A stretch of DNA of 64,000 nucleotides, from positions 24,348 through 88,347 of IMG/VR virus record IMGVR_UViG_3300044827_000008. One strand, given 5' to 3'. Of the stretch, positions 1 to 64,000 are shown piece after piece. The notes under the pieces were generated by a model that was not told where the DNA came from, did not search any database, and saw only the letters and a list, made by a program, of their open reading frames with translations. The DNA comes from a virus. Numbering within the stretch: position 1 is the first letter of the stretch; each line of letters begins with the position of its first letter. The translations under genes were made by a program, and so were the position numbers.

Positions 1-290
1 CGCACCCGTGCACCACAGAATCGTCGTCGGGTCATCGGCTATCTTCTGCCGCGCGTTGTAGTTGTTCAACTCGACAGCGTTCTTCTGCTGGTACACCTGA
101 TTGTGGGCCGCCTTGTCGAGCGCGGCTTGCTGAGCCGCGTTGTTGCCCCCACCGTTGTTCGTCTCGAAACATCCGGCGAGCAAAGTCACACCGATCACCG
201 CCAACAGGGCGATGAATCCATTCTTCCAACTCGCAAGCTTCATGCTTTTCCTCCCTGGAAATAAGGGCCAACCTGCCCCAAGGTGCCGTA

Positions 291-3200
291 TCACTTGAAC
301 GGCTCATTCAAAACAGCGATCCTCAGCGCGGCAAACTTCTCCGCAACGATGAGGGAATCTTTCTCGCATCGTTCGATCGAGCGAAGCCACTCGAACGGAT
401 TCTTCGCCATGCCCGATGCGGCGTAGTCAGCCGAGAGCACAGACACGGCTTCGCTCAGATCGAGCGAGGCACGTCGAAGGGATTCGGACAGCGCATCGAA
501 GTCGGCTGCCTTCTGCTCGGGCGTGCGATCGTCACCCACTAAACCACTCCTCTTCCCATCCGGCACGAAGTTGCTCGGCCAACTTGCGGAACACCTGCCG
601 CGCGCCCTGGTAGTGTTCGGCTACCGGCTCGAAGTAGAGCGCGAGGATGGGTCGCCCATGCACGAAGACAAGCTCGTCGGCCTTCTCATGCTTCTCCATC
701 CACCTGCGCGCGATCGCGTGATCCTGCGGCGCGTTGTACTGAACTTCGCCGGGCCACGGTATCTCGGCATCGAGAGCCTCGCGCGCAATACGATCGATCT
801 CCATGAAAACCTTGCTCGGCTCGTGGTAACCGGTGCGCGTGATGCGCTCCATATCCACGATTTTCGTCAACGCCATCGCGAGACGGTCCGCTCTGTTCAT
901 CCGTACGTCTCGTCATTACTTCGCTTACGCGGCAATAGCGCCATCGAGCCGAGTGTTCGCATCCAAGCATCAACATCGGGATCATGCAATAGTGAATCGA
1001 ACGCCTCACGGTCGAACGGATGACCATCAGCACTCATGTACTCCTGTGCATGGATGAGAGCCGAAGCTACCTTGATCGCCACATCGACGGTCGGCTGAAT
1101 TTCACTCACGAGCCGAACCCTGCACGCTTCGCGAACCTACGCGCGCGCTTCTCTTCGGCCTTACTCTTTCGCGTCGCATCCTGCGGCGTGATCTCTTCCT
1201 CGTCCCGCTCGTCGGCCCACCTGTAACCGTCCGGTAGTACAAACGGTTTGTAATCGTCCGGTGACTTCTCTTCGGCCATCAAAGTGCCACTACGTGCGGA
1301 ATGTGAACAACGCCCTCTTCACCCCTATGCTCGCCGCCAGTGACGACATGAACACGGGTGTGATAGCCGCCGGGGTGGCGCTCCTCATCGCAGTACCCAC
1401 AGCCCCAAACATAGGGCGAGCCGTGTGGACCGTCATCGACGAACTGAATCTTCGAGGAGGAGCGCCGCGCCTGCATGCGCGTGAGCGGGATGGCAACTCC
1501 ACGATCCCAGTAACAGCGACCGCAGACAAGAATCTTCGCGACAACGCCCTCAGCTTCCTTCATTTCCCGGCCTCCTGCCATTCACGTACCGTCCATGATC
1601 CAAGGCCAAAGCCAACAGTTCCAGCAATGACGGCAAGCACAATCGACTGCAACGCTAGCGGATTGTCTACATATAGATTCACGCCAGTGATAAACCACAT
1701 CCCCATGATGTAGCCACCGACCATCTGCCACCGTCGCGGAGTCATCGTGGTTCGCCGCCCGCATCTTTGCGCGACTTACGATAGCCACCGTCAAAATCCT
1801 TCGGTCGAGCAAGGATATTCGCAGCTTGCTTCTCGGCTCGCGCTTCGAGCAACTTCTCGCGAATACGGTCACGCTCCAGCGCAAGCTGCAAAACGTTCGA
1901 GGCCATGGGGTGGAACTCCAACGTCCGCGACCCCGATATGTGGAGCGCGTTCTCTTCGGGTGTGAATCGAATTTCGATCTCCGTACTGTCACCCATGTGG
2001 AACGTGATTTTGTCGCCGCGCGGAATCTCGATCGCCCGTTGCCAGTCACCATACGAGATACCGCCCGCCGGAAGGTCCTCGAACTGATCCATCACATGGC
2101 CCAATTCCGCAAATCGCTCCTCAGCCCGCTTGGCTGCGCTTTCTGCGTGTCGAATCCGGTCCTGCGCCCACACCGGAAGCTTGGCGATCTGCTCGGGCGT
2201 CGCATTCACGACGCGCGCGCGGCTCACTCGACCTCTGTCACCTCGATCGAATTCACGGTGATTCCGTACTGGGGCAGCGTCTCGAAGCTCGCGCCATCGA
2301 ACTCGCCGTTGACGTAGTCGCGGACATCGTTCTTCACGACCTCAGCATCAACCGGAAGCTCGTCGTCGTCCGTCTCGATCTCCATCTCGACGTGGAACTT
2401 GCTCATAGCCCGTTGAAGAGAATGCCGAGGGCCACTCGAAGAACCGCCAGCAAGGCGACGATGATCGTCAACCCTACCAAGAGGCCACAACCGATGACGA
2501 AAAGTCCGACCACGACGCTCACGCCGGTCGGCGGCTTCTCCGTCTTCCCGATCCCTTCGTTCATGCTTCTAAGCATAGCGGGCCTGGGGGCAATCACACG
2601 CCTGACCGTCAATCCCACCAGACCTTGCCGCAATCGAGGCAGAGCTTCCGTTCCTGATTCCCCTCGAACCATGTGCTCGACGTGCGACTGTGCTTGCACT
2701 TAAGCTGCGCCGCCTTCACCTTGTCGAGGCGCTCGGCCTCGTCGGCAGCCCGGATAACAGCCCTGCCAAATGCGCGGGCATAGGACGGCGTTACCGTGCC
2801 GATCGACTTCCAGCCCACACCGTGCGGGCCGTGGAACGGTTCGTCCACGTGAACAATGCGACGCCGCTTAATTGCGTGCGCGAAACTCTCGCCCATCAGT
2901 CCCCCTCGCGCTGAATCGCCCGGCGACCTTCGACCACATAATCGGGATCAGCATCTCCACGGAAGAGGTAATTGAAGTCTCGAACGCGCGCGCGGGTATC
3001 ACGATCAACGATCACGTGAGTCCCCTTCGGAAACTCTTCGGCAATCGCGTTCTCAAGCCACAAGATCGCGAGCGTGCTCGAAGAGTGCTGGGCATTCTGA
3101 ATGGTCCGACCACGATAAAGCTCATCATCCCACGCCCCCGTCCAATATCCGGTTTTCGAGTCCCATATCGGATTGTCCTCCTCCGTGAGGCGGCAATACC

Positions 3201-5517
3201 AGTGATGGTAATACTTCACAACCGAGACGCGGACCTCGCGTCGCTTTCGACCAGGGAACATGCGAACGTGCGGCTGAGGAATGTCGGCAAGGTAGCCGCC
3301 GAAACGAAGTCCGGCGTGCGACGTGGGCCTCATGCCTTCGCTTTGACCGCGCGCCTTGCGAGAATACGCTGACACGCTAGACAATCATCCCGTGACGACT
3401 TCGCGTTGAGTGGAGCGAGTGTATCGCCCGCGAACATCCACTTACGACACAAGCTGATGATCTCGCCCTCGTCATATGCATGCGCCTTGCGACTGTTGTA
3501 TGGGAATCGCCACCCGGCAGCGAGCCTTACGGCTTTCGCCACGTGTGCCCCTTTCCGCTCCAATGCGAGCAGTGAACATGCGCGCGCATCCGCGTAGCCC
3601 GCTCCGTGCCACCCACACCGTCCGGCTGGTCGTAATCCTTGATCTCCCACTCCACGTCGAAGACCTCGAACGTCTCGCGCTTGCCGCCCAGGTTGAAGGC
3701 GACCAATTCACCGATGCGCGGAACGGGCGCGGCCTCGTGCACGATAGTGATCGTGCTCGCTTCTCCATCCACCCCATCGTCGGCGGTGAACTGAATCTCG
3801 AAGCTCATCGACCGAGAGTCCCAATAACTTGCACGGCGAACCAGACCAGGGCCACCCATAGGTACGCGATGCCTATGCACAGTCCCGCATAGTAAATCGG
3901 CTCCTCCGACACGAGCCTGACAAATCGCTTCATCGCGAGAGGACCGAGACATCTGGCCGACGGGACTCGTCGGAAAGGCAGCCAGCCCTTGCTACAGCGT
4001 CCATGCTCAGCCCTCTCGCGATGTGCTTCATGACTTAATCCTCACTCCCTTTGCCTTGGCGATAGCCTCGCGATCGCCGGAGCGCATGGCAGCGGGCCGC
4101 TTATGAAGCTCCATGATGACGGCCTCATTGGGGTCGAGGCTCAACGCGCGCGCCACAGTCTCAGCCTCATCGTACGTGTCGTATGGGCCGTACACAGGAT
4201 GCTGCGAAGCCTCGTGTCGCGAGCGGTTCATCTCGACTTCGTCCATCATGCCAACGACGTAGCGCACATTCAGCGAACTCGCGAACGCGTAAAGCATCTC
4301 ACTGATCTCGACGAAGATCGCACCGCGCGGATCGCCATCATCGAAGCCGTACCCACGATTCTGAAACTGATTCGCGAGTTCGTCGATACGAGACTCGACG
4401 CTCAAAGCGGCAGCCCCGTCAGACCGTCGATGACTACGCCAGAGCGGACCACTCGCCGCAGGTGCGGCAGAGCCCCCACGTGAGTGTGGCCTTCATCGGG
4501 CCGCTCACATGCGTAGTCGTCGCACGGATCAGGAGAGTTCGTCCTTTGGATCGAGCCTCCGCTGTCCTCCGGTGCCGTCTTGGGCTTGCCCCTCTCCACG
4601 TCATTCATAATAAGGCCCCCTAGCGGCCCGACTCGCCTGAAGTGAGCGGATGAGGATGACGACGCCGACATACACGAGCACGCCACCCGGCCACGACCAG
4701 CTAGGGGTTAGGAGCACCGTGATCCAGAAAAGTGCCGCGAGGAGGTGCATCGGAAGATAGCGCCATCGATTGACCTCGCGCCAGTTCACGATCCGCATCG
4801 ACCCTGCCACCCACACGCTGTGCATTTGACCGTCTCGCCGCGAGGATCGAACCCCTCATCTTGAACGTCCTCACACGCTGGGCACACCCACCGATGGTAC
4901 TCGCCACCATAATCGGCCACCTCGTCTTCATCGCTGTCGAACGGGATAGGCCGGTCCTCAACCGGCGTGATCAAAATCCTACCATCATCGAGGATCGACC
5001 TCTCCTCGTGGAAGGTGATCGGGTCAGACGGAAACTTCCTAGTCGCGCGGCCCATCATGTTCCATAAGTTCAGACCACCATAACGGCTCAGCGCCCGGCA
5101 GCCGCTCGATGGCCTCTAGGATTGCACCCTGCACGATTCCCTCTCGACCCTCGTCATCCATGACCTCGATCATCAGGGTGTCGCCGCCAATGTTCACGCG
5201 TGTGACCTTGAGAGAGACGCCACGAATTCCATCGACGACCGTCTGTACGCGATCGCCGGGCCGTAGCTGACGCGCCTGCTCTTCGGTCATAGGACGAACC
5301 TCTCACGGCGAATGAAAAGTTCGATGCGCACCATCGCGCGAACAATCCATGGCAGCGCGCGATACTGAGCGCGAGCGCGCTCGTACTCCACTTGCCGTGC
5401 CATAAGACGGTCGGCATAGGTCGGGGGCCGATCATATAGGACAAGCCTACCTAGCTCGGGCACGGTGACCCGTCCTTGGGCCGGGCTTATCTCTACCGGC
5501 TTGTACCGCTCGTCCAT
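291..5517 (-). other. Run of about 20 small, tightly packed hypothetical phage genes (e.g. 291-566, 532-900, 897-1109, 1742-2227, 4028-4405, Zn-ribbon 4786-5058, 5039-5290)
   Basis: Consecutive minus-strand ORFs with ATGA/GTGA start-stop overlaps and GGAG-type RBSs; no recognisable families apart from CxxC motifs and short TM helices. Confidence 0.7.
3805..3933 (-). CDS. Small membrane protein (42 aa, MKRFVRLVSEEPIYYAGLCIGIAYLWVALVWFAVQVIGTLGR)
   Basis: Translated by hand; one hydrophobic helix; its stop overlaps the MSFEIQ start at 3808. Confidence 0.5.
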   Translation of the reverse strand: MKRFVRLVSEEPIYYAGLCIGIAYLWVALVWFAVQVIGTLGR

Positions 5518-5563
5518 TGCTAAAAGCATAGCGGGCGATGCGCATCCGATCGGCCTGATCAAG

Positions 5564-5636
5564 CTCCGGCGGTAGGACTCGAACCCACAATCTAGTGGTT
5601 CAGGGCCACTCGACTTACCAATTCGTCCACACCGGA
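5564..5636 (-). tRNA. tRNA-Gln(CUG), C33, no encoded CCA
   Basis: Cloverleaf: acceptor TCCGGTG/CGCCGGA, G73, anticodon arm AGTGG-CCCTGAA-CCACT, T-loop TTCGAGT. Confidence 0.88.
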
Positions 5637-5650
5637 GCTTGATCGACCGA

Positions 5651-5727
5651 TGGTCAGGTGAGGTGGGAATCGAACCCACTCCTAGCGGGCCACAACCGCC
5701 CGTGCTGCGCCGTCACACTTCTCCCTG
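5651..5727 (-). tRNA. tRNA with His anticodon (GUG) and a bulged acceptor stem
   Basis: CAGGGAG/CTC-A-CCTG acceptor, A73 then CCA, anticodon arm GGCGG-TTGTGGC-CCGCT, T arm GTGGG-TTCGATT-CCCAC. Confidence 0.8.
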
Positions 5728-5732
5728 ATGAT

Positions 5733-5809
5733 TGGTCGGGGACGTGAGGCTCGAACTCACAACCTCGCGGTTCCAGGCCGCGCCATCTGCCCATTGATCT
5801 TAGTCCCCG
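5733..5809 (-). tRNA. tRNA-Pro(UGG), C33
   Basis: Acceptor CGGGGAC/GTCCCCG, A73, CCA; anticodon arm CGCGG-CCTGGAA-CCGCG; T-loop TTCGAGC. Confidence 0.9.
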
Positions 5810-5829
5810 ATCAGTGCCATAACCCCATG

Positions 5830-5902
5830 CTCCGGCGGAAGGTATCGAACCCTCGACCTTCGCGTTAACAGCGCGCCGCTCTACCGACTGAGCTACACCG
5901 GA
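5830..5902 (-). tRNA. tRNA-Asn(GUU)
   Basis: TCCGGTG/CGCCGGA, G73, D arm GCTC-AGTCGGTA-GAGC, anticodon loop CTGTTAA, T-loop TTCGATA. Confidence 0.92.
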
Positions 5903-5910
5903 ACGCGAGG

Positions 5911-6114
5911 TTACGGCTCGGGATGATTCTCGGGTTGTTGAGCCTGCTGCGGTGGCTCGTCGAACACCCTCGCGTTCTTGCGCGAACTGCGAGCCGTCGG
6001 CTCCGGGGCGCTAGTCTCGGGGGGTGCATCGTGACTGAAGGTGCCGTCGGCGCGCTCGTACACGGGACGCCCGCACTTCAGGCACTTGCCATCTTTGGTC
6101 GCTGCGCTCAACAT
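5911..6114 (-). CDS. Small Zn-ribbon protein (MLSAATKDGKCLKCG...), probably leaderless
   Basis: ORF with CxxC...H; ATG lies 7 nt downstream of a TGCTAGAGT extended -10. Confidence 0.55.
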   Translation of the reverse strand: MLSAATKDGKCLKCGRPVYERADGTFSHDAPPETSAPEPTARSSRKNARVFDEPPQQAQQPENHPEP

Positions 6115-6121
6115 GCGAACT

Positions 6122-6130
6122 ACTCTAGCA
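6122..6130 (-). promoter_or_regulatory. Extended -10 promoter TGCTAGAGT
   Basis: TGn-TANNNT; identical to copies at 6550 and 21489; correct spacing for a leaderless start at 6114. Confidence 0.65.
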
Positions 6131-6379
6131 CGGATCAATGACGTAAAAGAAATCCGGCGAGACGCGCTGAAAGCTTGGGCTTCGACTTCGAGTCGGACCA
6201 CGATGGCAGCGTGTAAACGTTCACGCTAAAACCGGGCTGCGCCTTCGCGAAGAATTTGTTCAGTTGCCTCGCGGTCAGCGGCTCGGAGACGCCATTGGTC
6301 GGATGCCAGAATGCGTACCGTGTCACTCCGATCAGAATACGCGAGGGCGGCGCGTAGCACGCCCCCGCACTGAAGAGGG

Positions 6380-6526
6380 CTACTTACCGAGGACTGACGC
6401 AGCCGCTTCGAAGGCCGGTACGAGGACCCAAAGCGCGAGGCCGACGGCCACGAACTTGATGCTCGACTTGAACGCGGCGTAGACGAACGCTACGAACGCG
6501 GCAACGAGAATAAGAGCAGCAACCAT
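6380..6526 (-). CDS. Small two-helix membrane protein (48 aa)
   Basis: Hand translation MVAALILVAAFVAFVYAAFKSSIKFVAVGLALWVLVPAFEAAASVLGK; strong SD AGGAGGTGATC; own promoter at 6550-6558. Confidence 0.7.
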   Translation of the reverse strand: MVAALILVAAFVAFVYAAFKSSIKFVAVGLALWVLVPAFEAAASVLGK

Positions 6527-6549
6527 GTTGATCACCTCCTATGCCATCG

Positions 6550-6558
6550 ACTCTAGCA
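6550..6558 (-). promoter_or_regulatory. Extended -10 promoter TGCTAGAGT
   Basis: Intergenic, just upstream of the SD of 6380-6526. Confidence 0.6.
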
Positions 6559-6583
6559 TGTTCGCGCTGCTCAGGCCGCCGGG

Positions 6584-6655
6584 CAACGGCGTCGAGAGTC
6601 GGACTCGATTCATACCCGTTTTGGAGACGGGCCGCTTACCCGTAGGCTCGCCGTA
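6584..6655 (-). tRNA. Divergent tRNA-Trp(CCA) or tRNA-like pseudogene
   Basis: Anticodon arm CCCGT-CTCCAAA-ACGGG, T arm TCGAG-TCCGACT-CTCGA, acceptor ACGGCG/CGCCGT; D arm weak, no CCA. Confidence 0.6.
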
Positions 6656-6669
6656 CCGGGCGGGCCGAG

Positions 6670-7038
6670 TTACTGCGCGACTTCGCGCGCGCGCCAGAGT
6701 AAGGCTTGAGCGCGAGAGAGGTAGTGCGGGTGGGTCACACGAGCCTCAAGCATGATGTCGGTCGCGGCCTGATCAAGCCAATGCGCCGCCTCGTGTAAGT
6801 GGCGCTGCTCCGGAGCCTCAGCGGGCATCCCCGCATCCTTCCCCTCGCGTTGATTTTTCAAAATAGCGCGGGTCACGTAAACCTGCGCCGACTTCACGTC
6901 GCCGGAGTCGATCGCCGCGAGCGCGCCCTGGACGAAATCAACGACCGGCGTCGGTCGCGTCGTATTGATCCCACTATCCCCGAGGCGATGCTTACCCGGC
7001 TCGTCACCGGGTAGGAATTTGACCGACTGCATTGTCAT
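6670..7038 (-). CDS. Hypothetical protein
   Basis: ORF; start overlaps the stop of 7035-7301. Confidence 0.55.
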   Translation of the reverse strand: MTMQSVKFLPGDEPGKHRLGDSGINTTRPTPVVDFVQGALAAIDSGDVKSAQVYVTRAILKNQREGKDAGMPAEAPEQRHLHEAAHWLDQAATDIMLEARVTHPHYLSRAQALLWRAREVAQ

Positions 7039-7301
7039 GACGATCTCAAGCTTACGCGAAACATCGGACGCCACGCGCGTTGATCGTAGTCATAGAACCA
7101 TGCGCCGTCCGGCGAAATGGGGCCGCTGGCGTGATCAACCCGCCCGTACGCTTCAGGTAGCGGCCCCGATTCGATCATAGCGGCCCGCTCCTCACGCTTG
7201 CCCGCCATCCGGCGCTTTACACGTGAGATTGTCTTCGCCTCCTCACGCCGACCCCAAAATCCACCGCCATTCTTCGCGCCTGCATGCTCGGTGCGGATCA
7301 T
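7035..7301 (-). CDS. Hypothetical basic protein (TEHAGAKNGGGFWGRR)
   Basis: ORF with ATGA overlaps at both ends. Confidence 0.55.
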   Translation of the reverse strand: MIRTEHAGAKNGGGFWGRREEAKTISRVKRRMAGKREERAAMIESGPLPEAYGRVDHASGPISPDGAWFYDYDQRAWRPMFRVSLRSS

Positions 7302-7576
7302 GAGACGAGAAGATTGTGCAAGGCCGTTGCGAACGTCAGTCCGGCGACGATCATAGTGACATAAGCGACCACGAACCAGACGCGTAGGCCGAAGCGGGCC
7401 GCGATCATCAGGGTCGCCATCACCATGAGGACCGCGAGCACCTTCACGAGCACGAGCGCGCCGGGCGTCTGTGCAAGTGGGTTCGTCTCGACCGCTCCAC
7501 GCGCGAATCCACGCAGGGTCGTGAGAAGATCAACGCTCTGAGAGCTTACGAGCATGGAGTAGATGAAAACGCGCAT
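7298..7576 (-). CDS. Membrane protein (DUF5658-like D..TT...E.NP motif)
   Basis: DLLTTLRGFARGAVETNPLA followed by TM helices. Confidence 0.6.
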   Translation of the reverse strand: MRVFIYSMLVSSQSVDLLTTLRGFARGAVETNPLAQTPGALVLVKVLAVLMVMATLMIAARFGLRVWFVVAYVTMIVAGLTFATALHNLLVS

Positions 7577-7611
7577 AGTCACGAATCTTACTCGCTGACA
7601 ACTGGCTCCGA

Positions 7612-7660
7612 ACCACTGGTGGAGGCGACAGGCCCTCGACCACTGGTGGAGGCGACAGGC
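7612..7660. repeat. 22-bp direct repeat duplicating the tRNA-Ala 3' end
   Basis: ACCACTGGTGGAGGCGACAGGC at 7612-7633 and 7639-7660, 5-nt spacer. Confidence 0.95.
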
Positions 7661-7719
7661 ATCGAACCTGCGACCCCCTGATTGCAAAACAGGCGCTCTC
7701 CCAACTGAGCTACGCCCCC
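7644..7719 (-). tRNA. tRNA-Ala(UGC)
   Basis: Canonical 76-nt cloverleaf, G3:U70, anticodon loop TTTGCAA, ACCA end. Confidence 0.95.
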
Positions 7720-7743
7720 ACCAAGAGAAACGGGCCATTTTAG

Positions 7744-7817
7744 TTGCGGACGCCGGGACTCGAACCCGGAACCTTGAGGATATGAGCCTCCCGCTCTGCC
7801 GATTGAGCTACGCCGCA
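7744..7817 (-). tRNA. tRNA with CAU anticodon (elongator Met or Ile2) and a bulged acceptor stem
   Basis: TGCGGCG/CG-T-CCGCA acceptor, D arm GCTC-AATCGGCA-GAGC, loop CTCATAT, T arm CCGGG-TTCGAGT-CCCGG; followed by CTA rather than CCA. Confidence 0.85.
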
Positions 7818-8029
7818 ATGTCCAGCATAGCGATGTGGGCCGCTGGGAGGCGATTTGCCTTTCTTTTTCTCGCGGAGGTCCCATATACGCCGGATAGGGG
7901 AAGAAAGTTCGGACAGAAAATCGACCTCCCCGCCCCACAGCGGCCCAAAGCCTCAAATGCGACACGATTTTGGGCCACTCAAAGATGCTTGCGATAATGT
8001 TGGATATTCGTACCATACATGTGTACTAC

Positions 8030-8530
8030 TCTGAGAACCCAAGCCCCTGCACACCCACCCTGAGATCAGAGCCTATAGTGGCCCATGTATGTAGCATGAT
8101 AGTACCCATGTATATATATCTAGGGCATGCCTGTAGAGGGCCTCTGTAGAGGGGGTGCTGTAGGGGGGCCTCTGTAGGGGGCCTCTGCTGCCATGCCGGG
8201 GGGTGTTTCGGGCCACACGCGTATTGAGATGCTCGCGTACAAGCCAGCCAACTAAACCCCCACCCTGAGAACCCCCACCCTGTACAAACAAACTAGCGAA
8301 TTTTCAAAGCTTGCCTCGAAATTTGGACATGCCCAAAAAAGTGCCTAGTCGAAAACCCCCGGATCACTTTATAGGGGGGATCACTTTTTGGAAAGGGAGA
8401 AAAAATCGACTAGCTGGAAACCCCCCGGATCACTTTTCCCTTATGACATCTCACGCGCGGCCAGAAAATTCCAAGCCTGGAATCCATGGAAATCGACCCC
8501 CGAACCCCGCCCCCATGCGCGTATAGGGGA
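8030..8530. repeat. Non-coding repeat-rich island (possible terminus/packaging or control region)
   Basis: CTGTAGRGGG x4 (8131, 8144, 8158, 8172), CCCACCCTGAGA x2, GGATCACTTT x3 (8361, 8378, 8427), A/T and C/G tracts; no credible ORF. Confidence 0.7.
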
Positions 8531-9313
8531 TTGTTCAGGAACGCTTTTTTCGGAGGATGAGATTCGGACTAGCGGTCACGAGCTTCGTCGCAAACTTCGC
8601 GTCTTCCAAGAGGACCCGATCAGGAACTTCGATCACCGTCGGCAGACTGTTTTTACCACTCTGAATCGAGACTCGCCAAAATCGCTCCGACACCGTATCG
8701 CGCGTAGTCACAAACCCTCGATTGTGCCAAATCTCCTCAATGAGAAAATCGGCTTCCGGCAGTCCGGCCTGAATCATCTCGCGGAGCTTCTCGACTCGCG
8801 GAGGAAAATCACTCATCGCACGTGTAGACCCATTTTGTCGAAGACGACAAAGTCGTATTTGAGCAGCCACGCGATCCGATCCTCGCGCCGAAGGTGCGAC
8901 TGATAATCGGTCATGGCGCAGCCGTCGATAAGACGCGCGATGCACTCATCACAATAACCATGATCCGTGTCGATCGGTAGTCCACACTCGCAGTGTCGAT
9001 GAGGCTTTCCATAGAAGGGATTACGTGCACCGCCCGGCCAGACCTTGACGGTCCGCTCGTAGACGCACTTCGAGCGTCCCTTGGCAAGTTGATCGCAACG
9101 GTCCACCCCAGGCCATGCCGCCGGACTACCCCTTCGCTTAGCCTGTCTGAGCCAAACGTCTTGCTCATCAGTGGAAATGCCCAACGAGGTTGCGAGTACC
9201 AGCGCGGCCCGCTGCTGCGGATTCAACCGTTTCAGTTTCAGATTTACCACAATGCGACATCCCAGTCTACGACCATCAACCCACGTATCTCGACGGCCTA
9301 TGATCACGAGCAC

Positions 9314-9796
9314 TCACAACCGCGAACCCTTGCCGTCCAGCGGAACGATTTTGTACTCACGTCGAGGAACCTTCACGCGATCGGTTATCGTGCCGACCCA
9401 CACCTCGTACTGGACCGCGTTCATCGTCTCGAACTCTGCGACCTTATCGAGTGCATCGTCGATGATCGCATCCCTGTCCGTGCCCATGAGCGCGAACCAT
9501 CCGCCGTCAGGACGATTCGACGAGTAGCTGTGCGCGTACCCCGGCAGCATATTCGAGCGAGCGATGACCGCGATGTACGTTACCTTCGGTTCCTCGACCG
9601 GCATCGGATCACTGAGTTTGATCCTTTCCGCACTGCGTCGAAGCGCGTCCCAGTCGAAGATACCCTGTTCCATAGGAACCATCCTACCGACGAATTCGCC
9701 CGCCATCCGCCTGAACCCCAAGAGAACCCCCTCATCGTTTCCGATACGCCTCAGCGGCCCCCTTCGACTCGAAGAGTCCCACTCCCAGTGGCTCAC
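9314..9796 (-). CDS. Hypothetical protein
   Basis: ORF in the minus-strand run; start uncertain. Confidence 0.5.
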   Translation of the reverse strand: MSHWEWDSSSRRGPLRRIGNDEGVLLGFRRMAGEFVGRMVPMEQGIFDWDALRRSAERIKLSDPMPVEEPKVTYIAVIARSNMLPGYAHSYSSNRPDGGWFALMGTDRDAIIDDALDKVAEFETMNAVQYEVWVGTITDRVKVPRREYKIVPLDGKGSRL

Positions 9797-10295
9797 CGTT
9801 CCCCGACCATACCAGTTGCCAGGGCCGACGGCTACCGCGCGGGACCGCCTTGGCGTAGGCCGAGTACATGCCCAACTTGATCACCTCGTCAAGCTCGACC
9901 GCCTCCGGCCTCCCACGTCCACCCGAGACGGTCCGCTTTGGAGCGTACCGCTCGGCCCGCTCGTGCAGCACCTCAATCCATACCGTCCGCCCGTCATCGG
10001 GTCGCGCTGGCCCGATTATGTACCGGCCCAGTCCAAATGCCTTGAACGGTTCAAGTACCTCGGCGGCCCACTCCTCGCGGAGCCGCGCCCGCTCCATCTT
10101 CAACCGCGTAAGTAGCAGTTGACCCTGTCCGGGGTGCTCCAAAACGTAGACCTCGCCGTTGGCAATTCGTACATCGAGCGCCTCGATTTGGGCCGCTGTT
10201 TTTTCGAGGCTCGACGATTCACCTGGGAATAACGAATCTTCGTGCTTACCCCCGTGTGCAGAAATGACTGAAGATTCGCTATTCATCTGAACCAC
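9732..10295 (-). CDS. Hypothetical protein downstream of the primase-helicase
   Basis: ORF overlapping the primase 3' end. Confidence 0.55.
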   Translation of the reverse strand: MVQMNSESSVISAHGGKHEDSLFPGESSSLEKTAAQIEALDVRIANGEVYVLEHPGQGQLLLTRLKMERARLREEWAAEVLEPFKAFGLGRYIIGPARPDDGRTVWIEVLHERAERYAPKRTVSGGRGRPEAVELDEVIKLGMYSAYAKAVPRGSRRPWQLVWSGNGEPLGVGLFESKGAAEAYRKR

Positions 10296-10478
10296 CTGAC
10301 TTCAGCGAATCTTTGGACGATTTGAATACGAGGAACCCTTCGCTCTCATCGAAGATTCGCTCAAAACCCCTCGAAGATTCGCTCACCGAATCTTCGTCAT
10401 TTTGTCCGCTCCCCTCCGAAGATTCGCTGACCGAATCTTCGACACTTTTTGAGCGAATCTTCGTCGTGACCGAATCCC
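10233..10478. repeat. Iteron-like cluster GAAGATTCG(CT) in both orientations; putative replication origin
   Basis: About 9-10 copies at 10233, 10270, 10304, 10351, 10373, 10387, 10418, 10432, 10454 and 10471 (some imperfect). Confidence 0.75.
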
Positions 10479-13386
10479 CTACGATGGTGACCGCGTCGCG
10501 TCCGAACGCCGCCATCAGCCCCCCAAAGTCCGCCCCCGGCAGGCCCCATGCCCAGTAGGCTCCGGCCCCGTATCCGACCTTCCTGATGACCACGCCCATC
10601 TGCTTGGTCGCCTCGAAGCTCGTCGTCCGTTGGATGCCCTGTGCCTTGAGCCGCTCGATCGCATCCTCTGACCGCATCGGTGATCCTTCGAGCAGCTTGT
10701 AGAGGAGTTCGACCGCGAGGTCGAGCTTCGGTGACGCCTTGCCCTCGACCGGCGCGAGCAGATCGTCCGCATCCTCGTCCACCTCCTCCTGCCATTCGAT
10801 CTTGCTCGTCTCCATCGGCTCGTCATACCCTTCGAGTGGGTAGACCACGGGCTGAATCGTATAGCGATATGCCTTAGCCTGCGCGGACACGCTGGCTTTG
10901 TTTGGGGCCATTGAGAATACCGTGGGGTTCTTGGTTTTCTTGACGCGGGCGACGGTGAATCCCCAGCGTGAGAGGCCGGAGAATCCGATCGAGCCGAGGC
11001 CACGGTACATTGCCACTTGCGTATCGTTCGCCTGCTTATTGAGGTGGCGCAGGAGGGTGACGGTGCATCCCAATTTGCCTGCATCGTTCGCGAGTTGGGT
11101 GAGCGCCTGCCGTACGTCTTGGTCCGAGTTCGTGTTCTTGCGGCCCGAGATGTAGGGCATGATGGGGTCGAAGACAACCATGATCGCGCCGACGCGAATG
11201 ACCTCATCGACGAGGCGTTGTGTATCGTCCGGCAGCCTGAAGAGGCGCGTAGTTTCCGTGATCTCGTCGATGACGGTGTGCATGAGGTGGACGCGGGAGA
11301 TGTTTGCTCCAGCGGCCCGCAGCCTTGGAATCATGACCGACTCCTCGACATCCTCACCGCCGATGATGATCACGTCCCCGATCGGACAGGGGCACCCGTC
11401 CGGCCACGGCGTGCCGGTCGTGATATGCGCGGTCAGTGCGGAGACGATCGAGGACTTGCCGACGCCAGGGTCGCCGTCGATCATACCCGTCATGCCAAGA
11501 GGTATGCGATACTTCCACATCCACTTGATGGGCTTTTCGATTACGCCGTCCGCGCGGTGGGTCAGTGCTACGGGCGATGGCTGATTTCCGCCGTTCAGGC
11601 TAGAATCGACTTCCGCTGGTAGCACGGTCGTGGTGTCGTCTGTTGTAAGATGCGCAGGCTTAATGTCCGGTTCGGGCATTATGACGACACCGCTTACATG
11701 GGGCGCGTTGGGGTCGTGGCCGCTGAAGAGGTCGGCCATCGACTCGATGCCGTCGGACTTGGCGGTGAATTCTTGACCGAGAGGGGAGAGCCGCACTCCG
11801 GGCTTTAGGGTGCCGGGCTTATGCACGCTGGCGGCCTCCCCCTCCTCGATCATGGGTTCGGTCCGAAGGTCTGCATATGGAACGGCATGCTTGAGGCCGT
11901 AACCAAAATTGATTTGGGGGTGATCGAGAACATCCTGCGCAGTAGCCCAGCCCTTGATCTTGAATGCTCCCCTGCTGCCGATGACGACCACATAACGATC
12001 CGCCTTGACCTTGCCCGGATTGACAATGAGGTGACCGGTCGGCGGATGGAGTTTGGCGTCCACCTTGAGATCGCCAATCATGAAGTCATATCCCGCATCG
12101 TTATGGCCGATGCTGCGGTCGGGTTCCTGTCCGAAGTAGTGCGCCACCCATTCCTCAGCCGCGAAGGCTTCGGTGTCCGTGTCAGCACTGAAGGCGCTCC
12201 CGTCTTTACGCAAACGTCCCTCCCCTCCGTGCGCCTCGAATCGTGCCGTTCCCTCATTTGCCTCGATTTGCCTTTGACCAGCGCGCGCGGTTTCTACCAC
12301 ATGCACGGGCTTGCCGTGAGCCGTCTTGTCCAGGCCCCGCTCATGATCCTTGACGTGGCCCGTCTTGACGGTGTCGCCTACCACTTGCGTACTCTTCGCC
12401 TTCGCGGCCCGCTTCGCCTTAAGCTGCTCGACGAAGTTCAAGCTGGAGGTGTCGGGGCCGGAGTACGTCTCCTCACAGTTGTCGATGGCGATCTCGATCG
12501 TCTGCTCGCCGTACGTCCCGAGGCCCCGACGCGTGTCCCACTTCGGTCGCATGAGTTCTGATTGGCGGAATAAGCGGTCGATCTGCTCAGGGTCCTTGCC
12601 CGTCCAGAATGCCAGCCTCCCGCATAGCGCCATGTCCGCCGTAGAGTGGTCGCCCTTGTAATCCGCAAGATCGCCCTCCCACAACCGTTTGAAAGCCTCT
12701 CCAGAGGGGCCAGATTGAGCCTTAGCGAGAAGTTCCTCGTCCGTGAGGTGGACAGCCTGCTCCAGGGCCTTGCCTGCCGCCTTGCCCGTCTCAGAGCCTT
12801 GCGAGGCCCTACGGGCGAGTCGAACACGCTGCGAGGAGGGGCGCAACGCTTCGTACTCGGCCCGGAGGGCCTTGAAGACTGTCGTACGGTCTTGGAGGTC
12901 GTCGGGGGTGCCGGGTACATGGTTGCCCGTGAAGGTAAAATACCGGGCGGTCATGTACGCCTCGAAGTGTTCCGTCTCGGAGATGTTGACCTTGAGGCCG
13001 GAGTCCATCGACTTGTCACCGATGACGAGGATATGGACGCCCTTACCCGACGGGCTGAACTCGGTGTAGCTGTCCACACGAGCGATGATCTCAGCGGCCC
13101 AATCCTTTAAGCCGTCCGGCCCGAACGCGCCGTCGAGGTCGATACCCCATACGCCAAACCCGAGGCCGATGCCCAGGCCCTCGAACTTGTTGATGGCTGC
13201 GACCGCCTCATCGTAGCTGCACCATGTACCGGGATCGGTGGACATTGCAGGCTTACCATTCGGCTGCACGGGCATCTTGAATCGTGGCCGATTGTCCGGC
13301 GTGGCCCACTTCCATAGCAGCCAGCGGGGCTTATCGCGCAGGTAGTCGGGCACGTCCATGATTAGCGGGTCAGTTCCGTGACTCAC
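10279..13386 (-). CDS. NrS-1-type primase-polymerase + helical bundle + PD-(D/E)XK-like domain + RepA/AAA_25 helicase fusion
   Basis: GIDLD, SPSGKGVH and RYFTFTG prim-pol motifs; DHSTADMALC..LAFWTGKD..QIDRLFRQS helical-bundle motif; Walker A GDPGVGKS, Walker B VVFDP, LRHLNK. Confidence 0.9.
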   Translation of the reverse strand: MSHGTDPLIMDVPDYLRDKPRWLLWKWATPDNRPRFKMPVQPNGKPAMSTDPGTWCSYDEAVAAINKFEGLGIGLGFGVWGIDLDGAFGPDGLKDWAAEIIARVDSYTEFSPSGKGVHILVIGDKSMDSGLKVNISETEHFEAYMTARYFTFTGNHVPGTPDDLQDRTTVFKALRAEYEALRPSSQRVRLARRASQGSETGKAAGKALEQAVHLTDEELLAKAQSGPSGEAFKRLWEGDLADYKGDHSTADMALCGRLAFWTGKDPEQIDRLFRQSELMRPKWDTRRGLGTYGEQTIEIAIDNCEETYSGPDTSSLNFVEQLKAKRAAKAKSTQVVGDTVKTGHVKDHERGLDKTAHGKPVHVVETARAGQRQIEANEGTARFEAHGGEGRLRKDGSAFSADTDTEAFAAEEWVAHYFGQEPDRSIGHNDAGYDFMIGDLKVDAKLHPPTGHLIVNPGKVKADRYVVVIGSRGAFKIKGWATAQDVLDHPQINFGYGLKHAVPYADLRTEPMIEEGEAASVHKPGTLKPGVRLSPLGQEFTAKSDGIESMADLFSGHDPNAPHVSGVVIMPEPDIKPAHLTTDDTTTVLPAEVDSSLNGGNQPSPVALTHRADGVIEKPIKWMWKYRIPLGMTGMIDGDPGVGKSSIVSALTAHITTGTPWPDGCPCPIGDVIIIGGEDVEESVMIPRLRAAGANISRVHLMHTVIDEITETTRLFRLPDDTQRLVDEVIRVGAIMVVFDPIMPYISGRKNTNSDQDVRQALTQLANDAGKLGCTVTLLRHLNKQANDTQVAMYRGLGSIGFSGLSRWGFTVARVKKTKNPTVFSMAPNKASVSAQAKAYRYTIQPVVYPLEGYDEPMETSKIEWQEEVDEDADDLLAPVEGKASPKLDLAVELLYKLLEGSPMRSEDAIERLKAQGIQRTTSFEATKQMGVVIRKVGYGAGAYWAWGLPGADFGGLMAAFGRDAVTIVGDSVTTKIRSKSVEDSVSESSEGSGQNDEDSVSESSRGFERIFDESEGFLVFKSSKDSLKSGGSDE

Positions 13387-16300
13387 AGATCGTCATTGCC
13401 CGCGAGCGTATCTGGCCCGGAGTGGTAGGCCCAGTGCTGGCGCTTGCGCTCCTCCTCATCCATGTTGATTGGAGATGTTGCCATGAGATCATCCCACTTG
13501 ACGATGCACTGGTGATCCCCCTCGTGCCCCTCTGAAAGCTCGCACCTTACCTCATCGCCTAGCGGCCCGCTCCAGCCGGACGAGACGCTATCCGCAATCT
13601 CCATGGTCGATGGGCACTGCGCGAGTGCCGTCGTCTCATCGCCAGGGTCACGATTGATGATGATGCCCGTGATCGGTGGCTTATCGAGGTCAGGGAATTT
13701 CACGTACGCCATCGGCTGGCTGATGACGAGCTTAAGGCGCGGGTCGAATTGAAGCCATCGTTCATGGAGCTTCTCGTACTCCTCGTCGGTGAGTTCAGAC
13801 CTTTCGATAGCTTGTGGACTCTTGGGGTCCGTCTCGTCGATGAATCCGATTGCCCTGTTAAAAGAATCACTCAATATCAAGCCCTCCCTGAGCTTCGAGA
13901 CAGTCTATCCTACGCCCATTGCGGACGGCTTGCTAACTCTCGATGATCGCTCCCAGCGCAAGCTGACGCATGGTGCCGATCAGATCGTCCACACGCCTCT
14001 GCTCGTGCTCGAAGTCCTTCCTCAACATCGCAGGGTTCTCCACGGAACCGAGTAGCTTGCCCAGTGCGGCCCACAGCGGCCCGAGTGCCTCGCGCGGCAC
14101 GTGGAACGGGTAGGTGGGCATGACCGATCCCTCGTGCCAATCCACTATCTCACTCGTGAAGACGCTGTCTCCGATCGTCGGCTTGTAGATCATGACCCGA
14201 CCCGGACCCATGCGCTCGAAGATGTGGATGTCCACGCCGTTGCGCTCGAACCGATCGTCAATTTGTACTTCGATCATGAAGCTTCCTTTGGTTGTGGCGG
14301 ATCAATGACATTTGGATTGTCGCCCGCGTCGATGCTGCTACTTCCGTCTAGTCGCGCCAACTTTAACGCGATTTCACCCACCCAGTCGCCACTGTTCCAG
14401 TAGCTCAGTGCAGGGTCGATGAGGGGCGATACTTTGGGGTATTGGCCTGGAAGGTAAAACGGCCAGCCCACAGCGTTGAGTAGGCGCACGAGATTATCCC
14501 TATGGTAGCGGGAGAGGTGGACAATCCAAACCTCATCGTTGATGTTCTCCGTGGCGTCGGGCGCACAACTCGACGCCTTGCGATACTGTTCTGCGGTGGG
14601 TCGAGCCTTCCTTTTGTTCATGGTTGGAATCCCTCCAAGTGCTTGCGCAGGTTGGCGACGGCCAATTCCCGCGCGATGTACGTCTCATGCTCACGTGACG
14701 TGAAGTCGGCTGCATGGTTCGCGCCCTCAGCGACCTCCCATTCCTTCGCGGCGATGGCAAGGTCGAGTAACGCAGCCTGCATGCCCCGAGTCAATGTGCA
14801 CGTTGGGTCATCGAGGATAACTGTTCGTGCCCTGCGCAGGGATGGCCCGCTCATGTCCACTCCAGCCTTGGTCGTTTGGTCGTTGAATCGCGCACGACGA
14901 CAACATCGAGGTGGGCACGATCATAACGATCCGTCTGGAATCCAGTAGGGTCTGCTGTCCAATAGCTGAACATTGACGAGAGTACCACGTCCCCATCCCT
15001 CAGAACAATTTCGGGCGGCGTGCGATCATTGCTGTCCGCCTGGAGAACGATGACCTTTCTCATGCCTCTCCCCTCATGGCTTTCTTCATGCGCTCCACTT
15101 TCTTCTCCTCCATCGCGATCACACGATAGATGGCGTACGCGAGGCCCGCGATCTGCGTGCGGTCCAACTTGATCTCTCCGTGTACCCATTTGTCCTCACG
15201 ACGGACTTTGTAGTTTTTTTTACCACCGATGAGGATCGTCATGGTGCTGTCGTCCACGTCAATGTCTCTCGGTGTGCGGATGGTGACGTAGCCTTCGACT
15301 AGGTCGATGTGTTCACTGTTGTTCATCTGCCATCCTTGCCAGTATGTCGCCATGGCATGCGAGGGGCTTGCAGTAGCAGCCGAGTATGTGGCCGCGCAGG
15401 GTCGGAATCTTAGCGAGAAGATCGGGCTGGTTCTTCAGCCACTCCTCGTACTTCTCGATCGCCTCCTCGCGTGAGCCGACAAGAGTCACGTGCATGCCGA
15501 ATCTCTCCAGCCGATGATCGCTGTAGAGATGTGTGAATGGATTACCCCACTTCGAGCCGCGCCCGATGTAGATGAAGGGGCCGTTGAGGCCATCGTTGTC
15601 GCGGAGGTTGATCACACGGGTGCTCATACCAGCGTCTCCCATTTATCGCGGCACCGTACGCAGATGACGCGGACGTGTCCAGGGTAGCTCGGAATTTCAT
15701 GGGTGTCATGCAATCCCCAGTGGCATGCGATCCGTCCTATGCGGCCCGGTGCCGTCACGAGGCCGATGAAGAGGAAGAGCGCAAGCGTGGCCCAGTACCA
15801 CCACGTCCCCATGAATGCCCACAAGATGCTACCCATCGCGCTCACCCCACTTCGGGGTAATCACCTTGCCCGGCGTGCCGGTGATGAGCTTCCTCAGCAC
15901 TTCAGGATCGGTCATGGGCCGATCGGTTGTCTCGCGCTCAATGTATGCGCCGCACTTACGGCACTGGAGGACGTTGACGATCCTGCCACCTGAGCCGTTG
16001 ATATGCGCGAGGTCGCGAAGGTCGGGATGCGTACATGCGCTCATCGCTCAATCTCCCTAGTCATGCGCTCAAGCGACTCGATCTCATCGGTCAACTTGAC
16101 TGCGAGGTACCGCTTCTCAGCAGCGATACGTCCGGCGGATTGGGCCTGCTCATACAGGCGCGTCTGTTCTTTTTCGCGGTCGTTCGCGCAGGACTCGATG
16201 AAGTCTCGTTCAGCCCGTCGCGCTGTCAGTGTGGACCGGAGCGCGGGCAGTAGGAATTGCGTGGCGTCGCTTACTTCCCGCTCGCGCACGGGCGGGACGA

Positions 16301-16460
16301 CAGCCTTATTTCTCTTGAGAAATCTCATGTTACGCATACCGCCGTCCCCTGGTATACGTGGCCCCGAGGCGCGAGATGATGCGGTGCATCTGCGCGGCCT
16401 TGTGCTTCTTCCCGTTCTCGATCTTCGCGTCCCCGCTGATCGTGTCGATGATGAAGTCAC
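13383..16460 (-). other. Run of small hypothetical genes (13383-13880, 13933-14277, 14274-14621, 14618-14854, 15060-15327, 15624-15845, 15829-16044 and others)
   Basis: Overlapping start/stop arrangement on the minus strand. Confidence 0.65.
15313..15627 (-). CDS. DUF4326 family protein
   Basis: IYIGRGSKWGNPF...REEAIEKY..WL...LRGHILGCYCKPLACHGDIL signature. Confidence 0.85.
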   Translation of the reverse strand: MSTRVINLRDNDGLNGPFIYIGRGSKWGNPFTHLYSDHRLERFGMHVTLVGSREEAIEKYEEWLKNQPDLLAKIPTLRGHILGCYCKPLACHGDILARMADEQQ

Positions 16461-16551
16461 CTGCGCACACCGGTTGAAAGTCGCGCGTCGCGATTGAGCG
16501 CAGGACCGTGATGGTCGTGTCGCACCTGTCGCAATGATACTCGTACTGCAT
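16330..16551 (-). CDS. FmdB-like zinc-ribbon protein
   Basis: YEYHCDRC...PVC...MHRIIS pattern. Confidence 0.7.
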   Translation of the reverse strand: MQYEYHCDRCDTTITVLRSIATRDFQPVCAGDFIIDTISGDAKIENGKKHKAAQMHRIISRLGATYTRGRRYA

Positions 16552-17003
16552 TATCCTTCCTTATCCTCCACGATTTCCCACGGGGGCTGGTTCCGGTTCT
16601 CGTTCTCGTCCGTCAGGCCCACCTCGAAGAGCCTGCCGCCCTTGATGGTGTAGCCTGCGAAGTCCTTCGATTCGAGAGTGTATGCAAGCTCGGCCGTGGT
16701 CGGCATGCGCTCCTCTACTGAATCGACGGAGATGCCGACCGCCCCCTTCGTTGCAAGGCCGGGGGCGCGGTCCTTCGCGTTCGTGACCATGAAGTCCCGC
16801 AGTTCGTCCACGTCAGCCTCGAAGAGAATCCGCCCATCTTCGAGCCATGTCCGCGTGGTGCGGCCGACGACCCGGTCCCGCTGAAAGCCGACGGTGACGG
16901 GCACCACGTCCTCCAGCTTGACGAGCTTGGGGTTGATCGGATGACGGTCCCCGCCTGCGATCTGCTCGTCCAACGTGCCTAGTAGAATCCCGCGAATCTT
17001 CAT
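16551..17003 (-). CDS. Stand-alone, probably inactive HK97-type prohead protease homologue
   Basis: Motif order IRG..GD..PV..FQRDRVVG..ILFEADV..GAVG..LFEVGL parallels the active protease at 61.7-62.1 kb. Confidence 0.6.
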   Translation of the reverse strand: MKIRGILLGTLDEQIAGGDRHPINPKLVKLEDVVPVTVGFQRDRVVGRTTRTWLEDGRILFEADVDELRDFMVTNAKDRAPGLATKGAVGISVDSVEERMPTTAELAYTLESKDFAGYTIKGGRLFEVGLTDENENRNQPPWEIVEDKEG

Positions 17004-17305
17004 AGTCCCATCCACCTCGTGAGGTCGGAGAAGATCGGTGCCTTCTCCCATAGCAAGTGCTCAACCGGGAAGCCAAGAGTCATGCCCAGCCAGAAGGCCG
17101 GGCGCAGAATCGTGTGTCGGATACCGTGCGTCACATGGTGACGCGTCCACACATCGATGTCGTGCATCGAGTGATGGACCTTCACGGTTTTCTTCCGCTC
17201 GGGATGATGCAATCGCCACGCAGCCCCGAGTTGTCCGGGGTCGCCAGGATTGTCCAGATGAGGGAACACTTCAAATGGTTCGCCCGATCCGCTCTCGTCG
17301 CTCAT
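17000..17305 (-). CDS. Hypothetical protein with C-terminal hydrophobic segment
   Basis: ORF with ATGA overlaps. Confidence 0.55.
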   Translation of the reverse strand: MSDESGSGEPFEVFPHLDNPGDPGQLGAAWRLHHPERKKTVKVHHSMHDIDVWTRHHVTHGIRHTILRPAFWLGMTLGFPVEHLLWEKAPIFSDLTRWMGL

Positions 17306-17958
17306 GACAGCAAATCCTCCTGACCGGTGTGGGCTGGCAATTCCTTGAACTCGGCCTCGATGGAGCCATCCTCAAGCTGCTGTCTGCGCGCTTCGGCTTC
17401 ATTCTCAAGCTCGATGAGACGCGGATCGGAGAGGAGGTGTTGGACATCGACACTGCCCGTGATCTGTACGTTGACATCGACGCGCTCGCCCTTTCCCCAA
17501 TCGAAATCACGGCCCTGGTTATTCAGCCATGCGATCATTGCGAGTACGTTATCATCGTGCATCGCGAGACGGTTGAGCGCCTCCATCATGTGGCTCGCGG
17601 TGATCGCTTTCGCCATATCCGTGAGCGACTTGAAGTCGGGACGGCTATCGATCCATTTGTAGTACGTGCGCTCATTGATTCCAAGCGCGCCGGTCGCGGC
17701 CCGAATGTGCACACCCCGAAGGATCGCATCGAGGATCGCCGTAACGTTGACCTTCGTGTACGATCGGTCGCCGTGTCGAGGATAAGTCTGCTCGCGATCA
17801 GGGTCGTCGAAGATTCCTATCTCGTCGATGACCTCGCGCGGAAAGACCGGTGCGACGTACGGTTCCTTCTCCTCTTCGTAGCCTGCGGCCTTGCGGAAAG
17901 ACTTATAGCGGTTCTTGCGCCGCTGGCCTTTCTTTGGCCCACTTCCGGGTCCGCCCAT
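17302..17958 (-). CDS. Terminase small subunit-like HTH protein
   Basis: ILDAILRG..IRAA.GALGINERTYYKW...DF...AMIAWL...VDVNVQITG; HTH, oligomerisation helices and beta tail typical of TerS. Confidence 0.65.
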   Translation of the reverse strand: MGGPGSGPKKGQRRKNRYKSFRKAAGYEEEKEPYVAPVFPREVIDEIGIFDDPDREQTYPRHGDRSYTKVNVTAILDAILRGVHIRAATGALGINERTYYKWIDSRPDFKSLTDMAKAITASHMMEALNRLAMHDDNVLAMIAWLNNQGRDFDWGKGERVDVNVQITGSVDVQHLLSDPRLIELENEAEARRQQLEDGSIEAEFKELPAHTGQEDLLS

Positions 17959-20483
17959 CAGTTCTGTTCCGGCCCGTCCTTTGGCGGCGCGATGATCGTC
18001 ATCACCTTGCCGGTAAATGGATTTCGATCCTCTGGTGCAGCCTTGCCGTTGGGGCCGTAGATTTCACGATACTCGCGAATGGTTTCGAGGTACTGCGCGT
18101 ACACGGCGGGTCCGTCGATGGCGGGATGAAAGCAAATGCCGGACACCGGCCCATTTTCACTGAGCCTTTCGGTGTCTGAGAAGCATACGAGGATCGCGTC
18201 GATCTGGAGTAGCTGCGTTGCCTCGTCCTTCGTAAGTTCGAACTTCTCGCGGGTGTCGTACTCGTTGACGAGAAAAATCTTCACGATGTCCCTCCAGACT
18301 TTCGATCGGCCTTGTACTCGACGACGGCCCTCAGTGGGTAGCCCCCGTGCGAGCCGACGCGTCGCACAGTTTCCATTTTAGCGGGCTGCGGCACCGTCAC
18401 CTGCCTGATCGTGCCCGTTTCCTTGTCGAGTACAGGAAACTCTAAGTCCGGTGGCCCGAACTTGAGCGCGACCGGTGGCTTCATGAGGATCGCCGTCTGC
18501 CGCTTGTTCAGGATCGGGTAAATCTTCGCGATGCGCTGGAGCGCCTCGTTCCGCTCGTACGTCATCAACGATAGCTCGCGCTCGGCCACCTTCAGCTTGC
18601 GTTCGGCCTCGTACGCCTTGGAGCGTGCCTCGCGAATCTCATCGTTGCGGTACTCGATCACGCGGAGGAGGAGGGTCGCGAGGTGGCTCGGCATGGGTGA
18701 GCCGTCCGCGTACGTCTCGTCCCGCTCACCCTCCATCCGATCCGCATAGTCGATGTCCATCGGATCGTAGCCCGGCCCGTCGTCGGGATCGGGGCCGCTG
18801 AAGTCCATGCTCAAAGCGTCGCGAATCTTGTCCCAAAGGCTCATGTCAGTCCCCTCTCCCGCTGCCAGTAGGCCCGGCTCGCGTCATCGTTCACGTTGAG
18901 GACCCACCTCATGTGAAACATGTTGTCAGGAATGTGGACGTGTGGGCACGTCCGGTAAAGGGTCGTATGCGTCTTGATCGTGCGCATTTTTGCACGCTTG
19001 AAAAGTCTCCATCGCCATCCGTAGTTGCGCCTCGGAAGGTGGCCGTCCCACGTCTCCGACTCGTTGCCGACGATCGCCAAGATAATGTGGGACCACCAGT
19101 TGACCGGGACAGATTCGGTGCCGGTCACGACCGTCTCGTCCGCCGTGTGCGCGAGCATGCGCTGTGTCATGCGGACGGCGATCATGTTCATCATGAATCC
19201 GAACTCATCACTGTCAACATCGACCGTGGTGTTGAGCATCTCTTTTGAGACAAGCTCTTGCAGTCCACGCCTGATGATCTCGACATCCACCGTCTTGATT
19301 TCGAGACTGTCCGGCCCATCCCATAGAGGGGACAAGTGATCAGACATTTTCGTCCAGTCCAATATCCTTCGCGAATTGCGGGTCTTTCTGTGCCCTGTCC
19401 ACCATGGCGTAGGCCATCTTCGTTGCGACAATGTTGAGGTACGTGCCCAGCGCATTCATCGCGGGAATTATTCCTTCGCGCTCGACGTGGATGTGCTTGC
19501 CCGAGACTTCCTCGTTCGTGAGGTTGTCGATGGTCGCGATATCGATGTCGATCGTCGTCGGCGCGGCAGCATTAAGCTGATCCACGGTGATGACGATGGT
19601 CGTCCGGTCGGCGTCCTCAGTTGGACGCTTTGACTCCCTCGTTACTTCGGTCGCCTTGCCCTCTGCCATGTAGACCCTCCCTGGTCCTGAACTCTTCGAT
19701 GCGGCGCTTCGCGAGTTGCGCCACAATATCCCCCGCCGCTGTTTCACGCATGAGGTCCAATGGAATATCCATCCTCAGCGTGACCGACTTCTCGTGACGA
19801 TGAAACTTCGAGGCCGGTTCTTTCTGCGTGCGCCTACCCATCTTGCTTCACCCCGAACTTTGCATTGAACTCTTCCGCGCGCTTTTTACCAGCGGCCCGC
19901 TCTGCGGACTTACCCACTGGCCCGGCTCCGCGAAATTCTCGAATTGGCTCGTGCTGCTGACGCCTCGCGTGACGGACGGCCCCGCGAAGCTGGTTCACAG
20001 TGAGGTGGATGCCGTGTACGCGAAGCTCCTGTTGGCCCTTGGGGAGTCCGTGAAGGTGACGCTCAGCACCGGCCAGCATACGCTCAGCCGTGGCCTTGTC
20101 GTGCACAAAGGTGCCGATACCAGTCGGTTCCTTCGCCTCCTCCATGCCCATCTTTTTCGCTGGGTCAGTCTTGATCCGCGCGATGCGCTTCGCCTCAAGC
20201 TCCTCGACCGCCGTGGTCGATTCCTTGAGGTGCTTCGATCGCTCCTCCCACTCCTCAGCCGTCTCGATCTTCGGTTCAGTTTTTACCACTACACGATCTC
20301 TCGAAATGAAAACCCCTGATTGGGATACGTGGCCCTCGGAACTGACGTAACGCACTGCGGCATCATGCCATCAGGAAACGTCGTGAGATTGACCATCGTG
20401 TCATTCCACACTCGGGTCACGATTGCCGGTATCTCCTCCATCCCTGACCCAGGTAGAAATTTGACGATCTGACCAGTGACCAC
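17958..20483 (-). other. Hypothetical genes (17958-18284, 18281-18844, 18841-about 19346, 19340-19669, 19617-19841, 19834-about 20290, SH3-like 20289-20483)
   Basis: Minus-strand ORF run; PAIVTRVW...VNLTTFPDG is a common small phage beta protein. Confidence 0.6.
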
Positions 20484-20699
20484 CTACGCGTCCTCAGCGT
20501 GAAGCCACGCATGAACTGCCGGACCAGAGCGGCCCGTGGCCTTGGCTATATCGCGTTCCGTCATTCCAGCGGCATGAGCCGCGCGGGCGATACGTTTTAG
20601 ATCGCCACGAACTTCGGCAAGCTGCGTGGTAACGCCATCGACAACTTCTGCCGAAACTTTCAGTGCCGCCTCGAACTTCTCGTGTCCCAGCCCGGCCAT
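20484..20699 (-). CDS. Small HTH DNA-binding protein
   Basis: AHAAGMTERDIAKATGRSGPAVHAWL. Confidence 0.75.
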   Translation of the reverse strand: MAGLGHEKFEAALKVSAEVVDGVTTQLAEVRGDLKRIARAAHAAGMTERDIAKATGRSGPAVHAWLHAEDA

Positions 20700-21481
20700 T
20701 ACTTCGTCTCGGGCTGGAGCTTCTGAAGGACTGCGGTTGCAACCGCGTTTGCGATCGCATCGTAGTCGATCATGCCGTGCACACGCTCGGCGATGGAGTC
20801 TACGTCCACCTGCACGCCGCGCGCACCCAAAGCGGCCTGTGCCGCCGTGCTGCGGAGTGCGTTCTCGGGCCGTGCGACGCCGTCACGCTCGCCGCCACAG
20901 ACCGTGCACCACGTGATGGCCGGGTCCTGGCCGCGCTTGTAACTCGCCATGCCCTTGGGCTTGCCTTTCTCGTCCAAGAGGCGGTTCCCCTCGATGTCGT
21001 ACGCGCACGAACACGGGAGGCCGGTCGGCTCGACCGCACCACTGCGGCCCTGCGACCGCTGAAGCTGTCGTGGCAATCCGCCGTCATCCTTTTTGTCGCT
21101 GAACAGGACGGCGCTCGCATTGCCCTTTGACGCAATGGTGTCGCCCGTCCTCTTGCCGGGTCGATTGACGGAGATGTTGCCGCCGATCACCTCGTGACTC
21201 GCGACCTCGACCGCGACGGCTGACCCGCCGAAACCGGTGTCGGGTGCCTGCTGTAGGCCCGCGACAGTACCGGCATCGACTTCCCTCCCGACAACCACGG
21301 GCCGCTCCGCGATGGGTCGTACCCCCGCCGGAACGTCTTCACGTCCCGCGAATTTCACTGATGTACCTGATGCCATTTCCGTAGCTCCCTGTGCGGCACT
21401 CGCCGCTTTCAATGCGGCGCTGGCCGCCCTTGCTTCCCGCATGCGCTGTCCGAACTGCTCGGGCGTTTCGCCTTTTCTCAT
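20699..21481 (-). CDS. Hypothetical low-complexity protein with a CxC...CxxC Zn site; probably leaderless
   Basis: ORF; TGCTAGAGT lies 7 nt upstream of the ATG. Confidence 0.65.
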   Translation of the reverse strand: MRKGETPEQFGQRMREARAASAALKAASAAQGATEMASGTSVKFAGREDVPAGVRPIAERPVVVGREVDAGTVAGLQQAPDTGFGGSAVAVEVASHEVIGGNISVNRPGKRTGDTIASKGNASAVLFSDKKDDGGLPRQLQRSQGRSGAVEPTGLPCSCAYDIEGNRLLDEKGKPKGMASYKRGQDPAITWCTVCGGERDGVARPENALRSTAAQAALGARGVQVDVDSIAERVHGMIDYDAIANAVATAVLQKLQPETK

Positions 21482-21488
21482 TCCAGGG

Positions 21489-21497
21489 ACTCTAGCA
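21489..21497 (-). promoter_or_regulatory. Extended -10 promoter TGCTAGAGT (leaderless start at 21481)
   Basis: Exact match to the 6122 and 6550 copies; 7-nt spacing to ATG. Confidence 0.7.
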
Positions 21498-21644
21498 TAG
21501 TGGCCGGTTTGACGTTCATTTCGAGATCAGTCAAGATCGAAATTGCGCTTACCTGACCTCGCAATGTGTCCGGGCAGTGAGGGAAATCGAATGGTGGTTC
21601 AGTGAGGTAGTCAGCGCGTAGCCGTTCTCGGTATTTGATGGGAG

Positions 21645-22088
21645 TCATTGATCTGTCTTCTGTCTGAGGCGCGCAGTGCGCTCGACGAATGTCATGGCCT
21701 TGTACTCTTCGATGGCCTGGAGCGCGCCCCCGAGACTGGCCGTGAACACGTGTGAGTGGTAGTGCAGCCACGGTGATGCGGTCGCCGGAGTCGGGTGCCG
21801 GACGATGACGAACTTGCCACGCTCCCACGCGTAGATGACTTCCATCGACGTACCGACACTCACGATATGCGCATTAGCTAGTAGCACATCACATGAGTCG
21901 ATGTCGGCCTTATCCGGCTCGACCACGGCTACGTCGCCGGGGTACTCGACGTTACGAAAGTCACGGAGCTTGGCGGGGTCGATCGAGTCGATGCCCACTT
22001 GTTTGAGCATGATACTCATGATCTCGCGCCACTGGAATGTGCTCGTGTCGCTCTGGCCCGCGATTGGCCCGGCAAGGTAAACCTTCAT
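21645..22088 (-). CDS. Nucleoside 2-deoxyribosyltransferase / nucleotide N-glycosidase family
   Basis: KVYLAGP...DP...DKADIDSCDVLLA...GTSMEVIYAWERGK. Confidence 0.85.
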   Translation of the reverse strand: MKVYLAGPIAGQSDTSTFQWREIMSIMLKQVGIDSIDPAKLRDFRNVEYPGDVAVVEPDKADIDSCDVLLANAHIVSVGTSMEVIYAWERGKFVIVRHPTPATASPWLHYHSHVFTASLGGALQAIEEYKAMTFVERTARLRQKTDQ

Positions 22089-22636
22089 GATCCGCTCACT
22101 TTCTCTTGGCGCGCATGCGTCTCCAAGAATCCATCGGGGTCGTCACGGTGCTCGGGCACCCCGCCATGAAGATGTTGGTTGTACGAGATTTGCCCTTTTG
22201 TTCCTCGCGCCGCTGGAACGCCTTTTTGAGTTTCGAGCAATTTGATTTGGCGATCGGTGAGTTCATGCGGAGAAGCGACCATCGTCATTCGCGCAGTGCG
22301 CACATCTTCGGCACGAACTCGTCGATCGTAAGCCTCGACCATGCGCACCGCAACGGCTGCTGTCTGAATGAGTTCGGTGCGATAATTCGTGCTCCACGGA
22401 TGCGCGAACGTTATGCCGACCGTCTCTTTTGCGACCTCGCCAAATTCTTCACCGAGGATTGCGAACCAGGCGGCAGGTGAGTGATTTTGCTCGCCCCACT
22501 TGCTATCTTGGTACTCGCATTCTTTGAGCACCTCATGTATCACATCGAATGTCGATCCAGGGACGCCGATCTCAAGAGACATGCGCATCTCATTGAAAAC
22601 TTCCGGCGTGACAGGGTTGGTTTTCGTGCCGCTCAT
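22085..22636 (-). CDS. MazG-like NTP pyrophosphohydrolase
   Basis: QDSKWGEQNH...ILGEEFGEVAK...ELIQTAAVAV. Confidence 0.85.
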   Translation of the reverse strand: MSGTKTNPVTPEVFNEMRMSLEIGVPGSTFDVIHEVLKECEYQDSKWGEQNHSPAAWFAILGEEFGEVAKETVGITFAHPWSTNYRTELIQTAAVAVRMVEAYDRRVRAEDVRTARMTMVASPHELTDRQIKLLETQKGVPAARGTKGQISYNQHLHGGVPEHRDDPDGFLETHARQEKVSGS

Positions 22637-23136
22637 TTCTTTGCTCCTCGTTTTTTCTTGGGGACTGGACGCAGTGATGGATTCGACTGCGCGAGGTGCT
22701 CGGCCATCGCAACGCAGAATGCCTCAAGGTTATTCATATCGGGAATATCCACGCCGTACTTCTGAAAGATGGGTAGGCGTAGGTCTTCCTTTTTGGTTTG
22801 CCCTTTCCCCTTGCCGAGGAGTGCCTGCTTCCACGAATAGTTCGGCCAGATCATCGGGTCGATGCTCGCCGCCCACAGTGTGTACTTGATCACGCCGCCG
22901 ACCTCACCCATTTCCTCGCGGTTGAACTTCGAGCCGAATGAGTAGCCCTCCATCGCGGCCATGTCCGGCTTGAACGAGATCAGGAAGCTCGCGACAGCCT
23001 CCGAGATTTGTTCGAGACGTTGGCCGCGCGGGTCCTTCGAGTCAGTGCTGATTACTCTTGCAACCTTAAGCTCGCCGTCCGCGACAAGGACGAGGCCGCA
23101 GCCCGTCAAGCTCGGGTCAATGCCCATGATCCTCAT
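22633..23136 (-). CDS. ruvC: RuvC-like Holliday junction resolvase
   Basis: IMGIDPS..GCG, AMEGY, E..GVIK, WK..LLGKG, N..EAF. Confidence 0.88.
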   Translation of the reverse strand: MRIMGIDPSLTGCGLVLVADGELKVARVISTDSKDPRGQRLEQISEAVASFLISFKPDMAAMEGYSFGSKFNREEMGEVGGVIKYTLWAASIDPMIWPNYSWKQALLGKGKGQTKKEDLRLPIFQKYGVDIPDMNNLEAFCVAMAEHLAQSNPSLRPVPKKKRGAKK

Positions 23137-23293
23137 TGCAGTCTTCCCCTCAACACGCGGTCGATCGCTGTCAGGCGGCCCGACCAGTAGAAATCGTGGT
23201 TACCAGTAGCTATCTCTAGACAGTGCTTCGTCCCCTCGTACTCACGCAATAGGAAGGGACGCAGAAACCAGAGGCCGATACGATAGCGGAGCT

Positions 23294-23830
23294 TCATGGT
23301 GCCATTGCCTCAGCATAAGTGGGGCCGAGTTGGGTGCGGATATGTTCGCGAGCGACACTGAGACGACTGGCGACTGTCCGCTCGGGGATGCCGAGTGCTC
23401 GACTGATGTCCCGATTCGAGTGGCCGTGGTAGTAGCGCAGGATCAGAGCCTCCGACTGTTTCGGCGGCAAGGATGCGATCGCAGCCCCAATGTCAGAAGC
23501 ATCAACGCAATCCTGTGGGTCGATCCCGATCTTTGGTGGTCCGAGTCGCTTGACAACCTCATCCACGGTACGAATCCTTTGTTTGCGGAACCAAGAGATG
23601 GCATTGTTCTTGGCGATGAACATGACCCACGCCTCTGCTGGTGCGATCGGCTCCCACGTGGCCCACTTTCGAAATGCCTGAAGGAAAGCATCCTGGGTGC
23701 AGTCTTCAGCCGCATCAGCATCACCGATGATGCTTTTGATTGTCAGAAAAATCTTGCGGTAGCTCGTTTGATAAAGGCGAGCAAAGTCCTCAACATTACC
23801 GGCTCGATACGGGGCCTCGGACTGGATCAT
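23294..23830 (-). CDS. ECF-type RNA polymerase sigma factor
   Basis: Region 2 AEDCTQDAFLQAF..W...AWVMFIAKN; region 4 LPPKQSEALILRYYHG.S.RDIS.ALGIPERTVASRL. Confidence 0.92.
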   Translation of the reverse strand: MIQSEAPYRAGNVEDFARLYQTSYRKIFLTIKSIIGDADAAEDCTQDAFLQAFRKWATWEPIAPAEAWVMFIAKNNAISWFRKQRIRTVDEVVKRLGPPKIGIDPQDCVDASDIGAAIASLPPKQSEALILRYYHGHSNRDISRALGIPERTVASRLSVAREHIRTQLGPTYAEAMAP

Positions 23831-24107
23831 GGTTTACGCCTCACAATAACGTAGGCTCGGTCGGGTCCCGGCGATTTCGGATCATCGAGTATGTCGAGTA
23901 GCGCGCACCATCCATCGGTGTAACCGCGATCGTAATCGGGCGTCTCCATACGAAAAGCAGCCACGTGCTGCTTCCATCCTTGGTTGAAGCCCTCTTCGAA
24001 ATTGCGGGCCGAAGTACGCTGATGCGCAGTCATGAATCGGTATGCCGATGAAACGATGATGATGACCCCAAATAGAATGAGGGCCACACCGGCAAGGATG
24101 TCTGTGC

Positions 24108-24539
24108 TCACCGCCGTGTCCTCGCGATAAGGCCACCGCCATTTGCACGTTCGGTGGGTAGATCAAACACGCGGGAGAGCGAGCCGCCCACGGGGACTCC
24201 TGTATTCGGCGTGACTTGCACGACGCGGTCATCCCATAGTTCGATCATCGCGTAATCCTTCGCGCTCGTGACGGGAAGTGCGATGCCGATAGTGTTGATC
24301 AACCAGTCGGTCGCAGCGACGCGAAACTTGGCGGCGTCGAGGTCGCGTCCGACCGTCCCATTAGAGGACGCGCGAGCGGTAACGATCTTGACGCGGTATC
24401 CCAGCGCGAGCATGTTCTTTACGCGGTCCACCATAGCCGGTATCGGCTCACCGATGAGGTCGGCTTCCGTCCACTCGGTGTAGTGCGCGAGCGTGGCGTC
24501 GAGGTCTACGCCGATCCATCCATTGTCTTTCTGTGCCAT
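24108..24539 (-). CDS. HAD-family phosphatase (polynucleotide 3'-phosphatase-like)
   Basis: WIGVDLDATL, VTAR, K...LWDDR; start MAQKDNG overlaps the upstream TGA. Confidence 0.85.
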   Translation of the reverse strand: MAQKDNGWIGVDLDATLAHYTEWTEADLIGEPIPAMVDRVKNMLALGYRVKIVTARASSNGTVGRDLDAAKFRVAATDWLINTIGIALPVTSAKDYAMIELWDDRVVQVTPNTGVPVGGSLSRVFDLPTERANGGGLIARTRR

Positions 24540-24750
24540 CAAAGTGTTCCGTGCGAAATCTGGATCACTTGCAATGCCGTGCGAATTTCCTGAATCGCCT
24601 CTGTACGGGTGACGTAGTTGTCCTGATCCATGATGAATGTCAGCACGGCTTCGAGGTCGCCCATCTTGTGGAGGTCGGGCATCGTGCTCCCCATCTCGGG
24701 GTCTTCGCACGTGATGAGATGGCAGATCGACACTATGAGTTCGTCCTCCA

Positions 24751-25200
24751 TCAGAACGGCACCCCATCGTAGCTGAGGTCGAGGAGTAGCTCGACGCCCC
24801 CGTCCTCAAGCCGAATCTGGAGTGCGTTGTGGAGGCCCGCAGCCTCGCCCGGCTCGCATCGAGTCAGGCCCAGTGTTGTGGTCAGGCTCGCAAGCTCGTA
24901 CAACTTGGCGTACGTGGTGCGGTCGAGGTCGTACGTCTTCTGCCACGCGCGCCGCTCGCCCTTGATGTTCTCGATGCGCTTGAGGGCGGCGTCGATCTTC
25001 TCCTGCGGCTTAGGGTCGAGGTCGCGCAGGCCCGCGAGGTAGCGGCCCCCTTTGTCGAGGCGCTCCTGAAACAGCTTGAGGATTGCGTCCCCGCCCTTCA
25101 CCTTTTTGCCGTCCGGCCCGTCAATGGTTGCGGAATCGAAGGTCGTTTGCGAGTTCCGTTTCAACTCACTCAGTTCGACCATCGTGATCAGTTTGCTCAT
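24751..25200 (-). CDS. Hypothetical helical protein
   Basis: ORF coupled to the RNA ligase stop. Confidence 0.6.
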   Translation of the reverse strand: MSKLITMVELSELKRNSQTTFDSATIDGPDGKKVKGGDAILKLFQERLDKGGRYLAGLRDLDPKPQEKIDAALKRIENIKGERRAWQKTYDLDRTTYAKLYELASLTTTLGLTRCEPGEAAGLHNALQIRLEDGGVELLLDLSYDGVPF

Positions 25201-26030
25201 ATCCCCTCCTCGATGATCGTTGAGACTGCCTGTCCCAGCGTCATCTCGGTGTGCCCGCGCTTCGATGACCTATCGAATCCTGGCTTGGCCGGAAACGCTT
25301 CCGCAAGCTTCGCTCGTTCGGTCCGCTTCTCCAAGTTCTCGAAGTCTTTGATTTTCAACTTCGTGATGATGCGGTTCCCACGTCGATCGTACAGTGGCAC
25401 GCTCGGTGTGCCGACGATGCCTTCCATCACGGCCACGCTCACCTGAGTGTTGTTCTCTGCGACGATCGACGTAAGCGTCTCGACGCCCGCCCAGTCGTGG
25501 TTCCTGATCTGCCCAATCGCCTCGTTGAGAGAACAGGTTGCGACGATCGGCACCACATCCATGCCCATCTTCCCGGCCACCTCGACCACGTCCTCGCGCT
25601 TCAGCCACCATCGTCCAATGCGAATGTCGAAGACGATGAAGCCCACGTCGGTACGGTAGCGTCCACCGTTCTGAATCTTCGGCCCGTAACCCTCGCCGTA
25701 GATGGTCGCGTCCTGCGTGCCATCATCGTCAAGTCCGAAGGCATCGACCCAGCGGTGCGGATCGTTGTACTGCGCAAGCGCGTACATCAAGTGGCCCGGC
25801 ATCTGCGCATCCTTTGTGCGCCCGCCTGCCGCAACTTTCTCGCCGTTGAAGTGGAGCCGCACGTTCGTGCCGTCCACCTTTTCCGTCCACGTCCACAACG
25901 AGTCCTCCAGATACTTGAACTCGTCGGTCGAGAAAATGTCGGGCATGATGACACCACCGTTCGCCATGTCGCGCTTAAATGCCCCATTTATTTTGGGATA
26001 TTCGGGGCCAAACACTGAGTTGTCTTCCAT
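25197..26030 (-). CDS. ATP-dependent RNA ligase (Rnl2-like)
   Basis: YPKI, EKVDGTN (motif I), IYGEGYG, FIVFDI, EGIV, TKLK. Confidence 0.9.
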   Translation of the reverse strand: MEDNSVFGPEYPKINGAFKRDMANGGVIMPDIFSTDEFKYLEDSLWTWTEKVDGTNVRLHFNGEKVAAGGRTKDAQMPGHLMYALAQYNDPHRWVDAFGLDDDGTQDATIYGEGYGPKIQNGGRYRTDVGFIVFDIRIGRWWLKREDVVEVAGKMGMDVVPIVATCSLNEAIGQIRNHDWAGVETLTSIVAENNTQVSVAVMEGIVGTPSVPLYDRRGNRIITKLKIKDFENLEKRTERAKLAEAFPAKPGFDRSSKRGHTEMTLGQAVSTIIEEGI

Positions 26031-26458
26031 CACACCCTCCTCCGGTTGTGTCGTTGTTCGAGTGGAGTTGCCCATCGACAGTTCTCCAACTCGTAATTGC
26101 CGTCAGGATTTTTGCGGTCGATTGTCGTGCCATCAGGATGTTCGCCCATGTCTGCAAGAAAGTTCTCGAAGACATGCCATCGGTCGCACACACGGATGCC
26201 GCGCCCGCCGTAGTCGGTATAACTCTTATGGCGCGGATATTCGCAGCGTTGCAGCATGGACATCCATGTTATGTAGGTCGGTGTGAGGTGCCCGCCACGC
26301 GAAGCACCGTGCGTCACCGAATGTTCGTTGCGATACTTATCCCCGGTGACATCGGGTCGTTTCCATCCTCTCTTGGCATTGGGGCGGGTCATACCGAGAT
26401 GTGCTTGCCTCATTCTTTCACGCGTCTCGGGCGAGTGGTGACTACCAAGGGGCATCAT
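26030..26458 (-). CDS. Free-standing HNH homing endonuclease with N-terminal NUMOD3-like motif
   Basis: HSPETRERMRQAHLG; TY.TW.SMLQRC...YGGRGIRVCDRW..FENFLADMG..TIDR.NPDGNY..ENCRWAT..EQ..N. Confidence 0.88.
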   Translation of the reverse strand: MMPLGSHHSPETRERMRQAHLGMTRPNAKRGWKRPDVTGDKYRNEHSVTHGASRGGHLTPTYITWMSMLQRCEYPRHKSYTDYGGRGIRVCDRWHVFENFLADMGEHPDGTTIDRKNPDGNYELENCRWATPLEQRHNRRRV

Positions 26459-26835
26459 GTGAATAGCCTCCCCTGATTTTGTTCTGGCATTCCCGTAAGA
26501 CTTGGACGGAAAAGCGGACCCGAATACAGGATGCGACTGCGGATGCCGAGTAGCTGACCGACGAGGCCGACGCGCTGAAACTCCCCCGAATTCCAGGCCC
26601 TCGTCCAGTCGGCCAGCTTCGCGAATTCCGTCGCCGCTTGAACCGCCTGCTTGCGTGTGGGGAACGACCCGCACACGCGGAAGCCCGATGGAATGTGCAC
26701 GATATTCCAATCGTTTGTCTCGTCTCCCGTCATTGTCACGGCACGGTGTACGGCGAGGCCCGGCGCGATCGAGTAGCCGGGAAGCTCGCGCTCGGTGCCG
26801 TCGATGTATGAGGCCACGATGGTGGTCTTAAGCAT
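26455..26835 (-). CDS. Hypothetical protein
   Basis: ORF, PGLAVHR...WNIVHIPSG. Confidence 0.6.
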   Translation of the reverse strand: MLKTTIVASYIDGTERELPGYSIAPGLAVHRAVTMTGDETNDWNIVHIPSGFRVCGSFPTRKQAVQAATEFAKLADWTRAWNSGEFQRVGLVGQLLGIRSRILYSGPLFRPSLTGMPEQNQGRLFT

Positions 26836-27460
26836 CGCTCGGCCCCACGCGCGCGGTGTCCGGTCCACCTGCTGCATCAAAGAATGGTGATCGAATCTTT
26901 ACGTCCGAGTACGGCCAGCCCCGGACGACGTGCGAGTAGATGTAATACTGAAGCTCTTGTACCGAGTCCTCGATGTCAGGCATTACGCGATGTGTATCGC
27001 GACCCTTAAAGAGCGGAGCCTCGGGCATCCAAAGACGGGCCGCGAGCTTGATCGTCGAGACATCGAAACTCCGATAGTGCGCAAGCTGATCGACAGCTAT
27101 CATGTGTTCCTTCAGCCACGAGCGGTCGAATCCCACAGTGGACCCTGCCATCGGTGGAAGGTCTGCGCCGACCTTGATGCGGCTGAAGGCCCAACGCACC
27201 GCAGCGTCCTCGACATCGGCCAAGTACATGTCTGATTTCATGCACTCGAAGAGTAGGCCGTTCTTCATGTGCATTTCGAGGATGAAGTCCGATAGGTTGC
27301 TCAACTCGGCGCGATCAAATCGTACAACCCAACTTGCTTCGGCTAGGGTCGTCAGCCTGGAGTCGGTGAGGCGCAGGCCAAGTTCGAGTATCTGTCCCTC
27401 ACGTGGGATCAGGCCCGTCGTCTCAATATCGACCCACAAGAGTGCCGGTTCGTTGTTCAT
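26828..27460 (-). CDS. orn: Oligoribonuclease (DEDDh)
   Basis: LLWVDIETTGL, MH.KNGL, AGSTVGFDR.WL, HYRSFDVSTIK, HRVMPDIEDS..EL.YY. Confidence 0.9.
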   Translation of the reverse strand: MNNEPALLWVDIETTGLIPREGQILELGLRLTDSRLTTLAEASWVVRFDRAELSNLSDFILEMHMKNGLLFECMKSDMYLADVEDAAVRWAFSRIKVGADLPPMAGSTVGFDRSWLKEHMIAVDQLAHYRSFDVSTIKLAARLWMPEAPLFKGRDTHRVMPDIEDSVQELQYYIYSHVVRGWPYSDVKIRSPFFDAAGGPDTARVGPSDA

Positions 27461-28523
27461 CACGGCAGCCTCCCGACGAGCACGTAATTTCCGGCGTCCG
27501 GGCACGAGGCCACATACCTCACGCCCTTGTGAAGGTGCCGAATGCACGCGCCGATGGGCGCGTGGGCGCAGCGGGCCTTGAGGTCGTACGTCACTTCGTA
27601 GATTTGATGGCGGTCGCAGAAATTGCACAGGTTTTTGCGTGCGCCGAGACGTGTGATGTGATCGCTCATGATGGGTCTAGCTCGAATGGTCCTACGACAT
27701 CGTAGCCATAGGAGAAGGGGCCGTCGTTTTCCGGCGCATCCGTGCGGCGCTGTGCGTCATCCATTGCCTTGAGGCCATCGGTGAAGACGGCGACCGGCTC
27801 CTGCTCCTCGTAATCAACTTGACGAACGATCCAAACTTGTACCATCACTTCAACTCCACACTAATTGCGCCGCCCGATCCTATGAAGTGAGTAACGTTCT
27901 TCACCTCGAACGGATAGGAGTTGTCTTCGAGCACAACGGTTTCGCCCTTGCAAGGAATCGTTTCCACCTCGTAGGTCCTCTGCCTCACGAAGAGGTGGTC
28001 GCCCTGCATTTCGTTGTAGGTAAAGACCGCGCGAATCATCGGTTGTTCCCCGGTTTCTTGACGAACGTCACCGTGACGACATGCCTGCCGTACTCATCGT
28101 GCGATGCAGTCATCTCGGTCGCCGTCAGAATTGCATAACCTGTGGAGACGCGGTCACCGATCTCCGGGATGGGGCGAATGTCGTCACGCTGAAAGAGCCA
28201 CCGTAGGAATCGCTTGATCATTTGGGAGCCAACTCCTCGGCCTCGTCCAGTAGGCGCGCCGCCTCCGCGCGCAGTCGAGCGGCCTCGATCCTTTTCTTCT
28301 GGCGGGTGAAGCGAAAGTTATCGACCTCCATTAAGGTATTCGCAACGGTCGATCGGTCATTGCCGCCCCGCATGAATGCGTCATCGTGCACTTGCTTGAC
28401 ACCAAGGAGGTTGAGTGCGTGCTCCTCCGCGATATAGGAGTCTCCGACCGTACGCTCGACGAGGTCGCCGTCCACGTAAAGCGCGGCCCACTCGTCGGCG
28501 TAGTGAATCTGAATGTCTCGTGC
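27460..28523 (-). other. Five small hypothetical genes
   Basis: ORFs 27460-27669, 27666-27848, 27845-28039, 28036-28221 and 28218-about 28523 with overlapping junctions. Confidence 0.6.
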
Positions 28524-28525
28524 CA

Positions 28526-29281
28526 TCACATTTTGTTCGCTTTGTGGACCCAGTAGAGATTCAGCAGCGCCTCGAAGACGCGCCATCCACGGATCACCTG
28601 TGTGCCGGATAGCACGTGCTCATCGAATCCCTCGTCCGACGTGCGCCCGATGCGTAGGATACGGACGCCCTCGACCGGCATGCCGTCGGGGTACTCGTCG
28701 GTGACGTTCTCGCGCAGCAACTTCCAGTACGCGGCCACCTGCCACCCGTGCTCGGGGTAGAGGTCGCTCGATGTCTTGAAGTCGAGGAGCGTGGGCTTGC
28801 CGTCAAGCAGGCCGTAGAAGTCAAGCTGCCCGCCATATCGGTACTTCTCCGACGTGAAGACAGCCTCAAGTAGCTGAGGCTCGACGGTGTGCTCGCTGGC
28901 CCAGTCATCGAACGCCTTCACGCCGAAGCTCGCACGGTCGATCTGGTTGCCCGTGAAGTCATCGACATTCGGCTCCTCATTGCGGAGCTTCGACTCGATG
29001 AGATAATGGGCAGCGTTCCCGATATCGCGCGCCTCGTTCGTGTACTTCGACGAGTCCGTACCTTCAAGGCCGAGTCTATTGGCCCAGCCCACGAGGAAGG
29101 GTTTCGCGTATTGGCCGGTCACCGTCGTCACGCCGGGCACGTTGAATTTCTTTCCCGACCCATCAGGGTTCGGGATCGAGTATCGGATGTGGGCCTTCGT
29201 CTTCGCGCCCAAATCCTTACGGGCTTTCTTAGCGGCCCTCTCCTCATCGGAGGGGGCCGCTTTGCTCTTAATGCGCGGCAT
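28526..29281 (-). CDS. PD-(D/E)XK exonuclease (lambda-exo/Cas4-like recombination nuclease)
   Basis: PGVTTV, GNAAHYLIE, YGGQLD, LLDFKTS, WQVAAY. Confidence 0.88.
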   Translation of the reverse strand: MPRIKSKAAPSDEERAAKKARKDLGAKTKAHIRYSIPNPDGSGKKFNVPGVTTVTGQYAKPFLVGWANRLGLEGTDSSKYTNEARDIGNAAHYLIESKLRNEEPNVDDFTGNQIDRASFGVKAFDDWASEHTVEPQLLEAVFTSEKYRYGGQLDFYGLLDGKPTLLDFKTSSDLYPEHGWQVAAYWKLLRENVTDEYPDGMPVEGVRILRIGRTSDEGFDEHVLSGTQVIRGWRVFEALLNLYWVHKANKM

Positions 29282-29419
29282 GTGCGCTCCTCAACCACTT
29301 GACTCGGTCGGGGGTTGCCCGGCGCGACGCGCTCGTTTGCGCGATCTTTGAATCGCGGTGACGAAGGTAATACCTACGTCCTTGAGCGCGTCGCTGTTCG
29401 AGTTCTCGTTCTGTGCGCA

Positions 29420-30175
29420 TCAAAAAGCAGCTTCAGGGTCTTCCTTCTCGGCCTTCGTCTTCGTCTTGGCGACGGCCTTCTCGCGAGTCGAGGTCTTGCG
29501 CGCAGGCTTCTCTTCCGGCTCGCCCTTGCCCTCTTCGGCCTCAAGCTCTGCGAGTTCACGGCGCAGGCGCTCAGCCTTCGTCTCTTCCTTCGGCTCGGCC
29601 TTCGCAGCCGCAGCCCTCTTCGCCTTCAGCGCAGCGAGCTTGGCCGCGAGCTTCTCTTCGTCGTCGTCGTCACCGCCGTCGTCCATTGTCTCGGCCCTCT
29701 TCGTGGTCGTCTCGTTCTCGGCGGGGCGCTTGAACCCTGGCTTGAACTGCTTCGCGTAACGCGCAAAGGATTCGGGACGCAGGAACTTGTGGTCGGTGTC
29801 CTTCGGCCCGTAGGTGCCGATGACGTAAACGTACATGCCGACGAGGTCGTCGGTGTCGAACGCTTCGAGGGTGGCCTTGTCCGGGTCAGTCTCGAACATT
29901 GCGTCGAGCAGCTTGCGCAGGTTCGACTTCTCGTTGATGCTCGCGCTGGGGTTGAACCAAACTTTGGTTCCCTCCGTCTCTTCCTCGATCGACTTGAAGA
30001 CGATCTTGATCACGTCGCGCGTCTCGTTCTCGTCGATCTTGCCGTCCTTGTTCTCGCGACCATAGAACGGATTGTCCTCGGTCACGAACTCCGACTCGAC
30101 GATCTTGCAGAGGACGGGTGTCTTCGTCGGAAGTTCCGGGAAATCAGCCCCCTCTTTGTATTGCAGTTTCGGCAT
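29420..30175 (-). CDS. SSB-like / replisome-organiser-like protein with acidic-Lys C-terminal tail
   Basis: SINEKSNLRKLL...FDTDDLVG motif; located next to the exonuclease. Confidence 0.55.
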   Translation of the reverse strand: MPKLQYKEGADFPELPTKTPVLCKIVESEFVTEDNPFYGRENKDGKIDENETRDVIKIVFKSIEEETEGTKVWFNPSASINEKSNLRKLLDAMFETDPDKATLEAFDTDDLVGMYVYVIGTYGPKDTDHKFLRPESFARYAKQFKPGFKRPAENETTTKRAETMDDGGDDDDEEKLAAKLAALKAKRAAAAKAEPKEETKAERLRRELAELEAEEGKGEPEEKPARKTSTREKAVAKTKTKAEKEDPEAAF

Positions 30176-30357
30176 CGTTCAGTTCACCTCTATGACTTCT
30201 ATTGATGCCGGGTCAGGGTCAGCATCATGCCCCGCCGTCTCACTCAACGGCTTGTCGCTGTGACTCCAGATTACGTCCTCAACATGACGTGAATCGTGGA
30301 AAATCAATCCGCCCTTGCACACGCGGCACGTCGCGTGCGTCTCAGTCTTTGCCATGC

Positions 30358-30597
30358 TTACCTCCCGGCCTTCAAGTATGTGATCACGTCTGCCGCGTCG
30401 AGGTACAGGCCCGCAAGGACCTTGTTCATCGTGCGTGCGCTGACCCGCTTCCCGGCAAGGAACCGACGCAACGTACGCCCGCTGACTCCGCACTGCGCCG
30501 CCACAGCGGCCCGCGTCAACCCCCAGTGCTCGACGGCGAGCACCACGCGATCGGTATTGACGCGGACCGCACGTCCGCCAAGTAGGTACTCCGTCAT
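30358..30597 (-). CDS. XRE/Cro-like HTH regulator
   Basis: LTRAAVAAQCGVSGRTLRRFLAGK.VS..TMNKV. Confidence 0.8.
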   Translation of the reverse strand: MTEYLLGGRAVRVNTDRVVLAVEHWGLTRAAVAAQCGVSGRTLRRFLAGKRVSARTMNKVLAGLYLDAADVITYLKAGR

Positions 30598-30600
30598 GCT

Positions 30601-31008
30601 TTAGGCAGTCGCGCCTCCAACCGGCTGAACTCCGATCTTGTGCTCGCCCGCGAACTTCGTGACGCTCGCCGTCACGTCCGCCGGGTCGAGTGGCGTGAGG
30701 TTCAGTTCCAAGCTGTCTGCGAGCTTCGTGATCTGTACCGCTGCGACGATCTCGCCGTTGTCGAGGGCGATCTTCCGCGCCATCGAGAGGCTTACGCTCT
30801 GGAGAAAGGCTCCGGCGTCGAAGAGGCTGACGAGCACGTTCTCACCGTCCCTCTCTCGCAGGGGCGCGGTGTCGAGGATGTTGCCGTCCGCGTCAAGCTT
30901 CCACGCTTCGGCCTTCAGCGTGCCCTTATCGATGGTGTTGCCGTCGATCGTGACCTGAAACCGCATCGATACGGCCACCGGTTTCGTCTGCTCCTGCTCG
31001 TCTGTCAT
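30601..31008 (-). CDS. Hypothetical protein, first gene of the leftward unit
   Basis: ORF with GGGGA RBS. Confidence 0.65.
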   Translation of the reverse strand: MTDEQEQTKPVAVSMRFQVTIDGNTIDKGTLKAEAWKLDADGNILDTAPLRERDGENVLVSLFDAGAFLQSVSLSMARKIALDNGEIVAAVQITKLADSLELNLTPLDPADVTASVTKFAGEHKIGVQPVGGATA

Positions 31009-31009
31009 G

Positions 31010-31480
31010 GTTGATCCCCCTGGTGAATTTGCGATGGTTCTCCACCGCTGTCCTCCATGGTAGCGGGGGGTAGGGGCGTCACCGGCCTGAAGTTTTCAGG
31101 CGGGTGCGTGGTAAAAACCGGGCTATGCTGGAGGCAGGCGGAACTGACGTGGTGAGGGCTGGCCGTTCGAGTGCGCGGGAAATCTGCGAGCAACACTCTA
31201 GGCCGGAATCCGAAAAGCCATGCTTTCGAGCCTTGAGCGCGGGGGTGGGGCATTTGATAGGTGCCTCGCCTCCGTTGCGCTGGAAATAGGGTGGAGGCCC
31301 TCAAAATGGCTGTTTTTTGCCCCTCGTTCCCCATTTCGGGCATGCCGAAAGACGCCGCGCGAGGTACTTTGGGGCCGCAGATGGCAGCTACTAAAGGTTG
31401 CTTGGCTACGGCCTGAAGATTCTTGCTAAGGGAGGTTAGTTTTGCCCGCCTTCGGGGCATAATATAGGTAGGCAACAAGT
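31010..31480. promoter_or_regulatory. Divergent control region between the leftward replication unit and the rightward early unit
   Basis: No credible ORF; strand switch; TTGCCC...CATAATATAG promoter-like sequence at 31442-31467. Confidence 0.5.
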
Positions 31481-31660
31481 CAATACCGACTCAGCAGGGA
31501 GGGCGAATCCCCCTTAGCTACGAATGTGCCGTTGGGCCGACCCCAGGCACGCCGCGCGACGCGTAGCGACAAGGAGATCGACTGGTACGCATACCGGATA
31601 GCCCAAGCCGAGGCACCGTCACACCGTGCCCACAAACTGAGAAATCAGGAGAATAGAGAT

Positions 31661-31841
31661 GGCCGGGCGCTTCCGCTCGGCCCTCTCGATGGGCGATGGT
31701 CGGGCAGCGACCGACCGCAGTACCCGTGTGAAGGGTCAGCGCGAGTCCGTTCGAGTCGGACAAAGGGCGCAGGGACGCAGGCTGACACACGGCGAAGGAC
31801 AGGCGGGGAGGTGTTCACGACACCCCATCGTCCATCGAGAG
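31661..31841 (+). ncRNA. Structured cassette A (hairpin + 17-bp helix, cargo with T-arm)
   Basis: GGCCGGGCG-CTTC-CGCTCGGCC; CTCTCGATGGGCGATGG (31683-31699) pairs with CCATCGTCCATCGAGAG (31825-31841); GTCCG-TTCGAGT-CGGAC inside. Confidence 0.75.
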
Positions 31842-31870
31842 AAAGGAAGCTATTCGGTACACGAGAGGTT

Positions 31871-31986
31871 GAGGCGTTCCGTGTCGCACGTCGATGCGGC
31901 CCGCCTCCCTCGATCGAGCTTGTAGTCGGCTTCTCCCGAAGAACTGAAGGCCCTTCGGATGCTGGAGCCGACTCGCTCGGTCGGGG
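31871..31986 (+). ncRNA. Structured cassette B
   Basis: GAGGCG...CGCCTC hairpin; CCTCGATCGAGC (31908-31919) pairs with GCTCGGTCGGGG (31975-31986); inner GTCGGCTTC/GGAGCCGAC and CCGAAG/CTTCGG stems. Confidence 0.65.
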
Positions 31987-32084
31987 GTCGTGAACTCACC
32001 CGGTGGCATTGAGGCCGAAGAAATACTAGGCCCCGCGCGGGACAGCACGACTCTCTCAGCCCCATACATATGTAAGGAGAGACG

Positions 32085-32315
32085 ATGCCGAACACCAACT
32101 ACACCGCCGGAACGTTCCGTGTTAAGGCTCGCAGAATGAATTACAGCCTCGACGCATACGAAGAGGTTGAGGGTTTTGTCGAGATCGAGATCGACATCGA
32201 TCGGCTCGTCCGCGACCTCGGGCCTCGCGCGGTTCTGAGTATTGGTGGCCTCGCGCAAGAGGCGGGCGGCGCGATCAGGGTCAAGCGGGTTGCGGACATC
32301 GCGGGGAGTCGGTAG
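32085..32315 (+). CDS. Hypothetical early protein
   Basis: ORF with TAAGGAG RBS. Confidence 0.7.
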   Translation: MPNTNYTAGTFRVKARRMNYSLDAYEEVEGFVEIEIDIDRLVRDLGPRAVLSIGGLAQEAGGAIRVKRVADIAGSR

Positions 32316-32324
32316 GAACGAAGA

Positions 32325-32420
32325 GAGCGGCCCACTTCGGGCCGTTCCCCTCGATGGACGGTCAACGCACGAGTCGCCCTACGGGAGGCGCTGAAGACGT
32401 GCGGCACTGTCCGTCGATGG
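32325..32420 (+). ncRNA. Structured cassette C
   Basis: GAGCGGCCC-ACTTC-GGGCCGTTC; TCGATGGACGGT pairs with ACTGTCCGTCGA; inner GCACG/CGTGC and CGCC/GGCG stems. Confidence 0.75.
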
Positions 32421-32456
32421 TACGTCCGACCGTACATGTGTAAGGGAGAACCGAAC

Positions 32457-32756
32457 ATGGCGTCATACAAGCACTGCAACGATCCGAAGTGCCAGCGCGA
32501 GATCGAGGAGTCGATCTTCAACACGGCGACGGCACACGCGCTCGGATGCAAGTTGCGTCGGTCGCTCGCAGCCAAGGACGCGTTCGCGGCCAAGTCGAAG
32601 CGACAGGAGCGCGGACGTAAGGCAGCCGCAACGCGGGCCGCGCGGAAGCTCGCCAGTCAACCGCTCGCCGTGGACTACGGCACGATGGGCCTTGACGAGG
32701 TCGAGAAGATGTCCGACGCGGAGTACGCAGCCGCACTCATAGAGGAGGGTTCGTGA
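32457..32756 (+). CDS. Hypothetical early protein (Cys/His motif)
   Basis: MASYKHCNDPKC..., AAGGGAG RBS. Confidence 0.7.
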   Translation: MASYKHCNDPKCQREIEESIFNTATAHALGCKLRRSLAAKDAFAAKSKRQERGRKAAATRAARKLASQPLAVDYGTMGLDEVEKMSDAEYAAALIEEGS

Positions 32757-33160
32757 GCCGCAACATCTACCGCGTCAAGACAAAGTACGGCATCGAGGTC
32801 ACTCGTCAGTCGGATCGCCCGTACAAGTTCGTCATCATCTCGTTCGGTCAATCGGAAGCGTTCCTTCGCAGCCGACACGAGGCCAAAGCCAAGTACCTCA
32901 ACGAACTCGCGGCACGCTACCGCATCGCTGAGCGTACCGGCACCGACCCGAAGTACCCGCAGGACGGCGGACGGTTCGTCGCGGAGGACTATCGCAGATG
33001 GGCCGAGGACACCGAGGCCAAGGCCGCGATACCGTTCGTGGCTGAGGAAGCCAAGCTCATGGTGCATGGCTGGTCGATGAGCATGAAGGGTGCGATGGCA
33101 ATGGAGCGGGAGGCGGTGAAGTACCGCTATCTCAACATCGAAGTTCTACCAGTCGCGTGA
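32753..33160 (+). CDS. Hypothetical early protein
   Basis: GTGA overlap, GAGGAGG RBS. Confidence 0.7.
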   Translation: MSRNIYRVKTKYGIEVTRQSDRPYKFVIISFGQSEAFLRSRHEAKAKYLNELAARYRIAERTGTDPKYPQDGGRFVAEDYRRWAEDTEAKAAIPFVAEEAKLMVHGWSMSMKGAMAMEREAVKYRYLNIEVLPVA

Positions 33161-33164
33161 GAGA

Positions 33165-33274
33165 GAGCGGCCCGCGCCGCTCCTCTCGATGGGCGAATCA
33201 TCCAGACCGTCGCAAGGCGGCAGGGTACAGCGAGCCAACAGCAGGCCCACGCACGATGATTCGCCCGTCGAGAG
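33165..33274 (+). ncRNA. Structured cassette D (19-bp helix)
   Basis: GAGCGGC-CCGC-GCCGCTC; CTCTCGATGGGCGAATCAT (33183-33201) pairs with ATGATTCGCCCGTCGAGAG (33256-33274). Confidence 0.8.
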
Positions 33275-33304
33275 TCCAGTCAACCAGATAGAAGAGGAGA
33301 GTCG

Positions 33305-33511
33305 ATGGCAGACTACGCGTTCATCAAGGTTCGGAAGATCGGAGAGAAGCGGTTCAACTTTCTCCGACCGGATGGCGGCGAGACTCACCTCCGCGTTCAC
33401 GCGGCGATGGTGCCCGTCGAGAAGCTCGTGTCCCGCCTTGCGATGGTGCGCAAGGACAACCCCGGCTTTGAGTTCAAGGCCACTACTAAGGGAGGCTTCG
33501 TTGGCAGCTAA
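33305..33511 (+). CDS. Hypothetical early protein
   Basis: ORF with GAGGAG RBS. Confidence 0.7.
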   Translation: MADYAFIKVRKIGEKRFNFLRPDGGETHLRVHAAMVPVEKLVSRLAMVRKDNPGFEFKATTKGGFVGS

Positions 33512-33878
33512 AAACCTACGCGGCAAGACGGTCGGCGGCTACCCGGTCGATAACTCGCAGGCATACGAGGTGTGGCAGGCGGGCACGTGGACGTGGAACG
33601 TGCTCAAGCACAACCAGTCCACCGAAGCGGAGTTGAAGAACCCGTTCGCGATCGTGTGCTGCAACGTCGTCACTCCGATGTGTCCCGACGGGGAGATCGG
33701 AGACACCTACCTCTACGAGATCATGCACAGCGCGCGGATGATCGCGTTCCGCGACGTGACGGACGGCGTGCTCGACAAGCAGCAGACTCTCGTCGGCGTC
33801 GCGCCGGACGGGATACGCGGCGACAAGGTCGATTGCTCGGCGCTTTACACGAAGCTCCAGGCAGCACTTCGGGCGTAA
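33501..33878 (+). CDS. Hypothetical early protein (WTW.VLK...E.GDTY..EI; DUF2958-like)
   Basis: TTG start after GGAGG; family call by motif only. Confidence 0.65.
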   Translation: MAAKNLRGKTVGGYPVDNSQAYEVWQAGTWTWNVLKHNQSTEAELKNPFAIVCCNVVTPMCPDGEIGDTYLYEIMHSARMIAFRDVTDGVLDKQQTLVGVAPDGIRGDKVDCSALYTKLQAALRA

Positions 33879-33882
33879 GCGA

Positions 33883-34080
33883 GAGCGGCCCCGTGGCCGC
33901 TCCGCTCGCGAGGAGGCCCCGGCAGGGGATGTAACGCAGCATTGTTCGGGGGCACCCGGCGTGGCTGCGGTGAAAGGGTCGGCCCGGCGGGAACGGTGAG
34001 AGGCTGCGCGCAAGCCCAGTGCCGTCACCCGAGGCGTTTGCGAGCGGGTTCGAGGCCCGCACCGCCCCTCCTCGCGAGCG
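33883..34080 (+). ncRNA. Structured cassette E (perfect 14-bp helix, about 150-nt cargo ending in a T-arm)
   Basis: GAGCGGCC-CCGT-GGCCGCTC; CGCTCGCGAGGAGG (33903-33916) pairs with CCTCCTCGCGAGCG (34067-34080); GCGGG-TTCGAGG-CCCGC at 34044-34060. Confidence 0.8.
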
Positions 34081-34116
34081 TTCGGTTTCCCGTCCACTTG
34101 AAAGAGGAGAGCGCCC

Positions 34117-34401
34117 ATGCTTGATGTCTCGCGGTTCGTGTCCATCGAAATCCCGATCGCACCCGACTGGGAGGAACGGGTGCGTGGCAGTCAGGCCGTG
34201 CTCGGGTACTTCAAGTACCCGGAGGGCGTCGGCCTGAACGGCTGGTACATCGACTTCGATCTCGACTCGCTGCCCCGCTACTTCGGCCCGTACGGCACTG
34301 CCGTCGAGGCCACGGAGAAGGCAGAGTCACTCGGCATGACCGTCCGTGTCAACCCCGCCCGCCTGTACATCGACGAGCGGTTCGAGGAGGACGGCACCTA
34401 G
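34117..34401 (+). CDS. Hypothetical early protein
   Basis: ORF with AAGAGGAG RBS. Confidence 0.7.
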   Translation: MLDVSRFVSIEIPIAPDWEERVRGSQAVLGYFKYPEGVGLNGWYIDFDLDSLPRYFGPYGTAVEATEKAESLGMTVRVNPARLYIDERFEEDGT

Positions 34402-34536
34402 CGTCCGACAGCGGCCCGGTTTATATCACGCTGGATATATTCCGGGTCGGATGGAACCCGCGCCCGGTCTGAAGTCCGGGGCACCGAAAAGTTCAGGCCG
34501 ATGGCCCTGCTAATAGGGCTTACAATGGAGATGCAA

Positions 34537-36054
34537 ATGGAGAATATCGAGGGTCAAGACGTGGCGGAAGGCCCCGCCGAATACCGCATCCCGTCGTCCC
34601 GCTGGCCCACCTTCCAAGAGAAGTTGGGTAAGCTCGCGAAGCGCGCGAACAAGCTCGGTGCCGGAACGATCGGGTTCGAGATCGTCCGTGTCGAGCACAT
34701 GAAATTGATCCGGTTCGACGCCATGTCGTTCCTGCCGGACGAGCCTCCCGCCGACCGGCTCGTGCCGATCGACGCGAAGGTCGAGCGCGCGTTCGTCGTC
34801 GGCTACGAGGACATCAACGTCGTGATCGTCACGGGCGACCGCCCCAAGCTCAACGGCTGGCGGTTCGTCGGCACCCTCCAGTCCCTCAAGGACGACGAGG
34901 GCGTCATCATCAACATCCTGCGAAACATCCCCGGCGAGACAATCCCCGCGAAGTACCGTGACGCGGAGCAGTGGTGCGACCAGTGCAAGACCCGCCGGTT
35001 CCGCATCGACACCTACATCGTCATGCACGACGACGGTCGGACGGCGCAAGTCGGCTCCGACTGCCTGAAGGACTTCACCGGGCACGCATCGCCCGACACC
35101 ATCGCCCGCTTCTGCGAGTACCTCATCGAGCTTGACGGCATGATAAGCGACGGCGAGCGCGGCGGGTTCGGTGGTGGTGAGGCCGACTCACTCTCGACCC
35201 TATGGATCGTGACCCTGGCATCCGCGCGTGTACGGGTGAAGGGTTGGATGTCGCGCTCGAAGGCGCGCGAGATCGCGGGCCAGTCCAGCGACTACGAGGC
35301 CCGCAAGGACACTGACCCGACCGTCACCGGCCACCTGCGGACCGTGACGGCTACCGCCGACGCCGTGAGCGACTACCTCGATCGCAAGCTTGGCGACAAG
35401 CGGATGCGCGAGGATGGTGTCGCGATCACGGAGGCCGACTCCCTGGAGGCCGAGGCCGCCATCGAGTGGATTCGGTCGATGGATCGGAACGAGCTACAGC
35501 GCGGCGACAACGACTACCTCTGGAACCTCTACGCGGCGTGCGCCAACGGCAACATGACGTGGCGCATGCTCGGAATCGTCTGCTCCCTCGTCGCCGCCTA
35601 CCAGCGCGCGATGGGCCGCGAGCAGGAGCGCAAGGAACGCGCGTCCAAGTGGGCGAACTCGCAGTTCGTCGGCACACTGAAGACGCGCGAGGTCTTCCGT
35701 CTGAAGCTCACTGCTGAGCCTCGCGGATACACGACGCAGTTCGGCACCTCGTACCTCCACCGTCTTGAGGACGAGGCCGGGAACCAGTTCACCATGTGGG
35801 GTGACCGGTTCACCGTCGAGTCGGGTGAAACCGAAGTGTTGAAGCGATGGGACGCCGCGACGAACGATCTCGTCGAGTACGTCAACCCGGTCTACCGCCC
35901 GTGGGCGGTCGATGAGTGGGTCAACATCAAGGCGACCGTCGTCAAGCACGAAGAGCGTGACGGCATCAAGTCCACGACCATCAACCGCCCGGCACTCGAT
36001 GTGCCGAAGCCCGTCAAGGTTCGCAAGGCCAAGGCGACGGCGGTTCCTGCATGA
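34537..36054 (+). CDS. Large phage protein with CxxC...C Zn site and probable C-terminal OB fold
   Basis: CDQCKTRR.R...VGSDCL; C-terminal SQFVG...T.FG..Y...D..GN...W...IKATV.KH.E.DG.K.T.I.R. Confidence 0.75.
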   Translation: MENIEGQDVAEGPAEYRIPSSRWPTFQEKLGKLAKRANKLGAGTIGFEIVRVEHMKLIRFDAMSFLPDEPPADRLVPIDAKVERAFVVGYEDINVVIVTGDRPKLNGWRFVGTLQSLKDDEGVIINILRNIPGETIPAKYRDAEQWCDQCKTRRFRIDTYIVMHDDGRTAQVGSDCLKDFTGHASPDTIARFCEYLIELDGMISDGERGGFGGGEADSLSTLWIVTLASARVRVKGWMSRSKAREIAGQSSDYEARKDTDPTVTGHLRTVTATADAVSDYLDRKLGDKRMREDGVAITEADSLEAEAAIEWIRSMDRNELQRGDNDYLWNLYAACANGNMTWRMLGIVCSLVAAYQRAMGREQERKERASKWANSQFVGTLKTREVFRLKLTAEPRGYTTQFGTSYLHRLEDEAGNQFTMWGDRFTVESGETEVLKRWDAATNDLVEYVNPVYRPWAVDEWVNIKATVVKHEERDGIKSTTINRPALDVPKPVKVRKAKATAVPA

Positions 36055-38206
36055 AACCAAAGGTTCCTGCCCGATTCGTTTATGAGGGTCAGACCCTACA
36101 CCGTGATGGTCGAGGGTCGGCCCATCGCAGGCCGATGAGTAACAGGGGGTGGCAGCTAGGCCACCCCCAGCGGGGCGGCGCGTTTATTGATCCGGCGGAA
36201 TTGAAAGAGGAGAAGCCGAATGCGTAAGGCGCAAGCCGAGTACATCGCGGACGAGATCGCGCGCGCACTGCACGAAGCGGGCCACGGTGCCCGCCTCGAT
36301 ACGGTCGCCATCCGCAAGAGTCCATACAAGTGGGTCATCGAGTTTCGTAGACTCACCCCAAGTGGCCTAATCTGGCTGCCGGTCGAAGTTTTCGAGACGA
36401 ACGCCGAGGCGCGGGCCGCTCTCGTCGTTGCACGTAACATGGCCCGGAAGTAAGGGAGAGAAATGGGCAGCTACTACAACCGACCGTGGAGGGGCTACTT
36501 CGAGGTGCTCGATGGTCCCGACTGGATGCGCTACAACGTCGAACTCGGTTCGGTCGAGCAGGGCCTTGCCCTTGTCACGACTAACCCGATACCCGGCCTC
36601 AAGTGGCGGATCGTCGATGCTGGCGGCAACGTCTACGAGTCAGGGCAATTTACCTCGCATGATCTCGTCGCCAAGTCAGAGGACGGCACCATTCTTTACG
36701 TCGATTTCAAGAACGCGCCGATCGACCCCGTCATCGCAGCGCGACAGGAGGCGTTCTACAGCGCCACATTCGCGGACGCAGTACGCAAGCAGGCGGATGG
36801 ACTGCGCGATCTCCTCGACTACGCGACCGATGTCGAGAGGGGCCGACCTCATATCAGCGTCAGCGAACGTAGGCGCTTGTTGGAGGAGGCGCTACGTGGC
36901 TGAGACACCGCTCATGATGTGCGGTCACGCCGCCAACTCCACCATCGGTGCCAGTCCAGCCTGTGTAATCTGCTGGCCGAAGCCCGAGTCGTTGCTCGTC
37001 GCTGTCACCGTCCCTGACCTCGCGGGCCGTCTCGCAATCTGCGGGTGTGGTAACACGGAGCCGTCCCGCGCCGGTCTAGCGTTCTTCGAGTACCTTGGCC
37101 CTGGTTCGCGGCGGGCCGTCACGCAGTGTAAGCACTGCCGCTACAGTGTCGAGGCCCATGATCCCGCCGTCATGGCGCGGAACAAGGCCCTCACGTGCAC
37201 GAACTTCGAGCCGCACGGTGGGTTCGAGTCCGACTCGTTCTACTGCGGTCACGCCGGATGGGATTAGTCAACCACAATCACAAGGGAGAAGTAACCGATG
37301 TCTGACAGTGGCCCACTTCTATTCGATCGGACAGAGGAGCTTTATCAGAAGCTCGATGAGTCGCGGGAAGGCGAGGTGCGCATGCTTCTCTTCGAATTCG
37401 ACTTCGTCCTTTCGCCCGCCTCCACTCGCCGCAAGGTGTACGGACCAGCGGACCTACTCGTCAAGCGTTGGCCGGACGGCGGCATCAACATGCACGTCGC
37501 AATCACCGGCATTGCTCCCGAGAAGCCGCTTCCAAGTGGCCCACCGTTCGTTGACGAGATCATGCAACTCCTCGAAGAGGACCGCTGATGAAACCCAAGC
37601 TACCGGACAAGTGTCCCGACTGCGGTGCGACTCGTGGGTTAACCATGATCCGTACCGTCTCGCGCGTCTACGCCGAGTGGAACTGCGGGCGTTGTGGGTC
37701 CTCGTGGCGCTCGGACGCGGGCACCGGCAGGCTCATCGCTCGCCTCAACACTGCGGAGCACCTCGAAGGCGGGGTGAAGGCATGATGAACAGCAAGCCCA
37801 AGCCCCGGACGAAGGTTCGGATTGAGATGCGAGCGCAGGAACGTGCTCGCGCTGTGCGTGGTAGAAAGTAGTGGTGCCGACACTCAAATCCATCCTCGAA
37901 GCACAGACGAGCGACGAGGTCGTGCTCGCGCGCGACTTCAAAGCGGTCCGCATCGAACGAACCGAACTCGGTGATGTCGAGTGGCCGGTCATCGTCCAGG
38001 CGGTACTCGATCGCACCGCCGTCGTGTACCCGGCGGGCCGCGTTGATGCCAAGCGCGTGGTTCGGCTCGACATGATCATGGTCGAGGAGGCCGACATCAA
38101 GTGGGTGCCCCGGAACCCGCGCGAGCTACAGCAACTCCGCGCCCGGCAAGTCGGTCAACGAGCGGGCCGCTTGTTGCAGGGTGTGGTAAAAACCGAAGAG
38201 TCCTAG
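36051..38206 (+). other. Small early genes (36051-36227, 36220-36453, 36463-36903, Cys-rich 36896-37267, 37298-37588, Zn-ribbon 37588-37785, 37871-38206)
   Basis: Coupled plus-strand ORFs with GGAG RBSs. Confidence 0.65.
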
Positions 38207-38211
38207 CACGA

Positions 38212-38285
38212 GCGGGCGTAGCACAGTGGTAGTGCACTGGCTTGCCATGTCAGGTACGCGGGTTCGATTCCCGCCACCCGCTCCA
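38212..38285 (+). tRNA. tRNA-Gly(GCC)
   Basis: GCGGGCG/CACCCGC, U73, CCA; anticodon loop TTGCCAT; T-loop TTCGATT. Confidence 0.93.
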
Positions 38286-38291
38286 GCCCAC

Positions 38292-38366
38292 GGGCCGTTG
38301 GTCTATCGGCATGATGCCTTCCTGTCGAGGAGGAGATGAGGGGTTCGACTCCCCTACGGCCCGCCA
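38292..38366 (+). tRNA. tRNA-Asp(GUC)
   Basis: GGGCCGT/ACGGCCC, G73, CCA; anticodon loop CTGTCGA; T-loop TTCGACT. Confidence 0.92.
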
Positions 38367-38377
38367 GCTACAAATCA

Positions 38378-38408
38378 GCCCCGGTCCCGCGAGGGGCCGG
38401 GGCCTTTT
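38378..38408 (+). terminator. Intrinsic terminator ending the early unit
   Basis: GCCCCGGTCCC-GCGA-GGGGCCGGGGC followed by CTTTT. Confidence 0.75.
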
Positions 38409-38421
38409 CCCATTTGGGGCC

Positions 38422-38958
38422 TTATTTAACTGATGCGGGCCAAGGTTGTGGCATTATCGAAAGGGGCGGATCGTAAACAATCACGCCATCTCGAAGAACT
38501 ATAGCGTAATGATCGAGGAGATGCTCACTTTCTCTTTTGTTGCGCGGAAAGATGGGTCGTCCGGTCGCTGGAGAGAGGTATCCCGTTCGCACTTCAATAC
38601 GAAGCTGACTACCTCCCCTTGGTTGAGCCAAGAGATCACAGCTACTTGCTGGACTGAGGGCACGATAAACCTCGAATCCTCGACGCATAAGATCGGCTGC
38701 AACAACGAGTTCCGAAATCGCACCGATTGTGCCAGTTGAAAGGCCGGATGAAACTGGCAAGTCGTACCTATCAGTGTAGTCCTTGCGAGCGCAAAGATTT
38801 GAGCAGTACCGCTGGTCTTTGCGACGCGCAAGGAAGGTTTTCCCACATTTTGGTCGGGCACACTCTCGCTCAAGATGTAGGTCGTAGATCACACTGAGGG
38901 GTTCGGGACCAATGAGAGGCAATTCTAAGTCCTCAGAGGCCGGTGCAGGGCTTCCCAT
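38422..38958 (-). CDS. Zn-finger + PD-(D/E)XK endonuclease (homing-endonuclease-like)
   Basis: C..PKCGKTF...RYCSNLC; GAISE..V.ADL..RGFEVY...SCDLL...IEVRTG; TAAGAT -10 lies 7 nt upstream of the ATG. Confidence 0.75.
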   Translation of the reverse strand: MGSPAPASEDLELPLIGPEPLSVIYDLHLERECARPKCGKTFLARRKDQRYCSNLCARKDYTDRYDLPVSSGLSTGTIGAISELVVAADLMRRGFEVYRALSPASSCDLLAQPRGGSQLRIEVRTGYLSPATGRPIFPRNKRESEHLLDHYAIVLRDGVIVYDPPLSIMPQPWPASVK

Positions 38959-39007
38959 AGCCCTAATCTTAGCGGACACTCTGAGGACTATTCGCCTGAT
39001 ATTGCGA

Positions 39008-39466
39008 TTAAGCTCCGCGATCCGCTGAGGGAATGACAATGACCGGGACTGCTGGAGGGTCGGGAGGGGCTGAGACGGGTGGTACTGGAGTAGGAACCGG
39101 AGCCGGATCGGTGACCGCGCCCTGAGTATCGGGGTGCTGCGTCAGGATCGACCAGACAAGCTGACCAAGACCGTACACGGTCATGAAGAGGCCGAGTAGC
39201 GCGGTCGTGTTGAGGTTCTGGAGGTGTTCGATGTCCAGATCACCAGACAGAAGCATTGCGCCGACCGCCGCGAGGGCCGATACGGCGACGACAATCGCAA
39301 TCATGTAGTGACCCGCTTTTGGTACGTACTTGAACAGGAACGGCAGGACGAGGCCCGCGATGGTGGCGATGGCGATTGCGTTCTCCTGCGAGCTTCCGCT
39401 TGCCGCAATATTCACGACCCATGCAGAGAGAACGACACCGATCAAAAGTAGTCTACGGAACATCAT
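39008..39466 (-). CDS. Multi-TM holin-like protein
   Basis: 3-4 hydrophobic helices, Pro-rich tail, located at the end of the tail operon. Confidence 0.55.
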   Translation of the reverse strand: MMFRRLLLIGVVLSAWVVNIAASGSSQENAIAIATIAGLVLPFLFKYVPKAGHYMIAIVVAVSALAAVGAMLLSGDLDIEHLQNLNTTALLGLFMTVYGLGQLVWSILTQHPDTQGAVTDPAPVPTPVPPVSAPPDPPAVPVIVIPSADRGA

Positions 39467-39511
39467 GATGCTGTACTCCTCAGAGTGGATTGCACTGGCG
39501 TGGTAATGACC

Positions 39512-39520
39512 ACATTAGCA
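39512..39520 (-). promoter_or_regulatory. Extended -10 TGCTAATGT
   Basis: Intergenic, upstream of the holin-like gene. Confidence 0.5.
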
Positions 39521-39524
39521 CGGG

Positions 39525-40121
39525 TTACCTTTCCACCACTACGGCGGACTTGGCTGCAACAAGCGTGGCGAGTGCCGCAGAGGTCGCGAGAAGATCATCC
39601 GCCTGCCGGTTCGAGACAAGCTGACGTTCGAGCTTCTGTTGGGCGACCTCGTACTCTGCCTTCGCGCGAGGATCGTCTGGGTTATCACTCGCCACGCGTC
39701 CGAGTGCGAAGACAAGTTCCTGAAGCTGAAAGGTGTAGGCACTATTCACGAGAGCGTGAGTCGCCTCGCCCTTAGCCTTGATCTCTGCGAGCGTCGCGTC
39801 CGTATTCCGAATCGTGAGGACGAGTTGACGGGCGGTTTCAAGGAGTCCGGCCTGAGCCTCTACGGCTGCTACCTGGGCCTTGACCGCGTCCTCATTCGCC
39901 TGATGGGCATCTTTCTTCGCCTGCTCTGCGGCCTGATCGCGACGAAGGGCTGCCGCTTCAGCACGTGCCGCTGCGGAACGTGCGTAGGTTCCAATTACAA
40001 TCTGCGCCCCGATGATGCCCGCGAATCCAATCAGGCTCACGACGACGATCGCAATGCTTCCGGGCGTGAGGCCGAAGATGACCGGATCGGGAGTGACAGC
40101 GGCCAAAAGAATGCTTACCAC
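39525..40121 (-). CDS. Membrane-anchored coiled-coil protein (lysis-cassette-like)
   Basis: N-terminal TM helix, Ala/Gln coiled coil, THALVNS motif. Confidence 0.65.
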   Translation of the reverse strand: MVSILLAAVTPDPVIFGLTPGSIAIVVVSLIGFAGIIGAQIVIGTYARSAAARAEAAALRRDQAAEQAKKDAHQANEDAVKAQVAAVEAQAGLLETARQLVLTIRNTDATLAEIKAKGEATHALVNSAYTFQLQELVFALGRVASDNPDDPRAKAEYEVAQQKLERQLVSNRQADDLLATSAALATLVAAKSAVVVER

Positions 40122-40131
40122 GTGACGTACT

Positions 40132-41832
40132 CTACGCGGTCATGAGACGACGCGACGGAACGTATATCCCGGAGCGCGCACGATCCCACTCCCGACGGCC
40201 CACTCCGAACGTACTCTCGTGATCATCCCAACGTCCGAGTAAGTCCTCGTAGTTACCGTCCGGGTAGATCGCGCGAATCGGGAACTCGCGCTTCTCCGGC
40301 ATCTCCTGACGGCGGGCCACTATGTTGAGACGCTGCCACGCCGTGTTTGCGTCGTTGCGGACGTAGTAGACCGCGCTGGTTGAAACAAGTCCACCAGACG
40401 ATCCCCTTCCGACGGCATTGTGATGAGCAATCTGGGTTGGGGAGAGTACGTACCCGTACCACGCGACCTCGTCAAGATCGAAGTCACGATTCGAGAAGCC
40501 GAGACTCTGGCCGATGACATATTTCCAGTCACCCCATGGCGCATTATCAGTGCCGATCGACTGGGGTTGGAACCCGTCAATAGATTGTGTTCCGAATAGC
40601 GCGCCGTCCACATAGACCTTAAGCGTTCCGGTTCCAACAATGAAACCCCGACCCTCAATATCCCAACCTCGGAAACCACCACTGTCGTAAGTGACAACGA
40701 CATGATGGGTGACGTTGTAACCACCCGTCATCGCATTGGTAAAAAGAAGATCGCAACCAGTTTCGTTGCCCGCTCCAAACAGCGCGGTGGTCAGGATGAC
40801 GCGAATCAGGTCACCCTTGTGGACACCATCGTCCGACCCGAAGTGACTGTTGGTTGAGCCGGAGAGGATACCGCTCCCGCCCCCGTAACCGGTATTTGAA
40901 GTTGTACCCCCGACGACTGGCCCTTGGCCTCCGGCTCCGGGATTGTCCCAGCTTGCACTGCGGACCTTGATCCAGAATTCCCACGACTGTTCGATCGGTC
41001 CCGATCGCCCCCATGCGTCGCCGGGCGTTCCAGCATTCGCCTGAACACCCCCACTGCCAAGACCGAATCGCGTTGCGTGATCGGGATCAACGATGAGTCC
41101 CGAGATGTCGGCGGTCGGCCCGCCCAGCCAGTTGGTCGCATCCTTGCCGTACGATCCGTAATCAAAGTACGGGCCACCAGTCGCCTCACTTAGTCTGTGG
41201 TATCGCAATGGATTATCCGCAAGGACCGTGGCAAAGTAGGTCGTCGTCGTGTCGTGAAATCTCTTGCCCGTGACCGGCACGAAGACACCACCCACACGCG
41301 CGAACATGCCCAGGCCGGTGTACGTGGCGTACGCCATGACACCCCCGTTGTAACCACCAGTTTCATGCGACCACGTGTTGCCACCAGTCGCCGTACCGGG
41401 TGTCGAGCCCGACACGAGCTTGAGGTTTCCGAAGTTTGTGTCATGATCATCGAAGCCAAGAATCCACGAGTCGCCGGAGCGTCGAAATGCGCCAACGAAG
41501 AAGCTTGTCGGGTTGGTAAAGGTGTGCGAGAAGCCGTAGGTGTTGATGTAGTAGCCGTCATTCTGATTGCGGCCCGTTCCATCAAATCCTCCAGTGTAAG
41601 GTGCCGACCGTCGTGCGATCGCTTGCTCCGTGTAGAGGAGTAGTGAACCGCCCCCACTCCAAAGCGCCGGGCCACCATGAATCGACGCAAGGTCACCGGC
41701 CATGTACGCGGTTAGCTGTGTGATCCGCCCCGTTGTCGCCACACTAATTGCATCGTCCCACGCCTGATTGTCTATCGCACCATCGCTGTAGAACCAGTTG
41801 TCGCGCGGATCGTTGTGTCCGAAGGTTCCCAT
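40132..41832 (-). CDS. Tail protein with LamG/concanavalin A-like domain
   Basis: YFATVLADNPLRYHRLSE, SWEFWIK, HHVVVTYD, KVYVDG, LDEVAWY..VLSPTQIAHH. Confidence 0.85.
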   Translation of the reverse strand: MGTFGHNDPRDNWFYSDGAIDNQAWDDAISVATTGRITQLTAYMAGDLASIHGGPALWSGGGSLLLYTEQAIARRSAPYTGGFDGTGRNQNDGYYINTYGFSHTFTNPTSFFVGAFRRSGDSWILGFDDHDTNFGNLKLVSGSTPGTATGGNTWSHETGGYNGGVMAYATYTGLGMFARVGGVFVPVTGKRFHDTTTTYFATVLADNPLRYHRLSEATGGPYFDYGSYGKDATNWLGGPTADISGLIVDPDHATRFGLGSGGVQANAGTPGDAWGRSGPIEQSWEFWIKVRSASWDNPGAGGQGPVVGGTTSNTGYGGGSGILSGSTNSHFGSDDGVHKGDLIRVILTTALFGAGNETGCDLLFTNAMTGGYNVTHHVVVTYDSGGFRGWDIEGRGFIVGTGTLKVYVDGALFGTQSIDGFQPQSIGTDNAPWGDWKYVIGQSLGFSNRDFDLDEVAWYGYVLSPTQIAHHNAVGRGSSGGLVSTSAVYYVRNDANTAWQRLNIVARRQEMPEKREFPIRAIYPDGNYEDLLGRWDDHESTFGVGRREWDRARSGIYVPSRRLMTA

Positions 41833-42080
41833 TACGGAGTCTGCAACCAGAGGTCGCCGTCGTTTGGCGTAGCTGGCGTCGTGGACTGAATCCAAATCTG
41901 TACACCCAACGGAACCGTGCCGCGCATCACCGGCACTGTGTTCAACACGTGCTGCGTGAGCGAGAGGCCGCCCGTGAGCGTGATAAGTTGATCGGTCATC
42001 ACGCCAGTTAGCAAGTCTACGAACTGCTGTAGCTGGCTCGCGTTACCAGCATCTCCGGTGTGGATATCTGTGAGTGCCAC
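41832..42080 (-). CDS. Small tail-fibre-associated protein
   Basis: IWIQSTTPATPNDGDLWLQ motif. Confidence 0.65.
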   Translation of the reverse strand: MALTDIHTGDAGNASQLQQFVDLLTGVMTDQLITLTGGLSLTQHVLNTVPVMRGTVPLGVQIWIQSTTPATPNDGDLWLQTP

Positions 42081-42081
42081 G

Positions 42082-42441
42082 TTATTGCACCCACAAATCC
42101 CCGCCCTCGACGAGGCCCGTCGGGAAGGGGTCAGTAGTCTGCACCCAAATCTTCCGGCCACGCTTATGACCGTCCACTCCAGTTGATGCGAGGACGGGCG
42201 GGGTGTTTGAGGCGTGGCGTACGAGTGCGAGTCCACCATTCGGGCGGATGCGGTGCGGGACATTACCCTTGAGGATGTCGATGAGGCGCTGTGCCTGGAT
42301 CGCGAAAGCGTTATCCGTATTTCTCAACGAGAAAAAATCGAGGAAGTCCACGGGCTGCGTACGTGCCGCGAGCCGCATGAATCCAAGCCGGGCACGAGAG
42401 TTGCCCAGCATACCACTGTTTTGCGATTCGGTTGTTGGCAT
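42082..42441 (-). CDS. Small tail-fibre-associated protein
   Basis: IWVQTTDP...GGDLWVQ motif, shared with the downstream gene. Confidence 0.65.
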   Translation of the reverse strand: MPTTESQNSGMLGNSRARLGFMRLAARTQPVDFLDFFSLRNTDNAFAIQAQRLIDILKGNVPHRIRPNGGLALVRHASNTPPVLASTGVDGHKRGRKIWVQTTDPFPTGLVEGGDLWVQ

Positions 42442-43112
42442 TACGAGAACCTAATCCAGTCGAAGAATGCGTGCTGTGGGTCCGGCGGGCCGGGGCAGAC
42501 TCCAACGAAGAGGCCGACGTGGGTGGCTGATGCAAGCTGGCTCGCACCGATCTTCACCTTGACCCACGCCATGCCGCTATAGCTGCAATACATGTCGATG
42601 TTATTTGCTGCGTGCACGACCATTTTGAAATAGATCGGCATGATTCGAGCAACATCCGATCCGGTCAAAATACTACCGAAGGTCGTCCAATTTGAGAAGT
42701 AAGTCTCGGAGATCGTTGGGTCGCCATTTTGACTGAAGGAAAGCGTGTCTAGCTTGTTCGTCGTAATCGCGTCAGCGATGAAAAGACCGCACCGTCCATA
42801 GTTACTGTCCACGTCACAGTCATTCAGTTTCGCGATGACCGTCCACGGGAAAGTAGTTGGGTTGGCCTTCGCCTTGATGATGCCATTGACCGAATGGCTC
42901 GTTGCAGCCGCAGCCGCAATCTGAAGATGACTCTTAAAGATGTCGGTACGGGCACTTGGAGAGTTTCCACCGAAGAGCGTCCACCCGGAGGGTGTGCCCG
43001 ATCCATTCTGATCGAACTCATCGTCCTCAGACCCACTCGACTTGATGTCGGGGGAGCCTGCGAGTCCGGGGATTATGATCCGCGTCGTGCCTGATCCGAT
43101 TAGTCTGCCCAT
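42441..43112 (-). CDS. Lectin-like beta-sandwich receptor-binding paralogue 3
   Basis: IIIPGLAGSPDI...DDEFDQN...LASATHVGL...FDWIRFS. Confidence 0.75.
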   Translation of the reverse strand: MGRLIGSGTTRIIIPGLAGSPDIKSSGSEDDEFDQNGSGTPSGWTLFGGNSPSARTDIFKSHLQIAAAAATSHSVNGIIKAKANPTTFPWTVIAKLNDCDVDSNYGRCGLFIADAITTNKLDTLSFSQNGDPTISETYFSNWTTFGSILTGSDVARIMPIYFKMVVHAANNIDMYCSYSGMAWVKVKIGASQLASATHVGLFVGVCPGPPDPQHAFFDWIRFS

Positions 43113-43114
43113 TT

Positions 43115-43765
43115 CTACACAATCCTCACGAAGTCAACAGCATACTGGCCCGTTCCACGCGTGTAGGCACCGATGACGACGTAACGTGTTCCGCCGAAGC
43201 CGGGGTTGAAGTTAGTTGGGCCGTTCCAAGTGATGCCATCGTACGAGGTATACACATCAACATTGGAGGTCGAGGTTACAACGATCTTGACATAAAATGG
43301 AGCACTCCAAAGGTGAGTGTGGGAGGTCGTCGAGTTACCGGATAGGGTCGCAAAGTTGGTCCACTTGTCCGCTCGAAGGATATTATTGATTACCCCACCC
43401 GCGACAGTGTTGCCTGCTGCGGTTGCAGAGTCCGTAACGCCGAACCAAATCCCGGAGTTCGCGCCTTCGATTTGTGAATAGCCGGTCCCCTTAAAGGTGA
43501 TCGTCTTAGGTAGCGCCCCCAGTATCGCGTTTAGGATGATTCCTTTAGTGTTGTCGGTTGCGTTTCCGGTGTTCGTCAAAAAGAGATGGCTCTTCGTCGT
43601 TGTATTTTCATCGACTGCGGTGGGTGTACCGTAAGAGGTCCATGACGAACCGGACGCGTCGTCGAACTCGTTGTCCGCCGCTCCATTCGCGCGGATGTCC
43701 GGTGACCCAGCCAACCCTGGAATGATGATCGGACTCTGTGCCGCTGAGCTTGTTACTCGTGCCAT
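43115..43765 (-). CDS. Lectin-like beta-sandwich receptor-binding paralogue 2
   Basis: IIIPGLAGSPDI...DNEFD...KSH...YTSYDGITW...VDFVRIV. Confidence 0.75.
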   Translation of the reverse strand: MARVTSSAAQSPIIIPGLAGSPDIRANGAADNEFDDASGSSWTSYGTPTAVDENTTTKSHLFLTNTGNATDNTKGIILNAILGALPKTITFKGTGYSQIEGANSGIWFGVTDSATAAGNTVAGGVINNILRADKWTNFATLSGNSTTSHTHLWSAPFYVKIVVTSTSNVDVYTSYDGITWNGPTNFNPGFGGTRYVVIGAYTRGTGQYAVDFVRIV

Positions 43766-43778
43766 TTACCTATTCACC

Positions 43779-45197
43779 TTAGCTGAACCTGATCCAATCG
43801 AAGTACGCGTCTGCAAAATTGTTCTGGTTGTCCACACAGAGGCCGACGTGGGTGGCTGATGCGAGATAGCCCAGACTGTTAACAAGCAGAAACCAACTCT
43901 TGCCGTTGAGGCTGAGGTAGACCTCGATGTTGTTTGCGGCGTGAACGATGACCTTGATGTATGACGGGGCACCATTAAACACGGTGTTGCCGTATGCCGG
44001 GTTGTCTGATGCGCCTCCGGCTGCCGCAATATTGTAGAACCCACTCCAGTGGGCAACTGCAGGAACCGGCCCCCCGGTGTTACCGGCAGTGTTCTTTTGA
44101 ACGCCGAAGGTGTATCCCTTGACCCCACTACCCGGCGCGCCATCCGCGATGAAAAGAAAGGCGGCTGCGTAGTTACCACCAGATGAACTGCCATACGAAA
44201 GGTCCGCGATCTTGGCGACGACCGTCCACGGAAATGAAGTGGGATTTGTCTTCGCCTTGACGATGCCAAAATAGTTGTCGCCACTACCGCTCGCCTTCAC
44301 GATATGGACGTGGCTCTTGTTGTCATTCGTATTGAGTGTGTCGGGAGTGTTAAAGGCGGTCCACCCACTAGGTGTACCGGCTGCATTTTGATCGAACTCA
44401 TCATCGTCCACATTCGGAGAGGCGGGCACAACATCGGCAGAGCCAGCAAGGCCGGGGATGATGATGTCAACACCAGAGAAGCCGGTATCGACTTCGCCCT
44501 CAGCATCGGGATCGTCCTTCGCCTCCCACTTGGAGTCGGCGGCCACGTACGTGAGGATGTCACCGTCATCGAAGCCGGTAAGGTCCACGTCCGAGAGGGT
44601 TGATAGTGAGCCGCCTCCCCCGCCTGTGATCGCCTCGTTCACCCACTTCGAGGTAGCCGAGTCCCACGTCAAGGAATCGTCATCCGCGAGAGAAGTGAGG
44701 ACTACGTCTGATGCGCCTGCGATCGAGCCGCCCCCACCACCGGCCTGCCATCGCGGACGGCCCGACACTTTGGTCAGGACATCGCCGTTAGTGCCAGCGT
44801 TTTCGGTGTCATCAACAATCTGGGCCTCGAACTCCACGTCACCCGTAAAAGTTCCGCCCGCCGTCGGCATGTAGGCCGAATCATCGTCCGCCCCGGAGAC
44901 TAGCCCGAGTCCCGACTTCGTCAGAACAACCTCAACCTCCTGACCCGCACCGTGCGTGCTGGCAGCCGCTCCCCCGATGTGAGAGGCGGTCCATCGGTCA
45001 GTGCCCGCGACCGGAGTATCCACGCTGATCGCAGTGATGCGAAGAAGCTCGTTCTCTACGCGCACGTCGAAGTTCACGGCGAGTGTATCGCCATCAAAGT
45101 CAACCACGTGAAGCACGTCCATCGCCGTGTTCGGACGCGTCGCGCTCATGTTTGCCATGAGTTTCGTAGCAACATCGTCGTAAAAGTTTTGTGTCAT
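43779..45197 (-). CDS. Tail fibre / receptor-binding protein with C-terminal lectin-like domain (paralogue 1)
   Basis: N-terminal anchor, LSDV...DGD.L.Y....KW fibre repeats, IIIPGLAGS...FDWIRFS. Confidence 0.8.
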   Translation of the reverse strand: MTQNFYDDVATKLMANMSATRPNTAMDVLHVVDFDGDTLAVNFDVRVENELLRITAISVDTPVAGTDRWTASHIGGAAASTHGAGQEVEVVLTKSGLGLVSGADDDSAYMPTAGGTFTGDVEFEAQIVDDTENAGTNGDVLTKVSGRPRWQAGGGGGSIAGASDVVLTSLADDDSLTWDSATSKWVNEAITGGGGGSLSTLSDVDLTGFDDGDILTYVAADSKWEAKDDPDAEGEVDTGFSGVDIIIPGLAGSADVVPASPNVDDDEFDQNAAGTPSGWTAFNTPDTLNTNDNKSHVHIVKASGSGDNYFGIVKAKTNPTSFPWTVVAKIADLSYGSSSGGNYAAAFLFIADGAPGSGVKGYTFGVQKNTAGNTGGPVPAVAHWSGFYNIAAAGGASDNPAYGNTVFNGAPSYIKVIVHAANNIEVYLSLNGKSWFLLVNSLGYLASATHVGLCVDNQNNFADAYFDWIRFS

Positions 45198-45200
45198 GGC

Positions 45201-45941
45201 CTATTCATCAGACTCCCTAGCAAGGGTGTAGTCTACGCGAAGGTCGGTGTTCCCACTCTTCGTATAGGCGAACGCGACGTGGGATGCGAAGGCGGTGTTG
45301 GTCGCATAGATCAAGCCCGCCTCCGTGAAGGTGATCGGTTCCGAGTTTGATGCTGCCATGAGAAAAAAGCTAATCACGGTGGACGGCGGACTGGTTGAAT
45401 CAACGGTATTCACAACCGCTGGGAGTCGCTGGGGGATATAGACTGCCAGATTAATGTAGATCACTCTCGTGCCGACCGGGTACACGGCGGACGGGGTGTA
45501 GCTTGTGACCGCGATGGTCACGTCGCCTGGGTTCGCGTCAGCGGAGAGGATCGGAACGTCGATCGGGCCGACCTTGATCGTCTCGCCTGCCGCGATTTTG
45601 TACGGCAGGGCTGTTACTGCAAGGCTCGTGGTTGGAGTTACCACAGTCGGGGCGGTGAGCGTTGCGGCGGCGTCTGTCCACTCGAAATCGAGAGTGACAT
45701 CAGTAATATCAGGAGTGGGCGAGATACCGTAGCCGAGTGCGAGGTTGTTCATGCCAATATCACGCGAGTCCAACGGGTCGGGGCCAAGTTGATTCAACAG
45801 GGTCACGTACCACTGGTCGAGGATCACGTTCTCGGCCTCGAAAGCGGGTCGCCAGAGTATCTCGCCAACGCGACGTTCGTAGCCCCGAATTATTCCGTCC
45901 GGCTGAACGCCGCCACGGATACGATCCCTTAGTCGCTTCAT
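45201..45941 (-). CDS. Minor tail / tail-collar-like protein
   Basis: ENVI...ALG.G...D.TL..E...TEAGL...K.....L.VDYTL pattern. Confidence 0.7.
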   Translation of the reverse strand: MKRLRDRIRGGVQPDGIIRGYERRVGEILWRPAFEAENVILDQWYVTLLNQLGPDPLDSRDIGMNNLALGYGISPTPDITDVTLDFEWTDAAATLTAPTVVTPTTSLAVTALPYKIAAGETIKVGPIDVPILSADANPGDVTIAVTSYTPSAVYPVGTRVIYINLAVYIPQRLPAVVNTVDSTSPPSTVISFFLMAASNSEPITFTEAGLIYATNTAFASHVAFAYTKSGNTDLRVDYTLARESDE

Positions 45942-46342
45942 GGTAGTGGCAACCCATTGCGATTGACAGTCGCATTCCAAAGTTCGGTGGCACGAGCACG
46001 TCGGCGCGAGCCAAGGCCGGGCCACAGAAGTTTGATGATGCGGCGGGCGTTGTCGCTGTACGCAGTCCATCGCCATTGCACCTTGAATCTCTCATCGGGA
46101 GTGTGCTCCATGATCGCACCACTCCCAACGATTTCGACGAATCGTTCAAGGGTATCGAGATCGGTCATTGCAATCGAGACGGCCAACGTTCCCTTCGGAT
46201 CGGGCCGTGGATAACGACCTCGACGCGTCGAAGAGGACGATCTCACCTTGCGCGGTTGAGGGCGAGTCTGTGTGATACATCCCTCGCCTTCGAAGATGCC
46301 CGCCGCAAAACCAAGGTCGTACTTTGAAGTCATTTGTTCCAT
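45938..46342 (-). CDS. Free-standing single-motif LAGLIDADG homing endonuclease
   Basis: FAAGIFEGEGCI, VSIAMTDLDTLERF...G.G, WRW, LWPGLGSRR. Confidence 0.85.
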   Translation of the reverse strand: MEQMTSKYDLGFAAGIFEGEGCITQTRPQPRKVRSSSSTRRGRYPRPDPKGTLAVSIAMTDLDTLERFVEIVGSGAIMEHTPDERFKVQWRWTAYSDNARRIIKLLWPGLGSRRRARATELWNATVNRNGLPLP

Positions 46343-46347
46343 TATAA

Positions 46348-46584
46348 CTAACCCCAAACGAAGAAGCCCCATACCATGTCATCGTCCCCCCAGTGACGCG
46401 GCCCGCTTCCATAGTCAATGGTAGTGATTACCTCAGAGCCAAGACCTTCAAGGCCAAGCTCCTGATCAAGGATAATCTGCACGTCCTCGATGGTGATGTT
46501 CACGTCGCCCTCGTCATTGAGGGCGTTGACGCGGGCCTGTTCGTTAAGGAACTGACCGACCACGTCATCGTTCGTCATGCTCAT
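46348..46584 (-). CDS. Small acidic tail protein
   Basis: C-terminal WG...WG..WG motif. Confidence 0.65.
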   Translation of the reverse strand: MSMTNDDVVGQFLNEQARVNALNDEGDVNITIEDVQIILDQELGLEGLGSEVITTIDYGSGPRHWGDDDMVWGFFVWG

Positions 46585-46589
46585 GGTAC

Positions 46590-48107
46590 TTATTGTCCCC
46601 CAGTCGAGGCGTGATCTGCCAGTTCGAGTTCAACACGGTACGGATGCTGGAGGTCGCTGTCCTGATCCAGTGTCAGCGTGGTCCGTGTCACGATGAAGGT
46701 CTTGGGGTTGTCCGAGCCAGGGATAATGTGACCCAACGAGTCGTAATCAAAGAGGCCCGTGAACAGTAGGGGTGCGTCGATCACGATCGTCTGCGCCGGG
46801 CCGATGTTGATGTTGCCTACAGCCCTAGTCATCACCGTGACGCTCATACCCTTGAGGGTGTTACCCTGATTGACGAGGTACGCCTTGCCCACGTGTTGTG
46901 CCAACTTGAGGTCACGAATACGCTTGTCACGCACGACCGCATCAAAGAATAGTCCACCCACACTTGCAACCAAACCTGCGTCCGAGTAGATGGTGATCAA
47001 TGGGTAGCGGAACTTTCCGACGATCTTGATGAGGTCGCTCACGCTGGGCGTGACCTTGAACGCCACCGTCGGCGGCGTTGGCTGAAAGACTACCTGCGTC
47101 TTGAAGGTGGACTGATCCGTGATGTCGCCGTCCTGTGGGGCCTCTCCGAATGTCTTACTCACATATCCTGCACCGTGATCAACCTGAACGGATACGATGT
47201 CGAACTTCGTCGCGGAGCCCGGTAGCGTGAACTGAAAGTGCGAGCCATCAGTGAGCGCAGCCGGAATGATGTAGGTCTGCGTGGCAGACTGGAAGTCACG
47301 ACCCACGACCCACACGCGATCGGAGAGGGACGCGGAGTCCGGCGTGTAGGTGGCAGCCTCATACCCTATGCGTGGCGGCACTGAGGCTGGACCCTCGACG
47401 GGGTCGGGCGACTCCGCGAGCGTGAAGGGCGCGGGAAACTGTCCGATGGGTCCGTACCACAATCGCTTGAAGTAATCCACGCGGTAGACCGCGCGCGTGA
47501 TCTTCGTGATGCGCTGCATGAATTGTTCTAGTGAATGAACCGGAAAGCTGATTGCGGGCATGCCACTAAAAGTGTGAAGCACGTTGACGGTGTTGAAGTC
47601 GGGTCGGTACTGCTTGAAGATTGCTTTCACGATGGCATCATCAGTGAGCAGCGCGGGAAAGGCTTGGTTGCAAACGGTAGACCGAAGCCGATAGGTGAAG
47701 TCCTGTGCACTTACAGTGATCTGTCGCTCTGTCGAAAGCATCTTGTACTCGGGCGTGGCGAGGTAGCCCGCGAAGAGGCGCGGCGTCCATAGGGCTGGGT
47801 TGGTAGAAACATGGGCCGCTGCCTTTGAACCGTGACGGAAGATGTTGTACGCGGAGATCGCCCACGGTGGATCAACCACGTCGGCAGTACCGGGGGCACC
47901 GCGCTCAATGTCAGTCTCGCTTGGCGCATCGTAGATAACGATCTCGCGACGGTTGGGCAGAGCGAGCGCGCGCTCCGGGTCGTGGACTACCATGTTCAGA
48001 ACATCCATGCGCGCACCGAACGTCGCCTCGATGGAGAACTGCGAGTCCCGCTCTACACTCTCCGAGATGTCCGCGCCGTGTAGCAAATCCTTGATGCAGA
48101 CGATCAT
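46590..48107 (-). CDS. Tail tip / hub protein
   Basis: Follows the tape measure; LFAGY...VSAQDF...RVDYFKRLWY hub-like pattern. Confidence 0.75.
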   Translation of the reverse strand: MIVCIKDLLHGADISESVERDSQFSIEATFGARMDVLNMVVHDPERALALPNRREIVIYDAPSETDIERGAPGTADVVDPPWAISAYNIFRHGSKAAAHVSTNPALWTPRLFAGYLATPEYKMLSTERQITVSAQDFTYRLRSTVCNQAFPALLTDDAIVKAIFKQYRPDFNTVNVLHTFSGMPAISFPVHSLEQFMQRITKITRAVYRVDYFKRLWYGPIGQFPAPFTLAESPDPVEGPASVPPRIGYEAATYTPDSASLSDRVWVVGRDFQSATQTYIIPAALTDGSHFQFTLPGSATKFDIVSVQVDHGAGYVSKTFGEAPQDGDITDQSTFKTQVVFQPTPPTVAFKVTPSVSDLIKIVGKFRYPLITIYSDAGLVASVGGLFFDAVVRDKRIRDLKLAQHVGKAYLVNQGNTLKGMSVTVMTRAVGNINIGPAQTIVIDAPLLFTGLFDYDSLGHIIPGSDNPKTFIVTRTTLTLDQDSDLQHPYRVELELADHASTGGQ

Positions 48108-50941
48108 TAGGCCGCACTCCCGATGCCGCCACCCTGGAGGCGCATCCGCTTGCCCGTGATCTTCGAGGTCCGCCTTTCGATAAGTTGCCCATCAACGTGG
48201 TACTCGATCGTGATGTTGCCGCCCATACCTCCACCCGTCCCGCCAGCCGAGGCCATGCCCGCCTTGAAGATGGACGACATCTTTGCAACGATCTCCGCTT
48301 CCTTGCCCTCACCGACCACCGCAAGGGATGGGCCACCGTAGCCCGGACCAAAGATACCGCCCTGCGCTAGTCGCGGAATGGTTGGGATGGCTCCGAACTG
48401 GGGCACGCCGGGGATGGCCTTAATCGCACTCCCCATGCGGTTGATGCCGCCGATGAAAATGTTAATCGCGTCGATGATCTGATTGATGTAGCCTCGAATG
48501 CCGGTCATGATCCCGGACCACACGTTGTTCACCGTCGTACCCAGTCCGCTGAATGCCGTGCCGACACCCCTCGCGATGTTGTTTGCAGTCGTGCCGAGCC
48601 ACGAGAAGAACCTGCCCATCGCGGGCATGAGCGTACCGGTGATCCACGCGCCGAGCACTTGGAGGATGGCCCATAGTTGGTTCACGCCGGTTCGGAAGAA
48701 TCCAACGTTGTTGTACGCCCAGATAATCCCGGCGACGAGGAGTGCGATGGCGACAATGATTAGGCCGATTGGGTTCGCGGCAAGGGCCGCATCGAGGAGC
48801 CACTGAGCCGCCGTCCACGCCAGCGTGGCACCCTTCACGACCAGCATCGCTCCGTTAGCAAGCAGCCATCCTGCCGCAGCAGCAACGGCACTAGCTACGG
48901 CGACGGCAGAGGATGCCACCCATGCAGCCGCAGCCCCGGCCCCGGCAGCAACCGCGCCAGCTAGAGAGGTGGCGGAAGAGGCTACCCATGCCGCCGCAGC
49001 CCGCGCTGCACTCCCTACTGCCGCACCTGCCGCCACGGCCCCCTGAGCCACCCATACTGCGGCAGCCCGCACCGCACTAGCCGCACTCTTGAGGCCCGCT
49101 CCGACCCACGCCAGCCCGGATTTACCCGCAGCCGTCTCCGACTCCATACCCATCGCCGCATACATCGCCTCAGACTCAGTCGCCCCCGTGGCAATAGCAG
49201 TATTCGTGGTAAAAGCGGACGCGACCCAGGCCGCAGCCGACTTGGCTGCATTGATCACGCCCTCGATCCCGAGCACGCGCTGGAGTGCGATCGCCGTACC
49301 CTCTTGAACTTGAACCGCCTGGAAGGCGAGGGCGAAGTCGTACACGGAGGTGACGACGCCATTGATCGCACCGACCGTCTTGATGGCCGCGTAGCCGATC
49401 GCAATATACTTGATTGCGTTGCCGACGGTCGCGCCATTATCCTTCAACCATCCCCATGCCGCCATGACTGCCGGGTCGGCAGTGGGCCACGCTACCTGTG
49501 ATAGTGCGGGGATCAGTTGGTTGAGGATGAAGTCCTTGATACCGCCAATCGCATCCAGCAGCGGCCTCAGCGTGTCCGATAGAAACTTTGCGACATCTCC
49601 GGCAAAGGCTGCTAGTTTGTCGGCCCACAGTCCGATCGCGATACGGTGGTCCGCGATCCAAATGGTGGCATCCGAGAACCAGATACCAAGTTGCGCCAGT
49701 GCGCCCGTTACGAAGCCTGCGACGGTCTTCGCAATGTTTTGGAAGGCACTCTGTCCCTTCGGAAGGGCATCGTTGAAAACCTGCATCATCACATCACGAG
49801 CGATGTCGAGCAGGTTCATGAACTCTTCAAACACGAGTTTCGCCATACCGATGACGGGCGTCAAGATTTGCGCGGCCTGTGCGTTGGTCAGGAACAAATG
49901 TTGGAGGATGATGAAGAGTCCCACGAGCGGCCCGATGATTCCCAGGAATGGGATGATAGGGCCTATAAGACTTTCGAAAGCCCCGCCAAGAATCGGAACA
50001 TCATGCAGCATCGGCTTAATCACACCGCTAAGTGCGGAGGCACCACCGAAGAGCGTCCCGAATACAGCGGTGAGCTTCAAGATTTCGAGCGCCGACTTAT
50101 GGACGCCCGGACTTAGCTTCTCCCACCACGCGATACCCTGCTTGATGAGGTCCTCCATCTTCTGGAAGGCGGGAAGGGCATAGAACCCGATCTGAAGCGT
50201 GATGCCCTGAATTGCTTCCTTGGTCGTCTCGATGCCAGACTTGTAGGCTTCCAGTGCATGCACCTGATCCGGTCCGAGCGAGACACCGAACTTCTTCGCG
50301 TCACCCTCCGCGCGCAGGAAAGCGGCCCCGCCAGCATCGATCAAGGGCGCAATCGAACCGAAGTTACGACCGAAGAGTTGCATGCTGAGTCGATCCCGCT
50401 CCAGGGGGTCCTTCATATTCTTGAGGTGCTCGATGATTTTCGGAAGCTGGGCCGAGAGGTTGCCACCGTGCTTGACGAGGTCCTCGGTCGTAAGGCCCAA
50501 CTCCTTAAGCTGTTCCGTATTCGCCTTCGAGAGTTTATGCGTGGAACGAAACTGCTGGTCGATACCACCCAGTCGCATGGTAAGACGTTGGATCGACATA
50601 GTCGCCTCGTCCGTGGTAAAACCCTGCGCGCGGTACGCCGAGATCAGGCCAGAGGATGCCTGCGTAGACTCGTGCGTGAGGAACGCGACCTTGGCGACGG
50701 CCTCTCCATAATGAGTCGCGCTATCGACCGTCTCTTTGAAAACGCCTGCCGCAACCCCACCGAAGATTCCGGCTGCCGCAGAGATGTTCGTGAACATCTC
50801 AGCCGCGCCCTCGCCGACGCCGAGAAGCGCACCGCCAAAACCCTTGACCGAGCCAAGAATTTCACCGAAGACATCCGATGCGCCCTCATCCTCTGCGCGG
50901 ATATGGGCCTGAAGAGTTACATCTTCCTGAACGTCTGCCAT
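48107..50941 (-). CDS. Tape measure protein
   Basis: 944 aa Ala/Gly-rich helical protein, AWV repeats, AQWLL.AAL.ANPIG, IPRLAQGG. Confidence 0.93.
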   Translation of the reverse strand: MADVQEDVTLQAHIRAEDEGASDVFGEILGSVKGFGGALLGVGEGAAEMFTNISAAAGIFGGVAAGVFKETVDSATHYGEAVAKVAFLTHESTQASSGLISAYRAQGFTTDEATMSIQRLTMRLGGIDQQFRSTHKLSKANTEQLKELGLTTEDLVKHGGNLSAQLPKIIEHLKNMKDPLERDRLSMQLFGRNFGSIAPLIDAGGAAFLRAEGDAKKFGVSLGPDQVHALEAYKSGIETTKEAIQGITLQIGFYALPAFQKMEDLIKQGIAWWEKLSPGVHKSALEILKLTAVFGTLFGGASALSGVIKPMLHDVPILGGAFESLIGPIIPFLGIIGPLVGLFIILQHLFLTNAQAAQILTPVIGMAKLVFEEFMNLLDIARDVMMQVFNDALPKGQSAFQNIAKTVAGFVTGALAQLGIWFSDATIWIADHRIAIGLWADKLAAFAGDVAKFLSDTLRPLLDAIGGIKDFILNQLIPALSQVAWPTADPAVMAAWGWLKDNGATVGNAIKYIAIGYAAIKTVGAINGVVTSVYDFALAFQAVQVQEGTAIALQRVLGIEGVINAAKSAAAWVASAFTTNTAIATGATESEAMYAAMGMESETAAGKSGLAWVGAGLKSAASAVRAAAVWVAQGAVAAGAAVGSAARAAAAWVASSATSLAGAVAAGAGAAAAWVASSAVAVASAVAAAAGWLLANGAMLVVKGATLAWTAAQWLLDAALAANPIGLIIVAIALLVAGIIWAYNNVGFFRTGVNQLWAILQVLGAWITGTLMPAMGRFFSWLGTTANNIARGVGTAFSGLGTTVNNVWSGIMTGIRGYINQIIDAINIFIGGINRMGSAIKAIPGVPQFGAIPTIPRLAQGGIFGPGYGGPSLAVVGEGKEAEIVAKMSSIFKAGMASAGGTGGGMGGNITIEYHVDGQLIERRTSKITGKRMRLQGGGIGSAA

Positions 50942-51025
50942 GCGCTACCTTCGTGTCGCGTTACTTCGGGCCGATGCCGCGAGTTGCGAACTCTGGCACG
51001 CACGGAGAACCGTTCGTCTCCTAGT

Positions 51026-51340
51026 CTACGACAACGGCAGTCCGGCAGCCGCAGCCTGCGTGCGAATATCCTCCTCGCCCGGCTTCACGCCGCCCCTCTT
51101 CCGCGCCTCGTCCGCCTCAGACTCGCCAGCGATCCACGCCAGGAGTTCCTGCACGAACCACTCCGGCGTGTCTTCCCAGTCGGCATAACTCGTACCGCTG
51201 TACCGCTGCATGAGGCCGTCGTACACGGCGATGGTGGGCGGCGTGCCCTTGAATCGCTTGAGGTGGAAGTCCCTAGAGACTTCCCTTAGCTCGCGGAGGT
51301 ACTCGTATCTGGCGTTTCCGGTGCCGTTGGGACTTTTGGG
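51026..51340 (-). CDS. Tail assembly chaperone, frameshifted (G-T-type) C-terminal part
   Basis: The -1 frame is open from the slippery site CCCAAAA to the stop at 51026. Confidence 0.8.
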   Translation of the reverse strand, partial: PKSPNGTGNARYEYLRELREVSRDFHLKRFKGTPPTIAVYDGLMQRYSGTSYADWEDTPEWFVQELLAWIAGESEADEARKRGGVKPGEEDIRTQAAAAGLPLS

Positions 51341-51711
51341 CCTACGGGCTTGGGGTTCCTCGCAGCGATCGCGCTCAGAAGTTCCTTGGCATCGTTCTCG
51401 GAGAGGCCCGCTACGGTGTCGAGGTCAATCGGGTCCGTCTTGCCGTTCGTCTCGAAGCCCTCACCACCCCACGCAACGATGACGCGCGCCAGTGTTGCGA
51501 CATTGGCCCGCGAGGTGTCGAGCTTCATCCCCCCGGTGTACTCAAGCTCGCCGGTCTGCTCGTTCTCTTTCTGCTCCGGCGTCCAGAGGTTGGCGTTGAT
51601 CGCATCGCGATCCCCGAGTCGAAGGTTCGCCTTCATCTCGACCCAGTCTCCATTCGGAAAGGTGTGTCGAAATGTCGGAACGTCTGCTGATTTCTGGATA
51701 CGATTTCCCAT
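51286..51711 (-). CDS. Tail assembly chaperone
   Basis: Between tail tube and tape measure; IVAW motif; slippery site near the 3' end. Confidence 0.85.
   Translation of the reverse strand: MGNRIQKSADVPTFRHTFPNGDWVEMKANLRLGDRDAINANLWTPEQKENEQTGELEYTGGMKLDTSRANVATLARVIVAWGGEGFETNGKTDPIDLDTVAGLSENDAKELLSAIAARNPKPVGPKVPTAPETPDTSTSAS
51334..51340 (-). other. Programmed -1 frameshift site C CCA AAA
   Basis: XXXYYYZ heptamer in frame GGC-CCA-AAA; shifted reading SPNGTGNARYEYLREL...VYDGLMQRY joins ORF 51026-51226. Confidence 0.8.
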
Positions 51712-51736
51712 GTTGTCCTACTCCCCCGAGTATGTG

Positions 51737-53353
51737 TTATCCGATGTTGGCGTTGCCGTTCGTCACCTTGATTGAGTCCTGACGCTTCGCATCGGTGTCA
51801 AAGACTCCGGTCAGACTGAGGTCGTACGCCACGTTCGTCTCATGTGCGGCCCACTTGATGTCGCCTTCGAGCGCACCGTAGAAGTCGAACTCGATGGACT
51901 TGGCGCGGAAGATGACGGACGCATCGGGCACATCGGTGCGAGGCACGAAGGGCACGATGGCGACGGTGAAGTCACCTGCATCCACGTCGAAGGGCTTGAC
52001 GGTGACGATCTGGCCGTGGTCCCCGAGCACAAGCGCGAGGCCGTCATCCACTGGAAAGTCCACGGTAAGTCCGGCAGACACCGACAACCACGTGTACGGC
52101 GGCACGATGTAGATTCGAGCCTCGTCGAGCCAATCTCCAATGGCGGGCACGATCGAAGCAAAGCTGATCGAGGTGCCACCCACGTGGAGTGGGGCTGATA
52201 GGACGAGAGTATCGAAGGTTGGTCCCGCACCGATGGTGATCCTCACTGATGCACCCGATGGAACCTCGAAGGTTGCGGGGTCGATGGCCGCCGTAGTGAT
52301 CGCGCCACCCGAGTGGAGCTTCACACCTGCGAGGTCCGCAACGGTTGTACTAGTCTTGCCGATCGCCTGGAGTGTTCCGAATGTAGTGGCGTCGATCTGC
52401 GAGCCGACTGCCTGGAGGCGGACACGGGACTGGGGGACTCGGAAGTTCGGCTGGTTCGTGTCGATCATGTCCCCGATTTCGAAAAGGTGGGTCGAGTCGT
52501 AGACGCCACCGTTCTCCAGCGGAGAGAGGTCCTCTTCAAGGGTCAGAGCGAGCGCGACTTCGCGTCGGCCACGGCCAATCTTCTGGTAGAAGGGTGCGAA
52601 GTCTCCAAAATACTTGCGCTTGTTCTGGTTCTTGTACTCGGCGGTCGCCTTGACATAGCGAATCGGGATGTAGGTCGTCGCGATCGGATTGTGCGACACA
52701 TCGAAGGGATCGAACTTGTCCACGAAGAGTCGAATCTGCCAGCCGTTCGGAGCCTCGACGGCATGGTCGCCGATGCTGGCTGCAAAGGCGGTGCCGGACT
52801 CGCGGCCCGCTCCACCCTTATCAAATCCGTTGCGACCGACCGGCCACGACTCCTGAGAGAAGCCATTGAGTTCCATCATGATCGGGTCATCAGTGCCCAT
52901 CTCGATCTTGAGCGCGTCACCCTGCGAGTAGGGGAACTGCCACTGGAGCGTCTCGTCACCCCACTCGAACGTACGCGAGCCTAGTGGATTGTCGTGGAGG
53001 TTGTTGGGGCTGCCGCCGTCCGAGCCAGAGGTCGGCGCGATTGCCGGAGTGTAGTCGTAGGTGTAGCCCACGCCTGCGCCACCGAGCGGAGTCACACCAC
53101 CAGCATTGAAGATGTCGAGCCAGTAGGGGAAGTCCTCGAACATGACATCGGACTTGTAGACCCACGTCGCGTCCACGAGCTTGGCGTTACCACGGAAATT
53201 GGAGACGAGGACGCCCCGCTCTTCCATCGCCCATCGACGAGCCTGATCGCGCTTCGGTTCGAAGGTGCCGTACACCTTGCGGTCGGCCAGGACAGCCGTG
53301 CCTGGAATCGCTTCCTTACCGGCCAAAATTTTCCGAAGTGCTAGTTCGCCCAT
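51737..53353 (-). CDS. Major tail (tube) protein with an internal beta-domain insertion
   Basis: ILAGKE..PGTAV N-terminus, C-terminal IKVTN; position after the tail terminator. Confidence 0.8.
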   Translation of the reverse strand: MGELALRKILAGKEAIPGTAVLADRKVYGTFEPKRDQARRWAMEERGVLVSNFRGNAKLVDATWVYKSDVMFEDFPYWLDIFNAGGVTPLGGAGVGYTYDYTPAIAPTSGSDGGSPNNLHDNPLGSRTFEWGDETLQWQFPYSQGDALKIEMGTDDPIMMELNGFSQESWPVGRNGFDKGGAGRESGTAFAASIGDHAVEAPNGWQIRLFVDKFDPFDVSHNPIATTYIPIRYVKATAEYKNQNKRKYFGDFAPFYQKIGRGRREVALALTLEEDLSPLENGGVYDSTHLFEIGDMIDTNQPNFRVPQSRVRLQAVGSQIDATTFGTLQAIGKTSTTVADLAGVKLHSGGAITTAAIDPATFEVPSGASVRITIGAGPTFDTLVLSAPLHVGGTSISFASIVPAIGDWLDEARIYIVPPYTWLSVSAGLTVDFPVDDGLALVLGDHGQIVTVKPFDVDAGDFTVAIVPFVPRTDVPDASVIFRAKSIEFDFYGALEGDIKWAAHETNVAYDLSLTGVFDTDAKRQDSIKVTNGNANIG

Positions 53354-53395
53354 GTGACGTTCCTCATCTTACACATTCCGCCCTTGCGGTGACAT

Positions 53396-53854
53396 TTACG
53401 GGTTGAACTGAACGGGAACCTTCTCCCGGACTGCGAGCTTCAACTCTACCACGCGATAGATCGCCCCGTTGACAACGGTCCATGACCAGTCTGCGTTCAG
53501 AATACGGGCACGAGCTACTTTTGTCGGCGTAAAGAGGTGAAGGTGGAGACGGAACGTCTCGCGGATCGGTTCGATAAGTGCACCTAGCACGTCTTCTGCC
53601 TGCTTTTGATCGTTCGCCCACGGGAATAGGGCCTTCAGTGTGACCGTCCAATCCGACTGCTCTAGCTCTGAACCCTGTTTCTCCGGGAACGAACCACCTT
53701 TATTCAGAATCCAAAGCTCTGGCGGCTGCGCCACTTGAAACTGCTCGCCGTAACGAATCGCGCCGAGTAGGCCGAAGAGTGGACTGCTCACCGTTTCAAG
53801 CGAATTGACCAGAACTGCTTGAACCTCCGGGATGACAACATCATCAAGTGGCAT
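53396..53854 (-). CDS. Tail terminator / completion protein
   Basis: Position, size and beta-rich C-terminus. Confidence 0.65.
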   Translation of the reverse strand: MPLDDVVIPEVQAVLVNSLETVSSPLFGLLGAIRYGEQFQVAQPPELWILNKGGSFPEKQGSELEQSDWTVTLKALFPWANDQKQAEDVLGALIEPIRETFRLHLHLFTPTKVARARILNADWSWTVVNGAIYRVVELKLAVREKVPVQFNP

Positions 53855-54414
53855 TACTCCACCTCCACCTGTTCCTCGCCACGCAACCACCTTTGGCCCA
53901 CTTCACTCACCAATGTACCGGCCTCCTCGTGTGCATCCTCCCAACCCCGAGCCAGAAACGGATTCGCGATGGTGCCGGGATGAAAGACGTGGGTCGGAAA
54001 CACGGTGAGGTCGGGACTGGACGCTTCAGACCTTGAGATCGCGCCAGTGGACCGTCTCGCGGTCAGCGATTGCTCTGCGCCTGCAAGTGAGTTGAAGGAT
54101 GAGGGGATGAATGCGAGCGTTTGGGCATTGCGTGCGAAAATATCGTGGGGCTGTGATCCTCCCTCGACCACGCCTGCATACTTAACTCCGTACGCCACGA
54201 TAGCCGATTGTCCGTCATCCTCAATCTGCATGAACCCGGCACGTCGCAAGGTTCCAGTGGCGACCGGGGCGTCAAGCTGTGAGTATCGCAGTAGGAGGCG
54301 AGCCGTGCCGGTAACGATAGCGCGGACGGCTTCGGGAACGCGAGCCGGGTCCAAGCGCAGAAGAAGGTCTTCCATTCCCTCCGGGTCGATGGTGAGGTTG
54401 ACTGTACCCGGCAT
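53854..54414 (-). CDS. HK97 gp10-like neck protein
   Basis: APVATGTLRR, YAGVVEGG..PHDI, VFHPGT.ANPFL. Confidence 0.85.
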   Translation of the reverse strand: MPGTVNLTIDPEGMEDLLLRLDPARVPEAVRAIVTGTARLLLRYSQLDAPVATGTLRRAGFMQIEDDGQSAIVAYGVKYAGVVEGGSQPHDIFARNAQTLAFIPSSFNSLAGAEQSLTARRSTGAISRSEASSPDLTVFPTHVFHPGTIANPFLARGWEDAHEEAGTLVSEVGQRWLRGEEQVEVE

Positions 54415-55299
54415 TTATGAATGAGTCATCCATCCGGCCCAGCGCCACCCGCCCGGATACGTATCAATATCCGACCCGTCGTCCGCAGCGAACGCGAAAT
54501 TCGGAACATTGGTCTGCCCGCGATAAGAGGTGATGACTGCCTTCACGTCGAGAGGGATCGTCTTGTCGTTCGTGACCGTAGCCAGTTTCAACCCCGTCGT
54601 GTTAGAGCCCGGCATCTTCGATGACTGGTAGCGGTATGCGGTCCATTCGGCTACAGCCTCGCGAACATCGTCCGGTGTCGTCCACCATCCGCCGTTTGGC
54701 GGCGCAAGGGAGGCTACGGTAATCGGTCCAGCGTTCGTCGAGATGCCATCAAGGAACTGATCCTCCCAGTCCTCATTGGGAGGCGCGGCATTATCATTCG
54801 GCTGCACGATTCCCCAGATACCGGTGAGGCGAATGTTCCCAAGGCGGAATGGGTCTTGGTAAAAAGTAGACTGACGAAATAGTTCCTGCTTTGGATATCC
54901 ACGAATGGGACGGAATCCCATTCGATGTTGCGAGAACTCGACGGTGTAATCCTGAAAGGTTGACGAGTCTTGACCGGGTGTAGCATCGACTTCGACCTTC
55001 GCGATTGATGCGAATGGCCCGACATGGAGGTCCTGCTGCCCCTGTCCACTGTAGAGTCGCGTCTCCAGTATCCACGAGAAGAGGCCGGGATACTCCAGAT
55101 TGTCCCACACCGCTTCGTCGAATCGGCGCGAGGTGCTCGTAATGAGGTCTTTCAAGAAGTTGTCGCGGTCCGTCCCGGCCTGACCCGCAGGCGGATTAGC
55201 TGAACCGAGGAGGCCCTGCCCCGTATAGAGACGGGCTTGTACGTCTTCGAGCGCGCAGTAGTCGAGGGACTCAAAGCGGCCCGCTGGATTTGCCGTCAT
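54415..55299 (-). CDS. Head-tail connector/adaptor
   Basis: YC.LEDV, LI...SRRFD, G.WG, P.DVREA, P.DV..VI..YR. Confidence 0.8.
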   Translation of the reverse strand: MTANPAGRFESLDYCALEDVQARLYTGQGLLGSANPPAGQAGTDRDNFLKDLITSTSRRFDEAVWDNLEYPGLFSWILETRLYSGQGQQDLHVGPFASIAKVEVDATPGQDSSTFQDYTVEFSQHRMGFRPIRGYPKQELFRQSTFYQDPFRLGNIRLTGIWGIVQPNDNAAPPNEDWEDQFLDGISTNAGPITVASLAPPNGGWWTTPDDVREAVAEWTAYRYQSSKMPGSNTTGLKLATVTNDKTIPLDVKAVITSYRGQTNVPNFAFAADDGSDIDTYPGGWRWAGWMTHS

Positions 55300-55309
55300 A
55301 GTCTTCAGT

Positions 55310-57133
55310 CTAACGCAAGCGTGGCGGAAGGGGAGTTACGTCCGGCCCCTCAGCCGCTCCCGGCCCATGCACCATCTTGCCCGCAGGGGGAGATGACGGC
55401 GGAACTTCAGAGGGTGGTGGCGCAGGGAATCGGAGCACTCGGGCCAAGCCGTCCTGGGTCCGCCGCGTGGTCGCAAGGATATTGGCGACGCCAAGTTGAT
55501 TCTTGGTTCGCTGGTAGACGATCGCCGCAGTACCGGTTTGCGACTGCGTGCTCGTCGCTTGGATTCGGGCGCGAGCCGTCTGCGCCTTCGGCACCGTCAC
55601 TCGAATACGAGCGGCCCCCTGCTGCCCCCGTGCCGTACGAAGGACGAGATTCGCCTTACCCGTCTGAGTCTTCGCGACGGTGGTGCGTATACGAGAGCGG
55701 CCCACCTGCGACTTCGTCGCTGTCGCACGGACGCGGCCCCTACCATCCTGAGTCTTCGCAGTTGTGACTCGAATACGGGCCTTACCAGTCTGCGTTTTCG
55801 TCCGCTCAATTACGACACTTGCCCTACCAGTCTGAGTCCTCGTGACCGTGACTCGAACGCGAGCCTCGCCCGTCTGCGTCCTAGTGATTGTCGTCCGAAT
55901 ACGAGCCTTACCGGGTTCAGTCTTAGCAGTGGTGACTCGAACGCGGGCCTTGCCGGATTGTGTTTGTAGTACGGTGCCGCGAACGCGCGCTTCACCCGCC
56001 TGAACCCTCGCCGTAGTGACTCGAATGCGGCCCCTGCCGGTCTGCGTCTGGCTCGCCGTGGCCCGCACGCGCGCCTTACCGGTCTGATCCTTCAGCACTG
56101 TGACCCGAATACGGGCCTTACCTGTCTGAGTCCTCTCGGTCGGCGCACCCGCTACAAAAATATTGGCCTTACCCGTCTGAGTCCTGACCGTCGTCGCGCG
56201 AACGTTGGCCGTGCCAGTCTGGGTCTTGACCGTCGTCGCGCGAACGCGAGCCTTGCCAGTCTGCGTCTTGACTGTCGTGGCCTGCGTGCGCGCCTTTCCG
56301 GTTTGTGTCTTGAAGGTCGTGATGCGAACGCGAGCAGCGCCGGTCTGGGTCTTCGTGGTTGTGATGCGAACGCGAGCAGCGCCGGTCTGCGTCCTGAGAG
56401 TCGTCGCACGAACACGAGCTACGCCCGTCTGCGTCTTGAGGGTTGTTGCGCGGACGCGGGCCACGCCCGGCTGGGTCTTAGCAGTCGTAATGCGCACGCG
56501 CGCCGTGCCCGCCTGAGTCTGTGCAGTAGTGATTCGCACGCGAGCCTTTCCGGGCTGGGGCTTGAGAGTCGTGGCACGGAGGTTGGCTTTACCGGGCTGG
56601 GTCTTGAGAGTCGAGACTTGAATCCGCGCCTTGCCCGCCTGAGTCTGTGCAGTAGTGATTCGCACGCGACCCTTGCCGGGCTGAGTCTTGAGAGTCGTCG
56701 CGCGGATGTTAGCCTTACCGGGTTGAGTTTGCGGTGTAGTGATCTGGACATGCGCAAGGCCGGGCTGATTTTGAGTCGTCGTCGATGTTGCCCGAACAGA
56801 GGCAATGAATTGCTGGGCCGATCGGAAGGGTAGAAGCCGCTTGCGAATGTAGAGCGGAGTTTGCCTTAGCGCATAGACCGGTGGCTGTGCGTATCCACCC
56901 GTTGGGAAAATAATGTGAGCGACACCAGTTTGATTTTGTGTAGTGTTGGCCTGGATACGCGCCACACCGGTAATCGTCGGGGCCGGGGTCTTCGTGACCT
57001 GAATTCGGGCCACACCGGTAATGGTTTGAACCGTCGTGGGCGCGATTGCGGTGATGAATCGTTGGGCCGACGCGTAGGGCCGCTGCCGCCTAAACAGATA
57101 GAGCGGAGTCCTTTTAAGGGTACGCGCGGGCAT
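55310..57133 (-). CDS. Basic protein of about 35 tandem 14-aa repeats (TTxKTQTGKARVRx); possible virion fibre
   Basis: 32 consecutive repeats plus 3 N-terminal ones counted by eye; 42-bp periodicity in the DNA. Confidence 0.85.
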   Translation of the reverse strand: MPARTLKRTPLYLFRRQRPYASAQRFITAIAPTTVQTITGVARIQVTKTPAPTITGVARIQANTTQNQTGVAHIIFPTGGYAQPPVYALRQTPLYIRKRLLPFRSAQQFIASVRATSTTTQNQPGLAHVQITTPQTQPGKANIRATTLKTQPGKGRVRITTAQTQAGKARIQVSTLKTQPGKANLRATTLKPQPGKARVRITTAQTQAGTARVRITTAKTQPGVARVRATTLKTQTGVARVRATTLRTQTGAARVRITTTKTQTGAARVRITTFKTQTGKARTQATTVKTQTGKARVRATTVKTQTGTANVRATTVRTQTGKANIFVAGAPTERTQTGKARIRVTVLKDQTGKARVRATASQTQTGRGRIRVTTARVQAGEARVRGTVLQTQSGKARVRVTTAKTEPGKARIRTTITRTQTGEARVRVTVTRTQTGRASVVIERTKTQTGKARIRVTTAKTQDGRGRVRATATKSQVGRSRIRTTVAKTQTGKANLVLRTARGQQGAARIRVTVPKAQTARARIQATSTQSQTGTAAIVYQRTKNQLGVANILATTRRTQDGLARVLRFPAPPPSEVPPSSPPAGKMVHGPGAAEGPDVTPLPPRLR

Positions 57134-57138
57134 TGGGT

Positions 57139-57570
57139 TTAGTCCATGCCGATCATCGCTTGGTAGTTCTTACCATCGACGGTCGCCTGCCAGCCGAGAT
57201 AGTAGCGGGTACGGTGCCCCGTCTCTTCCATCTCGACGTTGAAGAGGATTTGGTTACGGCGGAAATAGATCAGCCGAAGTACAACATCCCCCACGAGATG
57301 CTCGTGCGCATCTCCCACCCAAACGTTCTGGCCGTCGATCTCAAAATGCCCATCGCGCAAATCAACCAGCGCCGTGCGCTCGTCGCCGCTCCTGATTGTT
57401 TCATAATCCGCAGTCTCAATTCCGAAGCGGACCACTTCATCCTGTCGTACATCGGTGTAGGCCGACCCGCCCTCACGCGTCTCCGACTTATCCTCCGGCG
57501 TCTGCTTAAAGATCGAGCCGTCGGCATAGAGAACTGAGAAGAGGTACTTAAGTTCTGGTGTCGTCGCCAT
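57139..57570 (-). CDS. Hypothetical virion-module protein
   Basis: RLIYFRRN...YYLGWQ; located in the head-neck interval. Confidence 0.7.
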   Translation of the reverse strand: MATTPELKYLFSVLYADGSIFKQTPEDKSETREGGSAYTDVRQDEVVRFGIETADYETIRSGDERTALVDLRDGHFEIDGQNVWVGDAHEHLVGDVVLRLIYFRRNQILFNVEMEETGHRTRYYLGWQATVDGKNYQAMIGMD

Positions 57571-57610
57571 TGGATTGACTCCTTCCCATTGGATTGGGGT
57601 GAATTACGTC

Positions 57611-58366
57611 TTAGTCGAGTGAGACGAGCGAGTAGTCCAGGGTGGTGAACGAGTTACCTGCGGTGGCCGCACCGAGAATGAGCGAGAGGTCGAAGAAAAT
57701 CGGGACCAACAGACCACCCGCACCGGTCGCGATGACCGCTGTCGGAGCCGTATCTACCGCCGTGTTCTGCAAGAGCGTGGTCACGAACGTGGCTGCCGTC
57801 AAAAGGTCGTTGTAGAACGTACCCACTGCTCGCAGAGAACCGGATGCGCCAACGGCACGAACTGTGATCATGAGATCAATCCACCACTGGTGCGTCACCG
57901 CTGCGGCAGGAGTGATAGTCGCTGGAAACTGCGCCATCATCTGGCCCGTGGTCAAGGGGTTGGCGTAGGTCGGACCGAACTGGGCCGCGAGGCTGAAGGT
58001 TGGAATCGTGGCTGTGGCGAGTGCGGTGCCGTAGGCCCGCATCCAGAATCGCGACCCAGCGAGCTTGAAGTATTGTGGCGCAATCGGCTGGACACATTCG
58101 GTGGTCAGGATTGACTTGCCGGGGGTCGTGGCGGGCGTTGAAGCGGTGCCGTCAACCGTCATCGACGCAAGCGTTTCAAAACCAGAAAAGTTCGTACCGG
58201 GACCATCCCAGTGCGGGATATGAACGTCCGTAATTCCGCGCTCAAGGACCCAGAACTTCCGATCTGTCTTCGTCATCTCGGTAACGTGACGCGGAAGCCA
58301 GATGCGCTTACCCTGAAGGAAGCCTTCGGGCGGGGGATTGTAGGGCTGTCCGACTATCTGAATCAC
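57611..58366 (-). CDS. Putative virion structural protein (Thr/Ala-rich beta protein)
   Basis: ORF composition and position. Confidence 0.65.
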   Translation of the reverse strand: MIQIVGQPYNPPPEGFLQGKRIWLPRHVTEMTKTDRKFWVLERGITDVHIPHWDGPGTNFSGFETLASMTVDGTASTPATTPGKSILTTECVQPIAPQYFKLAGSRFWMRAYGTALATATIPTFSLAAQFGPTYANPLTTGQMMAQFPATITPAAAVTHQWWIDLMITVRAVGASGSLRAVGTFYNDLLTAATFVTTLLQNTAVDTAPTAVIATGAGGLLVPIFFDLSLILGAATAGNSFTTLDYSLVSLD

Positions 58367-58367
58367 T

Positions 58368-58919
58368 TTAGTTCTCGTCGTACTGGAGGGTGAGGGTGGC
58401 GGTCGCCGTATCTCCGGCGGCTGCTGAGGTGGTCGTCTGAAGTTGGGTCGTCAACCAATTCGAATAGCATGGATTCGTAGCCATCGAAGCCGCCTTGCCT
58501 GTCGCTTCCGGGCCGGTCGCGCCGAACCACACGGCGACGCCGGAGCCGATCGCGATCACGGCAGTCATATCGGTCGTGAGGCCGGTATCTGCAACCTGTG
58601 ACGGCGTGACGTAGGTATAGGGACCGGCTGACGTGGTAGCGGCTGGCTGTCCCTTGAGGGTCAGGCCGGTGCCGAGCGCGCCCGCTGTATGTGCAAAGAG
58701 TCCGTTAAGAATCTGGTTGAAGGTGCCACTGAAGTGACCGAACTGATTCTTTTGGAACGAGTTCTGTCCAGCAACAATCGGGTTCGAGGAGTACGCGGTC
58801 GTCGAGTCGTCGATGGCCTTCCAGTTGACTTCGGTGCGGGCCGATGTGCGCGTAGTGCCTTTAGCGGGCGATCCGGTCGCCGCGCCGTTGTCCTCTTCAA
58901 ACTCAAAGGTCGCTGCCAT
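58368..58919 (-). CDS. Putative virion structural protein
   Basis: Thr/Ala/Gly-rich, ends LTLQYDEN; own promoter. Confidence 0.7.
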   Translation of the reverse strand: MAATFEFEEDNGAATGSPAKGTTRTSARTEVNWKAIDDSTTAYSSNPIVAGQNSFQKNQFGHFSGTFNQILNGLFAHTAGALGTGLTLKGQPAATTSAGPYTYVTPSQVADTGLTTDMTAVIAIGSGVAVWFGATGPEATGKAASMATNPCYSNWLTTQLQTTTSAAAGDTATATLTLQYDEN

Positions 58920-58930
58920 GTCTTCTCACA

Positions 58931-58939
58931 AGCCTAGCA
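58931..58939 (-). promoter_or_regulatory. Extended -10 TGCTAGGCT
   Basis: Intergenic, 11 nt upstream of the 58919 ATG. Confidence 0.55.
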
Positions 58940-58956
58940 TGGTTCTCTGAACCACG

Positions 58957-59232
58957 TTATTCGGCCTGACCATCCTTCGTTCCGCGCACAGGTGTCTCCA
59001 CTACCGGATGACTCGGCGTGCGATCGGGAACGGTCTTAAGGCCGGTCTTCACCGCCTCATCCTTGCGCTCCGTACTTGGGGTACTCACGATTTCCTTCGT
59101 CTCGATGTCCATGATGGTTGCCTCCCGGAATGGTTGATCACTTTCGAGTATACCGCCCTTAAACTCGGGACGACCGTGAAGGGGTATGTCATCGAACATT
59201 TCACCGCGCCGCACTGGTCGGAAATCAGGCAT
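58957..59232 (-). CDS. Small hypothetical head-region protein
   Basis: ORF MPDFRP... Confidence 0.55.
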   Translation of the reverse strand: MPDFRPVRRGEMFDDIPLHGRPEFKGGILESDQPFREATIMDIETKEIVSTPSTERKDEAVKTGLKTVPDRTPSHPVVETPVRGTKDGQAE

Positions 59233-59244
59233 ACCCTCGATGAT

Positions 59245-59276
59245 AAACGAAAGGCCCCCGCTCTCGCGAGGGCCTC
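59245..59276 (-). terminator. Intrinsic terminator
   Basis: AGGCCCTCGC-GAGA-GCGGGGGCCT followed by TTCGTTT on the minus strand. Confidence 0.65.
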
Positions 59277-59297
59277 TCATGTTTGCGGTGGCTTGGG

Positions 59298-60092
59298 TTA
59301 CGAAGCAACGCCGGTCGCGCTGACTGTGTTCTTCGTATGGTCGATCTCGTGGAGCAGGCGGTCTACCCGCGTGCCCTGGTTGGCGAGAGCCGGTGCAACT
59401 TCGGTCAAGCTGTTGGCGGTCATCGCCCCCGTCGAGGGATTGATCGTGACAGTGCCAGTCGAAGAAACGATGTCGCTGACGAGGGTCTTGCCCCCGCCTT
59501 CACCCGCCTGAGTGTCACCCTCATCCGGGATGATGGTCTGCTGCATGTCTCCACTCGGAAGGTCGGCGGTGTCGCGCGCTGCGGCAGTCGCTCCAACCGA
59601 AGTCGTGGCATCGACCGTGGTCTGTGTGACAACTCCACCCACTCGGGCGTAAGTCACCTGACCCTTCGTCTGTCCCGCACTGGCGTACGCTGCACCAGTG
59701 AACGGATTCGTTGTCGAGTGAGCAGTCTCACCCGACGTTCCGGCTGCCGCTCCAGTCGCACCAGACGCCTTGACGGCGGTTGTGGTCGCGGCTGAGGTCG
59801 AGTCGGTGTTGGCACCAGAAACCTGATGCGCGGTGATGGTGGCCTTGTACAGGATACCGGCCTGGAGCTTGTTAGCGGGCGATCCCACGAGTTCCGTGGT
59901 TGCGCCTGTTCCCGCAACCCTGCTGACGACCTTCGTTGACTCTGCAAGGTCGTAGTCCGAAGAGGTCTTCGGAGTCTGTGGGTACATCGTGATCGTGTAC
60001 TGGTCGGCATTCGCGACCTGAGTCCACGCGACTTCAAGCCCCTCTGGTTCCTTCACCAGTGTTGGAGCAACTACTGTTGCGAGTGCTGTCAT
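59298..60092 (-). CDS. Capsid decoration-like protein with an Fn3-like domain
   Basis: VAWTQV.NA.QYTI...LQAG..Y...ITA Fn3 pattern, directly after the capsid gene. Confidence 0.65.
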   Translation of the reverse strand: MTALATVVAPTLVKEPEGLEVAWTQVANADQYTITMYPQTPKTSSDYDLAESTKVVSRVAGTGATTELVGSPANKLQAGILYKATITAHQVSGANTDSTSAATTTAVKASGATGAAAGTSGETAHSTTNPFTGAAYASAGQTKGQVTYARVGGVVTQTTVDATTSVGATAAARDTADLPSGDMQQTIIPDEGDTQAGEGGGKTLVSDIVSSTGTVTINPSTGAMTANSLTEVAPALANQGTRVDRLLHEIDHTKNTVSATGVAS

Positions 60093-60216
60093 TTTATTTT
60101 CATCTCCTCAAGATGTTTGGTTGTCTCCCCTTAGTCTAGTCCGTAGACCTTGGCCCCGCATTTCTGCGGAGCCTTGGCCTGCGGTTGGGGGGAGGGGGTG
60201 ATGTCTGTTTCGTCGG

Positions 60217-62307
60217 TTACGGCATGTCCGAGACAACGTACAGAGCCGACGGCTGCCGAGCCGCTGTGAATCCGAGGCGCTCTTCGCCCCTGAACCACGT
60301 CTGGTTCTGCTCGAACGAGGTTCCGGCTTCGGATGACACGTCGAGGGTGACTCCGGTGCGCTCCAAAACGTAGCACTCCGAAAATGCGCCGACGATCATG
60401 TTGCCTTCACCGCTGGTCGTGTCGAGGTTCGCGTCCGCATAGACGGGAAGACCCCACACGGTTCCCTGCGGTCCGCCCTGCGAGGGCATGCTGGAGTACC
60501 CGCCTCCAAGGCCGCCGGGGTTGTCCTGAAACGCGCGGTTCGCAGGCGAGGCTGCGGCAAAGAACGTTGGCTCGAAGATGTATCGACCCACGGTGTCCTT
60601 CGCGGTGCGAAGCAGGTTGAGGTGGATGGGGTGGATCAGGATTGCTTCGGGGTCACCGAAGTAGTTGGCCTGAATGGCTGTGATGGCTCCGGCAAGCGCG
60701 TCCGCGACGGACTGCGAACCGAGGTCCCCACCGAGAACGTTGGACGTGTTCAGGATGCCAGTCGGCATACCCGACCCGGTGCCCGCCAAGAACGCGATGT
60801 CCTCAGCCTGACCGAGCAAACGCCCGAGGTCCTTGCGAACGATCATGTCAACGGCTGGGGACGAGTCCTCAAGCAGTTGGCGGCTGACCTTGCTGATGCC
60901 TGCGAGGGTGAAGATGTTCACGGCGATCTGACCGAACGTCTGGTCAGTGCTCACCTTCGTCGCGGACTCAGCGGTCCAACCGACTGACGCGATGCCCGTC
61001 TCGCGAGGAATGTAGACCAAGTTGGTCGCGATTCCAGGGATCACGGTACAAAGCTGGCGCACCTTCGCAGCCGCCAAGCGGAACTCTGCGATGCCCTGCT
61101 GCCAGTACACGGGCGGGACGAGAAATCCGGCTGACCCGGAACCCGAACCCAGTGCCTTGATGCCGTACTCCGCAGCCGCCTTCTCGGACATCTCGACGAG
61201 CTTCTCGCGCGCTTCAGTGTCTCCGTTGGCCTTCCGGTAGAGCAAATGAATCATGGACTCATCGCCCCCGGCCTTGGTTCCGGCGGATGCGGTCGTGTCA
61301 GTCGGGAAGACCATCTTCCGGCCACCACGCCATGCGGCGAGCTTCGCGTCAACGAGTTCGCTAACGCGCTTCGCCTCCGCAGCCTTCGTCTCGGCCTCCT
61401 GCTGTGCGGCCTTTGTCTCAGCCTCGATACGAGCCGCTGCCTCAACTTCGGCAGCCTTCTCGATCGCGGTTTCCTTCTGGCTCGTCTCGAACCTGTCGAG
61501 TCGCTCCATAACGGACTTGAACTCCGCAGCCGAAAGCTTGACTTCGCCTTCTGCCGCTGCCTTTGCCTCTTCGGTCATGATTGTTTGCGCCTCCTGTGCG
61601 CTGAATGCCGGGGTTGACGCAACGTCCTTGTACTCCCAATCCGCGAGGCCCTTCTCCGCGATGACCGCGAATAGAGACTTCGGATTGGAGGGAACCGCGA
61701 TGTTGCTGATCTCGTAAAGAGCCACCTCATAGATGGTCTTGAACGCGTCCTTGCCCCTGGTAAAAACGCCACCGATGGACAGCGCCCGGCGCAGCCCACG
61801 CTTGATGTCGTTGTAAGTGGAGAACTTCCACGACTCTTCACCCGCTTCGGGACGAGGGACTTCGGCACGAATCTTCAGACCGATGTTGTCGGTCATCGCC
61901 TTCGTGACCCTACCGAGCACCTGATGACGGTCATGATCCTTGAGTAGGACGGGGTTGTCGTTCAGGTAGTCCGGCAACGACTTGTCGAACGCCGACTTCA
62001 CGATCTCGTCACCGTCGCGATCTTTCGCCCACGTGGACGCGTATCCCTCGATAACGAGCGTGCCGTTGGAAAGTTCCTTGACATCCCACTGCGCAGCCTT
62101 CTCCTCGAAAGATGCATCCCAGTGGAGCGCCTTGGCAATCGGCTCTTCCCATCCGCAGTTCGGGCACGACGCGCGTCCAGCCTTCTCGGCTAGGCCCGTA
62201 CCGCACTTGGGACATTTGTCACCCGCGCCATAGGACGGTGGGACCAAAGCCCCACCGCTTCCGGCTCCGGTTGACATCGCCTTCGTGTCTACTGCCATTT
62301 CTATCAC
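60217..62307 (-). CDS. Fused HK97-type prohead protease, scaffold and major capsid protein
   Basis: EGYAST..DRDGD, DHD, LSIGG, LYEIS..PSNP; coiled-coil linker; GFLVP, WTAE, SRQLLEDS, GTG.GMPTGI, KD..GRYI, FEQNQ..FR.E.R. Confidence 0.95.
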   Translation of the reverse strand: MIEMAVDTKAMSTGAGSGGALVPPSYGAGDKCPKCGTGLAEKAGRASCPNCGWEEPIAKALHWDASFEEKAAQWDVKELSNGTLVIEGYASTWAKDRDGDEIVKSAFDKSLPDYLNDNPVLLKDHDRHQVLGRVTKAMTDNIGLKIRAEVPRPEAGEESWKFSTYNDIKRGLRRALSIGGVFTRGKDAFKTIYEVALYEISNIAVPSNPKSLFAVIAEKGLADWEYKDVASTPAFSAQEAQTIMTEEAKAAAEGEVKLSAAEFKSVMERLDRFETSQKETAIEKAAEVEAAARIEAETKAAQQEAETKAAEAKRVSELVDAKLAAWRGGRKMVFPTDTTASAGTKAGGDESMIHLLYRKANGDTEAREKLVEMSEKAAAEYGIKALGSGSGSAGFLVPPVYWQQGIAEFRLAAAKVRQLCTVIPGIATNLVYIPRETGIASVGWTAESATKVSTDQTFGQIAVNIFTLAGISKVSRQLLEDSSPAVDMIVRKDLGRLLGQAEDIAFLAGTGSGMPTGILNTSNVLGGDLGSQSVADALAGAITAIQANYFGDPEAILIHPIHLNLLRTAKDTVGRYIFEPTFFAAASPANRAFQDNPGGLGGGYSSMPSQGGPQGTVWGLPVYADANLDTTSGEGNMIVGAFSECYVLERTGVTLDVSSEAGTSFEQNQTWFRGEERLGFTAARQPSALYVVSDMP

Positions 62308-62423
62308 TTCCTACAAACGAGATGAGGCGGGACATGGCCCGCCCGTTCACACGGACGAAACGCACGCCCCGCCTCACGAGTCAGCTATTCACCGACTGAG
62401 ACAGTTTGTCTTTACGATTGATG

Positions 62424-62432
62424 ACACTAGCA
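62424..62432 (-). promoter_or_regulatory. Extended -10 TGCTAGTGT upstream of the capsid gene
   Basis: Same TGCTANNNT motif, intergenic. Confidence 0.55.
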
Positions 62433-62462
62433 CACTCACATGTGGTGATGCCACGCACGAGA

Positions 62463-62768
62463 TCAAATCGGGTCGCGGGCACTCACTTCATCATCAGGGA
62501 TGTCGAGGTACGCGGCGTCGATGCCGTACACCGTGACGCCCGGAATTGTTCGCAATGACTTCTCGAAGAGGTCGCCCATCTGTCCCGTGATAACCGGGTT
62601 CACTGTCATGGCGTCAATATTCCTGTCGAGGTTGATCTCGAACATCACGAGCACCATGTGCGCCATCTCGCCGCCGGTCGCGGTCCACTCGCCATCCCTG
62701 AAGACGATGGAGATGGTATCGCCCCCAGACTTCACGTCCGCCTGCCAATCGTATGGTCGTTCGATCAT
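62463..62768 (-). CDS. Small acidic protein coupled to the upstream gene (immunity-like position)
   Basis: TAATG overlap with 62768. Confidence 0.65.
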   Translation of the reverse strand: MIERPYDWQADVKSGGDTISIVFRDGEWTATGGEMAHMVLVMFEINLDRNIDAMTVNPVITGQMGDLFEKSLRTIPGVTVYGIDAAYLDIPDDEVSARDPI

Positions 62769-64000
62769 TACAATGTCGCCAACATTCCAAGTATGAACGC
62801 CTTGTACTGAGCGTCCGTCGTTGGCGAGTTGCGGCTTGGGTTCCGAAGGTTCTCCATACCCATAGTCAGAAGTTCGAAGTTTGATCGCGGAGTCCCACCC
62901 GTGTACAGCTTACCCATATAGATGCTCGCGAACTGATCCTTATATGCCTGCGCGCTGCGGTCGGAGGCTCGCGACCACCTCGTGCCCGTCAACTCACGCT
63001 GCCAGGAATCGAGGCTCTTCGTATTGTCGCGCACTCCATCCGTCGTCGTGCGATCAAGCATGAACTTCCACTCTGCCATCTCGATCGAACGTCCGCCAAC
63101 GTCCTCCATAAAGTGGCCCGTCTCATGTACGGAGGTAGAATCCTTCAACTCCTGTCCCCCCGAACGGTACGTGAGCACCTCTTCGGCGCTACCGGTAGGC
63201 CGTGCCGAGACGCCAATATTCATCTTCTGCGTGCGTGAAATACCAATGGTTCGACCAAAGGCACGCTGATACCATTCAGTCGGGTAGTAGGCCGTCGCCC
63301 GCTCGAATGATGCTATCGCCGTTTTCGCGCCACGGCCCACGGTGCCGACCTCCAACTTAGAGCCGAAGGGGCGAATCTCGCTGAGGACCTGAATGGCGAC
63401 CCTTCCATCCGCGAGACGATCTAGGCGAGCTACCTCCATCAGTGCCGCTTCCGCCTTCGCACTGACGCGAGATAGGTCGTCATATACTGCCCGCAATTCT
63501 CGAAGCTGCGCGTTGGTTTCCTCGTACTGCTGGTTCATTTTCTGATACGCCTCGCTCGACTTGTCGAGGGTCATCCAACTCGTGTCATTACGAATCGAAA
63601 ATGTCTGGGATGCGCGCTGAGAGTAATCAGCCTGCGCGACGCTCATCGCAGCCCGCGCGATCGCGGCATCACGATTCAACCGTTCAAGTAGCAGGGGGTC
63701 AGGCGCATGACCAATCGCGGTACGTCGCCCAATCTCTTCCTGCACATCGCGTCCAACCGCCTGCATTGCCGCCATGTGCTCCGTAAGAACACGCGTGGTG
63801 GCGGTGAGGTCGCTCTCATGCTTGCCGTACTCCGCTCGCACACTTTCGGGAAAGAGCATGCCATCCCGCTTGGCAAGCTCCGCAACGCGGGTTAGTGATT
63901 CTCGCGCGTAGGCCGGGAATTTGGTCGGGTCCGCGAGGCCCGCCGCAAGGTGAGCGCCCTGCGAATCCCGCTGAGTTGCCGCAAACTGCGCGAGCTTGAT
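62768..64000 (-). CDS. C-terminal part of a large head-region protein (probably MuF-like) with a HExxH zincin-like domain; 5' end lies outside the window
   Basis: Frame is open to the window edge; SVHETGH..E...YMGKLY...ELLTMGME. Confidence 0.7.
   Translation of the reverse strand: MKLAQFAATQRDSQGAHLAAGLADPTKFPAYARESLTRVAELAKRDGMLFPESVRAEYGKHESDLTATTRVLTEHMAAMQAVGRDVQEEIGRRTAIGHAPDPLLLERLNRDAAIARAAMSVAQADYSQRASQTFSIRNDTSWMTLDKSSEAYQKMNQQYEETNAQLRELRAVYDDLSRVSAKAEAALMEVARLDRLADGRVAIQVLSEIRPFGSKLEVGTVGRGAKTAIASFERATAYYPTEWYQRAFGRTIGISRTQKMNIGVSARPTGSAEEVLTYRSGGQELKDSTSVHETGHFMEDVGGRSIEMAEWKFMLDRTTTDGVRDNTKSLDSWQRELTGTRWSRASDRSAQAYKDQFASIYMGKLYTGGTPRSNFELLTMGMENLRNPSRNSPTTDAQYKAFILGMLATL

Follow-up and report, generated by a model that had tools for sequence, protein, structure and literature searches.

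Five intergenic elements (A–E) in the genome of a soil phage, together with three further copies (L1a, L1b and L1c) in the one close relative that was found (L001), are supported as a single family under plus-strand RNA constraint, and we read this family as tRNA-derived punctuation modules. Each module consists of a GC-rich hairpin followed, with no spacer, by a helix of 12–21 bp, whose partner strand lies 43–150 nt downstream. The five elements of the window (the whole stretch of 64,000 nucleotides of DNA that was analysed) were found where an earlier note, made from the letters of the sequence, had placed them (Table 1). With a chance that we put a little below even, they are copies of one plus-strand RNA module punctuating a polycistronic, presumably early, transcript, which would be cut and protected at these points.

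Table 1. Coordinates of the elements, T-arm hairpins and surrounding features in the window
Feature	Position	Strand	Description
Non-coding stretch	31009–32084	+	about 1.07 kb without coding signal between divergent gene blocks; presumed leader plus A and B
Element A	31661–31841	+	hairpin 31661–31682; helix 31683–31699 with 31825–31841 (17 bp, 1 G.U); interior 125 nt
T-arm hairpin in A	31745–31761	+	canonical: 5-bp stem, 7-nt TTCGAGT loop, G53-C61
Element B	31871–31986	+	compound hairpin 31871–31907; helix 31908–31919 with 31975–31986 (12 bp, 2 G.U)
Six punctuated small genes	32085–34401	+	32085–32315, 32457–32756, 32753–33160, 33305–33511, 33501–33878, 34117–34401
Element C	32325–32420	+	hairpin 32325–32347; helix 32348–32362 with 32407–32420; interior 44 nt
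Element D	33165–33274	+	hairpin 33165–33182; helix 33183–33202 with 33255–33274 (20 bp, 1 G.U); interior 52 nt
Element E	33883–34080	+	hairpin 33883–33902; re-coded helix 33903–33916 with 34067–34080 (14 bp, perfect); interior 150 nt
T-arm hairpin in E	34044–34060	+	canonical; 6 nt before 3' arm

The closing arms of three elements were recovered by repeat search (D, 20 nt at 95%; A, 17 nt at 94%; E, 14 nt at 100%). In the RNAfold models, hairpin and closing helix adjoin without a gap in A, B, D and E; in element C, a 2-bp step with one C.U mismatch leads from the one to the other. Over all eight copies, to which the scaffold counts refer (A–E in the window and the three in L001), the junction between hairpin and helix measures 0 nt in seven, and seven closing helices are free of bulges; that of C has 14 bp plus one C.U mismatch, with two G.U pairs. 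Element B is a diverged member, its 55-nt interior carrying on the stem. The shared hairpin consensus proposed in the earlier note held in part: the C/D/E-type GAGCGGCC hairpin occurs in three of the five window copies, and A and B have other sequences. Hairpin loops vary among the copies, and the hairpins are followed by CUCUCG, with no U run.

Compared with dinucleotide shuffles, the whole elements gave folding z scores of −4.4 (A), −3.9 (B), −3.5 (C), −5.5 (D) and −2.3 (E). In the aligned scaffolds, 94.2% of 155 cells are paired, versus 40–56% when the partners are slid, and the closing helix is 99% paired across the aligned copies. Compensated substitutions in the helix, described earlier from inspection, were borne out by double changes in 9 of 20 scaffold pairs, a level reached by none of 500 shuffles. 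Five positions of element E are re-coded, each on both strands of the helix, and helix extensions peculiar to single elements are always paired. The claim that imperfections are plus-strand G-U pairs, indicative of selection at the RNA level, also agrees with the counts: the scaffolds of the eight copies contain 14 G.U, no A.C and one C.U. This asymmetry between G.U and A.C points to a constraint on RNA of the sense strand, the 14 pairs not being independent events, since in some columns several copies have an identical G.U. All eight copies are oriented like the genes of the small-gene block. A sequence-free scan of both strands of the 88-kb genome, for a hairpin abutting a long-range helix of 12 or more Watson–Crick pairs, gave four matches on the plus strand and none on the minus strand (30 shuffled genomes: mean 0.1, maximum 2). 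The matches comprise A, D and E plus a G.U-rich one at 52521–52633; B, with its compound hairpin, and C, with its one mismatch, are missed by this strict scan.

The six small genes have a clear coding signal (+0.53 to +0.72), and ORFs across the elements score negative for coding in every frame, supporting the assignment of the elements as non-coding. C, D and E do begin just past a stop codon, as had been noticed: the measured gaps from the first, third and fifth small genes are 9, 4 and 4 nt, and the elements end 36, 30 and 36 nt, respectively, before the next start. Five of the eight copies start 4–10 nt past a stop codon. No gene directly precedes A, B or L1b, and A–B and L1a–L1b are tandem copies without an intervening gene. 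Between 30500 and 38600 on the plus strand, no promoter-like site was detected with a promoter model that may not fit the host's type. No terminator-like site was detected in the same interval, which rules out the plain terminator that had been named as an alternative for A–E. An Rfam search of A–E listed no match even at E ≤ 10, in keeping with their earlier description as uncatalogued. Identity with Y RNA or YrlA was considered and rejected on the lack of an Rfam match and the absence of a TROVE (Ro) domain from the genome.

What do the closing helices enclose? The earlier note held that each surrounds a different structured RNA cargo, and this view is not supported: folding of the interiors is at the level of shuffles in seven of the eight copies (z +0.08 to −1.3), B being the sole interior with excess folding (z −3.3). 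Stems can indeed be folded in every interior, but this is trivial, as these seven are no stabler than their shuffles. The interiors are indeed mutually unrelated, no two being alike among the eight; those of E (150 nt) and L1a (64 nt) have nothing in common, though both follow homologous genes. A match to an RNA family was obtained for one interior only (L1c), and five of the eight have no recognisable RNA feature.

L1c (L001 2580–2657) matches the Rfam tRNA model (RF00005) with 34.5 bits; the gathering score of 29 bits is reached by this one copy of the eight and by none of A–E. A model made solely from the tRNAs of the window phage, which number at least eight, gives L1c 21.1 bits (E 6e-5). 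The acceptor stem of L1c corresponds to the inner 7 bp of its closing helix, with discriminator A, and the outer 8 bp form a leader–trailer pairing. The T(−1)/GGRCG junction of this acceptor is retained in six of the eight copies. The anticodon arm of L1c is degenerate (18 nt instead of 15, without a 5-bp stem), and ARAGORN at default settings did not call it as a tRNA. T-arm hairpins were found in three interiors (A, E and L1c) and are absent from the other five; the T arm lies directly 5' of the acceptor 3' strand in L1c and 63 nt from the 3' arm in A. Among A–E, the phage-tRNA model matches only the T arms of E (14.4 bits, E 0.003), where 15 of 17 bases match the T arm of the phage's own tRNA-Gly, and of A (7.3 bits, E 0.38). 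In the whole genome, 11 strict T arms were observed versus 0.82 expected, nine of them in or beside tRNA calls and two in A and E. L1c is, judged by its sequence, the best-preserved copy, which would reveal a tRNA-like origin of the closing helix. The earlier idea of a processing scaffold that releases RNA gains some support from the tRNA-like interior and acceptor helix of L1c and from the T arms of A and E. The lack of general structure in the interiors, the tRNA-like acceptor in the L1c helix and the T arms in A and E are new here.

The three copies in L001 confirm that homologues exist in a relative with shuffled neighbouring genes, and the family is so far found in two genomes only. Of the seven genes called in L001, only three have homologous counterparts in the window genome, two of them in swapped order. 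The elements lie at several, not all, of the breakpoints in this one comparison. The shared genes are 46–73% identical in protein and 66–80% in nucleotide sequence, and scaffold identity between the phages (59–91%, mean 74%) is no higher than that. Because the modules lie where gene order differs between the phages, the scaffolds probably double as recombination points.

A GC hairpin and a helix that in the relative still encloses a tRNA-like RNA suggest that the module likely marks a site at which the message is cut and protected. We infer from sequence a single transcription unit, its cleavage, the enzymes involved, the protection and the recombination. Host structure-specific endoribonucleases would cut at the closing helix, with RNase III acting on the rod formed by the stacked hairpin and helix, about two helical turns long, and RNase P and RNase Z acting where a tRNA-like body persists. 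For RNase P, a leader–trailer stem and base pairing of U(−1) with A73 are unfavourable features. Hairpin and helix together amount to 18–31 bp (at least 20 bp in seven of the eight copies), and the closing helix by itself reaches 20 bp in two; the idealised E. coli substrate of RNase III has 22 bp (PMC3867540). Cutting would separate the cistrons, and the GC hairpin, a few nucleotides from the new 3' end, would shield the upstream message against 3' exonucleases, most excised interiors being by-products. Such a 3' cap would be unneeded at A, B and L1b, as no gene directly precedes them. The released CUCUC tail may fold back and pair with a purine run just upstream: in each of the eight copies, the hairpin can be lengthened by pairing of the 5' purine flank with the start of the 5' arm (gain −4.4 to −11.5 kcal/mol), and in E the flank is altered (AGCG for AGAG) jointly with its arm. 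The modelled refold appears weakly better than with shuffled flanks, the fraction of shuffles that are as good being 0.05–0.07 in four copies and 0.18–0.77 in the other four.

The interiors themselves could be the product, with the scaffold serving as a pre-tRNA-like maturation frame that releases early small RNAs (tRNA mimics, T-loop decoys or helpers against tRNA-directed host defences), maybe sealed by Rnl2. The tRNA-like interior of L1c and the T arms would fit this, the gene-free tandems and leader copies suit RNA genes over mRNA caps, and the phage has, besides its tRNAs, an Rnl2-like ligase with a weak PNK-like neighbour. With the 0-nt junction of seven copies, moreover, the 5' end of the hairpin and the 3' end of the helix abut at a nick within a stacked duplex, making Rnl2-like sealing possible. 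Nevertheless, we consider such products unlikely: most interiors fold at shuffle level, no two are alike even after the homologous genes preceding E and L1a, five are featureless, L1c has no proper anticodon arm, and the ligase lies about 6 kb from the elements on the other strand, with no tie to them. We see only slender prospects for a wider role of the pre-tRNA fold as a general mark, recognised by the host's tRNA-maturation enzymes RNase P and RNase Z (possibly after RNase III), which would divide the early message into units while freeing a changing set of tRNA-like or T-loop RNAs against tRNA-directed host defences, some of which RNAs would be circularised by the Rnl2-like ligase.

Little credence is given to the modules as DNA-level linkers through which homologous or site-specific recombination shuffles small-gene cassettes in a PeSL- or attC-like manner, with the RNA fold as a side effect. 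Gene content and order near the elements do differ between the window and L001, the scaffolds supply direct repeats some 40 nt long, a gene adjoining the block encodes a RecT-like annealing protein (so named from the annotation of P0001's Tunturi_5 homologue), and PeSLs offer a precedent (PMC2839356, PMC4122927). However, recombination homology needs neither paired helix extensions nor the two-sided re-coding of E; attC-type bulged bases and promoter-like or terminator-like plus-strand sites are absent; and a PF00589 search for a tyrosine integrase gave no match in the 88-kb genome (control genomes match), leaving a sub-threshold resolvase-like stretch. The attC-like shuffling handle suggested earlier lacks a recombinase and leaves the 14:0 asymmetry of G.U to A.C on the sense strand unexplained. 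It is also improbable that the modules act uncut in cis, as antitermination RNA (put-like or boxB-boxA-like), by Rho shielding of spacers or by stop-to-RBS approximation. One antitermination site per operon suffices, whereas five copies occur here in 2.4 kb; the tRNA-like copy is left unexplained, and variable hairpin loops offer no boxB-like loop to recognise. In favour of cis control, the fold sets the stop 4–10 nt before, and the next start about 30–36 nt after, one common junction; untranslated spacers of 110–200 nt are fully structured; and the order of hairpin then conserved strand recalls rrn boxB-boxA-boxC leaders (PMC10250234). Decaying duplicates of tRNA gene cassettes with no present function would account for one tRNA-like copy, T-arm remnants in two and unrelated unstructured interiors elsewhere, but decay would break helices, and the closing helix remains almost fully paired, with compensatory changes. 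In addition, all transition-type imperfections are G.U, and the copies have survived in two phages that share genes of just 46–73% protein identity, so that mere decay is very improbable.

The punctuation modules can be compared with several known systems. Bacillus phage SP82 has conserved RNase III processing sites, and after T7-type cleavage the upstream message keeps a hairpin at its 3' end. The T7 early precursor of about 7000 nt carries five RNase III processing signals between early genes (PMC3867540). Like the elements, these signals are repeated, sequence-related structures between cistrons, the single transcript being presumed in our case. Each T7 site is one irregular hairpin some 60 nt long, whereas the elements join a cap hairpin to a long-range helix closing 43–150 nt; the former are RNase III targets, while cleavage of the latter is deduced and one copy is tRNA-like. 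In mitochondrial tRNA punctuation, tRNAs or degenerate tRNA-like structures in transcripts mark processing and define mRNA ends. Plant mitochondrial t-elements belong to this comparison (PMC1920247). The organellar systems share with the proposed module the use of tRNA-like structures as processing signals in longer transcripts; they are cut by RNase P and RNase Z without a cap hairpin or leader–trailer extension, and here only one of eight copies passes the tRNA model. In the rRNA leader–trailer system with boxB-boxA-boxC (PMC10250234), a hairpin likewise precedes the 5' strand of a long-range helix, which surrounds a structured RNA and is known to be targeted by RNase III. Unlike the elements, in which no boxA-like motif has been established, this system encloses 16S rRNA once per operon and includes boxA. 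PeSLs of T4-type phages are cassettes of a sigma-70 promoter and a terminator stem-loop (PMC2839356, PMC4122927). Like the elements, PeSLs are short cassettes repeated in the spaces between small, non-essential early genes; they lie where related phages differ by indels and shuffling, and the elements do so at some of the breakpoints in the one comparison made. Here the plus strand shows no such promoter or terminator and the constraint is on RNA pairing instead. attC sites are folded single-stranded DNA with extrahelical bases and need IntI. They resemble the elements in being imperfect inverted repeats whose ends are conserved and whose centre varies, directly after cassette ORFs; the elements are without bulges and G.U asymmetric, and the phage has no integrase.

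Phage early genes were already known to be separated by repeated structured RNAs (T7, SP82), and PeSL cassettes to lie at shuffling boundaries. New is the architecture, in which a cap hairpin stacks on a long-range helix, one copy of this helix plainly corresponding to the acceptor and leader–trailer stem of a tRNA-like molecule. Should cleavage be borne out, bacterial viruses would have in this module their own equivalent of organellar tRNA punctuation and an example of a tRNA gene worn down to a bare processing signal, and the module would provide a compact, portable means to cut and stabilise synthetic operon messages. The module also provides a concrete marker of cassette boundaries in uncultivated soil phages with orphan early genes.

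The five elements proposed in the earlier note (A–E), each with a GC hairpin, a long-range closing helix and an interior, were all found in place. They lie inside a plus-strand block at ~31.6–38.4 kb, with minus-strand blocks on both sides. The source record represents a single virus of 88,347 bp with direct terminal repeats, and the window corresponds to its bases 24348-88347. This phage encodes a capsid-protease fusion, an NrS-1-type primase-polymerase, an RNA ligase, an ECF-type sigma factor, RuvC and a DnaQ-like exonuclease, together with seven tRNAs according to ARAGORN or eight according to Rfam. Genes for a weak PNK-like protein, an Rnl2-like RNA ligase and an HNH endonuclease are clustered near the sigma factor gene and resemble an RNA-repair module. 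Domains of the TROVE, integrase and RNase III types were not detected in the genome, and a resolvase-like stretch was sub-threshold only. Phage DNA is present in soil metagenome runs. The six small genes of the plus-strand block could be assigned to no Pfam family and hardly any PHROG. After them comes the gene for P0001 (517 aa, phrog_2319); the closest homologue bearing a name carries a RecT-like annotation.

The GC hairpin was predicted by RNAfold to stand directly against the closing helix, and a repeat search recovered the closing arms of D, A and E. Whole elements were more stable than dinucleotide shuffles (z −2.3 to −5.5). A scan of the 88-kb genome for the architecture, made without sequence input, returned four matches on the plus strand and none on the minus strand, against a mean of 0.1 in shuffled genomes. 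The four were A, D, E and one G·U-rich match elsewhere; the strict scan passed over B, owing to its compound hairpin, and C, owing to its one mismatch. The conserved motifs do not recur in the genome save as one-mismatch chance matches, and a trans-acting partner for the conserved arm was rejected on this ground. Open reading frames over the elements have negative coding scores in all frames, compared with +0.53 to +0.72 for the six small genes, and 31009-32084 carries no coding signal throughout; the elements were therefore rejected as coding sequence. An 88-codon frame with good AGGAG spacing, which begins at A and extends through it into B, is probably no gene, since all its frames score negative for coding. 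A plain terminator or promoter was also rejected, there being no plus-strand sites. Rfam at E ≤ 10 over 30500-35500 matched nothing within A–E, and a known RNA family was rejected for them; at gathering scores, the window and a related contig, L001, yielded tRNAs only.

Several features of the surroundings were also recorded. Two types of 5' UTR are repeated, a palindrome-plus-SD (ACAT-N-TGTAAGG-R-AGA) and GAA-R-AGGAGAG, indicating that ribosome-site regions and cassettes were duplicated together. An AT-rich palindrome within a GC-clamped hairpin lies in the spacer before the P0001 gene and gives a Twister-P5 match that is weak and sub-threshold (19.4 bits, E 1.1); the equivalent 390-nt spacer of L001 contains a different palindrome with 12-nt arms. 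Both spacers may serve as operators or promoters. A separate hairpin that abuts a 15-bp long-range helix, unrelated in sequence to A–E, occupies the spacer upstream of the capsid-protease gene.

Homologues of P0001 in metagenomes are 49–73% identical. The metagenome scan yielded a sole close relative, the 5.9-kb contig L001, whose P0001 homologue shows 73% identity; the metagenome proteins P0004-P0010 are 49–58% identical, some of them on 48–66 kb contigs. L001 carries three further copies (L1a, L1b and L1c), all sharing the hairpin and the 5' arm. A direct repeat of ~24 nt, in two copies ~40 nt apart, was noted in the L1b interior. Gene order differs between the two genomes: only three genes are common to them (protein identity 66%, 46% and 73%), two in swapped order, and the 88-kb genome lacks homologues of four of the seven genes predicted on L001. 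Some of the breakpoints are occupied by elements.

Features of the element family and its surroundings
Feature	Sequence	Coordinates	Strand
Element A	window	31661-31841	+
Element B	window	31871-31986	+
Element C	window	32325-32420	+
Element D	window	33165-33274	+
Element E	window	33883-34080	+
Element L1a	L001	784-912	
Element L1b	L001	958-1087	
Element L1c	L001	2553-2664	
Direct repeat in L1b interior	L001	1000-1065	
tRNA-model match in L1c	L001	2580-2657	
Palindrome in 390-nt spacer	L001	2780-2804	
Rfam-called tRNA, putative tRNA-Met (CAT)	window	7745-7816	−
ECF-type sigma factor	window	23294-23830	−
PNK-like/RNA ligase/HNH cluster	window	24108-26710	−
88-codon frame	window	31659-31925	
5' UTR type 1, before 32085 gene	window	32062-32082	
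5' UTR type 1, before 32457 gene	window	32428-32450	
5' UTR type 2, before 33305 gene	window	33289-33301	
5' UTR type 2, before 34117 gene	window	34098-34110	
Palindrome in hairpin, P0001-gene spacer	window	34404-34479 / 34421-34441	
Possible tRNA relic (T arm at 37962)	window	37938-38026	−
Hairpin upstream of capsid-protease gene	window	62322-62397	−
Terminator hairpin and inverted repeat around promoter	L003	441-564	

No further family member was found in any collection scanned. Phage records contained no DNA match to the elements, and tblastn of P0001 against them gave relatives at ≤31% identity only. Searches of viral contigs for related loci with P0001, its family A1 and the gW1 family returned nothing, as did A1 in genome contigs; scaffold patterns (three against viral contigs, one against genome contigs) gave chance matches only, with the architecture absent. 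Look-alikes in two distant relatives were rejected as family members: that in L002 is a repeated sigma-70-type promoter, and that in the AT-rich L003 combines a terminator with a promoter inside an inverted repeat. In L003, the gene for the P0001 homologue has an intrinsic terminator hairpin upstream, directly against a 21-bp inverted repeat with a sigma-70-type promoter between its arms; the outline is alike but the thing is different. Contigs from three soil DNA runs (fragments only in two) showed no joint within the elements or at their edges, and they are uninformative on expression or excision.

The eight copies were aligned with MAFFT and evaluated on a scaffold structure of 20 pairs. 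Paired cells amounted to 94.2%, versus 40–56% with partners slid by 1–3 columns, and the closing helix was 99% paired. The compensated substitutions described in the earlier note are borne out: both sides changed in nine pairs versus 2.2 in shuffles, nine being reached in 0 of 500. This pairing count is conservative, because MAFFT shifts the hairpin of A by one column. Counted from the junction, helix position 2 is U-A, C-G, G-C or U·G depending on the copy, five positions of the E helix are re-coded with both sides changed, and the copy-specific extensions past position 13 are paired in every case. Scaffold imperfections comprise 14 G·U, no A·C and one C·U, although independent G·U events are nearer seven, since several G·U pairs are common to copies. 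This one-sided direction argues for selection on the plus-strand RNA, the sense orientation of the genes, as had been claimed. The idea that the scaffold is far better conserved than the genes was dropped (59–91%, mean 74%, versus 66–80% nucleotide identity in shared genes).

What do the scaffolds enclose? The interiors are mutually unrelated, as the earlier note held, no two being similar, but its "variable structured cargo" did not survive. Seven of the eight fold like dinucleotide shuffles (z +0.08 to −1.3), and the sole exception, B (z −3.3), merely continues the stem. E (150 nt) and L1a (64 nt) both follow homologous genes and have nothing in common. Structured cargo is thus no general property of the family. 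The interiors gave no blastn-short match to the phage genome or any fetched locus; with no mutual likeness either, antisense or spacer-like copies were rejected. Any likeness to the tRNAs of the phage ends with the T arm.

The T arm itself links the family to tRNA. The genome contains 11 strict T-arm hairpins (5-bp stem, TTCRANN loop and closing G-C pair) versus 0.82 expected: seven inside ARAGORN tRNAs, one inside a tRNA called by Rfam and missed by default ARAGORN, one just upstream of a tRNA-Gly/Asp pair, and two inside elements A and E. The Rfam-called tRNA (52.7 bits; tRNA-Met at a lowered ARAGORN threshold) brings the phage tRNAs to at least eight. The hairpin beside the tRNA-Gly/Asp pair, called 'tRNA-Ile (GAT)' by ARAGORN at a lowered threshold only and outside the Rfam gathering-level list, may be a tRNA relic. 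In L1c, the Rfam tRNA model matched the interior plus the inner 7 bp of the closing helix at 34.5 bits, above its gathering score, those 7 bp forming the acceptor stem. This match has an A discriminator and both D and T arms in position, with no encoded CCA. A model built from the eight tRNAs of the phage itself found this match again (21.1 bits, E 6e-5), and its matches in the window elements were confined to T arms, at 14.4 bits in E and 7.3 bits in A. The anticodon arm of L1c is degenerate and default ARAGORN rejects it; L1c is tRNA-like, not a tRNA. Default ARAGORN called no tRNA in the elements, and A and E were rejected as tRNAs because the cloverleaves around their T arms were poor, appearing at -ps90 (A) and -ps80 (E) beside obvious false calls. 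From the acceptor stem in L1c, the family's closing helix is read as 8 bp of leader-trailer pairing plus the acceptor stem. The conserved 5' helix strand of the earlier note is read anew as the acceptor junction T(-1)/GGRCG, which is present in six of the eight copies. The ordinary tRNA genes of the phage have no such frame.

The most economical reading of these sequences is that a tRNA gene gave rise to the elements as a processing module, in which the cap hairpin and helix would have been retained while a dispensable tRNA body mostly decayed or was replaced. The stacked hairpin plus helix would be the RNase III target; the stack is 18–31 bp long, at least 20 bp in seven of the eight copies, and the idealised RNase III substrate is outlined as about two helical turns (PMC3867540). 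Copies that keep a tRNA-like body could in addition be substrates of RNase P and RNase Z. A cut in the helix would leave an upstream message ending a few nucleotides past a GC hairpin of 6–10 bp, which starts 4–10 nt downstream of a stop codon in five of the eight copies. The freed CUCUC tail might then pair with the purine run just upstream. E changes this purine flank and its arm partner together; compared with composition-matched flanks, the refold is marginal in four copies and absent in four.

The strongest rival takes the interiors as the product, the elements serving small-RNA production, because copies occur in tandem without a gene between them and the gene set of the phage is tRNA-centred. 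Other rivals are that the elements act as DNA-level recombination handles, in a phage without an integrase, as an uncut regulatory RNA, or are functionless relics. For the processing module, the nearest systems in working are the early RNase III signals of T7, from which the family differs in not being a single irregular hairpin, and organellar tRNA punctuation including plant mitochondrial t-elements, from which it differs in that seven of the eight copies fail the tRNA model. The promoter-early stem-loops (PeSLs) of T4-type phages are similar in genome placement, whereas the present family has neither promoter nor terminator. The family belongs to none of these, and a limited search of the open-access literature found no described family of this build. 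Overall, the sequences indicate a real, lineage-restricted family constrained as plus-strand RNA, unusual in its bipartite build, demonstrably tRNA-derived or tRNA-related, and of putative function.
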